Positions 1 through 64,000 of a DNA stretch of 64,000 nt are shown here, piece after piece; the stretch's first letter is position 1; every line of letters begins with the position of its first letter. The position numbers and the translations under genes are program-made. Below the pieces are notes generated by a model. The model made no database searches. It was not told the origin of the DNA and worked only from the letters and a program-made list of their open reading frames with translations. Source of the DNA: Somniosus microcephalus (Eukaryota); contig CM126230.1 of NCBI GenBank assembly GCA_052327205.1, forward strand, positions 23,126,001-23,190,000, in the 5' to 3' direction.

Positions 1-560
1 TTATAGAACTGCTTTTGTCTTTCAAAGGACTGTGATGAGTCTGTTTGGACCGAGAGTGTGCAGGATAATCTGTTACCTAGTATTTGCTGATGTTTAGCCA
101 GTGTAAACATCACATATTTAGATATTGTAAACTGTCACAGTATTGACATTTGTAAAATGGTCTGCAACTGGTTTTTGCTTTGTAACATTGTGTGTAATAG
201 TCCTGAGTGTATACTATAAGTGCACACCAACAGTGGGATATAAGCTATATATATCTAGAAGAGCACTGTCCAAACAGTCTGTGATACTCCCTGTGGATGA
301 TCTTTGACAACCTTTGATTGCCCTGCTATTATGGGAACAACCAATTATCTCAAATGTCACCAACACTGCTGGCTGGTCTACCTAATTATGCTGCTTGTTT
401 CTACTTGGAAAGAAAGTACTATCAAAGATTATTTGTAAAAATCCTTTTTCAAAATGACACGTACCAAACGCTTTTGCTTTACAAAATTAGCATTAGGGTT
501 AGAAAAATGGGAAATGGATGAAGTACGTTTCTCCGCTCTGTATCTGACAAGGAGATCATT

Positions 561-1347
561 GGGGGCGGTTTTCTCAACCCGAGGAGGCGGGTATGGAGGT
601 GGGACTCCCTGGAAAATGCCCGAATCCATGCCATTTTCGCAGGAGGCGGGTTGTCGTCCTGTGCCGGGTCCCGTCTCCTTGGAGGCGGGAAGGGATTAAC
701 AGGCCGAAAATAGGATTATCCCGTTTTTGCCCTCACAAGTGTGGGCTTCCCGACGGCACCAAAACCCGCCAGCTCAGTGAGGTGAGTACTGGGTCTGCGG
801 GGGTCGGGGGGGGGGGGGCAAAGGTGTGGTGTGAAGGTAAGTGATGGGTGCAAGTGTGTAGAGGTGAGTATCTGAGGTAAGTCCTAAGTGATTTTAAAAG
901 TGTACTTACCTTTGTTTCTTCCTGCAGGCTTCAGTCGGTTTCTATACGGAGAGTCTTGCACCTCCGTGTTGCAGATGAGAGATGTCCGTTGCATTCTCCA
1001 ATGCAACAAACATCTCAATTCTGTCAAAGAAAGAAGGTTGATCTGGTCTTGTATGCAAGACCTCATCAAACTGCAGAGATTGCCACTGTTTGACAGCTTC
1101 ACAGAGCAGTCAAACGATGGCAATTCATCTGTCAAAAATTTTTGACAGATGACATGTCATACGTTGACGTGCTCTGCAACCGTTGACGGGCTTTCCCCTA
1201 ATTGGCCTGCTAAGCCCGTTGGGCGGGCTTAACAAGGTCAATCAAGGAAAAATAGCGTGGGTTGGCCACAACTCGATGGAGGCGGGACTGAAACCCGACA
1301 AGCGGGTGTCCCGCCTCCAACCCGCCTCCATTCACAAAATCGCCCCC
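561..1347. mobile_element. PIF/Harbinger-type MITE, family A
   Basis: TIRs GGGGGCGGTTTT / AAAATCGCCCCC; internal palindrome CTGTCAAAAATTTTTTGACAG; related copies at 7362, 17394, 41377. TSD imperfect here (ATT/AAT). Confidence 0.8.
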
Positions 1348-1402
1348 AATTATTGTATCTGAAGCTGCAACTTCACTGCTGCAGTAGGGGAAGAGAGGAG
1401 AA

Positions 1403-1728
1403 AGAAAGAAAGACTTACATTTCTATCGTACCTTTCACGACCACCGGACCTCTCAAAGCGCTTTACAGCCAATGAAGTACTTTTTGAAGTGGAGTCACTG
1501 TTGTAATGTGGGAAACACGGCAGCCAATTTGCGCACAGCAAACTCCCAACATCAGCAGTGTGATAATGACCAGATGATCTGTTTTTTTGTTATGTTGATT
1601 GAGGGATAAATATTGGCCAGGACACTGGGGAGAACTCCCCTGCTCTTCTTTGAAATAGTGCCACGGGATCTTTTACATCCACCTGAGAGAGCAGACGGGG
1701 CCTCGGTTTAACGTCTCATCCAAAAGAC
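1403..1728 (-). mobile_element. DeuSINE (SacSINE1-like), 5'-truncated
   Basis: Deu-domain core (GATGAGACGTTAAACCGAGGCCCCGTCTGC...) and L2-like 3' tail with (TTTC)n on the minus strand. Confidence 0.85.
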
Positions 1729-1769
1729 GAGTAAAACAAGGTGGCTGAAAGCCTGCCACTTAAGTTGGA

Positions 1770-1890
1770 GTGGAGAATGGGGATGTCGAGAATGGGGATG
1801 TGGGGAATAGGGATGTGGAGAATGGGGATAATGGGGATGGGGAGAATGGGGATGTGGAGAATGGGGATGCGGAGAATGGGGATGTGGGGA
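1770..1890. repeat. G-rich ~15-bp tandem repeat (GGAGAATGGGGATGT)
   Basis: About 8 imperfect copies read directly. Confidence 0.85.
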
Positions 1891-2091
1891 GGGCGGTGGA
1901 GGGTGGGGGAGAGGTCCAAAGGAAGCCAGAGTTGACCAAGCAAAGGATGTCCTAGAATGGAGGACTTGAGGAGTTTGGAAAGGTAAGGAGTGGGGTTGGG
2001 GAGCATGGCCATGAAGGATTTACAAATGAGGACGAGGCCTTGAAACCAATGTAGTGAGGAACAGGGCACAATGGAGCACCAGAATGTTGGG

Positions 2092-2480
2092 CAAAAGCAA
2101 AACACTGCGGATGCTGGAAATCTGAACTATAAACAGAAAATGCTGGAAATACTCAGCAGGTCAGGCAACATCTGTGGCGAGAGAAACAGAGTTAACGTTT
2201 CAGGTCGATGACCTTTCGTCAGAACTGGAAAAGCTTAGAGATGTAAGAGGTTTTAAGCAAGCACAGAGACAGGGAAAGGGGGAGGGGAGGAAAGAACAAA
2301 AGGGAAGGTCTGTGATTGGGTGGAAGGCAGGAGAGATTAAGTGACAAAAGGGATGATGGTGCGAGGCGAAGTGGGAGATGGTAATGGGACAAGTAAAGAA
2401 ACAAAAGATGGATCTAGAGGAGGTGTAAATGGGAATACCACAATCATCAGCAACAGCTGCTGTCCGAAAAATATTGGGCA
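2092..2480 (-). mobile_element. Penelope-like element terminal (pLTR) fragment
   Basis: Characteristic GCGGATGCTGGAAATCTG...CTCAGCAGGTCAGGC end and a hammerhead core; homologous to 25711-26405 and 33069-33453. Confidence 0.7.
2190..2226 (-). ncRNA. Minimal type I hammerhead ribozyme motif
   Basis: Minus strand reads agtt-CTGACGA-aaggtc-atc-gacct-GAAA-cg-T-T-aact: CUGANGA/GAAA core, stem II, stem I agtt/aact, palindromic ACGT stem III. Confidence 0.7.
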
Positions 2481-3013
2481 ATTTGGAATTGATGTAGGGT
2501 AGAGTTTGAGAGGTTGGCAATGGGAACTCTGAAGAAATCAAGCATGGACAGAATGCAGGCGTGGATTGGGGTTTCAACAGTTGAGGTGAGAGATAGGGGC
2601 TGAGGCAGACAATGTGGAAATAGACAGACTTGAAATGGAAAGGTCATGTGGATTGAAGCTCATCCCAGGGCCAAACTGTTGAATCAGCCTAAGCTAACAG
2701 CCAGGGAGGGGATGGAATCAGGGCAACAGTGCAGAGTTTTTGGTCGGAATAAAACAAGATGGCTTTGATCTCGTTAATGCCACGTTGGAGAAAGCTCTGG
2801 CTCATCCATAACTTGATGCAGGACAAGCAGTCCAGGGTAACGGGGGGATGTGTTTGTTCGGTGGCACTCTATAGATTCGTGTTCATTGGCCTTTGGAAAA
2901 CCCAAACACTTGAGTAAGACCAGCTCCTTAACCAAGGCTCGCAAAATCAAAATACTTACTGCCAGTGTCCCTTAACACTCGCTGATATATGGCGGCCTCA
3001 GAGATAACATACC

Positions 3014-3699
3014 GGCCTAGAAATTCAGTGCCCTTAGCACCGATTTTGCGGCGCTAGAGGGCCTAGCGCTGCAATTGGCGCCGGTTCCTAAATTGCCTGG
3101 GGCCCTTCCGCGGCGGTAGACCGGTAGCGCTGCGCCGGCACCGATTACGTCATCGGTGTGCGCAGCGTCCCGGTTGCCGTGGTAACCCGGCCCCAAGCCA
3201 AAATTCAGTTGCGGCCGCCTCGCCAGTGGCAGCCGCAACTAAGACTCCGGCAAACGAGTGTTGCCGGAGTCTGCGCCGGCGCTTTAAGGAGGCGTGGCGG
3301 CCGGCCGCTTTCCCGCCGGCCGCCTGCCCGCAGCTCCCTCCCCGGACTTCTCCCACCCCCCCCCCCGGAACAGATGCAAGCCCGGCACTTGTCCGAGGTG
3401 CCGGGCTCATTTTTGAAGAGATTTGCGCGGGCCGCGGCCGGGTGCAGGCAGCTCCTCCTTAACGGAAGGAGGAGGCCTGCACTTCCCGAGCCTGCCGCAC
3501 TGCAGCGGGCGCCGCAGCGCCGGAATAGCGCCGCAATGCAGCGCGTTGCGCCAGTTTTCAGGCGCTAAAACCCTTCAGTAGCGCCGGCAGCCGTTTGGGC
3601 GCGGCGCTACTGAATTTTTGGCGCGCACAAAGGGACTTAGCGCCGGCACTAACTTCCGGCGCTAAAGCCCTGGCGCAGCGTAAACTCAATTTCTAGGCC
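3014..3699. mobile_element. GC-rich PIF/Harbinger MITE, family B
   Basis: TIR GGCCTAGAAATT / AATTTCTAGGCC with exact 3-bp TSD ACC; homologous to 61873-62573. Confidence 0.9.
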
Positions 3700-3715
3700 A
3701 CCATTTTGAGAAAAA

Positions 3716-4472
3716 GCTCATTGAGGTTCCGCTAGGTTGCGCTGGTTTTATCGGCGCAATTCACCCGAAATCGGCGTAAACGGCGCAAAAGATCGCAGAA
3801 TTTTAAACACAAATTACATTCGCCGCAACACGAGCTTCTGCGATCTTTTGCGCTGGTTTAAACATCGCGCTAGCAGCAGGCCCCTCCCACAAAACTGGCC
3901 ACGTCCCCAGGGTGAATTAACCACCACGAGGACTTTTCGCTAATTGCGCTCGTAGGCAGCCCTTCGAGGGGGCTCCAAAAATTAAGCTGGATCTTTTGGG
4001 AGCAAGGACACTAATGGGAACATTTGCAAAAGCTTTTGAATCTAATTTCTTTTTAATTTACTAAGAAACTGACTACCGTACCCCCCAATATAACTAACAA
4101 ATGGTTCTGTATATTTTTTTAAAGTCATTTTCAGTCATTTAAAATCGGGTTACTCTCAGATGGTGGATTGACACGATGATTAACAAAGTGTATTTTTTTG
4201 GTGTTAAACCCATTTTCTCCTATATTAATCAAACTGCACCAAGCTACCACTCGTAAATATATCAAGGAATATTTTTTAAAGCACATTTTTAAAAAATTAT
4301 GTTTTAAAGCGTTGCCCGATCGTGCTGGTTCACAGCAGATTTTGCGTTTGGCGATATGCAAATGAGTTTGAGTGGAAACCCGAGAATAAAAAACACTTCT
4401 CAAAACGGGCACCTTTTTGGAGGTAATTGATGGCCAGATCGCCGATTGCGCCCAAAGCGGAAACTCCATCCC
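3716..4472. mobile_element. Older MITE, probably Harbinger-type
   Basis: Degenerate TIRs (GAGGTTCCGCTAGGTTGCGC vs GCGCCCAAAGCGGAAACTC); GCGC-rich subterminal repeats. Confidence 0.5.
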
Positions 4473-4561
4473 ATAGTCTGATAAGTGTTTCCTCCCTCAC
4501 CCCTCTCCCTCTCTCACTTGCCACCTTTCTTGTCTTTTTCTATGTTACTGATATGTTTATT

Positions 4562-4770
4562 TAATTCATTCCTGGGATGTGGGCATCGCTGGCAAGGCCA
4601 GCATTTATTGTCCATCCTTAACTGCCCTTGAGAAGGTGGTGGTGAGCCGCCTTCTTGAACCGCTGCAGTCCGCGTGGTGAAGGTACTCCCACGGTGCTGT
4701 TAGGGAGGGAGTTCCAGGATTTTGACCCAGTGACGATGAAGGAACGGCTGATATATTCCCAAGTCAGGAT
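4562..4770 (-). mobile_element. 3' fragment of a CR1-group LINE (family X; L2/Crack/Daphne-like, clade uncertain)
   Basis: Reverse complement of the ...SWNSLPNSTVG...FKKAAHHHLLKG 3' end seen at 8972, 23975, 33184 and 34314. Confidence 0.8.
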
Positions 4771-5590
4771 ACTGCCATAGTAATTATTCTCTGACCTTTC
4801 TTCCTAAGTTCCAACTACGGTATTCTACACACTCATCTTTCCCCCTGCATCCTCACTGCGGCAAACTCAAGATCTACCGCACAGTCTCCTAACTCCTAAC
4901 TCATTCTTTCCTAGTACTTAAAAATTATAGCTCTCCTGTCTCACTCAGTCAAACTGCCTTCCTACAATCTACAGGCTTTTAAATCCCAAGTTTGTTGTCA
5001 CTTAGCCCCTATAATTTTGATTTATATCTTCTCTTCTATTCTTTGCACTGTACCGGGCATGATTCACTCGTTTTTTTTTTAACAATAGAAAAAAGTATTT
5101 TGTCAACTGTGGGGTCGGGGGTCGGGAACGCATCCTTGCCCATAATGCAGCCAGCATTAAACCCTTTGCTGATACTCAGGCACTGCTGATAACCAATAAA
5201 CCATTACTGCTGTCTCATGCTGCTTTGTACTGCTTCCAAAATCAACATTAAAGAGACGGCCCACTGCGTAAATGCTTTTTTTTTAAATAAAGAATTAAAT
5301 CAATTATTTCATTTTTCATGAGTAAAGCTTTCTTGCTTGCTGTGGTTGTGGCTTTGAATCCTGCTGGTAGCTTTGCTTGCACTTCTTATAAATGTATCCG
5401 CAGATCTGTGATCTGTTGAATAATCTTAATTTCCCAGTAGTGCTGTCAATCTAAGGGTGTGGATATAGAACGACTGCCCAGCAGCCATTTATTAAGATAA
5501 TTATGGGTCGTCTTGATCAGATCTGGGATACAAGCCACCATGTCCATGATAGGTCAATAGGATAGCCACCTTTAGATAACTCTTAAACAT

Positions 5591-6040
5591 AAAAAAAACT
5601 TGCTTTCATATAGCACCTTTCACAACTTCAGGATGTCCCAAAGCACTTTACAGCCAATGAAGTACTTTTGAAGTTTAGCCACTGTTGTAATGTAGGAAAT
5701 GCAGCAGCCAATTTGCACACAGCAAGCTCCCGCAAACAGCAATGTGTAATGACCAGATAGCCTGTTTTTTTTGTAATGTTGATTGAGAGATAAATACCAG
5801 CCAGGACCCCTGCTCTTTGAAATAGTGCCTGGGGACCTTTTACATCCACCTGAGAGAGCAGACAAGGCGCTGGTTTAATGTCGCATCCGAAAAGCAGCAC
5901 CACTGACAGTGCAGCACTCCCTCAGTACTGTACTGGAATGTCAGCCTAGATTTTTGTACTCAAGTCTCTGGAGTGGGACTTGAACCCACAACCTTCTGAC
6001 TCAGAAGCGAGGGTGCTACCCACTGAGCCACGGCTGATAC
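5591..6040 (-). mobile_element. Full-length DeuSINE (SacSINE1-like)
   Basis: tRNA-derived head with A box (TGGCTCAGTGG) and B box (GGTTCAAGTCC), Deu domain and L2-like tail. Confidence 0.9.
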
Positions 6041-6185
6041 TTCTGGGATAGGCGTTCAGTTCTGAGGTTTGCTTTGCCCCCAGTTTAAAACACTTTGCAA
6101 TCTTCCATATTTATTGCCTCCACATCATGAAAAAGAGAAGCAAGTGAAAAGTAGACCTCTGGTGTAAAAAACCCCCCAGACTTTT

Positions 6186-6382
6186 GGGGGGTAGTTTTCA
6201 CCCTCAGTGCTTGAGCGATGATCTGGCAGAGCAGGCCACCCACCCATTGTACCACCTGACTGCTTTTGATCGCACTGCCCCCCATTGATTTCGATGGGAT
6301 GACAATTGGGCGGGTTCTCCAACGAGTGGGCAATCCTCGATGCCAGGTTTCCAACCAGCTGGTGAAGGTTAAAATGGGCCCC
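6186..6382. mobile_element. Short Harbinger-type MITE
   Basis: GGGGGGTAGTTTTCACC / GGTTAAAATGGGCCCC imperfect TIRs flanked by TTT on both sides. Confidence 0.6.
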
Positions 6383-6764
6383 TTTGGTCTCTGCTTTATA
6401 ACTTAGCAATTTCTGGATGCTCATTCAGAAACCCAGCTGTTACGGCCAAAAATCAAAAAAATTGGAAGAGGTTTTTAGCCTCGCAGGATGTTGCACTGGC
6501 CAACACGTTTCTAGTAGTCAAGTTAAAAAGAAAGCTGTGGTTTGAAGCCAGAGTAATCTCAAACGCAATCGAAGGTCAAAGAAATTTCTCCTGCTACCCA
6601 TGTAAGTCTAATTGTTAAGTTACAATTGCAAACGCTGGGCATTGTAATACTGAATCCGTTCAGGCCTATCCAAAAAGGCTGTGTGTGAAGAGATAATCCT
6701 GAGAATATTTGCTAATTTTGCAACTTTTATTGTTTGGGAACTGTATAGTTAGGTAATTAAAGAA

Positions 6765-6845
6765 ATAAAGAAAGACTTGCATTTATTTAGCGCCTTTCAC
6801 GACCACTGGACGTCTCAAAGCGCTTTACAGCCAATGAAGCACTTT
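6765..6845 (-). mobile_element. DeuSINE 3' tail fragment
   Basis: AAAGACTTGCATTTATTTAGCGCCTTTCACG...CAGCCAATGAAG matches the SINE tail. Confidence 0.75.
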
Positions 6846-6967
6846 GGGAATGATCTCCTGATTTGCACCTAGCTTTGTGCATTCATTTTAGTAAGCATGG
6901 ATTCATAAATTTTAGCCTGAGCTATCTGGTAGATTGAGATCTGAGAGATATAGGGGATTTCTATTGC

Positions 6968-7350
6968 ATACCTTCTCCTTGGAGCAGAGAAGGCTAAGAG
7001 GAGATTTGATCGAGGTGTTTAAAATCATGAATGATTTAGATAAAGTAAATAAAGAGAAACTGTTTCCAATGGCTGAAGGGTCGATAACCAGAGGCCACAG
7101 ATTTAAGGTGATTGGCAAAAGAAACAGAGGCTACACGAGGAAAAACTTTTTTACGCAATGAGTGGTTAGGATTTGGAACGCATTGCCTGAGAGGGTGCTG
7201 GATACAGATTCAATAGTCGTCTTCAAAAGGGAATTGGATAAATACTTGAAGGAGAAAAAATTCCAGGGATATGGAAAAAAAACGTGGGGAGTGGGACTAA
7301 CAGGATTACTCTTGCAAGAGCTGGTGCAGACTCGATGGGCCCCTGTGTTG
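6968..7350 (+). mobile_element. CR1 LINE 3' fragment
   Basis: FSLEQRRLRGDLIEVFKIM...TRGHRFK...WNALPE, the CR1 ORF2 C-terminus. Confidence 0.9.
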
Positions 7351-7361
7351 TACTAGTCTAT

Positions 7362-8194
7362 GGGGGCGATTTTGTTAATGGGAGCGCGTTGGAGGCAGGA
7401 CTGCTGCTTGGCGGGTCGATGTCCCGCCTGCATTGATTTGTGGCCAACCCACGCTATTTTCCCTTGATTGACCCTGTTAAGCCCACCCAGTGGGTTTAGC
7501 AGGCCAATTAAGGGAAAGCCGGTTGCAGAGAACATCAACGTATGACGTTTCATCTGTCAAAAATTTTTGACAGATGAATTGTCATCGTTTGACAGCTCTG
7601 TGAAGCTGTTAAACACTGACATTCTCTGTAGTTTGATAAGTTATTGAATTCAAGACTCATCAAACCTCTTTCTTTTACAGAAATGAGATATTTGTTGCAT
7701 TGGAGAATGCAACGGCCATCTGTCATCTCTGCCGCGGAGGTGCGAGACTCTCCACATACCCACCGACTGAAGCCTGCAGGAAGAAACAAAGGTAAGTCCA
7801 CTTTTACTAACACTTTGCACTTACCGCGGATACTCACCTCTCCACTCTTGCACCCATCACTTACCTTCACAGCGCACCTTTGCACCCCCCCAACCCCCGC
7901 AGACTCAGTACACGCCTCGCTGACTTGGCAGGTTTTGGAACCTTCGGGAAGCCCGCACTGGTGAGGGCAAAAAAGGGATAATCCTATTTTCTGCCTGTTA
8001 ACTATCTGTTAACAGGCAGTTAATAGGCTTTAATCCCTTCCCGCCTCCAAGGAGACGGGACCCAGTGCGGGACGGCTACATGCCCCCTGGCAAGATGGCA
8101 TGGAGGCGGGTTGGGGGCGGGTTGAGCACCCGCTGCCAAATTCTGCCATTTTCCCAGCAGTCCCGCCTCCAAGGGGCTGAGAAAATTGCCCCCC
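7362..8194. mobile_element. Harbinger MITE family A, inverted relative to the 561 copy
   Basis: TIRs GGGGGCGATTTT / AAAATTGCCCCC; body is the reverse complement of 561-1347. Confidence 0.85.
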
Positions 8195-8654
8195 ATGATT
8201 CTATTCTTATCGGAGGCCATTGTTTGTCCTACAACACCACTATCCCAGATATTTCACGTATAATGTCACATTTTGGACTTGCCTGTGGAAGCTGCCTTTG
8301 CGTTCAGTAGAAGCATTGGAAATAGCCTGAATTCTAACAGTGGATTCAGTGGAAATTTTTGAAATATGAACTGGGCATCAAAAGCGGAAAGCCATTTCTT
8401 CCCACTTACTTCTGTATTTTAAGTTGCGGTGGTATGACTTATTAAGCTTCTCGATGAATTTTCATCGTCGATAAAGTAAGCATCAGAACACAAGCCATCA
8501 TCTCCCTCCCCATCACCTACTACTATCTTGCCCTGTGACCATCTTACCTGCTCTCCGGCTTCAGAATTAACTACGTGTTGTGGATTAATACCCATGTAAT
8601 ATGAGTTTAATTTTGCCCAATGTAGAATGCTTACTTCATGGATTGTGAATTTTA

Positions 8655-8965
8655 TTTTTAATATTTCTTCTTGGGATGTGGATGATACTGGCAAGGCAGT
8701 ATTTATTGCCCATTCCTGGTTGTCCTGAGGGCATTGAGAGTCAACTTTGTAGTATAGGACTGGAGTCACATGTAGGCCAGACCAGGTAGGGGTGGCAGGT
8801 TCCTTTCCCTGAAGGACCTCAGTGAACCAGTTGGGTTTTTGCAACAAACTGGCAGTTTTCATAGTCACTCTTGGGGCTACTCCACGAATGACCAGATTTA
8901 TTGAATTCAATTTCACAATTGATCATTGAACTCACAACCTCTAGGTTGCTGGCCTAGTACCATAA
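8655..8965 (-). mobile_element. Old tRNA-derived SINE sharing the family-X LINE tail
   Basis: Degenerate tRNA-like head (GTTGTGAGTTCAA) and GCAATAAATACTGCCTTGCCAG tail; related copy at 15225-16320. Confidence 0.6.
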
Positions 8966-8971
8966 GCAGCC

Positions 8972-9415
8972 AGGACACCATCCAGGACAAAGCAGCCCAT
9001 TTGATTAGCACCCCATCCACCACTTTAAACATTCACTCCCTCCAGCAGTGTGTACCATCTACAAGATGCACTGTAGCAACTGGCCAAGGCTTCTTCGGCA
9101 GCCCCTCCCAAACCCACGACCTCTTCCACCTAGAAGGACAAGGGCAGCAGGCGCATGGGAACACCACCACCTCCACGTTCCCCTCCAAGTCACACACCAT
9201 CCTGACTTGGAAATATATCGCTGATCCTCCATCGTCACTGGGTCAAAATCCTGGAACTCCCTCCCTAACAGCACTGTGGGAGCACCTTCACCACACGGAC
9301 TGCAGCGGTTCAAGAAGGCGACTCACCACCACCTTCTCAAAGACAATTAGAGATGGGCAATAAATGCTGGCCTTGCCAGTGACGCCCACATCCCATAATC
9401 GAATATTAAAAATAA
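8972..9415 (+). mobile_element. Family-X LINE 3' fragment
   Basis: IQDKAAHLISTPSTTLNIHSL...; 3' UTR GGGCAATAAATGCTGGCCTTGCCAG followed by an A-rich tail. Confidence 0.85.
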
Positions 9416-9496
9416 ATAACCATTAGCTGCCATACCCTGCTCAGGGAATGAAGCATGAAACAGATTTTCTTGCATTTGCCCATAGCCTTTGCATGT

Positions 9497-9673
9497 CCTG
9501 ACCAATATTTATCCCTCAATCAACATCACAAAAACAGAAGTGTGCTTGCTGTGCACAAATTGGCTGCCGCGTTTCCCACATTACAACAGTGACTACACTT
9601 CAAAAGTACTTCATTGGCTGTAAAGCACATTGGGATATTCTGTGGTTATGAAAGGCGCTCTATAAATGCAAGA
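9497..9673 (+). mobile_element. DeuSINE 3' half; tail interrupted by the solo LTR and resuming at 10850-10870
   Basis: Deu/tail sequence ends TATAAATGCAAGA and continues AAGACTTTCTTTTCTTTCTTT after the LTR. Confidence 0.8.
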
Positions 9674-10849
9674 TGAAAGGATTCACAAATTTCATGTCTC
9701 CCCCGAAGATTTACTTTTGGTTTAGTAAAGAAACCCTGGTTGGACTGAGTTTAAAATCCAGGGCTCAACAAGATGGCTGCGGTCAGCCTCATGGCCAAAG
9801 CCTGTAAGTTTCAGTTTAGACTGACAGCTTGTATTCTCATGACTGTATGAAGGAACTTTCCGGAAACTCGAACGCAGACAGACCTTCTGCATTTATGCAT
9901 GAGAAGCAAACCCAGTGGCATTCGGGCCTCTGATTAAAAACCATCAAGGTTGTTTACACAAAAAATCAAGAGCAGGCAAGGCCTATTCAATATGTAATGG
10001 GACAAGCTTAGCTGCATTTCAGACCTTCATTAGAGAACATCGACACTGTTTACAAACGATCAACGGGGCATTCAGACTGGAATGGCCCCATCACGAAACC
10101 CGTTGGACAAAGGGGAACACTGATGAGACGTTTAAAACTGATCAATCGGCCATCCAGGTCGATGGGCCCAGATCGGTACCTTTTGTATGAGATTTAACAC
10201 GTCCAGATCAGTCAAAAGAAATGAGCTGATCTGGCGGGAGATAAGGGCTACCGGGAAGGGTATAACTAGTCCCTCGGGAAGCCATCTCTCTCTCTCTCTC
10301 CTGCCTCGCCTCCAGTGCCCTGCCTTACCATCAACCCAGCAAGAGGACCGTCGACGAAGAGCCCGTCCAGGGAAGTAGAATGCCCGCAGTTACATTTAAA
10401 TTACTGGGGTATCTCTGCTTTGGGTGGTGAAAACCTAAGACATCGGCAGGCAACAGGGCACGGAGCAGGCGTTTCAACATCCTAGACTGGTGAGCATCAA
10501 TTTTCTGGCCCATCACAAGACAATCTAGATAGGCGTAAAGGGTGGGAGTTAAGGGGAATTGCTAAAGTGTCATTTTAGTCATTTTCCCTCGATGTGTCCA
10601 TTTCTCCTCCCCCGTTAAGTGTAATTGTGCTGCATCCATAGTGATTTTCTCTGTATAGTAATTGTTCTCTATTTTAATAAACTGGTTTTCTTTGCACCAA
10701 ACCACTGGTCTTGTTTGTCTATATCGCTACTCGTAAATAAGTCCGGTGGTCAGAACCAAAGGGAAAGCGATTCGAACCGGACGGGGCTGGAGCAGCTCAG
10801 ACACACGACTGACTGACCAGACACAAACCCCAAACCAAAACCCCCTACA
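9674..10849 (+). mobile_element. Solo LTR, 1176 bp (ERV-like or Gypsy)
   Basis: TG...CA ends, 4-bp TSD AAGA (9670-9673 / 10850-10853), TATA-like TATAAC at ~10261, AATAAA at ~10676. Confidence 0.75.
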
Positions 10850-11537
10850 AAGACTTTCTTTTCTTTCTTTAGGTTCTTCACAGAGTCCATATCAATTGGC
10901 TCCACGGCAGCTTATAAATCTCTCTCACCCCTGCCAAATCAAACAAGAGGCGCCCCAGTGCCATGTCTTTGATGGGTGGGTATCAAATGATCAATCTCCT
11001 GTGTGTATCTATGCAACAAATCCATGTTTGTGAGCAATATGAGATATCTGTAGCTTTGGGGACCTTCCTAAGTCTGTGGCTGTTTCAAAGCAGGCAGAAA
11101 ATGCAGTAGTCAAATACTGCATCCAGTAAATGAGCACACATGTAAATTATCTGTGTTGATCGCAGAACAGGTCCAAAAGTTAATCTCTCATGAACAGATT
11201 CAACTCAAATCCACCGCAAGCTGTAATCGAAACCATATAGGCAAGATCTTCATATCCGGACCAACACCATTCTGTTGAGATTTCCACCCAGGTTTTCTGT
11301 TAAATTCTGTGATTGTTTTTACTTGTTTTAGTGTGCAGTTCATGGCAGCGTCTTGTCAAATGCTTTGCCCTGCATTCTGACGGAGAAGCATCAACAACGC
11401 TTCAAAAATAGATAGCAAAGCCTCCAGAGTTTTAACTGCATTGGAGACCCAGTTTTTCTACCTGAACTGCTATCAAATTAGTTGAGGCCTGTACTGTGCT
11501 TATAAATATAGTGATTTTCCACTTACGCAGCTACCAA

Positions 11538-12172
11538 GCGTCACCCTTGACTCAGTGGTCACACTCTCGCTTCCGAGTCGGATGCTCTACTCTAGGGACT
11601 TGAGCATATATTCTAGGCTGGCACTTCAGTGCAGTACTGAGGCCCCATCTGCCCTCTCGGGTGGACGTAAAAGATCCCACGGCACTTATCGAAGAAGAGC
11701 TGGGAAGTTCTCCCTTCTAAGGATAAGGGGTAAGCCATTTAGGACAGAGATGAGGAGGAATTTCTTCACCCAGAGAGTGGTGAACCTGTGGAATTCTCTA
11801 CCACAGAGGGCGGTGGAGGCCAATTCATTAAATATATTCAAGAAGGAGTTGGATATATTTCTTAAGGCTAAAGGGATCAAGGGATATGGGGAGAAGGCAG
11901 GGACAGGGTACTGAATTTGGATGATCAGCCATGATCTCATTAAATGGTGGAGCAGGCTCGAGGGTCCGAATGGCCTACTCCTGCTCCTATCTTCTATGTT
12001 TCTATGTTTCTATGTCCTGGCCAACATTTATCCCTCAACCAACACCACCAAAAAAAACCCAGATTATCTGGTCATTTATTTCATTGCTGTTTGTGGGAGC
12101 TTGCTATACACAAATAGGCTGTCATGTTTCCTACATTAGAACGACGACTACACTTCAAAAGTACTTCAGTAG
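11538..12172 (+). mobile_element. DeuSINE interrupted by a CR1 fragment
   Basis: SINE head and Deu domain to ~11713; resumes TGTCCTGGCCAACATTTATCCCTC at ~12014. Confidence 0.8.
11714..12013 (+). mobile_element. CR1 LINE 3' end
   Basis: LRIRGKPFRTEMRRNFFTQRVVNLWNSLPQ...GY*, 3' stem-loop and (TTCTATGT)n tail. Confidence 0.92.
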
Positions 12173-12480
12173 CTGCATTAGGGTTGGAATTGGGCACCTG
12201 AAATAAGCGCCAATTTGGTTGAAGCTTTGGCGGAACAGAACTGAGGTGTATTTGTCTCTCCCTGATCGACCACCTACCCAATTCCAGACATGGACTTGCT
12301 CCAGTTTCCTTTGCCCTGGTGAGGGGGTAGCTGACCAACAAGTTCTGCCAGAGACAAAGCCAACCACCTCAGATTGGAGGAGCAACCATCTCCCGTATTA
12401 ACACTGGGGAGGAGTTTCTCCCTCTCACCAAGTCAGTGGCTATCGCGTTATACTATAGGTAGACTTTTGCCTTTAATACT

Positions 12481-13640
12481 GGGGCGGTATTCTGGCGAGG
12501 CACATCGCAAACGCCCTTTACGAAGCCTGCCTGATTTTCATTCCATTAATTTAACCTATTCCTATGAAACATGCAGTGATGTCTGTTAGAGGGTTAAGGC
12601 AAGGCGCTTTGGGGGTTATTTTGGCCAAAGGGTGAAAACAGGTTCTCAATGGGTGCAGTGCTAATAAGACACGCCTGTTTGAAAGTGTGGATTTAGCACA
12701 CAATTTTGGTCCTGAGTGCTGATTGCCATCATTTGAATTTGCCCGGAGGTGCTAAGCCAGAAACATGCAGGTTTAGCAATCAAGTGCTGATTAGACGTAA
12801 TTTTCGTGGAGCAGCATAAGTGGGCTCCTCACACCCACTTCTACTGAAGGTGTGGAGTGCTCTGGCTGGCACACAGCGGCACATTATCAGATGGCTCAGG
12901 GACCGAGGGAGGAGGACGCACAGGTTCTGGGATGTGGCACTGGAGGTCCTCGTGGAGGAGGATAAATGCCCTGAACCCGCAAGGGGGAAGGATGCCACCT
13001 CACCCTCCTCGCCCTCCTTTCCCTCTCTCCTGCAGCAGCTGGTGCTGCTCTGCCTGGCCTCATGTCCTCCTCCCATTCCTCGTCCAGACCAAGGGGGACC
13101 CCTAGCAAGACGCCCATGACCAAGCACTCCCTTTCTCCTGGTGACTCCTATAAAGTGGCCAATAAGGTGGAGTAACGCAGCACTCACTCTTTTTAGGTGA
13201 AGTCCTCAGAGAGTTTCCAGAATAAATGTTGCTCGAGTGTTGGTGAAGTTTTGACAAAGTGTCTCAGAAAGTCTCCCGATGTGTTTCAGAGGTCCTCGTC
13301 ACAGCTCCAGCAGCAAGTGAACATGAAATGGTGAGTATCGATTTAAGTAGCACTTGAAATCAACATCAACAGCGTGTTTATTCCCAAACAGCTGGTCGCT
13401 GTTAGGCGAGGGCGTTAGTTGAAGCGCTAGCCACCAAAATGTCGTGCAGCCTCTTTAATGAGTGCGAGCAGGCATTTTAAGTGACAATCACCTGTTTAAT
13501 AAGTCCGTTCCTAGCGCTGGCTTCCAACCCTTTACAAAGATGGCACCTTGCGCTAAACGCGGGCTAAACCAGCGTTTCCGGTTAAGCCCCCATCTTGGCC
13601 ACCTCTTTAGTGCCTAAGGCATTTGGCGAAAATCGCCCCC
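12481..13640. mobile_element. Internally deleted Harbinger retaining Myb-like (+) and transposase (-) N-termini
   Basis: GGGGCG.../...AAAATCGCCCCC ends; + strand RTHRFWDVALEVLVEE (Myb/SANT-like start, ~12910-12960); - strand MGVLLGVPLGL...RRARRVRWHPSPLRV (transposase-like start, ~12975-13117). Confidence 0.65.
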
Positions 13641-14618
13641 TTTATGTTTGAACACCATTCCTTTCCTTAAACAAAATGGAACTCTATCAAAAGCTTTAGA
13701 CAGAGGTCACAAAAGTTTTTTTTTTAACTATATTGTAATCTTGGCTTAATACACAGTGGGGTTTCCTATGTTACTGTATATTTTGCTCTTTTAATCCCCT
13801 CCATTAAATGACCACAGCTGCCACACTTCGTCCTTTAGTCGGGGGCTGGCAGGGGAGTCCGTACTGGCACCATGCGCCGTTAGTGCCAATCGCTGCTGGA
13901 CTCCTCTCTAAGGTGGACCATGTGTGCCGTGTCTGCTTGGCCCCTTGGATGGAGCACTTTGCGGTTGCAGTTCGCTATGTCAGGCAGCCTGACCGAGAGC
14001 CAGTGCGAGTGGCTCGTTGTGGAGATTCGACTTTTAAGTCTCAGTCACGACTGAGAACTGATCTGGAGCTCTGTAAGTTCAGTACAGTGCTGCTAAAGCT
14101 ATCATCTGAAATGAGGTTACTTTGCTAATTTAGTTTAAGTCTCATTACGTTACCCCATCAATTAGCCTTTGGCTATGTCTGCTCTCAGCATTTCCGAAGT
14201 GAAGGGTCTAAACCATTAACTTGGTGTTGTCCATAAATGGGCTGGTGCAGCTATCAATTTCCTCTCTCTTACTCTTGCCCCTCTCTTCTATTACAGATCA
14301 TATCTATAGATTTCTTTGGAGCAGGGATCTGAAAAGTAGATGGTTATTCTGAAGATCTTCATTTGGTGGCAGGACTGCTGATTCGAGTTTATTTTAAATA
14401 CCTATATATTTACGAGCGTGCTTAAGGGTGTACAGGAGCTTATTGTGTAGAATTGATTTTTCAGTGTTAAATTCAACCTGGTTAAGCTGATAAAAGGTCC
14501 CAAAATACCATCTAGGTCAATAGCCTCTTAATCTTGAGTTGACTGATTATCTCATTGTGCTAGGCTGTAAGCTTTCTTCTTTATAGCCTAATAATGGTAA
14601 CATTACCAATTCCCTCAA

Positions 14619-14855
14619 AATAGTGACAGACCACTACCCTTGTAATAGTGACAGACTAGTGCCCTCATAATAGTGACTGGCCAGTGCCCTCATAATAGTG
14701 ACTGGCCAGTGCCCTCATAATAGTGACAGGCTAGTGCCCTTATAATAGTGACAGACTAGTGCCCTCATAATAGTGACAGGCTAGTGCCCTTATAATAGTG
14801 ATAGGCTAGTGCCCTTATAATAGTGACAGGCTAGTGCCCTTATAATAGTGATAGG
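14619..14855. repeat. 25-bp minisatellite (AATAGTGACAGGCTAGTGCCCTCAT)
   Basis: About 9 copies read directly. Confidence 0.9.
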
Positions 14856-14929
14856 TTAGGAACCCTATTTTAGTGAAAGATAGGGACAGACTAGTACCTG
14901 TAACTCCCTTGATGGTACCATTGACAAGA

Positions 14930-15210
14930 TCACTGTGCAGTGTGGAACTGAGCTATACTGACCAGGAAGGGCAATCCCTGTTCTGCATTGAGTTAGCTGA
15001 TTTAGTGAGGTTAGGCGAACTACAGTTGACCTCAGAAGCCCTTTGCTCAGGAGGTGAAATATCTTCCAAGGTCCTATTTACTGATTGGTAACCCACTAGA
15101 ACATGCTTGTGTGTGGAGATCGAGTGAGGACAGGATTAGGCTGGTCTGTGATGTCCCAAGATAAAGTCGCATACTGATATTCAGTGTCTCAGGTCATACT
15201 TGATGCTTGG
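14930..15210 (+). mobile_element. Old SINE family C
   Basis: Shares ...TGAGTTAGCTG...GTGAGGACAGGAT motifs with 20140, 25030 and 40900. Confidence 0.55.
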
Positions 15211-15262
15211 CCAACATATTTTTAAAAACTCATTCTTGGAATGTGGGCGTTGCTGGCAAAGC

Positions 15263-16058
15263 ATAGAATCTTAGAATCATAGAATGGTTACAGCACGGAA
15301 GGAGGCCATTTGGCCCTATCGAGCCCGTGCCAGCTCTGTGCAAGGGCACTTCAGCTAGTCCCACTCCCCCGCCCTTTCCCCATAGCCTTACAAATTTCTT
15401 TCCTTCAGGTACTTATCCAACTCCCTTTTGAAAGCCACGATTGAATCTGCCTCCACCACCCTCTCAGGCAGTGCATTCCAGATCTTAACCACTCGCTGCG
15501 TAAAAAAGTTTTTTCTTACGTCGCCTTTGGTTCTTTTGCCAATCACCTTAAATCTGTGTCCTCTGGTTCTCGACCCTTCCGCCAATGGGAACAGTTTTCC
15601 TCTATCTACTCTGACCAGACCCCTCATGATTTTGAACGCCTCCATCAAATCTCAATCTTCTCTTCTCCAAGGAGAACAACCCCAGCTTCTCCAGTCTATC
15701 AACGTAACTGAAGTCCCTCATTCCTGGAATCATTCTCGTAAATCTTTTCTGCACGCTCTCTGAGGCCTTCACATCCTTCCAGAATTGGACACATACTGGG
15801 GCCGAACCAGTGTTTTATACAGGTTCATCATAATTTCCATGTTTTTGTACTCTATACCTCTATTCATGAAGCCCAGGATCCTGTAAGGCTTTTTAACTGC
15901 TTTCTCAATCTGCCCTGCCACCTTCAATGATTTGTGCACACAGACCCCCAGGTCTCTCTGTTCGTGCACCCCCTTCAGGATTTAGTTTATATGTCCTCTC
16001 CTCATTCTTTCTACCAAAATGTATCACTTCACACTTTTCTGCACTAAATTTCATCTGG
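15263..16058 (-). mobile_element. CR1 LINE 3' fragment inserted into an old SINE (15225-16320)
   Basis: QRDLGVCVHKSLKV...LYKTLVRP...TRGHRFK...WNALPE; (ATAGAATC) tail at ~15263. Confidence 0.9.
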
Positions 16059-16804
16059 CATTTATTACCCACGCCTAACAACTGAGTGGTTTGTTAGGCC
16101 ACTTCAGAGGGCAGTTTAGAGTCAACCACGTTGGTGTGGGCCTGGATTCACACATAGACCAGACCAGGTAAAGACAGCAGGCTTTTTTCCCCTAAGGACA
16201 TTAGTGAATAACAACTTCATGGTCGCTTTTATTAATTTTGTTTTAAACTTAATTTAAATTCTCAAAGTGCCGCGGTGGGATTAAGAACTCATCATTCTCT
16301 TGATTACTAGCCTAGTAACAGAACCACTAGACTACCGTACTCTTGGCAGGGTGCACAGCACCCATGGAGATGTAGTCCAGCATGACTCAGCACCCTCACA
16401 AGAGCAGGGGAGAAAACTGGAATTTGGAAGGAAGACTCGTGTCCTCCAAATTGCTAGGCAATACATCTTCGTGCAGTCTGACAGCCCCTCTGCACCCTGC
16501 CAAGAACGACTGACGATTATAATCCTTAGAAGTCATCAATGTAAGAAAGACAATATTTAGCAAAACTCCACGCCAAAGTCTGTTGCACCCATTAGCAAAT
16601 TGAACAATATTTCAAGGTAATTGCAGATTGCTTGTCAATTTGGACCATGACTTGTAGGTCAGCATTTCTTCAACAAGTAAACATTCTGCGGAAACATCGT
16701 CTCTGACTATTTCAAAGGAGAACAGAATATAACTTAAATCAATGGTCGGAAAATCGTGCGGCCAAATTTCCGGTATGGAATTCTGACTCTCGAGACTCCG
16801 TCGG

Positions 16805-17257
16805 AAAAAGACTTGAAAGACTTGCATTTATAAAGCGCCTTTGACAACCACCGGACGTCTCAAAGCGCTTTACAGCCAATGAAGTACTTTTGGAGTGGAG
16901 TCACTGTTGTAATGTGGGAAACGCGGCAGCCAATTTGTGCACAGCAAGCTCCCACAAACAGCGATGTGATAATGACCAGATAATCTGTTTTTGTTATGTT
17001 GATTAATGGATAAATATTGGCCAGGACGTCAGGGAGAACTCCCCTGCTCTTCTTCGAAATAGTGCCTGAGGATCTTTTACGTCCACCTGAGAGCGCGGAC
17101 AGGGCCTCGGTTTAACGTCTCATCCAAAAGACGTCACCTCTGGCACTCCCTCGAGTGTCAGCCTAGCTTTCTGTGCTGAAGTCCCTGGAGTGGGACTTGA
17201 ACCCACAACCTCCTGACTCAGAGGCGAGTGTGCTACCCACTGAGCCACAGCTGACAC
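16805..17257 (-). mobile_element. Full-length DeuSINE
   Basis: tRNA head with A/B boxes, Deu domain and tail. Confidence 0.9.
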
Positions 17258-17393
17258 AAATTTGGAAAATTACCTCAATAGGCCACCAGTGAGGAGGAAA
17301 ATAAAATGTTAACGTGGCGCTTAGGAATTGCATTGGCATTGCACTGTGACCCCATTACTGACCATACCCTATTTTTTGCCAGTTGGACTTATT

Positions 17394-18208
17394 GGGCAGG
17401 ATTTTCATTCAGGAGTCGGGTTGGAGGCGGGACTACAACTTTTGGGGTTGTAGTCCCGCCTCCATCGAGATGCGGCCAATCCATGCGATTTTAACTTGAT
17501 TGGCCTTGTTGAGCCCGCCCAGCGGGCTCAGCAGGCCAATTAAGGGCCACCCGGCAACAGGTGACGTCACAGGCTGAAATTTCATCTGTCAAGAGGTTTT
17601 GACAGATGAAATGTCAGTGTTTCACAGCTGTTTGAAGCTGTCAAACACTGACAGTCTTACTTCTAACATGAGTCCTTCTCCACAGACTCAGTTAGAGATC
17701 TCCCCGGAACAGAAAGCAGAGGCTGCAGATTTTGACAGCTGGCGGCCATTCTGCTTTCTGTGCCGGTGAGATGAGGGACTCCCTGAACCTAAAGGAAGGA
17801 AGGCTGAAAAGGTAAGAAAAGGTAATTTACACTTCTTTAATCACTTTAGACACACTGCACTCATGCACACATCACTCACCTGAACACTGGCATCTCAACC
17901 CCTCCAAGCCCTTCAACCTGACGGCCCGACTCCTCCAACTTGACGTGGTTTGGAGCCATCGGGAATCCCACAGTTCAAGCTTAAAAATAGGGATTAGGCT
18001 AAAAACTGCCTGTTAACAGGCAGTTAATTGGCACTAATTCCTTCCCACCTCGGGTAGGCGAGTCCCAGTGCGGGGCGGGTACCCGCCTCCTTTGAAACTG
18101 GCATGGAGGCAGGTTGGGGGCGGGATGGGGTCGGGACCCCCGATTTTGGGATTTTAACCCCCCGCACGCCTCCAATCCCGACTCCACGGCACAATGAAAA
18201 TCGAGCCC
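17394..18208. mobile_element. Harbinger MITE family A (subfamily A2)
   Basis: GGGCAGGATTTTCATT / AATGAAAATCGAGCCC with exact TSD ATT; closely similar to 41377-42220. Confidence 0.9.
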
Positions 18209-18511
18209 ATTTTATTTCACATCCATTAAGGCATTATATTTAAGTGGTCTTCTTAAACCTTCGACCGGATGTTCTCTCGCGGATATCAAATTTTCCTTCC
18301 TTCCTCCTCTCCATTTTGCTTTCTCTGTTCATCCATTTTGGAGACTGCTTCTTTAGCTTATATTTGTTTCTCTTCAGTAAACACTTGTCTTGCATACATA
18401 AGTTTTTCCAGTTTTCTTCTTTTAAGAAACAGGAAAGAGTGTCTGGGAAGGTTAGGGGGGAGAGTTCAGGTCACAACTGGCAAGCATGCTTCCAGGTAGG
18501 TGAACCAAATA

Positions 18512-19130
18512 GCGGTAAACTTGATCTCATCCAAAACTCTGCTGCCCGTGTCCTAACTCGCACCAAGTCCTGTTCACCCATCACCCCTGTGCTCGCTGAC
18601 CAACATTGGCTCATAGAAACATAGAAGATAGGAGCAGGAGTAGGCCATTCGGCCCTTCGAGCCTGCTCCACCATTCAACGAGATCATGGCTGATCATCCA
18701 AACCCTAGCACCCGGTCCCTACACTGACAGCCATCCCACCCAAGCCCTATCCCCATAACCCCACGTATTTAATCCCCCCTAACACTAAGGGTCAATTTTT
18801 ATCATGGCCAATCAACCTAACCCGCACATCTTTGGACTATGGGAGGAAACCGGAGCACCCGGAGGAAACCCACGCAAACACAGGGAGAATGTGCAAACTC
18901 CACACAGACAGTCACCCGAGGCCGGATTTGAACCCGGGTCCCTGGTGCTGTGAGGCAACAGTGCTAACCACTATGCCACCGTGCTCCCGGTCCACCAACG
19001 CCTCAAATTTAAAATTCCCATCCTTCTGTTCAAACCCCATCATGGCCTCGCCCCTCCCTATCTCTGTAACCTCCTCCAGCCCTACAACCCCCGAGATCTC
19101 GGCGCTCTGCCAATTCTGGCCTCTTGCGCA
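18512..19130 (+). mobile_element. L2 LINE fragment split by a V-SINE
   Basis: KLDLIQNSAARVLTRTK...HWL | PVHQRLKFKI...APPYLCNLL. Confidence 0.85.
18613..18984 (-). mobile_element. V-SINE (HE1-like) with CR1 tail
   Basis: tRNA head (GGTTCAAATCC), V-domain GGGTTTCCTCCGGGTGCTCCGGTTTCCTCCCA, CR1-type 3' end; short TSD GCTC. Confidence 0.88.
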
Positions 19131-20139
19131 GCCATTACCATCGCGGTGCTGAATTTTTTTTTAATGCTGTTACATGTTATTTAACACAAACAGGACATTT
19201 TTATCAGATTAACCTATACCTAGGTTCCTAGGATCATCGGCACATTTCGCTGATCAACAACGATGGGTCACTCCGGGATATATTGTCGCACAGTAAAATA
19301 ATAAAGATATAGTGCTTTTTTTTTCTGGCAAAATATTCGACTTTGATTTACAAACTGCATCAACATACGGTATTAAAATCAAATACAGAAAAACAATGAT
19401 CCTAAGTGATATTTGAATGATCCATTTGAATGCAGGCTCCATATTTCTTTGTGACAGATTCATGTTGTTAGACTGCACAGTTGGAAGTTATTACTGAAAT
19501 GCTAGTAATGAATAATGATCATATTTGCCTGACACATCTCAGTGCAGTGAACCATGTTCTTCAGCCCATTCAAATTAAACAATCATCTTAAGCAACCAAT
19601 TGTTTTCCCAAAACCAGTGGGTTTCCAGACACAAGTTAAAGGGGCAGTGTGCTCGTGAAAAAATGTCTGCCAAATTTTATTTGTTGAAGAAGAGCCTTGA
19701 AACATTCTTACTGTGCGTAAGTGACTCCATTTTGACACAAAATACCTTCGCAAAGACAACGGCCTTTAATATCCAGGGGAGTGAGATTCCTCTTTTAAAG
19801 GCAGACGATTAATGTTTTTCGCGACAATTAATGACTTGCCAGCAAAATTGCAACACAATGTGCAGCTTTGAAACATGAGATCTCTGGGAATCCAATTTGA
19901 TTAGCAGTTGGCAATTATGGAGAAAAACATTCATTTCCTTGCAAAACAATACCCCTGTTAAATTGTTCTTCCTGTCACATGATGGGTCATTGGGGGGTTT
20001 CATCGCAATCTTTCCTGCCCAAGAGAATATTCTACTCGAACTGAAAGAAAACATATAAGAAGGCTATCTTTTATGCAAAGGGACACCACCTTCATCACAA
20101 TGTGCTTGGCTTCCTCGATAGCTCTGCAGGTTCACCCAG

Positions 20140-20310
20140 GGACTAGCTGAGCTACGAAGATCAAAGATTTGATCTCCAGTCTGTGCTGAGTTAGCTGGTG
20201 ATAGCAGTAAGGATGCTACAATGTGCTTCACCACACCCTGGGCTAGGATAGGGAAATCTATCTAGTCGTTCCATTCCCAATCATTATCCGGTGATCCTTG
20301 CTGTGAGGAT
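20140..20310 (+). mobile_element. Old SINE family C fragment
   Basis: GTCTGTGCTGAGTTAGCTG...CCCTGGGCTAGG motif. Confidence 0.5.
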
Positions 20311-20517
20311 ATGATGCACCAGATTTTCTGCTCCTCATACAAAAATGTTTTGGCAGATAGATTTTCTTTAAATTTTATATATAGTGTGCTTAAGAGACTT
20401 TGACACAGTATCAGTGCCTGTGTGAGACTAATCAACATTTCCATTTACGCCACCATCCAAACACCTCATTTGTATTACTGTCTTGTAACATTTTCTGATA
20501 ACTTACTGGAGATGAAA

Positions 20518-21140
20518 CGCAAAAGCACAAATGCTGGAAATACAGCGTTTGTGGTTTTGGGTTCAAGTCCCACTCCAGAGTCCTGAGCACAAATCCAAGG
20601 CTGACACTCCAGTGCAGTGCTGGGGGAGCGCTGCATGGTCGGAGGGGCCATTCTTCCGATGAGAGGTTAAACCGAGGCCCTGTCTGCTCCCTCAGGTGGA
20701 CGTAAAAGATCCCGTGGCCACTATTTCGAAAATGAGATGGGGAGTTCTCCCCGGTGTCCTGGGGCCAATATTTATCCCTCAACCAACATCACTAAAACAG
20801 ATGGTCTGGTCATTATCACATTGCTGTTTGTGGGAGCTTGCTGTGCGCAAATTGGCTGCTGCGTTTCCTACATTACAACAGTGACTACACTTCATAAAGT
20901 ACTTCATTGGCTGTAAAGCGCTTTTGGGACGTCCTGAGGATGTGAAAGGCGCTATATAAATGCAACTCTTTCTTTTTTATACAGCAGGCTCATCAGCATC
21001 TCAGAAGAGAAGGTATCAGTTGATATTTCAGTTGGAATCCTTCATCTGACTGACAATGTCCCACCTGAAATGATGACACACCTTTCTCCTTTAGAAGCTG
21101 GCTTACCTGATGCTCATTTCCAAAATTTCAGCTTTTATTC
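20518..21140. mobile_element. Old short palindromic Penelope-derived element split by a DeuSINE
   Basis: AAATGCTGGAAATACAGC start, with degenerate inverted arms at 20979-21140. Confidence 0.5.
20547..20978 (+). mobile_element. DeuSINE, near full length
   Basis: B box, Deu domain and tail; 7-bp TSD ATACAGC (20540-20546 / 20979-20985). Confidence 0.92.
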
Positions 21141-21426
21141 CTATTCATCTGTTCTGTATAGGGCCCACAATGCGCATTGACTAATGTAAACTGATTCCTA
21201 AACCTATTATCCTAAAATTGCACCCCTCCTGAGAATTGCAACTTCAGCAAGATTATAGGAACATGCCCTGTTGGGAAATTGGGCAACCCATTGGTTCATT
21301 GCAGAGAGTTCTTATCCATTATTCTCCTGTCTTGGTATAAGGGCCCTATGTGAAAGAAGCTTGGACCATGTTGAACCGGTTCCTACAATAACAACTTGCA
21401 TATATATAAATAGATGACTCTCAAAG

Positions 21427-22020
21427 GCACCTCAAAGCACTGGAGAGGTAGCACCAACACTGCCTCCGCAAGATCCTGCAAATCCATTGGCAGGATAGGC
21501 GCACCAACGTCAGTGTTGTCGCACAGGCCAACATCCCTAGCATCGAAGCTTTGACCACGCTCGATCAGCTCCAATGGATGGGCCACATTGTCCGCATGCC
21601 CGATACGAGACTCCCAAAACAAGCGCTCTACTCAGAGCTCCGGCACGGCAAGAGAGCCCCAGGTGGGCAGAGGAAACGCTTCAAGGACACCCTCAAAGCC
21701 TCCTTGAAAAAGTGCAACATCCCCACCGACACCTGGGAATCTCTGGCCCAAGACTGCACAAAGTGGAGGAGAAGCATCCGGGAAGGCGCCGAACACCTCG
21801 AGTCTCTTCGCCGGGAGCAAGCGGAAGCCAACTGCAAACAGCGGAAGGAGCGCACGTCAACCCAAGCACTCCACCCACCCGCCCCTTCAACCACCGTCTG
21901 CCCCACCTGTGACAGAGACTGTAGGTCCCGCATTGGACTAATTAGTCACCTGAGAACTCATTTTTAGTGTGGAAGCAAGTCATCCTCCGTTCCGAGGGAC
22001 TGCCTAAGAAGGAGAAAAAG
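21427..22020 (+). mobile_element. RTE-BovB-like LINE 3' end
   Basis: GHIVRMPDTRLPKQALYSEL..GKRAPGGQRKRFKD...CPTCDRDCRSRIGLISHLRTH. Confidence 0.92.
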
Positions 22021-22027
22021 ATATAAA

Positions 22028-22790
22028 GGACTAAAAATTGAGTAGCGCCCCAATTGAGGCGCTAACTTCGCCGGGGCGCTAAAAGTAGTGCCCCGGAAAA
22101 ATTAGCGCCCCCGCGCCGGAAATTGAGTGGTTGCACCCCAAGAGGGAAGCAGGGCGCTACTGGAAAAGCCCCGCATCCCTCTTGGGGCGCTGCGAGTGAA
22201 TATCGTGACGCTACGTGCCGCAGCACCACATGCGGCACGTCGCGCTGCGGTATTGCAGGCCTTCCTCCCCTTCTTAAAGGGGAGGGGCCTTGTGCAGCGC
22301 GACCTGGGACCCAGCTGGGTCCCCGGGGATCAGGACTGCAGGCAAAAGAGCCCGGCACCCAAGAGAAGTGCCAGGCTCTTGGAGCGCAGCCGGCACTCCG
22401 CGGGGCGGGGGGGGGTTCAGGAGGCCGGGGACGGGCGTGCAGGCAGGTGCTGGCAGGCGGCCAGCGACAAAAATGGCCGCCCCGCACCCCGCCTTTAAAT
22501 TGCGCCTCCCCGGCCGCAGGTACGCCCCCCTGGCCCTGTCGGACATAGCGTCCGGCGGTAAATCAGGAGGTGCTCCCAAAGATCACGGCCGGGGCGTGAG
22601 CGGGGCGCTGCGCATACCAATGACATCATCGCCAGCGGCGCAGCGCTACAGGTTAGCGCCACCACTAACCTCCCGCTGAATTTTGCGGGAGGCGTGGGCA
22701 GTGCCGCGCCCGGGCGCTAGTTGGTTTGCGCCCCACTTAGCGCCCTCTTAAGGCGCTAACGGGTGGCGCTACCAACTGAATTTTTCCCCC
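22028..22790. mobile_element. GC-rich Harbinger-type MITE, family D
   Basis: Imperfect TIR ending AATTTTTCCCCC; GCGCTA subterminal repeats; homologous to 29858-30546. Confidence 0.8.
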
Positions 22791-23457
22791 ATTGAATCTT
22801 CAACATAGAGAAAGGTCCCATGGTGTTTCACAGGAAATGGGCGGCAAGCCAGAAAGGGAGAGATTAGAAGCTTGGTCATAGAGATGGGTTTTCAGACGGT
22901 TTGTAAAGGTGGAAAGTGAGGTAGGTTTCCTAGTGGCCGAACAACACTCTCTCTCCTAATTCCAAACAAAATCTTGTTATGTTTGGAATCTCACTTAGGG
23001 CAGCAAAAAAGTAATGCCAATGTGACAAGTGGAGAAGTTCTGTCTGGTCAGATGTTCCGGTTGATCCAGTCCTCGCCAGGCTCCGGCCTTGGCTTTTTCA
23101 GACAACATTGGGGCCAAGTTAATTAACGGGGCACTATCTCCTTGAAAAAAGAGTTTGGCAAACATTTTTTTATTGGTTGCAATGATGGTAAAAGACATAA
23201 AAATGTATTATTAATCAGTTGCGCATGATGCCGTCATCAAAATTGGTTGTCGATTTGATCAATATTTCTCCTGAAGATGACAGTCTGTCCTTTAAACCAA
23301 ATAAGGAAACAACAACTATTCACCGTGGTGGGGATTGTCTATCTAGAATGTCGAGTTAGCAGGTGGGAAGGTTGAGCAAAAGAATGTTAAAACAGGGTCA
23401 TTTTAGTGATCCTGCACTCCCAGCGGTTCGAAGGAAGCAGAGGCTGGAGACAGGGCT

Positions 23458-23965
23458 ACATAAGAACATAAGAAACAGGAGCAGGAGTCGGCCAATCGGC
23501 CCCTCGAGCCTGCTCCGTCATTCAATAAGATCATGGCTGATCTGATCTTGGCCTCAACTCCACTTTCCTGCCCGTGCCCCATAACCCTTGATTCCCCTGT
23601 TTTTCAAAAATCTGTCAATCTCCGCCTTGAATATATTCGGTGACTCCGCTTCCACAGCTCTCTGGGGTAGAGAATTCCAAAGATTCACGACCCTCTGAGA
23701 GAAGAAATTCCTCCTCATCTCTGTTTCAAATGGGCGACCCCTTATTCTGAAACTATGTCCCCTCGTTCTAGATTCCCCCACGAGGGGAAACATCCCCCCT
23801 GCATCTACCCAGTCAATCCCCCTCAGAATCTTATATGTTTCAATAAGATCACCTCTCATTCTTCTAAACTCCAATGAGTATAGGCCCAACCTGCTCAACC
23901 TTTCCTCATAAGGCAACCCCTTCAACTCAGGAATCAACTTAGTGAACCTTCTCTGAACTGTCTCT
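23458..23965 (-). mobile_element. CR1 LINE 3' end
   Basis: [34 protein letters not shown]...; (ACATAAGA)n tail. Confidence 0.92.
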
Positions 23966-23974
23966 TGGACTACG

Positions 23975-24445
23975 ACACTTGCCTGGATGAGCGCAGCTGC
24001 AACAACACTAAAGAAGCTCGACATCATCCAGGACAAAGCAGCTCGTTTGATTGGCACCCCATCCACCACCATGTCTGCAGTGTGTACCATCTACAAGATG
24101 CACTGCAGCAACTCGCCAAGGCTTCTTCGGCAGCACCTCCCAAACCCGCGACCTCTTCCACATAGAAGGACAAGGGCAGTAGGCGCATGGGAACACCACC
24201 ACCTCCAAGTTCCCCTCCAAGTCACACACCATCCTGACCTGGAAGTATATCGCCAATCCTTCATCGTCGCTGGGTCAAAATCCTGGAACTCCCTCCCTAA
24301 CAGCACTGTGGGAGTATCTTCACCACACGGACTGCAGCGGTTCAAGAAGGCGGCTCACCACCACCTTCTCAAGGGCAACTAGGGATGGGCAATAAATGCT
24401 GGCCTTGCCGGCGACGCCCAGATCCCATAAGCGAATTTAAAAAAA
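23975..24445 (+). mobile_element. Family-X LINE 3' end
   Basis: LKKLDIIQDKAARLIG...SWNSLPNSTVG...HHHLLKGN* followed by 3' UTR and poly(A). Confidence 0.88.
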
Positions 24446-24609
24446 CTCTGCCGCTAATTTTCTGAGCCGCAAGACTAATGGATTTATCTTAATATTTTCA
24501 TACAGCAACTGTGCTCTTGTTTGCTCAGTTACTCATTCCATGGTTGCAGTTCCCCCACCAATCAGAAGAAGCAATTACCCTCAGTCAGCCTTTCCCAACA
24601 TCTCAGCCT

Positions 24610-24736
24610 TGGAGGACTTGGTGTATGGTGGATATCATTGCATGCCTTGATTGGAGGACTTGGCGTATGGTGGATATCATTGCATGCCTTGATTGGAGGA
24701 CTTGGCGTATGGTGGATATCATTGCATGCCTTGATT
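24610..24736. repeat. 42-bp tandem triplication
   Basis: TTGGAGGACTTGGCGTATGGTGGATATCATTGCATGCCTTGA x3. Confidence 0.92.
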
Positions 24737-25029
24737 GCCTGTGACTCAGGAAGCTGACACCGCCTCAGTAAGAAATCATGAGCTACTGAGAATTAACTCC
24801 TTTGTGATTTTTTTTTAGATTCTGTGTGAATCTGAGAGAGCATTAGGCTAGAGAAGAGGTACCTTGTTTCATTCTTGCAGTGCTGCACTGAGATGTCATA
24901 AACTCATGATCTAGCCAGATGCTGCATTTGCTTATTTTTCCTTTCCCGGACTAGTGCAAGAGAAGGCCGAGAGACAGAAGAGTAGAAAATCAGGCTCGAT
25001 GAGAGGAAGAAAACTTCGAACAAGGATTC

Positions 25030-25390
25030 GGTCAGTGGGTGAATGCAGCAGATGGAGTGGGACTGACAGAGAGGAAGGTCCCACGTTTGAGCCGTGACCT
25101 TGTCCAAGTGAGCTGATGTTGGCTGGGCCGGGGTGATTGTAAGAAGGACAGCAGTTGACAGCTGGATCCCTGAGCTAGGGAGGGCAAATATCGGCCTGGG
25201 TAGCTGCTTCTGATTGCTATCCAGTGACCTAGAAAATGTACTTGTGCCGATGTCAGGTGAAGTCAAGGTAGCCAGTGCTGATGGTAGACTTCTCCCTGCC
25301 TATGGGGTAATAGAACTGGTGACACTCATTGCCGAGGCTCATGATTAACGATGACACGGGTGAATTTGCATACCTGGCAAGAGGCAGCAC
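25030..25390 (+). mobile_element. Old SINE family C
   Basis: CTGATTGCTATCCAGTGACC and related family motifs. Confidence 0.5.
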
Positions 25391-25803
25391 CTTAGAGGAG
25401 AGGAGACGATCTACAGTTGAATTGCTGTAGAGAGCTTTCATCTTAAAATTGAAATGATCCCCGTTCCACAGCAGTGTGAAGTGAGGTTACCCTTCATTCA
25501 CCATTATGTATAATTTTGAATAATTAAAATTCTATAATGACTTCCCTGCGTAGATTATATGAGTTTGAGTCGAGCACATCAACTGCTCAGCACTCAAGTC
25601 AATTCAAGATATATTCTGGTCCCTTTAGTCAAAGGAGTTGTACCCTTTCAAAGTGAACACGGAGTGTTATCTTTCACCCTGTTTGCAGGCAATCATCAAC
25701 AAAATCAATAGCAAAATACTGCGGATGCTGGAAATCCGAAATAACAACAGAAAACGCTGGAAATGCTCAGCAGGCCAGGCAACATCTGTGGAGAGAGAAA
25801 TAG

Positions 25804-25839
25804 AGTCAACGTTTCAGGTCGAAACCCTTCGTCAGAACT
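25804..25839 (-). ncRNA. Minimal hammerhead ribozyme motif (left arm)
   Basis: agtt-CTGACGA-agggt-ttcg-acct-GAAA-cg-T-T-gact on the minus strand. Confidence 0.7.
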
Positions 25840-26306
25840 GAGAAAAGAAAGGCAGGAAATGAAACAGATTAAAAGGCAGTTTGGGGGTTGGGAAATGGGG
25901 GAAGGGATGAAAGAAGAGACATTAAGAGATATTCAAGGGGGGACGAGATGGTAATAGGACAGGTAAAGAAACAGACAATGGCTCTAGATGAAGTGTGAAA
26001 TGCGCTGGCAGAGTGAGAGACAGCTGCCATGTGGGAGAGAGAAAAAAAAGGAAATGGCATATTTTTTATCCACACCTTTGGTTTGTGCCTTTTCCTTTTT
26101 TTTTCTCTCTCCCACATGGCAGCTGTCGCTCACTCTGCCAGCGCATTTCACACTTCATCTAGAGCCATTGTCTGTTTCTTTACCTGTCCTATTACCATCT
26201 CGTCCCCCCTTGAATATCTCTTAATGTCTCTTCTTTCATCCCTTCCCCCATTTCCCAGCCCCCAAACTGCCTTTTAATCTGTTTCATTTCCTGCCTTTTT
26301 TTTCTC

Positions 26307-26342
26307 GGTTCTGAAGAAGGGTTTCGACCTGAAACATCGACT
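26307..26342 (+). ncRNA. Minimal hammerhead ribozyme motif (right arm)
   Basis: ggtt-CTGAAGA-agggt-ttcg-acct-GAAA-ca-T-C-gact; stem III palindrome mutated from ACGT to ACAT. Confidence 0.6.
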
Positions 26343-26583
26343 CTGTTTCTCTCTCCACGGATATTGCCTGGCCTGCTGAGTTTTTCCAGCGTTTTCTGTT
26401 GTTATATCAACAAAATCAATATGTCAGTGTTTTTATATAGTTTATACAAAGGGCCTGCAGAGACATTAGCAAAGTGAATGGGCTTTCTCTGTGTATGACC
26501 AAGTCAAGCATTTCCATTGGGATGGTTATCGTTCCATAATCTAGTTCTACAACTGCTTACCGTGCTGAAACAATTAGGCATCT

Positions 26584-27727
26584 ACAACAACAACAACAAC
26601 TTGTATTTATATAGCATCTTTAATGTAGTAAAGTGTCCCAAGGCGCTGCACAGGAGTATTTTAAGACAAAAAAATTGACACCGATCCACATAAGGATAAA
26701 TTAGAGCAGATGACCAAAAGCTTGGTTAAAGAGATAGATTTTAAGGAATGTCTTAAAGGAGGAGAGAGAGGGAGCGAGGCGGAGAGGTTTAGACAGGGAG
26801 TTCCAGAGCTTAGGGCCCAGGCAACAGAAGGCACAGCCACCAAAGGTTGAGCGATTATAATCAGGGATGCTCAAGAGGGCAGAATTAGAGGAGCGCAGAT
26901 ATCTCGGGGGGGTTGTGGGGCTGAAGGAGATTACAGAGATAGGGAGGGGCAAGGCCATGCAGGGATTTGAAAACAAGGATGAGAATTTTGAAATCGAGGC
27001 TTTGCTTAACCGGGAGCCAATGTAGGTCAGCGAGCACAAGGGAGATGGGCGAACGGGACTTGGTGTGCGTTAAGACACGGGCAGCCGAGTTTTGGATGAC
27101 CTCAAGTTTACGTAGTGTAGAATGTGGGAGGCCAGCCAGGAGTGCGTTGGAATAGTCAAGTCTAGAGGTAACAAAGGCATGGATGACGGTTTCAGCAGCA
27201 GATGAGCTGAGGCAGGGGCGGAGACGGGCGATGTTACGGAGGTGGAAATAGGCGGTCTTAGTTATGCCATGGATATGTGGTCGGAAGATCATTTCAGGGT
27301 CAAATATGACACCAAGGTTGCGAACAGTGTGGTTCAGCCTCAAACAGATGTTAGGGAGAGGGATGGAGTCAGTGGCTAGGGAACGGAGTTTGTGGCGGGG
27401 ACCAAGAACAATGGTTTCGGTCTTCCCAATATTTAATTAGAGAACATTTTTGCTCATCCAGAACTATATGTCGGACAAGCAGTCTCACAATTTAGAGACC
27501 GTGGAGGGGTTGAGAGAAGTAGTAGTGAGGTAGAGCTGGGTGTTGTCAGTGAACATGTGGAAACCGACGCTGTGTTTTCAGATGATGTCGCCAAGGGGCA
27601 ACATGTAGATGAGAAATAGGAGGGGGCCAAGGATAGATCCCTGGTAATGATACGGGAGTGGGAAGAGAAGCCGTTGCAGGTGATTCTCTGGTTACGATTA
27701 GATAGATAAGAATGAAACCAGGCGAGT
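26584..27727 (-). mobile_element. L2 LINE 3' portion
   Basis: VRNLGVIFD...AYFHLRNIARLRPCL...HAFVTSRLDYSNALLAGLP; (GTT)n tail. Confidence 0.93.
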
Positions 27728-28228
27728 GCCAGTGCAGCCTTCGGTCGCCTGATGAAGAGAGTGTTTGAAGACCAGGACCTCAAACCCGGCACCAAGCTCA
27801 TGGTCTACAGAGCAGTAGTGATACCCGCCCTCCTGTATGCTTCAGAGACATGGACCATGTACAGCAGGCACCTCAAAGCACTGGAGAGGTACCACAAACG
27901 CTGCCTGCACAGGATCCTGCAAATCCATTGGCAGGATAGGCGCACCAACGTCAGTGTTCTCGCTCAGACCAACATCCCCAGCATCGAAGCTCTGACCACG
28001 CTCAATCAGCTCCAATGGATGGGCCACATCGTCCGCATGCCCGATACGAGACTCCCAAAACAAGCGCTCTACTCGGAGCTCCGACAAGATAGCCCCAGGT
28101 GGGCAGAAGAAATGCTTCAAGGACACCCTCAAAGCCTCCTTGAAAAAGTGCAACTTCCCCACCGACACCTGGGAATCCCTGGCCCAAGACCGCACAAAGT
28201 GGAGGAGAAGCATCCAGGAAGGCGCCAA
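27728..28228 (+). mobile_element. RTE-BovB-like LINE internal fragment
   Basis: TKLMVYRAVVIPALLYASETWT...GHIVRMPDTRLPKQALYSEL. Confidence 0.9.
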
Positions 28229-28344
28229 ATGTCCCAATATCTCCCAGCTTTGGGCCTTTTATTCATTAGAACAGTGTAAAAATCTGGTTGTGAATGAGAA
28301 TAAAGACTAGGAATGATTTCCTAATCAGGCCTGTTGTAACACGG

Positions 28345-28745
28345 GTATGGATCATAAGCAATGGGTATGAATTCTAATCAATGGGAATGGGTGATAAGCA
28401 ATGGGTATGAATTCTAATCAATGGGAATGGGTGATAAGCAATGGGTATGGCTGTTAATCATAGAATCATAGACATTTATGGCACAGAAGGAGGCCATTTG
28501 GCTCATCATGTCTGTGTTGGTTGAAAAAGAGCTATCCAGCTGAATCCCACTTTCTAGATCTTGGCTCGTAGCCCAATAATCAATGAGTATGATTGGTACT
28601 CAGTGGGTAATAATGGTAAATCCATGATTGTGAATGGTAATCTATCAGTATGCATAATGGCCAATAGGTATGGATTGTAATCAATGAATATGCATGATTA
28701 TTATTGATAAATGAATGGGTGTGAATGGTAATGAATGATAATCAA
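28345..28745. repeat. Degenerate 20/40-bp tandem repeat with a CR1 tail inserted at ~28460-28575
   Basis: GATAAGCAATGGGTATGAATTCTAATCAATGGGAATGGGT unit repeated, then decaying AATCAATG-type units. Confidence 0.7.
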
Positions 28746-29017
28746 TGAAAGAGCTGCAAGGTTGGCTGAGGGCTTGGCATGGGTCAGTAAGTGTGTCCTA
28801 ACTAGGAGAATAAGGCCATTAGTTGTGAGGCCAAGTTTTCTCACATGGTTTGAATTCAAGCCTTCTGATTAAAAGAATGGAGCACGCCAAGCTGTGCCAA
28901 CAAAGTAAAAGTCAGTGTGCCAGTCGACCCCTAACACTGACAGGAAACCTGGAGGGAAAAACCTCTTCCATGCTGAACTTTTTTAAAGGAACAAAAATCA
29001 TTTTCCAAATGATATTA

Positions 29018-29349
29018 CAGGAAACTTTCTGGTATCCGGCACTGATGGGACCGAGCTGGTGCCGTTAGATCAAAACTGCCGTATAAATCAGCGCTATGTT
29101 AAAACATACAGAGCTTTTCAGCTCCGTGTGAATCAACAAACCCTGTTGCTTAGCAACAGCTTCAAAACAGTCAGCTGCAGCTGCAAGCGTCTCTAGCTGA
29201 AGCTGTTGCTTAGCTACAGACCTTGCAGAGCCTGACTGGGGAAAAAAAAGCAACGAGAAGTAAAAAAACTTATAGAAAACGGCTCCTGAATTTTGCCGGT
29301 AGATAGAGCTTTCCGGACTTTTAACCTCCGGTTAAACGAAAGTTTCCTG
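29018..29349. mobile_element. Tc1/mariner (Tigger/pogo-like) MITE
   Basis: TA-CAGGAAACTTTC ... GAAAGTTTCCTG-TA. Confidence 0.85.
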
Positions 29350-29632
29350 TACAGGGTAAATCCAAAACCTTCATTTTGCAGGATTTTTTTTCAATAAACT
29401 AAAAGTCTCCACATTTGCCACACACTTAAAAGTTTTGGTGACCACAGGGTTAAAAAGATGTGAAACAGAAATGCTTACAAACCACACCCTTGGACATTCC
29501 CAGTATTACTGAGAAGAACAGAAAGTACTAAAAAAAACACAGGTCTCATTTTGTTGGTCGGTTTTCACTGTGAGCTTAGTGGAATTTTTCAATTGCAAGG
29601 ACCAGAGCACAAAGTTAACTGAAGCACAAGTT

Positions 29633-29825
29633 ACATAGAATATTCAGCACAGAAACAGGCCATTCGGCCCAACCAGTCTGGCGTTTATGCTCCACTCGCG
29701 TCTCCTCCCATCCTTCCTCATCTAACTCTATCAGCGTATCCCTCTATTCCCTTCTCACTCATGTGCTTATCCAGCTTCCCCTTAAATGCATCCATTTGCC
29801 TCAACTGCTCCCAGTGGTAGCAAGT
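29633..29825 (-). mobile_element. CR1 3' fragment
   Basis: ACATAGAA tail, CAGGCCATTCGGCCCAAC hairpin, ...FKGKLDKHMSEKGIEGY. Confidence 0.75.
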
Positions 29826-29857
29826 TTAGAAATTGTGCTTTTGATCCCAAAGCCCAA

Positions 29858-30546
29858 GGGGGAAAATTTGGGTCATGCCCCAAAAAAGTTAGCACCCCCC
29901 ATGCCCAAAATTGAATGGTAGCGCCCCAAGCAGGAGGCGCGGCGCTACTGGAAGCGCTCTCCTCCCTCTTGGGGCGCTCCCACTGAATATCGTGGTGTTA
30001 CGTGCAGCAGCGCCACATGCATCAGCACATAGCGCCGCAGTACTGCAGACCTCCCTCCCCTGATTAAAGGGGAGGGGCCTAGCGCAGCGCGCACCGGAGC
30101 CCTGCTGGACCACCGGGGAGCGGGGTGCCGGCAAAAGAGCCCGGCACTCAAGGATCGCGGCCGGCACTCTTCAGGAGCAGGCGAGAGGGGGCAGGTGCTG
30201 GCAGGCGGCCCAAAAAAAATGGCCGCCCGGCACCTGCTCTTTAATTTGCGCGGCCGCGGCCATAAACACAGCACCCTGACCCTGTCAGACATAGCGTCCA
30301 GCGGTAGGTCAGGGGGCGCGAGCCAAGTTTGCGGCTGGGACGCGAGCGGGGCACTGCGCACGGTGATGACATCATCACCGGAGGTGTAGTGCCGCGGGGC
30401 GCTACCGGCTACTGCTACTGCTAACCTCCTGCTGAATTTCGCGGGAGGCATTAGCGGCGCCGCGCCCGGGCGCTGGGTGCTTTGCGCCCCGTTAGCACCC
30501 CCTCGGGGATCTAACAGGTGGCGCAAAGCAACCGAATTTTCCCCCC
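29858..30546. mobile_element. GC-rich Harbinger-type MITE, family D
   Basis: GGGGGAAAATT / AATTTTCCCCC with CAA on both sides. Confidence 0.85.
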
Positions 30547-30564
30547 CAAATGTTTAATTCCCAG

Positions 30565-30910
30565 CCTGATCTTACTGTCTCTATGCCAATTTGCACGTGG
30601 CTCAGGCAGTAATCCAGAGATTAGTACCCTCGAGGCCCTGCTTTTTAATTTAGTTCCTAACACCTGATACTCCGTCAGCAGGACCTCCTCCCTGCTCCTA
30701 CCTATGTCATTTGTTCCAACATGGACCACGACAATTGGATTTACCCCCTCCCTTTCCAAATTGCTCTCCAGCCACCTTGAGATATCCCTTACCCTGGTAC
30801 CGGGTAGGCAACACACCCTTCGGAACTCTCGCTCGTGGCTGCAGAGGACGCTATCTATCCCCTAATTATAGAATACCCTATCTCTACTACATTTCTATTC
30901 TGTTCCTCCC
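30565..30910 (-). mobile_element. CR1 ORF1 (SGNH esterase) fragment
   Basis: CCLPGTRVRDIS...[12 protein letters not shown]...ISGLLPEP; homologous to 59534-60490. Confidence 0.88.
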
Positions 30911-31860
30911 CACCTCGGACAGCCTTGAGTTGACAGCCAAGTGTTATAACTAGCCGATGTTGCCTATTCTGCAATCGAACTGTTTCTTCATACACTCCAG
31001 TGATCAGTAGAAAGCCCAACACTTTCAGATTTAAACTCCTCTTATGCAGACTTTATTAACGTTCCATTCTGCCTCCCCTCAGCAGCCAGACAGCGTGCTG
31101 AACTACCCTGAAATCTTAATTAAATTCTTCAACTGTATAACCATAAGGGAGAGATTAGTGTCTCTGCTCCCACCAATTAGGTTGCCTTATTCTAATATAA
31201 TTGTCTACTAGTTTTATGTAGAATTTACTACTTTACAGTTCCACAGTCCTCACATTTAATGAGCAAAATAACACAACATACCAGTCCGGGGCTCCCTTGA
31301 TCTTTGTTTCCACATATTTCCTGCTACAGTAGAGACTTCTCCACATTTTGCGCGCATCTGCTGCCCTGCTTCACCAGTTATAAGCAGAAGAATGTAGCGA
31401 GTAACCACATCCTCATGCATCATTCCCCTTGACAAAAACAAGGCAGAGAGTCCAACTGGAGGGATGTGAGATCGTAGGAGCAGCAAATAGCCCATAAATT
31501 TGAAGCAAGAAGCCCACACTACCACTTCGCTACAAGCTGACTGTTGCTTTTCTTTAAAAGATAATCCCAGCTAGCTGCTTTCCACATGTGTCATATCCCC
31601 TACTGCCCTCCCCCTTTTCCTCTTCTTTCTTCTCCGTACTTTCTCTTTCTCTTCAGTTTGGGATGGGGGAACACTTCAGTTGGTCGACCTTGCCATGAAT
31701 GGGATGCCAATCATTGGATAAGGCTGTAGGTGGAGCTCTATTTATTCCCCTCACCTGGACAATCTGTGACTGACAAGCTCATCCCTTGAAGAAGTTGGAT
31801 ACTGAATGTTAGTTGAGGCTGATTTTCCAGCTTGGCCTCCCGATTACTGGTTAAACAACT

Positions 31861-32585
31861 TAGAAAAACATAGAGAAAAAAATAGGAGCAGGAGTAGGCC
31901 ATTCGGCCCTTCGAGCCTGCTCTGCCATTCAATATGATCATGGCTGATCCTCTATCTCAATACCATATTCCTGCTCTCTCCCCCATACTCCTTGATGCCT
32001 TTTATGTCTAGAAATCTATCCAACTCCTTCTTAAATATACTGTACTCAGTGACTTGGCCTCCACAGCCTGCTGTGGTAGGGAATTCCATAGGTTCAGCAC
32101 CCTCTGAGTGAAGAAATGTCCTAAATGTCCTACCCCGTAACCTGAGACTGTGACCCCTCATTCTAGACCCTCCAGCCAGGGGAAACACCCTCCCTGCATC
32201 CAGTCTGTCTAGCCCTGTCAGAATTTTATGCGTTTCAATGAGATCCCCTCTCATTCTTCTAAACTCTAGTGAATACAGGCCTAGTCGACCCAATCTCTCC
32301 TCATACGACAGTCCTGCCATCCCAGGAATCAGTCTGGTGAACCTTTGCTGCACTCCCTCTATGGCAAGTATATCCTTTCTTAGGTAAGGAGACCACAATT
32401 GCACACAGTACTCCAGGTGTAGTCTCACCAAGGCCCTTTATAACTGTAGTAAGACATCCTTGCTCCTGTACTCAAATCCTCTTGCAATGACGGCCAACAT
32501 ACCATTTGCCTTCCTAACTGCTTGCTGCACCTGCATGTTTACTTTCAGTGACTGGTGTACAAGGACACCCAGGTCCCTCTGTACA
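31861..32585 (-). mobile_element. CR1 LINE 3' fragment
   Basis: [35 protein letters not shown]...RGDLIE. Confidence 0.92.
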
Positions 32586-33068
32586 ACTTGGTGTCATCTT
32601 CAGGCCACCCATCTGCCCACAGACCATTGTACGTTAAATGCCCTTGGATCAGGACAACTGGACCATTCATTTCCTGTAGCTCTGCTTCAGGATCTCATAA
32701 AATGTGCTTTGATCTGTGTTTTCTGGCTCCTGCTCCACTCTGTTTTTGCTGGTTACCTTTTTGCTGCGAGATCTGCTTTAGTGTGGTCAACCCGCCAGAA
32801 TCTGGCTCGAACATATCACTGCCTCCCACCAACTGAAAGATGCAGTAATACTCCCAATTTAGCACCTCGTCATGCTGAAAAGTCTCGAAGCACTTCACAC
32901 AGAGAATTACTTTTTGAAGTGTAGTAGCTGTGTTTATGTGGGACAATGTTGCAACTATTCTGTTCCAGCATTTCTCATGGACTGCAGTTCAGTTTCCCAT
33001 TGGCTTTATTTGTCTGCTCATAAAATGTATCCGTCCCTCCAAGTCCGAGTGAGTATGAATTCTAATCC

Positions 33069-33453
33069 AAAAGCAAAATAATGCGGGTGCTGGAAATCTG
33101 AAATTAAAACAGAAAATGCTGGAAATACTCAGCCGGTCAGGCATCATCCGTGGAGAGAGAAACAGAGTTAACGCTTCAGGTCACCACCACCTCCAAGTTT
33201 CCCTCCAAGTCACACACCATCCTGACTTAGAAGTACATCGCCGATCCTTCATCGTCGCTGGGTCAAAATCCTGGAACTCCCTCCCTAACAGCACTGTGGG
33301 AGCACCTTCACCACACGGACTGCAGCAGCTCAAGAAGGTGGCTCACCACCACCTTCTCAAGGGCAACTGGGGATGGGCAATAAATGCTGGCCTTGCCAGC
33401 GACGCCCACATCCCATAAACGAATAAAAAGAAAAGGTCAATGACCTTTCGTCA
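33069..33453 (-). mobile_element. Penelope pLTR fragment with a family-X LINE end (33184-33433, +) inserted in its hammerhead
   Basis: pLTR sequence is broken at AGGTCA, which is duplicated at 33178-33183 and 33434-33439. Confidence 0.75.
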
Positions 33454-34313
33454 ATGATGTAAAAAGACTGCTGACCGCTTGGTTTGAGTCTCCAGTTCAG
33501 CCCGTCTGTCTTTAGAATTTAGTTTGATTCCACTGAATGCCCGCCGTCCTTTTGAAGATAAGGTGGCCAAAACGGAAGAATTAAGTAACTTGTTTACATC
33601 TGTAATCAAAAGTTCTTGAGGTGCATCAGAGAACCTTGCCTTTTGCTTCAATACAAATCAAAGGTATTCGATATTAGCGGGATTACAGTCACAATGTATT
33701 GTAAATGCCTCAGATCTATAGAAACGGGAAGTGGCAGCTGAACGATGATTAATCGTTCCCAAGGCTCATTTCCTCAGAAGTATAACTTTAAACTGTCTTA
33801 CTGTTTGATGGAATGTACCGGAGGCACTTCTCTAGAAGTTGTCTGTCTGAGTGAATCGGTCAGCTGATGCCAACTTGAGCTGCCCTCAGTTTGTAAGGGA
33901 GTGAATCATTTTTTGGTACATGCAAAAATGGATCCCGCCGTCAATGCAGGAATATCTCATGTATGGAATAGGAGAAAACTAGCATTAGAGCCACCATTTT
34001 GTCTTAAATTTCCCTTTATACCCGTTTCCATCTTTTAAAAAAGGAATCCATTGTTACTGCAATAAATGTAATGACATAACTAATTTAATAAATAAATAAA
34101 CTGAATAAAGCAGAGCAAAATCAGAATATTTCATCATCCGAAAAGCTCTTCCTCCTCTTTTCATACACATTCTGTTGAAATTGAGAGTCGTCACAGTGCC
34201 TCCTCCTCAAACTCATTCTTCCCCAGCAGCTCAGACCTGTTGAATTCCTTATGTCCCTTAGTCTTCCCTTCTTCCTATAGCCCATAGACATTTAAAACCC
34301 AAGGTTGGTGTCA

Positions 34314-34590
34314 ACCTCCCAAACCCGCGACCTCTACCACCTAGAAGGACAAGGGCAGCAGACGCATGGGAACACCACCACCTCCAAGTTCCCCTCCAAG
34401 TCATACACCATCCTGACTTAAAAGTATATCGCCGATCCTTCATCGTCGCTGGGTCAAAATATCCTGGAACTCCCTCCCTAACAGCGGCTCAAGAAGACGG
34501 CTCACCACCACCTTCTCAAAGGCCAATTAGGGATGGGCAATAAATGCTGGCCTCGCCAGCGACGCCCACATCCCATGAATCAATAACAAA
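34314..34590 (+). mobile_element. Family-X LINE 3' fragment
   Basis: Same 3' end as 23975-24445 with an internal deletion. Confidence 0.82.
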
Positions 34591-35016
34591 AATCTAATCA
34601 TTACTAGGGTTATCTCATCTTCTATCCTACTGTTTTCAACCTTGGTGATGCCCTTCACTCTGGGTCTTGGGCCTTCACCGAGGCTTCTCAGTAGAAATAA
34701 AGGCTTAATCGCAAGTCATCCCCCAACAGGTTTACAAAGAGTTGCAACCTTCTTGGCCTATGGAGCACTTTACACTTCTCGGTCCTCACCGCTGCCTGCA
34801 TCAAGCAGATCAGTTATAATATCATTAAATGTGGAGTTAAGCTTCCTCTGCTCTGCCTCAACAATGTGTGCCAGCCTTACCTCAGAAGGCACCCCTTCTA
34901 CGTTACCAGTGTAGCATTGGTCCAATTCTCACTTTTGCCATCTCTGTGGAATATCTGACTGAGATTGTTATGTTAGTGCTAAATTAGGAGCAGTTTTTGC
35001 TATGTGCCCACCACTA

Positions 35017-35348
35017 CAGGAAACTCTCTGGTATCCGGCACCGACGGGACCGGGATGGTGCCGGTTGATTAAAAATTCCGGATGACGGAGAGGGTTATCT
35101 ACTGAAGCTATTTTTAACAAACAAAGAGTCAGACTCCTGTTATTGAGGTGTTCGGACTTCCGACAGTGCCAAGAAGCCAAGTAGTGGCAGTTTGGAGAAC
35201 TACCCCCACTGACTAACTCAGCCACCGTGGGAGACTCGGACTCGGACTTGGCAACAATTCTGGTTATTGAGGTGTTTTCGGAGTATGAATTTTGCCGGTT
35301 AATAGAGAATTCCGGATATTTAGGTGCCGTTTAAATGAGAGTTTCCTG
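35017..35348. mobile_element. Tc1/mariner (Tigger/pogo-like) MITE
   Basis: TA-CAGGAAACTCTC ... GAGAGTTTCCTG-TA; same ends as 29018. Confidence 0.85.
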
Positions 35349-36065
35349 TATTAGGAACTGGACTAAGAAGGTTCCAACTCATTTCACACATCCAGAGCAG
35401 AAAACACGGCCATCCCTTACAGACAACAATCTGAGGAGACTTTCGTTCCATCAATCTGGGCTGGTTTCTTTAAGTGGTGAAACATGCAGTTCTGGAGTCT
35501 ATAAGGAAGCAGTAAGGATGCATTTACACTACAATTGTAGTGTTGGTATGAGGCAACATCTTTCCCCATCCAAGCACCAATGTTAACTTTGGTGCATTCA
35601 TGCACCCTAAGTCTCTAGCTGCTCCCCAGCCAGTTCTGCTCATACACCAGCTCGCCGTGCAATGAAGTGACCTCTGAATATTGATTTTGATAATTCTAAT
35701 TCTTTTTCATATCTACTGAATGAAATCCTTTTGATTCGGATAATTCTGCCTGGCAGGGAATTTGCAGTTTAATCCAAAAAATCACAGTGCAAACGGACCT
35801 ATAACTGAAGCCGGCATAGAGGCCGTGGTGACCATGGATGATGGGATGGCCGTGTTTTCTGTTCTGGATGCGGAATTACTAATCTCAATTGTGTCATTGT
35901 GGGGAATCGCTGAACAGAAATCAGAGGATGTTAGCCTGTGGGGAGAAAACAGCAGAGCGCGATTCACACAATGTGATGCTCGCGTAGCTCCCAGTGTCGT
36001 CGTCACACGGTCCAGTGTTAGTCTCTTCCAATTCAAGTGTTGACCCTCATATGGCTCATCGCACT

Positions 36066-39000
36066 GTTCCCAGTGTCAGTGTCACATGGTTCCCAGTGTT
36101 AGTGTCACACGGTTTCCAGTGTCGGTGTCACACGGTTCCCAGTGTTAATGTCACACGGTTCCCAGTGTGGGTGTCACACGGTTCCCAGTGTTAGTGTCAT
36201 ACGGTTTCCAGTGTCGGTGTCACACGGTTTCATGTGTCACTGTCACACGGTTCCCAGTGTCGGTGTCACACAGTACCCGGTGTTAGTGTCACACCGTTCC
36301 CAGTGTCACTGTCACATGGTCCCCAGTGTGGGTGTCACACGGTTCCCAGTGTCGGTGTCACATGGTTCCCAGTGTCGGTGTCAAAAAGTTCCCAGTGTTA
36401 GTGTCACACGGTTCCCAGTGTGGGTGTCACACAGCTCCCAGTGTTAGTGTCACACGGTTCCCAGTGTCGGTGTCACATGGTTCCCAGTGTCGGTGTCACA
36501 TGGTTCCCAGTGTCGGTGTCACATGGTTCCCAGTGTTAGTGTCACACGGTTCCCAGTGTCGGTGTCACATGGTTCCCAGTGTTAGTGTCACACGGTTCCC
36601 AGTGTCGGTGTCACACGGTTCCCAGTGTCAGTGTCACACGGTTCCCAGTGTGGGTGTCACACAGCTCCCAGTGTTAGTGTCACACGGTTCCCAGTGTCGG
36701 TGTCACATGGTTCCCAGTGTTAGTGTCACATGGTTCCCAGTGTCGGTGTCACACGGTTCCCAGTGTCGGTGTCACATGGTTCCCAGTGTTAGTGTCACAT
36801 GGTTCCCAGTGTCACTGTCACACGGTTTCCAGTGTCACTGTCACACGGTTCCCAGTGTCGGTGTCACACGCTTCCCAGTGTTGGTGTCACACGGTTCCCA
36901 GTGTTAGTGTCACACGGTTCCCAGTGTTAGTGTCACACGGTTCCCAGTGTTAGTGTCACACGGTTCCCAGTGTCAGTGTCACACGGTTTCCAGTGTCACT
37001 GTCACACGGTTCCCAGTGTCAGTGTCACACGGTTCCCAGTGTTAGTGTCACATGGTTCCCAGTGTCGGTGTCACATGGTTCCCAGTGTTAGTGTCACACG
37101 GTTCCCAATGTTAGTGTCACACGGTTCCCAGTGTGGGTGTCACACGGTTCCCAGTGTTAGTGTCACACGGTTCCCAGTGTCGGTGTCACACGGTTCCCAG
37201 TGTTAGTGTCACACGGTTCCCAGTGTCGGTGTCACACGGTTCCCAATGTTAGTGTCACACGGTTCCCAGTGTGGGTGTCACACGGTTCCCAGTGTTAGTG
37301 TCACACGGTTCCCAGTGTGGGTGTCACATGGTTCCCAGTGTCGGTGTCACATGGTTCCCAGTGTCGGTGTCACACAGTTCCCAGTGTCACTGTCACACTG
37401 TTCCCAGTGTCGGTGTCACACGGTTCCCAGTGTGGGTGTCACACGGTTCCCAGTGTCGGTGTCACACAGTTCCCAGTGTCACTGTCACACTGTTCCCAGT
37501 GTCAGTGTCACACAGTTCCCAGTGTGGGTGTCACACGGTTCCCAGTGTTAGTGTCACACAGATCCCAGTGTTAGTGTCACACGGTTCCCAGTGTCGGTGT
37601 CACATGGTTCCCAGTGTCGGTGTCACACAGTTCCCAGTGTCACTGTCACACTGTTCCCAGTGTCGGTGTCACACGGTTCCCAGTGTTAGTGTCACACGGT
37701 TCCCAGTGTCGGTGTCACACGGTTCCCAGTGTGGGTGTCACATGGTTCCCAGTGTTAGTGTCACACGGTTCCCAGTGTCGGTGTCACACGGTTCCCAGTG
37801 TCGGTGTCACACGGTTCCCAGTGTCAGTGTCACACGGTTCCCAGTGTCGGTGTCACACGGTTCCCAGTGTGGGTGTCACACGGTTCCCAGTGTTAGTGTC
37901 ACACGGTTCCCAGTGTCGGTGTCACACGGATCCCAGTGTTAGTGTCACACGGTTTCCAGTGTCGGTGTCACACGGTTCCTAGTGTGGGTGTCACACGGTT
38001 CCCAGTGTTAGTGTCACACGGTTCCCAGTGTCGGTGTCACACGGATCCCAGTGTTAGTGTTACACGGTTCCCAGTGTTAGTGTCACACAGTTTCCAGTGT
38101 CACTGTCACATGGTTTCCAGTGTCGGTGTCACACGGTTCCCAGTGTGGGTGTCACACGGTTCCCAGTGTTAGTGTCACACGGTTCCCAGTGTCGGTGTCA
38201 CACGGATCCCAGTGTTAGTGTCACACGGTTTCCAGTGTCGGTGTCACACGGTTCCTAGTGTGGGTGTCACACGGTTCCCAGTGTTAGTGTCACACGGTTC
38301 CCAGTGTCGGTGTCACACGGATCCCAGTGTTAGTGTTACACGGTTCCCAGTGTTAGTGTCACACAGTTTCCAGTGTCACTGTCACATGGTTTCCAGTGTC
38401 ACTGTCACACTGTTCCCAGTGTCGGTGTCACACGGTTCCCAGTGTTAGTGTCACACGGTTCCCACTGTCGGCATCACATGGTTTCCAGTGTTAGTGTCAC
38501 ACGGTTCCCAGTGTTAGTGTCACACAGTTTCCAGTGTCACTGTCACACGGTTTCCAGTGTCACTGTCACACGGTTCCCAGTGTCGGTGTCACACGGTTCC
38601 CAGTGTTAGTGTCACACGGTTTCCAGTGTCGGTGTCACACGGTTCCCAGTGTTAGTGTCACACGGTTCCCAGTGTGGGTGTCACACGGTTCCCAATGTTA
38701 GTGTCACATGGTTCCCAGTGTCACTGTCACACCGTTCCCAGTGTCGGTGTCACATGGTTCCCAGTGTTAGTGTCACACGGTTCCCTGTGTCGGTGTCACA
38801 CGGTTCCCAGTGTTACTATCACATGGTCCCCAGTGTGGGTGTCACACGGTTCCCAGTGTTAGTGTCACACGGTTCCCAGTGTCGGTGTCACACGGTTCCC
38901 AGTGTTAGTGTCACACGGTTCCCAGTGTTAGTGTCACACTGTTCCCAGTGTCGGTGTCACACGGTTTCCAGTGTCGGTGTCACACGGTTCCCAGTGTGGG

Positions 39001-40478
39001 TGTCACACGGTTCCCAGTGTCGGTGTCACACGGATCCCAGTGTTAGTGGCACACAGTTCCCAGTGTCGGTGTCACACGGATCCCAGTGTTAGTGGCACAC
39101 AGTTCCCAGTGTCGGTGTCACACGGTTCCCAGTGTCAGTGTCACACGGTTCCCAGTGTCACTGTCACACTGTTCCCAGTGGCAGTGTCACACAGATCCCA
39201 GTGTTAGTGGCACACAGTTCCCAGTGTCGGTGTCACACGGTTCCCAGTGTCAGTGTCACACGGTTCCCAGTGTCACTGTCACACTGTTCCCAGTGTCGGT
39301 GTCACACGGTTCCCAGTCTTACTGTCACACGGTTCCCAGTGTGGGTGTCACACGGTTCCCAGTGTTAGTGTCACACGGTTCCCAGTGTCGGTGTCACACG
39401 GTTCCCAGTGTTAGTGTCACGCGGTTCCCAGTGTGGGTGTCACATGGTTCCCAGTGTTAGTGTCACACGGTTTCCAGTGTCGGTGTCACACGGTTCCCAG
39501 TGTCGCTGTCACACGGTTCCCAGTGTTAGTGCCACACGGTTCGCAGTGTTAGTGTCACACGGTTCCCAGTGTCGGTGTCACACGGTTCCCAGTGTTACTC
39601 TCACACAGTTCCCAGTGTTAGTGTCACATGGTTCCCAGTGTCGGGTCACACGGTTCCCAGTGTCGGTGTCACACGGTTCCCAGTGTCGGTGTCACGCGGT
39701 TCCCAGTGTCACTTTTACACGGTTCCCAGTGTTAGTGTCACACAGTTCCCAGTGTGGGTGTCACATGGTTCACAGTGTTAGTGTCACACGGTTTCCAGTG
39801 TCGGTGTCACACTGTTCCCAGTGTCGCTGTCACACGGTTCCCAGTGTCGCTGTCACACGGTTCCCAGTGTCGGTGTCACATGGTTCCCAGTGTTAGTGCC
39901 ACACGGTTCCCAGTGTTAGTGTCACATGGTTCCCAGTGTTAGTGCCACACGGTTCCCAGTGTTAGTGTCACACGGTTCCCAGTTTCGGTGTCACATGGTT
40001 CCCAGTGTTACTGTCACACAGTTCCCAGTGTTAGTGTCACACGGTTTCCAGTGTCACTGTCACACTGTTCCCAGTGTCGGTGTCACACGGTTCCCAGTGT
40101 TAGTGTCACATGGTTCCCAGTGTTAGTGTCACACGGTTCCCAGTGTCGGTGTCGCACGGTTCCCAGTGTGGGTGTCACACGGTTCCCAGTGTCACTGTCA
40201 CACGGTTCCCAGTGTTAGTGTCACACGGTTTCCAGTGTGGGTGTCACACGGTTCCCAGTGTTAGTGTCACATGGTTTCCAGTGTGGGTGTCACACGGTTC
40301 CCAGTGTCGGTGTCGCACGGTTCCCAGTGTGGGTGTCACACGGTTCCCAGTGTCACTGTCACATGGTTCCCAGTGTCAGTGTCACATGGTTCCCAGTGTC
40401 AGTGTCACATGGTTTCCAGTGTGGGTGTCACACGGTTCCCAGTGTGGGTGTCACACGGTTCCCAGTGTTAGTGTCACA
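36066..40478. repeat. 23-bp minisatellite, about 190 units (CCCAGTGT[TA/CG/GG]GTGTCACACGGTT)
   Basis: Continuous array read directly; degenerate units begin at ~35989. Confidence 0.98.
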
Positions 40479-40899
40479 GATAGTTTTACACTGGGAAACC
40501 AAGTCGGAGGAAGGGATTAAATTTACCTTTTAAATGAATATCAAACTATGGTAGCCCTGCATTTGATACCACGTAATATTAAACACCAGACATTATGGAA
40601 TGTAATTTTGAAACATTATTTTATTTACCTCAGCTTTTAAATGAAAGGGGATGATATATATTACAGCAAAACACTATTCTTACAAACTGCAATACTGTTT
40701 AGGGTGCCGGACACGCTGTGATCACGCAGCTGAATCACCGCTGTGTGCACAGGTGTGATTGAGTGAGATGGATGCCATTGTAACGTGGATGGAATAAACA
40801 TGGGGTTACTGCAGTGAGTCCATGTTGCAAAGAAGCAAATACAGTTCACTTTTTCTTTGCATGACCTCTACAGGACACCCGGGAGTGGGGAGTTATAGT

Positions 40900-41250
40900 T
40901 TTACAAGTGGTGACAGCACCTCTCGCAAGTGACCATTTATATGTGAATTGCTGCAGTGAGCTATTTGGATGTGAGGGGCATCATAACTGTGCCCAATCCT
41001 GTCCACACACAATGTCCACACTATCCAGCAGAGGGTGCTAGATAGCAAATAGAAGCAGGAGCCAGGGCTGATTCCCCCCCTCCACCACCCCACCTCCCCA
41101 CTTCCCTAGCCTAGGGCAATGAAGGCCAGTTGTATTGCCCATCCTGTCCCACCGCCAAAGATCAGCTAACTCAGCACTGGCCAGGGATTGAGCCTGGGGC
41201 CTTCTGGCTCTGTGTGGCTCAGATCCGCGCCAATTGGTGCACTTACCCAC
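40900..41250 (-). mobile_element. Old SINE family C
   Basis: GATCAGCTAACTCAGCAC and CCCTAGCCTAGGG motifs, reverse orientation. Confidence 0.55.
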
Positions 41251-41376
41251 CAAATGATCCGATTCACCTACTGTATTTGTAAAATGTACTGTAACCTGGA
41301 AAAAAAAAGTGCAATTATACAAGTTTGAAATCTGACAGTTTTGAATCTAGCTCATGATCTAGAACTGGGATATGGT

Positions 41377-42220
41377 GGGCTGGATTTTGATTGAGGAGGC
41401 GTGTAGGAGGCGGGACTACAACTTTCAGGGTTGAAGTCCCGCCTCCATCGAGTTGTAGCCAACCCATGCAATTTTGACTTGATTGACCTTGTTGAGCCGC
41501 CCAGCAGGCTCAGCAGGCCAATTAAGGGCCACCCGGCAACAGGTGACATCACAGATTGAGATTTCATCTGTCAAAAGCTTTTGACAGATGAGATATCAGC
41601 GTTTGACAGCTCTTTGAAGCTGTCAAACACTAACAATCTGTACTCCAAGTTAATTCCTTCCTCTCAGGCTGATTTAGAGATCTCTCCAGAACAGAAAGCT
41701 AAATGCTGCAACTTTTGACAGCTCGCGGCCATTCTGCTTTCTGTGCCGGTGAGATGAGGAACTCCCGAGACCTGAAGGAAGGAAGGCTGTAAATGTAAGA
41801 TAAACTTCTTTAAACACTTTAGACACACCAAACACACTTACCTCTGCACTCATACACCCATCACTCACCTGAACACCGGACATCTCGAACCCTCCAAGCC
41901 CTTCAGCCCGACGGCCCACCTCGCTAACTTGGCGTGGTTTGGAGCCATCGAGAATCCCACACTTCAGCAATAAAAATAGGGATTAGGCTAAAAACTGCCT
42001 GTTAAGTACCTGTTAAGTACCTGTTAGCAGGCAGTTAATTAGCACTAATCCCCTTCCCGCCTCGGGGAGGTGGGTCCCAGTACGGGTCGGGTACCCGCCT
42101 CCTTTGAAACTGGCATGGGGGCGGGTTGGGGGCGGGATGGGTTCGTGCCCCCCGATTTTGAGATTTTAACCCCTCACACGCCTCCAATCCCGCCTCCACG
42201 GCCCAATGAAAATCCTGCCT
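41377..42220. mobile_element. Harbinger MITE family A2
   Basis: GGGCTGGATTTT / AAAATCCTGCCT with exact TSD GGT. Confidence 0.9.
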
Positions 42221-42502
42221 GGTGTGTCTGACAGTTAATCTGTAGATTCAATACACTGAGCTATCCCATCAGAAAAACCTCATCACAGTAGGGCCCCGTT
42301 CCTCATGACAGGGGGTCCGGTTCCTCACCAGATGGGGTCTGGTTCTTAAGTTTGCTATTTGCAGTGAAATTTTAAACATCTATTTATTGCTGCTTTTATG
42401 ACATAATTTCAGTGCAGTCTTTACCAGTACAGCTGGCCTGACCCCCAGCTGTTCTGAAATGTGGCAAAACTTTTCAAGAGATCAGGGCCCCGGTATTGAC
42501 AG

Positions 42503-43125
42503 GGGCGGGTTTTTCCAGCCGGGGGGGTTAGCGGGGGGGGAGGGGTGGTGGTCGGGGGGCGGCGTTTCGGACGGGAAATCTGGAAGTCCACAGTTTTAAC
42601 TCCACCGCATGCGTGTTTTTTTTCAACAGGATCCCCAGGATTGACTCCCAGTCGGGCGGGGAGCTCTCCGGAGCAGGCCACAGGAGCAGGTAGGGAGCCT
42701 GTAGCTGCTAGTGGGAGCATTGGGGGGGAGGGCTCCAATTGGGGGGGTCTTTGTATTGGGGGGGAGTCCAATCCAGGGGAAGAAGGTAAGCTTGGGGGGG
42801 GGGGGGCGGTCGGGGAGCATTCCTGCTCCTCCCGGCCTACAAGCAGTCCTGGAAAATCACTTACCTTCTCCCCAAAGCTGTCCTTGCCTCCCTTCAGCTG
42901 CCGGGTTTCCCGAGGCCTGGAAAACTCAGCCGGCCAGGGTTAAACTTGTAAAACCGGTTGAATAAATGGCCAACCTGCCTCCTGGGAGCGGGTTGGTTGC
43001 CCGTCCTCTGTCCCACCTCCGTTAAACCCGGAAGTGGGCGGGTTGGAGTCGGGGTTGAGATTTAAAAAAATTTTACATCTCACCCGACCCCAATCCAACC
43101 ATTTTGGAGGTTTAAAATTGCCCCC
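42503..43125. mobile_element. Harbinger-type MITE, family E
   Basis: GGGCGGGTTTT / AAAATTGCCCCC with CAG on both sides; GGCGGG subterminal motifs. Confidence 0.7.
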
Positions 43126-44224
43126 CAGATCTCTGTCAGTGTGCCCATGTGTGTACCTACGTGTGCAGGCTATTTATCCATGGAGGGCAGCACTGTTGAG
43201 GCCTGTCCTGTCTGCAGAGGGTTTTACGCAGAGCGTTGCTAAGACATGGCTATACCTTACCAGAAACAGTGTTGGAACTAAAACCCATAATCGCTTTTAA
43301 AAAGGATACGGATAATTATTTGAAAAAATACAATAAAAGGATATCTTTGAGAGCCAGCAAGACGTGACGTGTTGACTGGCCACCATGTGTGCTATAAAAT
43401 TCTACGATTGTATCATTTCCTTTAGCCTCGAACAATCTGGGCTTTGTTTTCAAATCCCAGGACTGGATTCACCACGTCTATTCTACAACTGGCCACACTG
43501 ACATCCAACCCTGCAGCTTCATTATGTGTGAGGAATTTGTTCTATCCGTGAAAAACTGATTTATGGCTTTTGGTTCTATTTTAAAAGCCCCCGCCCCCCC
43601 CCCCCCCCACCTCTCTATGAACATGTGTTCTGAATAAACCCGTGGTTTCAAATTATTCCCAATCAAAGTCAGCAGCTCGGCAAGGCCGCTAACAGGGCGA
43701 AGAGCGAAAGAGACCAGAGATGGGAGTAATTGCAGCTGGGAATGGGCTCTGAAGACTTTTAAATGAGAAACATTAGAATACTTGTCCATTCCTGCAGTCT
43801 GTGTGGGCAAATGCGGAGCGAGATATTTTCGAATAAAAACCAGTTATGCATCAAAGTCACCGTCGGAGATGCTGGAGACCTACAGAAAAAGTACATTCTG
43901 CTACTCTGTAGCTCACCTCAGCAGTACTTAGCTTCCCTTACTTGTGAGACTTACCCCCACCTCCTACCCAACCCCCCCCCCACCCCTCCTAATTGATGTG
44001 TTCATCAAGGTGAAGGTACGTTGGTGCTGGGAATGGAACTTTCCCCGTTTCCGACATCCAGTGTCGGTATCAACCTCTTCCAGCTTAATTGCACCCCAGC
44101 CACGGGCAACGTAGCCAGCCCCAACTCTCGGCCTTAGTTCCAACCCCTGAAGAACATTCCCTACTGCACCAGTGTGACAGTTTTCCATTTGTCATAACAG
44201 CCATCCCATGGCCTCTTTGAATAA

Positions 44225-44292
44225 AGAAAAAAAAGTCTTACATTTATATAGCGCCTTTCACGGCCTCAGGATGTCCTAAAGCGCTTTACAGC
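44225..44292 (-). mobile_element. DeuSINE tail; remainder at 55825-56200
   Basis: ...AAAGCGCTTTACAGC | LTR element | ACAGCCAATGAAGTAC... reconstitutes the SINE. Confidence 0.9.
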
Positions 44293-44621
44293 TGTCATAA
44301 ATCTCATCATCGAGAAACTACCTATGAAATAACACTGGACGGCCAGCTGGTGGCACCATCCAAGGACTATAAATACTTGGGCGTTGGCCCCAGCTTTCCA
44401 GGGGCATTTTGTAAGACAAGGAACTAGTGAAGTACAACTAGACCTCCATGTTCTGAAACAAGTTGATTAAAGCCTTGCTTTATACTCAAACCAAGTGTGT
44501 AGTGAGTTTTATTACGTCAATTTAATCAACTTGATATTGACTCCACGCTTTGGGTGATTTCGGGAATAGCCAGCTACGACTCGAACCGTAGAAGGGAACT
44601 CAGACAAGTAATCAATCCATC

Positions 44622-46778
44622 ATGGAGAAACTACTCAGCCCCGCCCGTCTTGACCTGGACCCGAATTCACTTACAGCTGCTAAGGTATGGAAACACTGGT
44701 ATCATACTTTTAGCAACTTCCTCAGGGTGTGTGGTGAAAATGTTCCTGATAAATTAGAAATACTTGCTAATTACGTATCCCCTCATGTGTTTGATTATAT
44801 CGAAGACTGTGTAGACTATGACGCCGCTATCCAAATACTACAGCAGCTATATGTCAAGTCTCCAAATGAACATTTTTCTCGGCATCTACTGGCCACAACT
44901 CGACAACAACCCGGGGAATCACTTGACGAATTCCTTCAGAAACTTTGCAGGCTCAGCAAGGATTGTAATCTTAAAGCTGTTACAGCTGAGCAGTACCAGG
45001 AGGAGTTAATTTGTGATTCCTTTATTAATGGGATTGCGTCTCTCTTCATGCATCAGCGTCTGTTGGAGAATAAAACCCTCAAGTTACAGGCTGCCTATGA
45101 CCAGGCATGTTCTCTGGACTTAGCAAAGAGGAATGCAGACACCTATCTTTTACCACGTGCACGGGCTGCTGCTATCTCTTTTAGTGACTCTTTCAATAGG
45201 CCTCGGGCGGAAGCCCTCATGGATGACGACTCCAACCCGGCTGATGACAACCCTACCCTAGAAACCTACACTGATGACGACCCCGCCCTAGCGGCATCTT
45301 GGCAATCTGGAAGGAAGTGTTTCTTCTGTGGAGGAGCGTTCCATTATAGGAAATTATGTCCTGCTCGTAACACGACCTGCAATCATTGCAGCAAGAAAGG
45401 TCACTTTTCTAAGGTATGCCAGTCAAGAGCCGCTGTTAGTAAGAAAGGCCACTTTTCTAAGGTATACCGGCCGGGAGCTCCTGTTAGTTTTGCAGCTATT
45501 ATCTATAAAACTGCTCCTCCCCCAAGAGCCACTACTAAGGTTACAGCTGCAATTTATAAAACTGCTCCTCCCCCAAGAACCACTACTAAGGTTACAGCTG
45601 TCAAGGGTAAAACTGCCCCTCCTCCCATCACAGCTGTTTTTCCCCAAAGCTTGTCCCATGCAGCCATGAAGGTTTCGATAAATGGACACATTTTGAGTGC
45701 ACTAATCGACTCATGCAGCTCTGACAGCTTCATTAGTGAGCGGGCTGTCAGTAAGTTAAAACTGCGTATTTACCCCTCGGACAGGGAAATTGCAATGGCT
45801 CTGACGACACTGACCACCAATTCTTCCGGCTTTTGTCTTGTCAACCTTATTCTCAATGGCCGCACTTATTTCTCCACCCGGCTCGGGGTGCTCAAGAACC
45901 TATGCAGTGATGTGCTCCTGGGACAGGATTTCCAGAAACAACACAAAAGACTCACTTTCGAGTTTGGAGGGTCAAAGCCGGAGCTTACTATTTCCAAAGT
46001 ACCGTTTTGTGCGCTTTCGGCGGCTTCGCTCGATGAGCCCTCCTTGTTTGCCAATCTTTCCCCCCAATGTAAGCCCATAGTCACTAAATCACGACGTTTC
46101 AGCCGAGATGATCGAGCCTTTATCGAGGCAGAAATCTCTCGCCTTCTAGCTGACGGTATCATTGAGCCATGTTCATCTCCCTGGCGGGCTCAAGTCGTCA
46201 TTGTTAAAAATCCTCTGAAGCAACACAAGAAATGTCTTTGCATCGATTACTCGCAAACTATTAACCAGTATACTGACCTGGATGCCTACCCACTACCACG
46301 CATCGATGACATGGTCAATAACCTTGCCAACTACAAGGTATTTTCAACTTTTGATTTAAAGAGCGCATATCATCAAGTACCGTTAAAGGACTCTGACAAA
46401 AAGTACACGGCCTTTGAGGCCAATGGTCGGCTTTACCAGTTTTGTCGCCTTCCATTTGGGGTCACCAATGGGGTGGCCATCTTTCAATGGGCAATGGAAA
46501 GCCTAGTCAAACAGGAGAACTTAACGGACACTTTTCCATATCTAGATAATATCACCATTGCTGGTCATAACCAGAAGGAGCATGATGCCAATCTCCAGAA
46601 ATTTTTTGACGTTCTCCATCGTCGCAACTTAACCTTAAATGAGTCCAAATCTGTGAAATCAGTACCATCAGTCAACATCCTTGGCTACTGGGTGGGCAAC
46701 GGTGTCATCAAACTGGATCCGGAGCGACTTCGTCCGCTTCAGGAGCTCCCTCCCCCTACGAATCTCGGCTCTCTTCGT
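44622..46778 (+). CDS. Element A gag-protease-RT, interrupted at 46778
   Basis: CCHC knuckles CFFCGGAFHYRKLC / CNHCSKKGHFSKVC, protease LIDSCS, RT SSPW..IDY..DAYPLP..DLKSAYHQ..LPFGV..YLDN; joins in frame across the insert (NLGSLR|RALGMFAYY). Confidence 0.92.
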
Positions 46779-47262
46779 TGTATTGATTTCTTTGTGGGTA
46801 CAATGATGAGACATTTGTACAAGAGAATGACTTTTAATCTAAGGTATATTCAACTCAAAGTTAACAGTATTTACAGGACACACCATGCTGTGATGCATCT
46901 AAAGTGAAACTAAAATCTCTCAGCCTGCTTGTCTGGTCACATGACCTCTGCTGGTCAGGCACAAGCAATCAATACCTGCAATCATGCTATTAAGGCATCA
47001 TAATCGAACAGGCAAATAACATCACTATTTGCTGATATCATTACATCTCCCTTTCTTAAAACAAAAGTATTTTACTTTTAACTAACAACATGTTTTCTTT
47101 GTATTAATCTGCATTTTAACTGTAACACTTAATGAACTTACATTATCATTATCATGATCAAGGTTTTTTAACCTTGCTTTGTGTGTTCACATGAAATATG
47201 TCAATACACTAGAACTTGAAGAAAGAATAAGATAACATTACTTCCTTCTATAACAATAGTCC

Positions 47263-47840
47263 TTAAATTTGCTCAATGAGTCTCTCAGGAGGCTTCACGT
47301 GTCTTGAGGATTTTCTGATTGATTGTCCTTGAATCTGAGTTGTTGCCTCAGATGATGTGTTCTCAGCTGTGTGACCAGGTTGTTCAACAGTATCAGTCTC
47401 TTCACCTGCTGTGGCTGGTCCCATGAGAAGATCTCGACGATTTCTTCTCAGAACAGTACCCTCATCTGTCTGAATGGTGTATGATCTTGGTTGAACTTCA
47501 CTCAGGACAGTTCCCTTCTGAGTCCATGTGTTTGTTTTGTCTTTCAACCTTACTTGGTCACCAGTGTGGAGTTCAGGTAGGTTTTGTGTTCCTCTGTCAT
47601 AGTAATACTTTTGCTTTGCTTTCTGTTGTTCTTTGAACTTCCTCACTTTCTCCCCCTCTTTTGTTTTCAGGAGGTTCTCCGGGATGGGTAGGTTTGACCT
47701 TAGCCGACGTCCCATCAGGAGTTGGGCTGGTGACTTACCACACTCGAACGGCGTTGTGCGGTATACAAGCATGCTTTGGTAGAAGTCAGTTCCACTGTCT
47801 TTTGTCTTGTACATCAGTCTTTTCACTGTCTGGACCGATT
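47263..47840 (-). pseudogene. Element B integrase C-terminal remnant
   Basis: KSVQTVKRL...YRTTP...SPAQLLMGRRLRSNLP...PRSYTIQT...RRNRRDL. Confidence 0.85.
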
Positions 47841-48694
47841 TTTTTTTTTTTTTCAGACACAACATCTACATTGAATTCCTCTATCTCGCTTTCATCTACT
47901 GTATGGACCTTGCTTTGTTGCGCTTGGTTCTTACAGCAACGGGCATAATGGTTGTTTTTGTTGCATCTATTGCATGTTTTACCATATGCTGGACACTTTC
48001 TTGGTGGATGCTGTGTACCGCATTGACTACATGACTTCCGATTGTCCCTTTCATTTTCATTTGCTGGCCACGTCTCTTTTTTCACATTGGCGCTCTCTTT
48101 GTTAAACGGTTTGTATCCGTTCTTTCTCACTGCATCCACGTTGCAGCTACTGTCACTGAACAGCTCCTTTGCCTGCAACTTCACAGTCTCTGTAGCCCTA
48201 CACAGTGCTATGGCTTTTCCCAGGTCTAGATCTTGCTCTCGTAGCAGTCTTTCCCTTAGACCATTATCTGGAATACCACACACCAGTCTGTCTTTTATCA
48301 GCGAGCCTGTGAGTCCCCCAAATTCACACGATTTGCTTCGGTTTCTCAGTTCAGTCACATACTGATCAATAGTCTCCCCGATTTTCTGTACACATGTGAA
48401 AAATTTGTGCCTCTCAAAGGTCACGTTGCGTTTAGGTATGCAGTAGGCCTCAAACTGTTCCATTATTTTATCTAGCTTCATTTTGTCTCCATCAACGGCA
48501 AATATGAAATTATTATACACCTCCAGCGCTGCATCACCCACTACATGTAAGAACACGGACGATTGCTGTTTATCACTTTTCTCGTCAGCTCCGATTGCCG
48601 CTAAATACAACCCCAAACGCTGTTTGAACCTTCTCCAATTTTCAGCCACATTACCTGTCAAATGAAGCGTCGCTGGTGGGAGTAGACCTTCCAT
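47786..48694 (-). CDS. Element B Gag (302 aa, open)
   Basis: GNVAENWRRFKQ...FERHKFFTCVQ..ETIDQYVTELR...IKDRLVCGI; CCHC knuckles. Confidence 0.9.
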   Translation of the reverse strand: MEGLLPPATLHLTGNVAENWRRFKQRLGLYLAAIGADEKSDKQQSSVFLHVVGDAALEVYNNFIFAVDGDKMKLDKIMEQFEAYCIPKRNVTFERHKFFTCVQKIGETIDQYVTELRNRSKSCEFGGLTGSLIKDRLVCGIPDNGLRERLLREQDLDLGKAIALCRATETVKLQAKELFSDSSCNVDAVRKNGYKPFNKESANVKKETWPANENERDNRKSCSQCGTQHPPRKCPAYGKTCNRCNKNNHYARCCKNQAQQSKVHTVDESEIEEFNVDVVSEKKKKIGPDSEKTDVQDKRQWN

Positions 48695-49104
48695 TTTTCA
48701 CTTCGTTAGCTATTCTCTAATGGTAAGCAACGATTTTCTCTTTTGGCTTGCTAGTATGTGGAGAGCTGTTTTAACTTCAAACTTTTTTCTTCATCTCTTT
48801 CAGTCACTCTCTTTCAGCCACTTCTGACACCATGTATTGATTTCTTTGTGGGTACAATGATGAGACATTTGTACAAGAGAATGACTTTTAATCTAAGGTA
48901 TATTCAACTCAAAGTTAACAGCATTTACAGGACACACCATGCTGTGATGCATCTAAAGTGAAACTAAAAACTCTCAGCCTGCTTGTCTGGTCACATGACC
49001 TCTGCTGGTCAAGCACAAGCAATCAATACCTGCAATCATGCTATTAAGGCATCATAATCGAACAGGCAAATAACATCACTATTTGCTGATATCATTACAT
49101 TCGT

Positions 49105-49955
49105 CGGGCACTCGGCATGTTCGCCTATTATGTGAAATGGATACCCTACTTCTCCGACAAGATCCAGCCCCTGCTTCACGCAAAGTCATTTCCATTGGAG
49201 GCAACGGCTATTTCAGCTTTCAACCTCCTCAAGCAACAACTGGAAAAAGCCACGCCTCGTTCCATTGATGAAAATCTTCCTTTCGTGGTCGAGTGCGATG
49301 CATCGGATGTGGCGATCTCGGCTACCTTGAATCAAGGTGGTCGACCTGTTGCATTTCTGTCCAGAACTTTGCAGGGTAGCGAGCTCCATTATCCTCCTTT
49401 CGAGAAGGAGGCTACGGCCATCATCGAAGCGGTACGTAAATGGAGTCATTTTCTCGCTCGTCACCATTTCACACTTATAACCGATCAGCGCTCTGTGGCC
49501 TTTATGCTGGATAACTGGAAACGCACTAAGATCAAGAATAACAAAATACAGCTCTGGAGGATGGAATTGGCTGCCTTTGGATACACCATACATTATTGAC
49601 CCGGGAAAGAGAATGTGGCCCCGGATACCCTACGCGGGCATTCTGCTCTTCTATGTCAACTTCGACTCTGGTGAATCTTCATACTGACTTATGCCATCCT
49701 GGCGTTATCCGTATGTTGCACTTTGTGCGATCTAAAAATCTCCCATTTTCTACGGAAGATGTTAAAAGAACGTGCTCCTCCTGTAAAATTTGTGTGGAGT
49801 TAAAACCGCAATTCTTCCGTCCATCGGATGACTCACTCCTACGCGCTATGCAGCCTATGCAGCGACTCAGCATTGACTTTAAAGGGCCATTGCCTTCCTC
49901 ACCGCGGAACACCTGCTTATTGACGATGGTGGACGAATATTCACCCTTTCCCTTT
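49105..49955 (+). pseudogene. Element A RNase H and integrase N-terminus
   Basis: ECDASDVAI..EKEATAII..TDQRS; HHCC (H..LCHPG..CSSCKIC), IDFKGP; TGA stop and frameshift near 49597-49632. Confidence 0.9.
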
Positions 49956-52900
49956 TGTTGTGTCGGTACCTTTCTACCTAGACACAATTTAGGACTCAGA
50001 ACTCAGAGATTCAAACATAAAGTGCTTTATTGGAAGGAAAGGAAGTTCTGGCAAGTTCCAAACAAAGAGAGCTAAACTTAACAGAGAACACCCAACCATT
50101 TATCTCCTGTGACAGCGCCACCACAGGTGGGAGGAGAACACACAATAGAACACACAATACATAACATTTCCTCCCCTCTTAAATGGAAGGTCCACATTAT
50201 TCCTCAACAGGTAAGTTACTTTCAATGCACTCAACGAACCTAGGGTAGAGGTAGACTGCCTCAAACCCTGACTTTACCCTGGGGTTTATTCTGCCCCAGT
50301 CTTGTGGGTAAGTCACTAAGCCTACAGATCCAAGCGTCTTGGAGGCCGCCGCTCTCTGACAGGATACCGACGGTCATCGCTGGCTTCCACAGCAGTAGGC
50401 ATTGACACAGGCCTGGATGGAGAAGGTGCCTGTGTCAGTTGAAAGTCAGGAGTTTGCACAGGTGGAACAGTCTCTTTGACTTCCTGTGTTGGAGAAGAGC
50501 ACTGTGGCAAAGGATGCTGGTTTGTGGTATCATCCGGAAACAGTTCAGGCCAACCAGCCGTTGGAGCCTCTGTGGCTGTCTCTGCTCCTAGCAACAGTTG
50601 ATCTGTGTGTCTTCTCCAGACGACGTCCTCAGCAGTCTCAACCGTGTAAGACACAGGGCCCGTCTGCGCGATCACCGTAGCAGGAACCCATTTCGGTCCT
50701 GTGTAGTAGTTTCGAGCTAGGACGTGCTCTCCAGGGTGAAACCGTCTCTCCTTGGCTCTTTTCTCTCTCTTTTCAACTTGAGCTTGTTGTTGACAATGGA
50801 CAACCTGTTCTGCCCTTGGAGGTTTGAGTAAGTCAAAACTTGTCCGCAACTGCCTCTTCATCATGAGCGAAGCGGGGGAAGTTTTGGTTGTGGCATGCGG
50901 CTTGTTCTTGTAGGACAACAGGAAGCTGTTCAGACGTTGCTGGATTGAGCCCTGACCTTGCGATGCCTTCAAGGCGCGCTTCAAAGTTTGCACAAACCTT
51001 TCTGCCTGGCCGTTAGTAGAGGGATGATAGGGCGCAGGCCTGATGTGTTGGACACCATTCACATGCAGGAAGGTTGCAAACTCCTGTGATACAAATTGTG
51101 GACTGTTGTCACTTACGAGTTGTTCCGGTGAGCCATAACGGCTGAACATCTCACCAAGTTTCTCAATTGTTTTCTCTGCCGTGGTAGACCTCATCACAGC
51201 GACCTCCGGCCACTTGCTACGAGCGTCCACAACCACCATAAACATCTTCTCTTCGAAAGGACCAGCGAAGTCCACATGTACTCGCTGCCACACTTCTGCA
51301 GGCCAATCCCAGGGGTGTAGGGTTGCCAGCTGTGACATGGGGAACATGTTTTGGCTTTCTCCTCAATATTTCCATCGAGACCTGGCCACCAGAAGTAGCT
51401 TCTTGCCATTTCCTTCATCCGAACCATCCCACTGTGGCCTGTATGAAGTTGTTGCAGTATAGGTTCCCTCAGAGGTGGCGGAATGATGACACGGCGTCCC
51501 CAAAGAAGACAACCTGCCTGGACGGAGAGCTCATTTCTTTTTGAAACGTAAGGTTTCAAACTAGGAGAATCTCCTATAGCTCTCCCTCGAATGACATCGT
51601 CCATTACCTCAGACAGGACTGGATCGTTGCGGGTGTACATTCGCACCTGAACTGCAGTGACAGGTGCTCCCGCCACTTGTCTAAAGTAGAAGATGTCTAT
51701 CTGACGAGGCTCTGGGGGAGTAACAGGCAAGGGTAGCCTCGAGAGACCGTCTGCGTTGCCGTGCAAGTCTGATTTGCGATATTTGATGTCGTATGTGTGT
51801 CCTGACAACAGTAAAGCCCACCTTTGCATCCTGCTTGCAGCGAGAGACGGAATTCCGGTGTGGGGCCCGAAGATTGAAGTCAATGGACGGTGGTCCATCA
51901 GGAGTGTGAACCTTCTCCCAAACAGGTACTGATGAAATTTTCGAATTCCAAAAACGATTCCCAAGGCCTCGCGCTCGATCTGCGCATAGTTACTCTCGGC
52001 CTTGTTCAAGGTGCGTGATGCGAAGGCGATAGGTTTCTCTTCACCCGAAGGCATGATGTGGCATATGACTGCTCCCACACCATATGGTGATGCATCACAT
52101 GCTAGCTGCACAGGTAGCTTTGGGTCGAAGTGTGTCAGGACCTCTGATTTCAGCAATGCTTTCTTTGCTTGGGCGAAAGCTTCGTTGCACAGTTCAGTCC
52201 ATTTCCATATTTTGCCTTGACATAGCAACTGATGTAATGGCTTCAGCAATGTTGCTAAGTCTGGAATAAACTTCCCATAGTAGTTAAGTAGCCCCAGAAA
52301 TGAACGTAACTGGCTCACATTCTGGGGTGCTGGGGCTTCCACGATCGCCTTGACCTTTGACGGCGCCTTATGCAGGCCAGTAGCGTCAATCACATGCCCC
52401 AGGTACTCAACTGAAGACTGAAAGAATTCACATTTGTCTTTACGAACTCTGAGTCCGTACTCTTTCAGTCGTTGTAGTGTCGCATCCAAGTTCAGAAGAT
52501 GATCCTCCTCATTTGTCCCAGTGACAAGGATGTCATCCAGGTAGCACTGGACTCCTGGCAGTCCACTCAAAATCTGATCCATTGCCCTTTGGAATAGAGC
52601 AGGGGCCGACGTAATTCCAAACGGAAGGCGGCATTACCTGTATAGCCCCTTGTGTGTCACAATTGTCAGCAGCTCCTTTGATTTGTCATCGACATGCATT
52701 TGTAGATAAGCCTGGCATCAGTCTATTTTGCTGAGCTTTTGCCCTCCGGCCAGGCCCGTAAAAAGATCATCAATGAGGGGAAGAGGGTACTGTTCCGCAG
52801 ACAGCACCGGGTTAATAGTCACTTTAAAATCCCCGCAGATTCGAACAGATCCATCCTTTTTCAGGACAGGAACAATGGGTGTGGCCCATTTGCTCACGCT

Positions 52901-54566
52901 CACAGGCTCCAGGACTCCATTCTCGACTAAGGCCTCCAAGTTAGCCTCAACTTTTGGCCTAATTGCATAGGGTACAGATCGGGCTTTGTGAAACTTCGGC
53001 TTGCTGTCAGGTTTAATGTCCAGTCTCACGCTGATCTTTTTCATGCTCCCAAGTTCCCCATTGAAGAGTTCTGCATGTTTGTTTAACACTGCAGTCAGAC
53101 CTGACTCCCCTTTTGACATCATGCGGACTGCAGGCCAGTCCAGCGTGATTTTCTCTAGCCACGCACGTCCCAGTAGCGATGGGTAATTTCCCTTTACCAC
53201 ATATAGTGGCAGTTTTGCAGTCTGTCCATTCAATTTAACTGTCACCTCAATGACGCCTCTCATGGCCACAGGTTCACCGGTATACGTCTTTAGCACAATG
53301 TTTGTTGGCTGAAGGGTAAGATGCTTTAGCATTTTGTTGTAGACAGTGTCTGAAACAAGGGACACAGCTGCACCTGTGTCCACCTCCATCCGCACTGATT
53401 GTCCCTCCACCAGTGGTGACACCCAGTAGCCATTTAAATCACCTGCAACCGTCAGTATGTGCACCTCTTCCTCCTCAGAGTTGTCGCTCCCCTCTGTTTT
53501 GCTTGTTCCATCATACTGCACTGAATGAACACTCTTTTTCCTCTCTTGTCCAAATACAGACATTTTGCTTCCATGCTTCCCAGCTCTGTCTGTTCTTTTT
53601 TTACCTCTACAGGCGCGTTCAATGTGACCCTTTTTGCCACAATTTCGGCATTCCAGCTCTGTACACCAGCAGTCATTAGCGTGATGGCCCGTTTTCCCAC
53701 AACGGTAACATGTGCCGTTCCGCGCACCTTTAGGCTCAGACGACACCTTGTGAACTCTCCCTGTTGAACTCAACTGGTGAGCCTCCTTTTCCGCCATCTC
53801 CATGGAGACACTAACTTCAATGGCCTTTTCAAGAGTAAGGTTGTCCTTAGTAAGAAGGCGCTTCTGTGTGGCTGCATTTTGCAGACCACACACAAGTCTG
53901 TCTCTAATGGTGTCATTCAGCACCTCCTTGAACTGGCAGTGTTCTGACAACCTTTTTAAAGCAGCAATAAACATCGTCACTGATTCCCCCTCCTCTTGAT
54001 TCCGTTTATGAAATCTAAATCTCTCAGCAATAACCAGAGGTTTTGGTGAAAAATGTGCTCCAAGAATTTCCACTAGTTGCTTATATGTTTTAGTTCCTGG
54101 CTTATCTGGTTGCACGAGGCTGCGAAGTAAATTGAATGTCTTCGGCCCGATTACACTCAAAAAGGTAGGCACGACCTTTTCATTTGCCAATACAAAATAG
54201 TCAAAACATTCTGTATAAGCGCTCCATTGCTCCACATTTTCATCAAAATCACCGATGTTTCCGAATATAGTAGCCATATCACGTTTCAAATTAAATTTTC
54301 TGTTTACTCACTGCACCCGTAACGTACGCAGATTCGTCCGCTCCTCATTGCCACTTGTTGTGTCGGTACCTTTCTACCTAGACACAATTTAGGACTCAGA
54401 ACTCAGAGATTCAAACATAAAGTGCTTTATTGGAAGGAAAGGAAGTTCTGGCAAGTTCCGAACAAAGAGAGCTAAACTTAACAGAGAACACCCAACCATT
54501 TATCTCCTGTGACAGCGCCACCACAGGTGGGAGGAGAACACACAATAGAACACACAATACATAACA
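49956..54566 (-). mobile_element. Gypsy (Mag-like) element C, full length
   Basis: 211-bp LTRs 49956-50166 and 54356-54566 (1 mismatch), TSD CCTTT, PBS-like TGGCAATGAGGA, PPT AAGAGGGGAGGAAA. Confidence 0.97.
50322..54289 (-). pseudogene. Element C gag-pol with one stop (52718) and one frameshift (~51340)
   Basis: Two CCHC knuckles, VDTGA protease, RT YLDD, RNase H CDASPYG/EREAL, integrase VHVDFAGP..SDN..NGQAERFV. Confidence 0.93.
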
Positions 54567-54571
54567 CCTTT

Positions 54572-55145
54572 GCTTTCCCCTGTCCCAATATGCTTACTTC
54601 CACAGTGATCAAATGCCTTGATCAAGTCTTTTCCCTTTGCGGTACGGCCAATTTCATCCACTCTGATCGGGGTCCCTCCTTCATGTCAAGCAAACTCAAA
54701 CGTTATCTCTCCCAACGGGGAATCACCACAAGTAAAACGACACCGTACCATCCCATCAGTAATGGACAGGTTGAGAGATACAACACTATCATTTGGAACG
54801 CTGTTCGTCTTGCGCTGAGGTCACGCAATCTACCAGGCCAGCAGTGGGAAACTATGCTCCCTGACGCGTTGCATTCCATCAGGTCTCTCCTTTCTACTTC
54901 TACCAATGTCACACCTCACGAGCGATTCTTCGGCTTCCAGCGTCGCTCCACCCATGGGACATCTCTACTGTCATGGTTGGCAGCTCCTGGCCCCGTGCTG
55001 CTCCGAAGATTCGTCTGATCGTCAAAAACCGATCCCCTAGTCGACGAGGTAGAACTTACAGACATCAACCCCACATACGCCCACGTACGGTACCCGGATG
55101 GCCGGGAGTCCACCGTCTCGCTCCGGGACATGGCTCCCTGTCCAG
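54572..55145 (+). pseudogene. Element A integrase core and C-terminus
   Basis: DEYSPFPF|AFPCP joins across insert C; HSDRG..YHPISNGQVERYN; in-frame TGA at 55016-55018. Confidence 0.9.
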
Positions 55146-55824
55146 CCGATTCCGCGGACCCGACTGATGGAGGGACCCGTGGGGATGAGGCCGACTCTCT
55201 GCGCTCCCCCGAGGATGATGCCCTACCTGGGACATCGAGGGATCTGCTGGCTGCCCCGCCGGATCCGCTCGGGGAGCCGAGCACCCCCCGTAGGATGGCC
55301 ACCCCGGGCCAGGACGCCGGTCAATCTCTGGCTAACCAACAGGACGAAGCCAGTTCTGCGCCTGTGGGGACCCGCACCCGGAGTCACGATCTCCCCAGCC
55401 TCCCTCGGGTTGATCAGAGCAACACGGGCCCTGTTGATGCACCGGCACAGATCAAGCGGCCCAGGGACCAAGACACGGTCCGGGGAGATGTGCCTTCTAG
55501 CCATAAACAAAAATCTAAAAGACTGCGGCTATTCATGGTCCGCCTGATCTGCTTAGAGGAAGTCGTCGGACTTCCAAATCTTTTAGGCAGGAAGAATGTC
55601 ATAAATCTCATCATCGAGAAACTACCTATGAAATAACACTGGACGACCAGCTGGTGGCACCGTCCAAGGAGTATAAATACTCGGGCGTTGGCCCCAGCTT
55701 GCCCTGGGACATTTTGTAAGACAAGGAACTAGTGAAGTACAACTAGACCTCCATGTTCTGAAACAAGTTGATTAAAGCCTTGCTTTATGCTCAAACCAAG
55801 TGTGTAGTGAGTTTCATTACGTCA

Positions 55825-56200
55825 ACAGCCAATGAAGTACTTTTTGAAGTGTAGTCACTGTTGTAACGTAGGAAACACGGCAGCCAATTTACGCACAGCA
55901 AGCTCCCACAAACAGCAATTTGATAATGAGCAGATAATCTGTTTTTTAGTGATGTTGGTTGAGGGAAAAATATTGGCCAGGACACCGGGGAGAACTCCCC
56001 TGCTCTTCTTCAAAATAGTGCCATAGGATCTTTCACATCCACCTGAGAGAGCAGACGGGGCCTTGGTTTAACGTCTCATCCGAAAGATGGCACCTCTGAC
56101 AGTGCAACACTCCCTCGGCACTGAACTGGAGTGTCAGCCTAGATATTGTGCTCAAGTCTCTAGAGCGGGACTTGAACCCACAACCTTCTGACTCAGAATG
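55825..56200 (-). mobile_element. DeuSINE body (5' part of the SINE split by element A)
   Basis: Deu domain and B box. Confidence 0.9.
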
Positions 56201-56544
56201 GGGAACAGTTCTGTACTCTGGCTCTATGCCCACTAGGAACTGAATTGAGACGTACAAACTCATTTCACATAGGACCCTTACAGCCAGCACACAAGAGTTT
56301 TCGGTTTAACATAAGAACATAAGAACATAAGAATTAGGAGCAGGAGTAGGCCAATCGGCCCCTCGAGCCTGCTCCGCCATTCAATAAGATCATGGCTGAT
56401 CTGATCCTAACTGCCAATCCACTATCACAGAACCATCTCCTGAATCTAACAGAATTAGACACACGAACTAGGAGCAGGATCAGGCTACACAGCCCCTGGG
56501 CCCGCTCCACTACCCACAGGGCCATGACCGATCCGAACCTAGAC

Positions 56545-59495
56545 TCATGTCCAAATTCCTGCCCACTCCCCGTAACCCTTAATTCCCTTTACTTCTAGGA
56601 AACTGTCTATTTCTGTTTTAAATTTATGTAATGATGTAGCTTCTACAGTTTTTTGGGGCAGCATATTCCATGGACCTAGCACCCTCTGAGTGAAGTAGTT
56701 CCTCCTCATCTCAGTTTTGAAAGAGCAGCCCCTTATTCTAAGACTATGCCCCCTAGTTCTAGTTTCACCCATCATCGGGAACATCTTCCCTGCATCCACC
56801 CGATCCAACCCCTTCACAATCTTATATGTTTCAATAAGATCGCCTCTCATTCTTCTGAACTCCAATGAGTAGAGTCCCAATCTACTCAACCTCTCCTCAT
56901 ATGTCCGTCCCCTCATCCCCGGGACTAACCGAGTGAACCTTCTTTGTACTGACTCGAGAGCAAGTATGTCCTTCCTTAAGTATGGACACCAAAACTGTAC
57001 GCAGTATTCCAGGTGCGGTCTCACCAATACCTTGTACAACTGAAGCAATACCTCCCTATTTTTATATTCTATCCCCCTAGCAATGAAAGCCAACATTCCA
57101 TTGGCCTTCTTAATCACTTGCTGCACCTGCATACTAACCTTTTGAGTTTCATGCACCAGGACCCCCAGATCCCTTTGTACTTCAGTACTTTCCAGTTTCT
57201 TGCCATTAAGATAATAACTTGCTCTACGATTTTTCCTGCCAAAGTGCATAACCTCACACTTTCCAGTATTGTATTCCACCTGCCAAATCTCTGCCCACTT
57301 ACTTAGCCTGTCTATGTCCCCTTGAAGGTTTTTTATGTCCTCCTCACTCACTACTTTCCCCCCATCTTAGTATCATCGGCAAACTTTGATATGTTACACT
57401 CGGTCCCCTCCTCCAAATCATTAATATAGATTGTAAAGAGTTGGGGACCCAGCACTGACCCCTGCGGAACACCACTAGTTACTGATTGCCAGTCTGAGAA
57501 TGAACCATTTATCCCAACTCTCTGCCTTCTGTTAGATAGCCAATCCTCTATCCATGCCAGAATATTACCCCCAATCCCGTGATTTTTTATCTTAAGCAAT
57601 AATCTTTTGTGTGGCACCTTGTCAAATGCCTTTTGGAAGTCTAAATACACTACGTCCACTGGTTCCCCTTTATCCACCCTATATGTTACTTCCTCAAAGA
57701 ACTCCAGCAAATTTGTCAAACATGACTTCCCCTTCATAAAACCATGCTGACTTTGTCCTATTAAATTATGATTATCCAAATGTCCTGTTACTGTCTCCTT
57801 AATAATGGACTCCAAAATTTTACCTACCACAGATGTTAGGCTAACCGGTCTATAGTTTCCAGCCTTCTGTCTACTGCCCTTTTTAAATAAGGGTGTTACA
57901 TTAGCAGTTTTCCAGTCTGCCGGGACCATTGCCGAGTCCAGGGAGTTTTGGAAAATTATTACCAATGCATCCACAATCCCTACCGCCACTTCCCTCAAGA
58001 CCCTAGGATGTAAGCCATCAGGTCCAGGTGATTTATCCACCTTGAGTCCCATTATTTTACCGAGTACCACTTCCTTAGTGATTTTGATCGTGTTTAGCTC
58101 CTCCCCCCCTTTAGCCCCCTGTTTGTCCAGTGTTGGGATATTCTTAGTGTCTTCTACTGTAAAGACTGATGTAAAATATTCATTCAGTGTTTTTGCCATC
58201 TCCATATTTCCCACCATTAATTTCCCGGTCTCATCCTCTAAGGGACCAACATTTACTTTAGCCACCCTTTTTCTTTTTATGTAACTATAAAAAGTCTTAC
58301 TATCTGTTTTTATATTTTTTGCTAATTTACTTTCATAATCTATCTTCCCTTTCTTAATCAATCTTTTTGTTATTTTTTGCTGTCTTTTAAAGTTTTCCCA
58401 ATCCTCTATCCTCCCACTAGATTTGGCTACCTTATATGCCCTTGTTTTTAGTCGAATACTATCCTTAATTTCTTTACTTAGCCACGGATGGCTGTCTTTT
58501 CTTTTACACCCTTTTCTTCTCAGTGGAATATATATTTTTTGGAAGTTGTAAAATAACTCCTTAAATGTACACCACTGACCATGTATTGTCTTACCCTTTA
58601 ATCTATTTTCCCAATCCACTCTACTCAATTCCGCTCTCATACCTTCATAGTCTCCTTTATTCAAGCTTAGCACGCTTGTTTGAGATCCAACCTTCTCACC
58701 CTCTAATTGAATATGGAATTCAACCATGTTATGGTCACTCATTCCAAGGGGATCCTTTACTAGGACATTTTTAATTAATCCTGTCTCGTTACACAGGACC
58801 AGATCTAAGGTTGCCTGCCCCCTGGTCGGTTCAGTTACATACTGCTCAAGAAACCCATCCCTAATACACTCAATGAACTCATCCTCAAGGTAGCCCTGCC
58901 CAATTTGATTTGTCCAATTAATATGATAGTTAAAATCCCCCATAATTATAGATGTTCCCTTATTACAAGCCTCAACTATTTCCTGATTGATACTCCGTCC
59001 AACAGAGTTGCCACAGTTCGGAGGCCTATAGACTACGCCCACTAGTGTTTTTTTCCCCTTATTATTCCTTACCTCCACCCAAACTGTTTTATTGTCCTGA
59101 TCTTTTGACCCAATATCATTTCTCTGTATTACAGTGATTCCTTCCTTTATTAACATAGCCACCCCACCTCCCCTTCCTTCCTGCCTGTCCTTCCTGATCG
59201 TTAAATAACCTGGTATGTTTAATTCCCAGGCATTGCCACCCTGCAGCCATGTTTCTGTAATGGCCACAAGATCATACCCATGTGTAGTTATTTGTGCCAT
59301 TAACTCATCTATTTTGTTACGAATGCTACGTGCACTCAGATAGAGAACTTTCAAAGATGTTTTGTGACACTTAGTTCCTGCTTTTGCCCTTTTTATTACT
59401 TTCCCTTTTACTCCATACCTTCTGCCCCTTCCTGACATGCTCTGGCTTTTAATTTCCCCACTGCTACCTAAGTCTATGACCTTCCCTGTTGTCAT
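56545..59495 (-). CDS. CR1 ORF2 (APE endonuclease plus RT) with a single -1 frameshift at ~57360
   Basis: AITETWL, GVVYRPP, MGDFN, SDHN; [33 protein letters not shown]; C-terminal RGDLIE. Confidence 0.95.
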
Positions 59496-59533
59496 TTGTA
59501 TTATTTGCTCTCTAGGAACCTCCCCCCCACTAG

Positions 59534-60490
59534 TTAGTTTAAAGCCCTCTCTACAGCCCTAGTTATATGATCCGCCAGGACTCTAGTCCCAGCACTGGCC
59601 AAGTGAAGCCCGTCCCAACGGAACAGCTCCCTCCTGCCCCAGTACTGGTGCCAGTGTCCCAGGAAGTAAAACCCATTTCTCCCACACCAGTCTTTGAGCC
59701 ATGCATTTAACTCTGTAATTTTATTTGTCCTCGCCAAATTCGCTCGTGGCTCAGGTAATAATCCAGAGATTATTACCCTTGTGGTTCTGCTTTTTAATTT
59801 GGCCCCTAGCTGCTCAAACTCCCTCAGCAGAACCTCCTTCCTTGTCCTATCTATGTCGTTGGTACCAACATGGACCACGACAACTGGATCCTCCCCCTCC
59901 CACTCCAAGTTTCTCTCCAGTCCAGAGGAGATGTCCTTAACCCTGGCACCGGGCAGGCAACACAGCCTTCGGGACTCTCGCTCTCGGCTGCAGAGAACTC
60001 TATCTATCCCCCTAATGATACTATCCCCTACCACTACAACATTTCTTTTAACTCCCCCCACTTGAATGGCCCCCGGCTCCACGGTGCTGTGGCCAGGTTG
60101 CTCATCCTCCCCGCAGTTCCTGTTCCCATCCTCACAGGGAGTAAGAGCCTCGAACCTGTTGGACAAGTGCAGGGGCTGCGGCTCCTCCAACACTACCTCC
60201 TGGATCCCCGTACCTGCCTCACTTCTAGTCACACCATCCTGACCCTGGCCACGGACTACATCTGAATTAATTAATCTAATTGGTGTGACTACCTCCTGAT
60301 ACACAGAGTCCAGGTAACTCTCCCCCTCCCTGATGTGTCTCAGTGTTTGAAGCTCGGACTCCAGCTCTTCAACACGGAGCCGGAATTCCTCGAGCAGCCA
60401 ACACTTACTGCAAATGTGATCACCGTGAGCATCAATGGTGTCCACCAGCTCCCACATATTGCAGCAGCAACACATCGCCTGATCTCCCAT
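59534..60490 (-). CDS. CR1 ORF1 (zinc finger/coiled coil plus SGNH esterase), 318 aa
   Basis: CCCCNMW..CSKC, leucine-rich coil, GDSIIRG, HVGTND, DGLHL. Confidence 0.95.
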
Positions 60491-60701
60491 TCTATGTAAT
60501 TAATTAAATTTATTAATATTATTCTTGAATACCCTCTGCCTCGATTCTAGATGGTGAATATCACACCTTAGAAACTATAAACCAAGGAGATTTAAGCTTA
60601 AAAAGGGAGAAATACTTAGCAACCAATCACTTACCCGCTTTGTGGTGACGTCACACCTTGAATACTTTTTACCTCTCTCCTTCCCTGAGATTGGAAATTG
60701 G

Positions 60702-61182
60702 TGAGGCCTACCTGAGCCTCTGGGGCCTCTTGTAGTCGCTCTGCCGCTCAGCTCCACCTCCACCCGCTGCCGATGCCGCACTGGGGCCTACCTGAGCCTC
60801 TGGGGCCTCTTGTAGTCGCTCTGCCGCTCAGCTCCACCTCCACCCGCTGCCGATGCCGCACTGAGGCCTACCTGAGCCTCTGGGGCCTCTTGTAGTCGCT
60901 CTGCCGCTCAGCTCCACCTCCACCCGCTGCCGATGCCGCACTGAGGCCTACCTGAGCCTCTGGGGCCTCTTGTAGTCGCTCTGCCGCTCAGCTCCGCCTC
61001 CACCCGCTGCCGATGCCGCACTGAGGCCTACCTGAGCCTCTGGGGCCTCTTGTAGTCGCTCTGCCGCTCAGCTCCGCCTCCACCCGCTGCCGATGCCGCA
61101 CTGGGGCCTACCTGAGCCTCTGGGGCCTCTTGTAGTCGCTCTGCCGCTCAGCTCCGCCTCCACCCACTGCCGATGCCGCACT
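60702..61182. repeat. 80-bp tandem array x6 at the CR1 5' end
   Basis: Unit starts every 80 bp (60702, 60782 ... 61102); copies near identical. Confidence 0.95.
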
Positions 61183-61413
61183 TGGTTTGTACCAAGATTG
61201 TCTGCTAATTTCCGCACGGGCCTATTATGACTTTTAATGCCATGCACAAGCCAGGAATTGCTCCAAGTGTGAACCTTCGGAGGGGAGAGAGTGCGGGACA
61301 GTGGTGTGGTTACTGCAGGAACATTGGGGATGTTTCCAAATGGATCGGCAAAATGAGAGGCGCACCCTGACATTCCTACATCCACAACAGAGGAGCAGAC
61401 AAAGATGAGGCGG

Positions 61414-61502
61414 GTGGACTGAGTTAGGATACGGATCCGCCATGATCTAATTGAATGGTGGAACAGGCTCAAGGGGCTGAATGGCTGACCCCTGTTCCTA
61501 TG
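61414..61502 (+). mobile_element. CR1 3' tail fragment
   Basis: GCCATGATCTAATTGAATGGTGGAACAGGCTCAAGGGGCTGAATGG..CCTGTTCCTATG. Confidence 0.75.
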
Positions 61503-61872
61503 AATCAGCGTCTTGTCTTAAGGTCCCAATTGGCAGGACTGATGCAGAAGTGCTGATGTTTTAAATCTAGACGCATTGGACAGATGTAGCCGAGTGTTCC
61601 TTCTCGTCTGTGACCACGTCCTATTTCCTCGGCTGATTAGTTCAGCTGCTGACTTTGAAGAAAAGCAAAATAGTGCGGTGAGAAGTGAGGAAGTAAGCTC
61701 TTGGAAACCAGAATGCGACTCCTCTCCACTTCCACTTTTTATGTAAATAACTAACCATTGTACTTCCCTGAACATATCTTCTCCTCCCAACTTCAACAGT
61801 TAAGCTCATATCCTTTATTAATATCAGCAAAAAATGGTGAAATTATGGGCCCCTTTAACCCAAAAAGGCACT

Positions 61873-62573
61873 GGCCTAGAAATTCAGTAGGCTTTGCGCC
61901 CACTTTTCGCCCAAAGAGGGTTTCTGCGCCAGTGTAAGAGGGTGCGCTGATATTCAGCGCTGCGGTAATGGCGGCGGTAGCCGGTAGCGCTGCGCCGACA
62001 CCGATGACGTCATCGGTGTGCGCAGTGCCCCGGTTCCGCCCCGCTTCCGGCCCAAACCCCATATTTAGTTGCGGCCGCCTCTTCTGCAGCGGCCGCAAAC
62101 AGCGTTTGAAAAACGGGGCCGTACTGCTGCGCTACTGGGGCGCTTTAAGGTGGAGGTGCGGTCGGCTGCTTTTTCGACGGCCGCCTGCCCGCACCTCCCT
62201 CCCTGGCCTCCTACACCACCCCCCCCGCGGCATTGGTGGCTGATTCCCGCGAGCCCGGCACTTCTCCGTGGTGCCGGGCTCATTTGCCGGCAGAATCCAG
62301 CGGCGATCTCACGGCTGCAGGCAGCTCCTCCTTAAGAGAAGGAGGAGGCCTGCAGTACCCCAGCCTGCCGCACCGCATCGGGTGGCGCAGCGGCAGCTGG
62401 AGCGCTGAAATTCACTTTCAGCGCCCCAAGCGGAGGCGGGCACACCCTGGAACAGCGCCCGGTTCCGACTTGGGGCGCTAAAAGTGAATTTCTGGCGGGC
62501 GCAACTGGCTCCGCGCGCAGCACTAACTTTTGGGCGTTAGCCTGCTGGCGGGCCTTAACTGAATTTCTAGGCC
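61873..62573. mobile_element. GC-rich Harbinger MITE family B
   Basis: TIR GGCCTAGAAATTCAGT / ACTGAATTTCTAGGCC with exact TSD ACT. Confidence 0.92.
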
Positions 62574-62873
62574 ACTGTCTTCAGATAAAAAATGTTTGGC
62601 AGGCATTTTCTTTAAGTTGCTTCACACAAAATACAAGGTAAGAAAGCATCGTGATATCGTGGCTCTTTGTTGTACTTCCCGTCCCTGCCCAAACAAGAAA
62701 AAAAAAATGGCCGAATGCTCTTCATGAGTCCATGCTGTGCCTGATTACCATTATGGCCTAGTCTCAAACTGAAGGCCTCAAAGCCTGACTACAAGGCACT
62801 TGCCAAATTTTTCTGCTGCTCTCCTCTTTAACAATTACATTTCTTTTTTGTTTCAAATCAAGTACAAGTGTAA

Positions 62874-64000
62874 GGCCTAGAAATTCGGTTTAGCCGCGTT
62901 TGGGGCGCTAGTCCTGGTGAAGCGCAAAGTTTAGCGCCAGGCGCAATTTAGCACCACCTAGCGCGATATTGGGTTGCAGCGCCCCTAAAGGTGATTGCGC
63001 CGCTAAATCAGGCGCTGCACGCTACTCTTAAGGCGCTAACCCGGCGGCGCAACCCAATTTCGCGGCGGCGGGGCACAGCGAGGGTGCTGTCAATAATCAC
63101 TTTCCCTGAGACACACTGGCGCTGGCCAGCTCTTAAAGGGGCAGGTCAATTGGCATCACCAGACACACTCACTGCCTTGTAGGCCTTCAAAGCGGTGGGA
63201 GCCTACCTGTGGCGCACCAGCCTAGCAAGACATGGAAAGGGTGAGGCAGAGGGCGGAACGCCTCACTGATGGGGCATTGGATGCTTTGGTTGGCGCAGTG
63301 GAATCAAGGCCAAGGAAGATGGTCGGAATGTGATTTATGTTTTGGACAGTCTCCCGGGTGTGAGAGGCAGTTATGTGTCAGTGTATTAGTTTGCTTTCTG
63401 TTGCCATAGCTTTCTCATGTTTGAAGGAACTACATTTTGTGTAATGAAACACTTTCTTCATTTACAATGGCCATGCCTGCTATATACATGCATCTTTCCC
63501 TTCACAGGCTTGGGGGTATCAGACCGGTTCCATTCCTGTTCTTGGAATGGCAGCAAGCATTCCGTGAGAGGGGCCTAGAAGCTACTTCTGATCAGCCTCT
63601 GACGCGCAGCCTGAGAAGAGCCGCTCGCGTAGAAGTTCAGGCCAGCAGCCATCTTCTCAGCCACCGACAGAGATGTCCTGCACCTTATCTGAGGCTGCAG
63701 ATCTGCCTGAAGCAGCTGGCACAGCTCAGTCACCACCTCCTTTCCAAATCACAGCCTTCTGACACACTGCTCCTCCGGCATGTTCATGTAGGGAAAACTG
63801 CTGTCGGAAAACCCTGCCAGCGTAAGGTCTGCTGTGGCGACGTCTGTTGGCGCTCCTCCGTCTGGCCATGTCCACCCCCCTCTCCCAGTGTCTCAGCGCC
63901 CTTTCCAGATGATTCAGCAGCAGGATGTTCCCCTCCAATGCAGCCCCCATAATAAGTGCCCACAGGAAGGTTCCCATTGTCAAGGCTCACCAACAGCAAG
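62874..64000. mobile_element. Deleted Harbinger transposon (runs off the window) with the family B TIR
   Basis: TAA-GGCCTAGAAATTCGGT; + strand MERVRQRAERLTDGALDALVGAVESR (Myb-like, from 63232); - strand transposase remnant. Confidence 0.85.
63575..63950 (-). pseudogene. Harbinger (HARBI1-like) transposase remnant, catalytic core deleted
   Basis: RPYAGRVFRQ / YMNMPEEQCVRRL*FGKEVVTELCQLLQADLQP..LSVAEKMAAGLNFYASGS, fused directly to the C-terminus ARQRLIRSSF*. Confidence 0.85.

Follow-up and report, generated by a model that had tools for sequence, protein, structure and literature searches.

We identified in the window, the whole 64,000-nt stretch of DNA analyzed here, a Ty3/Gypsy LTR retrotransposon (44293-55824) that appears to prime reverse transcription with an internal piece of its own transcript, a reading to which we assign a probability of about 0.74; that it self-primes in some form is highly probable. 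Self-priming, one of the readings offered in the original prediction for this locus, is well supported because two short arms covary across and within families, keep a fixed 1-nt register to the LTR end and recur in rearranged genomic copies. The arms are TTTAATCAACTTG (44521-44533), one spacer A (44520) after the 5' LTR, and CAAGTTGATTAAA (44459-44471) inside the LTR, of which the former is the exact reverse complement. This 13-nt complementarity had been located correctly from the outset and none of 5000 dinucleotide shuffles of the LTR, with stems anchored 0-5 nt past the LTR end, reached 13 bp (best, at most 11 bp). Also borne out by the sequence were the ATTAAA inside the LTR arm and the absence of TGG after the 5' LTR end; the site starts with TTT, and those of two nested Gypsy elements, used as controls, start with TGG. 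The maximum stems in these two TGG-type controls were 5 and 6 bp. The LTR arm ends 48 nt before the 5' LTR end, and the TATA box, TATAAATA, begins at 44368, 91 nt 5' of the arm. Folding of 44450-44545 gave z = -2.79, and the longer segment 44398-44640, stem included, was unremarkable overall (z = -1.04). The features of the locus are listed below.

44288-44292, plus strand: left target-site duplication, ACAGC; the insertion lies within a host repeat
44293-44519, plus strand: 5' LTR, 227 nt, TG...CA; 95.6% against the 3' LTR
44368-44375, plus strand: TATA box, conserved both in the family and in its sister subfamily
44398-44406, plus strand: putative transcription start region (~44400), from the TATA box plus 30 nt and from antisense extensions that stop at 44398-44400
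44459-44471, plus strand: 5' arm, predicted 3' end of the self-primer, with ATTAAA at 44466-44471
44471-44472, plus strand: predicted cleavage site AAA/GCC (cut between 44471 and 44472), from rearranged copies
44472-44519, plus strand: stretch between the 5' arm and the LTR end, from folding and rearranged copies
44520, plus strand: single-nucleotide spacer next to the 5' LTR, an A in 153 of the 156 copies
44521-44533, plus strand: predicted primer-binding site, complement of 44459-44471, from pairing, copy variation and rearranged copies
44622-46778, plus strand: gag-protease-RT part, single gag-pol frame, interrupted by a nested insertion
46539-46550, plus strand: RT motif YLDN of the element, within the gag-protease-RT part
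46779-49100, minus strand: nested Gypsy element, internally deleted, TGG-type primer site; internal control, ends approximate
49101-49947, plus strand: segment with RNase H and the integrase zinc finger, the reading frame interrupted by breaks
49948-54566, minus strand: second nested Gypsy element, TGG-type primer site; internal control, ends approximate
54567-55584, plus strand: integrase core piece and 3' internal region
55585-55596, plus strand: polypurine tract adjoining the 3' LTR
55597-55824, plus strand: 3' LTR, 228 nt, with a second copy of the arm at 55764-55776
55825-55829, plus strand: right target-site duplication, ACAGC

The LTR end was placed at 44519 because ACAGC is duplicated on the two sides of the element. 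The domain order (protease-RT-RNase H-integrase) is preserved in a gag-pol frame split by the two minus-strand nested elements, and the closest solved structure to the RT is that of Ty3. Uninterrupted family copies in the 6.4-Gb host genome measure ~4.0-4.8 kb and most carry 5-bp duplications (39 copies with both LTRs). Past the zinc knuckles, the end of gag holds 48-nt and 51-nt tandem duplications (45390-45627). Elsewhere in the window are a long tandem array of 23-nt units, with 187 copies in register (~35967-40500), a 317-nt inverted repeat with arms 95% complementary and spaced 37 nt apart (25738-26408) and, on the minus strand, a LINE with endonuclease and RT domains (56545-60499), followed by an 80-nt tandem repeat (60622-61261).

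In the mechanism that we propose, transcription would start near 44400, ~60 nt upstream of the LTR arm, and 44459-44471 is predicted to fold onto 44521-44533 in the transcript. The RNA would then be cut at AAA/GCC, between 44471 and 44472, perhaps by RNase H if the analogy with Tf1 holds; the Tf1 primer lies in R and the RT makes the cut, according to the passages covered of PMC5341516. The 5' piece (~72 nt, with the last 13 alone paired) would serve as the primer and be extended over the spacer, U5 and the remaining R to 44472, yielding a 49-nt strong-stop DNA for transfer to the 3' R. When the plus strand is made, the primer would be copied to form the primer site of the next generation and, with this copying repeated each cycle, the two arms would therefore stay matched.

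Of 170 loci examined in the element's own genome, we set aside 8 without a usable 5' LTR match and 6 repeats; the other 156 copies comprise 130 from the element's own family and 26 from a sister subfamily (~78% identical). The stem is perfect in 104 of the own-family copies (13/13) and 17 of the sister copies. Across the first kilobase of the family, the two stem arms are the least variable part, with per-site variation of 0.0045 and 0.0064 vs 0.026-0.052 in the loop, leader, gag and U3, although the arm figures omit the terminal pair and 30 loci were chosen by a DNA similarity that included the stem. The original prediction had named covariation of the two 13-mers as a test, and matched changes were found both within and across families. 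One stem pair is C/G in 23 of 26 sister copies vs T/A in 126 of 130 own-family copies. For the terminal pair, exact genome-wide counts gave 1265 C/G, 40 T/A, 30 C/A and 24 T/G, that is, 54 mismatched or wobble copies, and the 40 T/A copies compare with 3.2 expected under independence (computed after dropping three reverse-strand double readings). Because the T/A copies fall within one sub-lineage, the change was probably a single event; the copy tree is star-like (2 of 153 branches starred). An initial excess of C/A over T/G (8 vs 1) was gone genome-wide (30 vs 24) and we thus claim no order of change. The stem is longer by a T in 6 of 130 own-family copies, and the same T is present in 23 of 26 sister copies; it may be ancestral and was left out of the argument. 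In a third, distant family of this genome, all 12 copies fetched carry a stem of 11-14 bp, with two matched variants. Three of the 39 copies with both LTRs (L141, L149 and L220) differ at a C/T arm site between their own two LTRs.

The stem extends well beyond this genome. Homologs 42-64% identical (120 listed) came from corals, crustaceans, a tunicate and a fluke, among others; no relatives were found among viral contigs. The gag start was present in 37 of 80 metagenome loci, which together with four own-genome sequences gave 41 sequences, grouped by similarity into 20 LTR families. A stem with at least 11 of 12 Watson-Crick pairs, a 3' arm 1 nt after CA and at most 1 of 40 shuffles performing equally was found in 25 of the 41 sequences and in 15 of the 20 families, with the LTR end confirmed by a second LTR for some sequences and taken from the CA for others. 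Of the five remaining families, two are represented by truncated contigs and three have 10 of 12 pairs. Among the 15 stem-bearing families the layout is constant but the letters differ, with at least two pair types at 10 of 12 stem positions in the family representatives. The arm ends in AAA in these representatives, once in AGA (with TCT as its partner), and RCCT directly follows it in 13 of 15. Even L069 and the near-identical L068, L074 and L076 differ on both arms. An inner hairpin of at least 4 pairs opens the loop in 13 of 15 representatives, a count made without a control and not used as evidence. Of the 120 listed homologs, 81 have YxDN at the RT active site and 29 have YxDD, the two forms being interspersed over the tree; YxDN is a natural change of the second aspartate within a spreading clade. 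We rejected a tie between YxDN and the priming mode, as the stem is shared by family L303, whose motif is YLDD. A literature search for 'YLDN' with 'retrotransposon' found no paper, and the five supplements searched of PMC6238403 had no YLDN; primer-site data were likewise absent from the passages covered of that source.

A further line of evidence came from 69 loci of the same genome (L318-L386) in which the LTR end, the A and the primer site continue as antisense LTR. These loci were first seen as reverse-strand matches in the exact terminal-pair searches, and all 69 were retrieved. On the right side, 55 reach the LTR start (9 of these enter the polypurine tract) and 14 stop earlier; the left side is an LTR in 41 loci (3 of them carrying deletions), consists of antisense pieces of the element in 12 and is unclear in 1, and the other 15 loci begin in or just past the arm. 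We checked 20 LTR-type loci: a 5-bp target duplication (4 or 5 of 5 positions matching) flanks 17, none has an inverted flank and one proved to be the 3' terminus of a complete element. Most of the 20 share one U3 subtype, and among the rearranged copies are near-palindromic insertions that terminate in U3 at both ends and are flanked by 5-bp target duplications. From the short direct duplications we infer insertion by integrase, and we rejected a host-level fold-back as the origin of these copies, since their flanks are short direct rather than inverted duplications. The rearranged copies are thus best read as fossil products of reverse transcription. They resemble Tf1 cDNA in carrying a primer copy after the LTR end, a feature of about half of the Tf1 cDNA ends in the passages covered of PMC11042837.

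If so, the rearranged copies offer a DNA-only route to mapping the cut and start sites. Nine loci run from U3-R to the AAA, continue with ~20 nt of antisense U5 and then resume at 44470-44472 to the LTR end; 8 are independent, with at least 4 junction types, and all have target duplications. Three other junction loci break elsewhere (44456, 44462 and a complex one). The simplest single-event reading of the nine is a strong-stop DNA with its end at 44472 that copied its own primer after folding back and was then transferred, although the junctions can also be drawn as a switch-and-return at the end of the 13-nt homology. The 14 independent truncated loci begin at 44472 (5, one of them within a base), inside the arm (8) or at 44475 (1), a pile-up at 44472 that is not significant for a null range of 44458-44475 (p = 0.07) and gives p = 2e-5 for a null over 110 nt. 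Of the 14 incomplete antisense extensions, three terminate at 44398-44400, which lies 30-32 nt past the TATA box (p ~0.04), although the counts for junctions, left ends and these stops are all small. Two loci (L332 and L338) run from 44398-44400 to 44471 and then antisense from 44520 to 44472, which is the predicted primer-plus-strong-stop molecule. The original prediction had required either a cleavage step or a later start site. The junctions and left ends at 44470-44472 make cleavage likely, whereas a later start is disfavored by a TATA box 91 nt upstream.

One counterpoint to an internal primer is that 55 of the 69 rearranged loci run to the LTR start and not to 44400, because such runs need a further strand transfer under internal priming and fit priming from the 3' end directly. 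The 13-mer copy in the 3' LTR, cut or trimmed after AAA, would in that case pair with the primer site. The rearranged copies that reach the LTR start, and the nine that enter the polypurine tract, look as if copied from 3' LTR RNA, and all 15 representatives have AAA or AGA at the end of the arm. Strong-stop DNA primed in this way would, however, end at the cap, which fails to account for the junctions and the left ends seen at 44470-44472. Nor did a search for retroposed poly(A) copies lend support: one pattern occurred at three places, A-runs near the arm sequence that are not copies of this LTR, and the other pattern at none. We therefore regard 3'-end priming as unlikely and continue to favor the internal primer.

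A shade less likely still is that the geometry is plainly that of Tf1, with the transcript starting at ~44459 and its first 13 nt as the primer. This layout matches that described in the passages covered of PMC4600332 and PMC10085805, several invertebrate families have no TATA box at a fixed distance and Tf2 is described as having alternative starts. Yet the sole TATA box of our element is conserved 91 nt upstream, and the three extensions noted above stop at 44398-44400. A chromodomain Gypsy family in the same genome (L291-L296) displays the classical Tf1/sushi-type arrangement: a 9-11 bp stem in 6 of 8 loci (those with an LTR pair), a loop of 150-155 nt where the stem is 11 bp, a loop-leader duplex and a partner 150-159 nt before the repeat end. 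Its TATA-like box lies 30 nt before the partner (2 of 2 checked), as our element's box does not, which argues against plain Tf1 geometry here.

The original prediction had also raised the possibility of a hairpin that masks the poly(A) signal of the 5' LTR only. That the stem does merely this, with another RNA as the primer, is very improbable. The arm contains AATAAA or ATTAAA in 9 of 15 families and the ATTAAA of our element is predicted to be paired at 0.94-0.99 in the 5' context. However, a canonical hexamer is missing from the arm in 6 of 15 stem-bearing families (in two families it lies in the loop), which argues that masking of the putative poly(A) site is not the core job of the stem. 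In the 3' LTR context, furthermore, most of the hexamer of our element is likewise predicted to be paired (0.61, 0.13, 0.86, 0.92, 0.94 and 0.96). Masking leaves unexplained the fixed 1-nt register and the primer-site copies at the ends of integrated cDNA, and a search for another primer site found none. Masking is thus weak as a general function, but it could be a side effect in families with the hexamer in the arm. The listed holders of the stretch included no RNA records; two raw RNA runs from a related species covered all 30 bins but were uninformative, showing no pile-up of starts or ends within the LTR and, among the rows listed, no loose ends with poly(A).

Least likely of all is priming by a tRNA fragment or another small host RNA with the LTR match as secondary, for although half-tRNA priming exists in some Copia lineages (passages covered of PMC6317226) and our tRNA test spanned 5 distinct sequences (the own-genome search gave a near-single array), the site lacks TGG, changes freely along with the LTR from one family or subfamily to the next within a single genome, and has a best match of 7 nt to these tRNAs and Rfam matches at E > 3 alone. 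A single tRNA cannot track primer-site changes across families. The array itself (C24:42.9-43.1 Mb) contains dozens of tRNA genes in tandem, ~1.6 kb apart and mostly Cys where seen.

Self-priming in the Tf1/sushi group involves a 5'-terminal primer, a cut by the RT, a three-duplex 'pretzel' and a chromodomain, as presented in the passages covered of PMC10085805, PMC4600332 and PMC5341516. As described for Tf1, Tf2, Tj1 and the Tf1/sushi group generally, the primer site of our element lies just past the 5' LTR and is complementary to its own putative R, with no tRNA. A cut is also required in Tf1, so the difference here would be the internal position of the primer: the Tf1/sushi primer is described as the first nucleotides of the mRNA, whereas here the partner lies 91 nt after the TATA box, and stem loops across families span 21-66 nt. 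The integrase of Tf1/sushi elements is described with a chromodomain, unlike that of this clade; none was found in P0035, P0043 or the precomputed domains of the 120 listed homologs, and one was present in the control L292. The 'pretzel' described for Tf1/sushi, assessed through the loop-leader duplex alone, is not conserved here: 15-297 of 300 shuffles beat the duplex in 17 of 17 clade sequences, as opposed to 2 of 300 in the chromovirus L292. In a quick RT tree of 47 rows, built without Tf1 or sushi sequences, the 20 rows of the clade group as a branch of their own (SH-aLRT 100), apart from the chromovirus core (99). Placement of the RT, a check named in the original prediction, thus gave a separate branch and left a sister relation to chromoviruses unrejected (AU p = 0.064; 32 rows, 15 long or redundant ones dropped). 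Because it has no chromodomain, a separate RT branch and no conserved 'pretzel', the clade is not a Tf1/sushi member; it likely works like Tf1 and may be sister to the chromoviruses.

The TGG that begins the primer site of tRNA-primed Gypsy elements (Mag, Saci2/lennie and CsRn1) is not found here, where the site begins with TTT. The K02A2.6-like proteins and the nested elements, which we take to belong to the Mag lineage, are similar in their two gag zinc knuckles, marine-animal range and 5-bp duplications, but the nested elements have TGG primer sites and the presumed Mag-like proteins form another RT branch. The flatworm elements Saci2 and lennie also resemble our element as small, single gag-pol invertebrate Gypsy elements with variable primer sites (passages covered of PMC12471100). 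A tRNA-Leu site 4 nt past the LTR and 4-bp duplications (as presented in parts of PMC4558846 and PMC12471100) set them apart from our 1-nt spacer and 5-bp duplications, a distinction drawn from descriptions rather than sequences. In plants, self-priming has been predicted from LTR-PBS complementarity for the Gypsy lineage Tcn1 and for TAR, a Copia group with Houba and Osr-1 (passages covered of PMC6317226); Tcn1 is, however, a chromovirus and TAR a Copia lineage, and their hosts and lineages differ from those of this clade. The fungal GalEa elements, with a Conserved Hairpin Site, and Skipper, with a polypyrimidine site, are likewise LTR elements without a tRNA primer site, but the passages covered report no LTR complementarity for them, whereas here the partner is inside the LTR. 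The comparison also drew on parts of PMC2864245, PMC5445492, PMC6934838 and PMC5006619.

Taken jointly, these observations suggest a fuller account that we advance only tentatively. A Gypsy clade of animals (corals, crustaceans, tunicates, a fluke and this vertebrate) would have evolved self-priming apart from Tf1, using an internal cut at A/RCCT and the capped 70-nt front piece as the primer, with the primer site rewritten from the LTR each cycle. In families with the hexamer in the arm, the stem would also silence the 5' poly(A) site. Rearranged copies would preserve the primer-strong-stop molecule and so map the cut and the start, and most members would carry a YxDN RT.

To our knowledge, bench tests of self-priming have been confined to fission-yeast elements. 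Our literature search, with Repbase Reports and GyDB outside its scope, found no account of priming in this Gypsy clade; Repbase reportedly carries notes on self-primed Gypsy families, and the clade may be noted in databases. What is new is likely the variant with an internal primer, the type of mechanism being already known from Tf1. In the parts of the literature covered, self-priming in Gypsy elements is tied to chromoviruses with a 5'-terminal primer. If true, our reading would bear on which came first, self-priming or tRNA priming, a question raised in the passages covered of PMC3601003. Annotation tools that require a tRNA site would miss such elements, and the clade would be expected to evade silencing by 3' tRNA fragments. 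Thus, a non-chromodomain clade of animal elements with an internal primer would, if confirmed, widen the known mechanism of self-priming.
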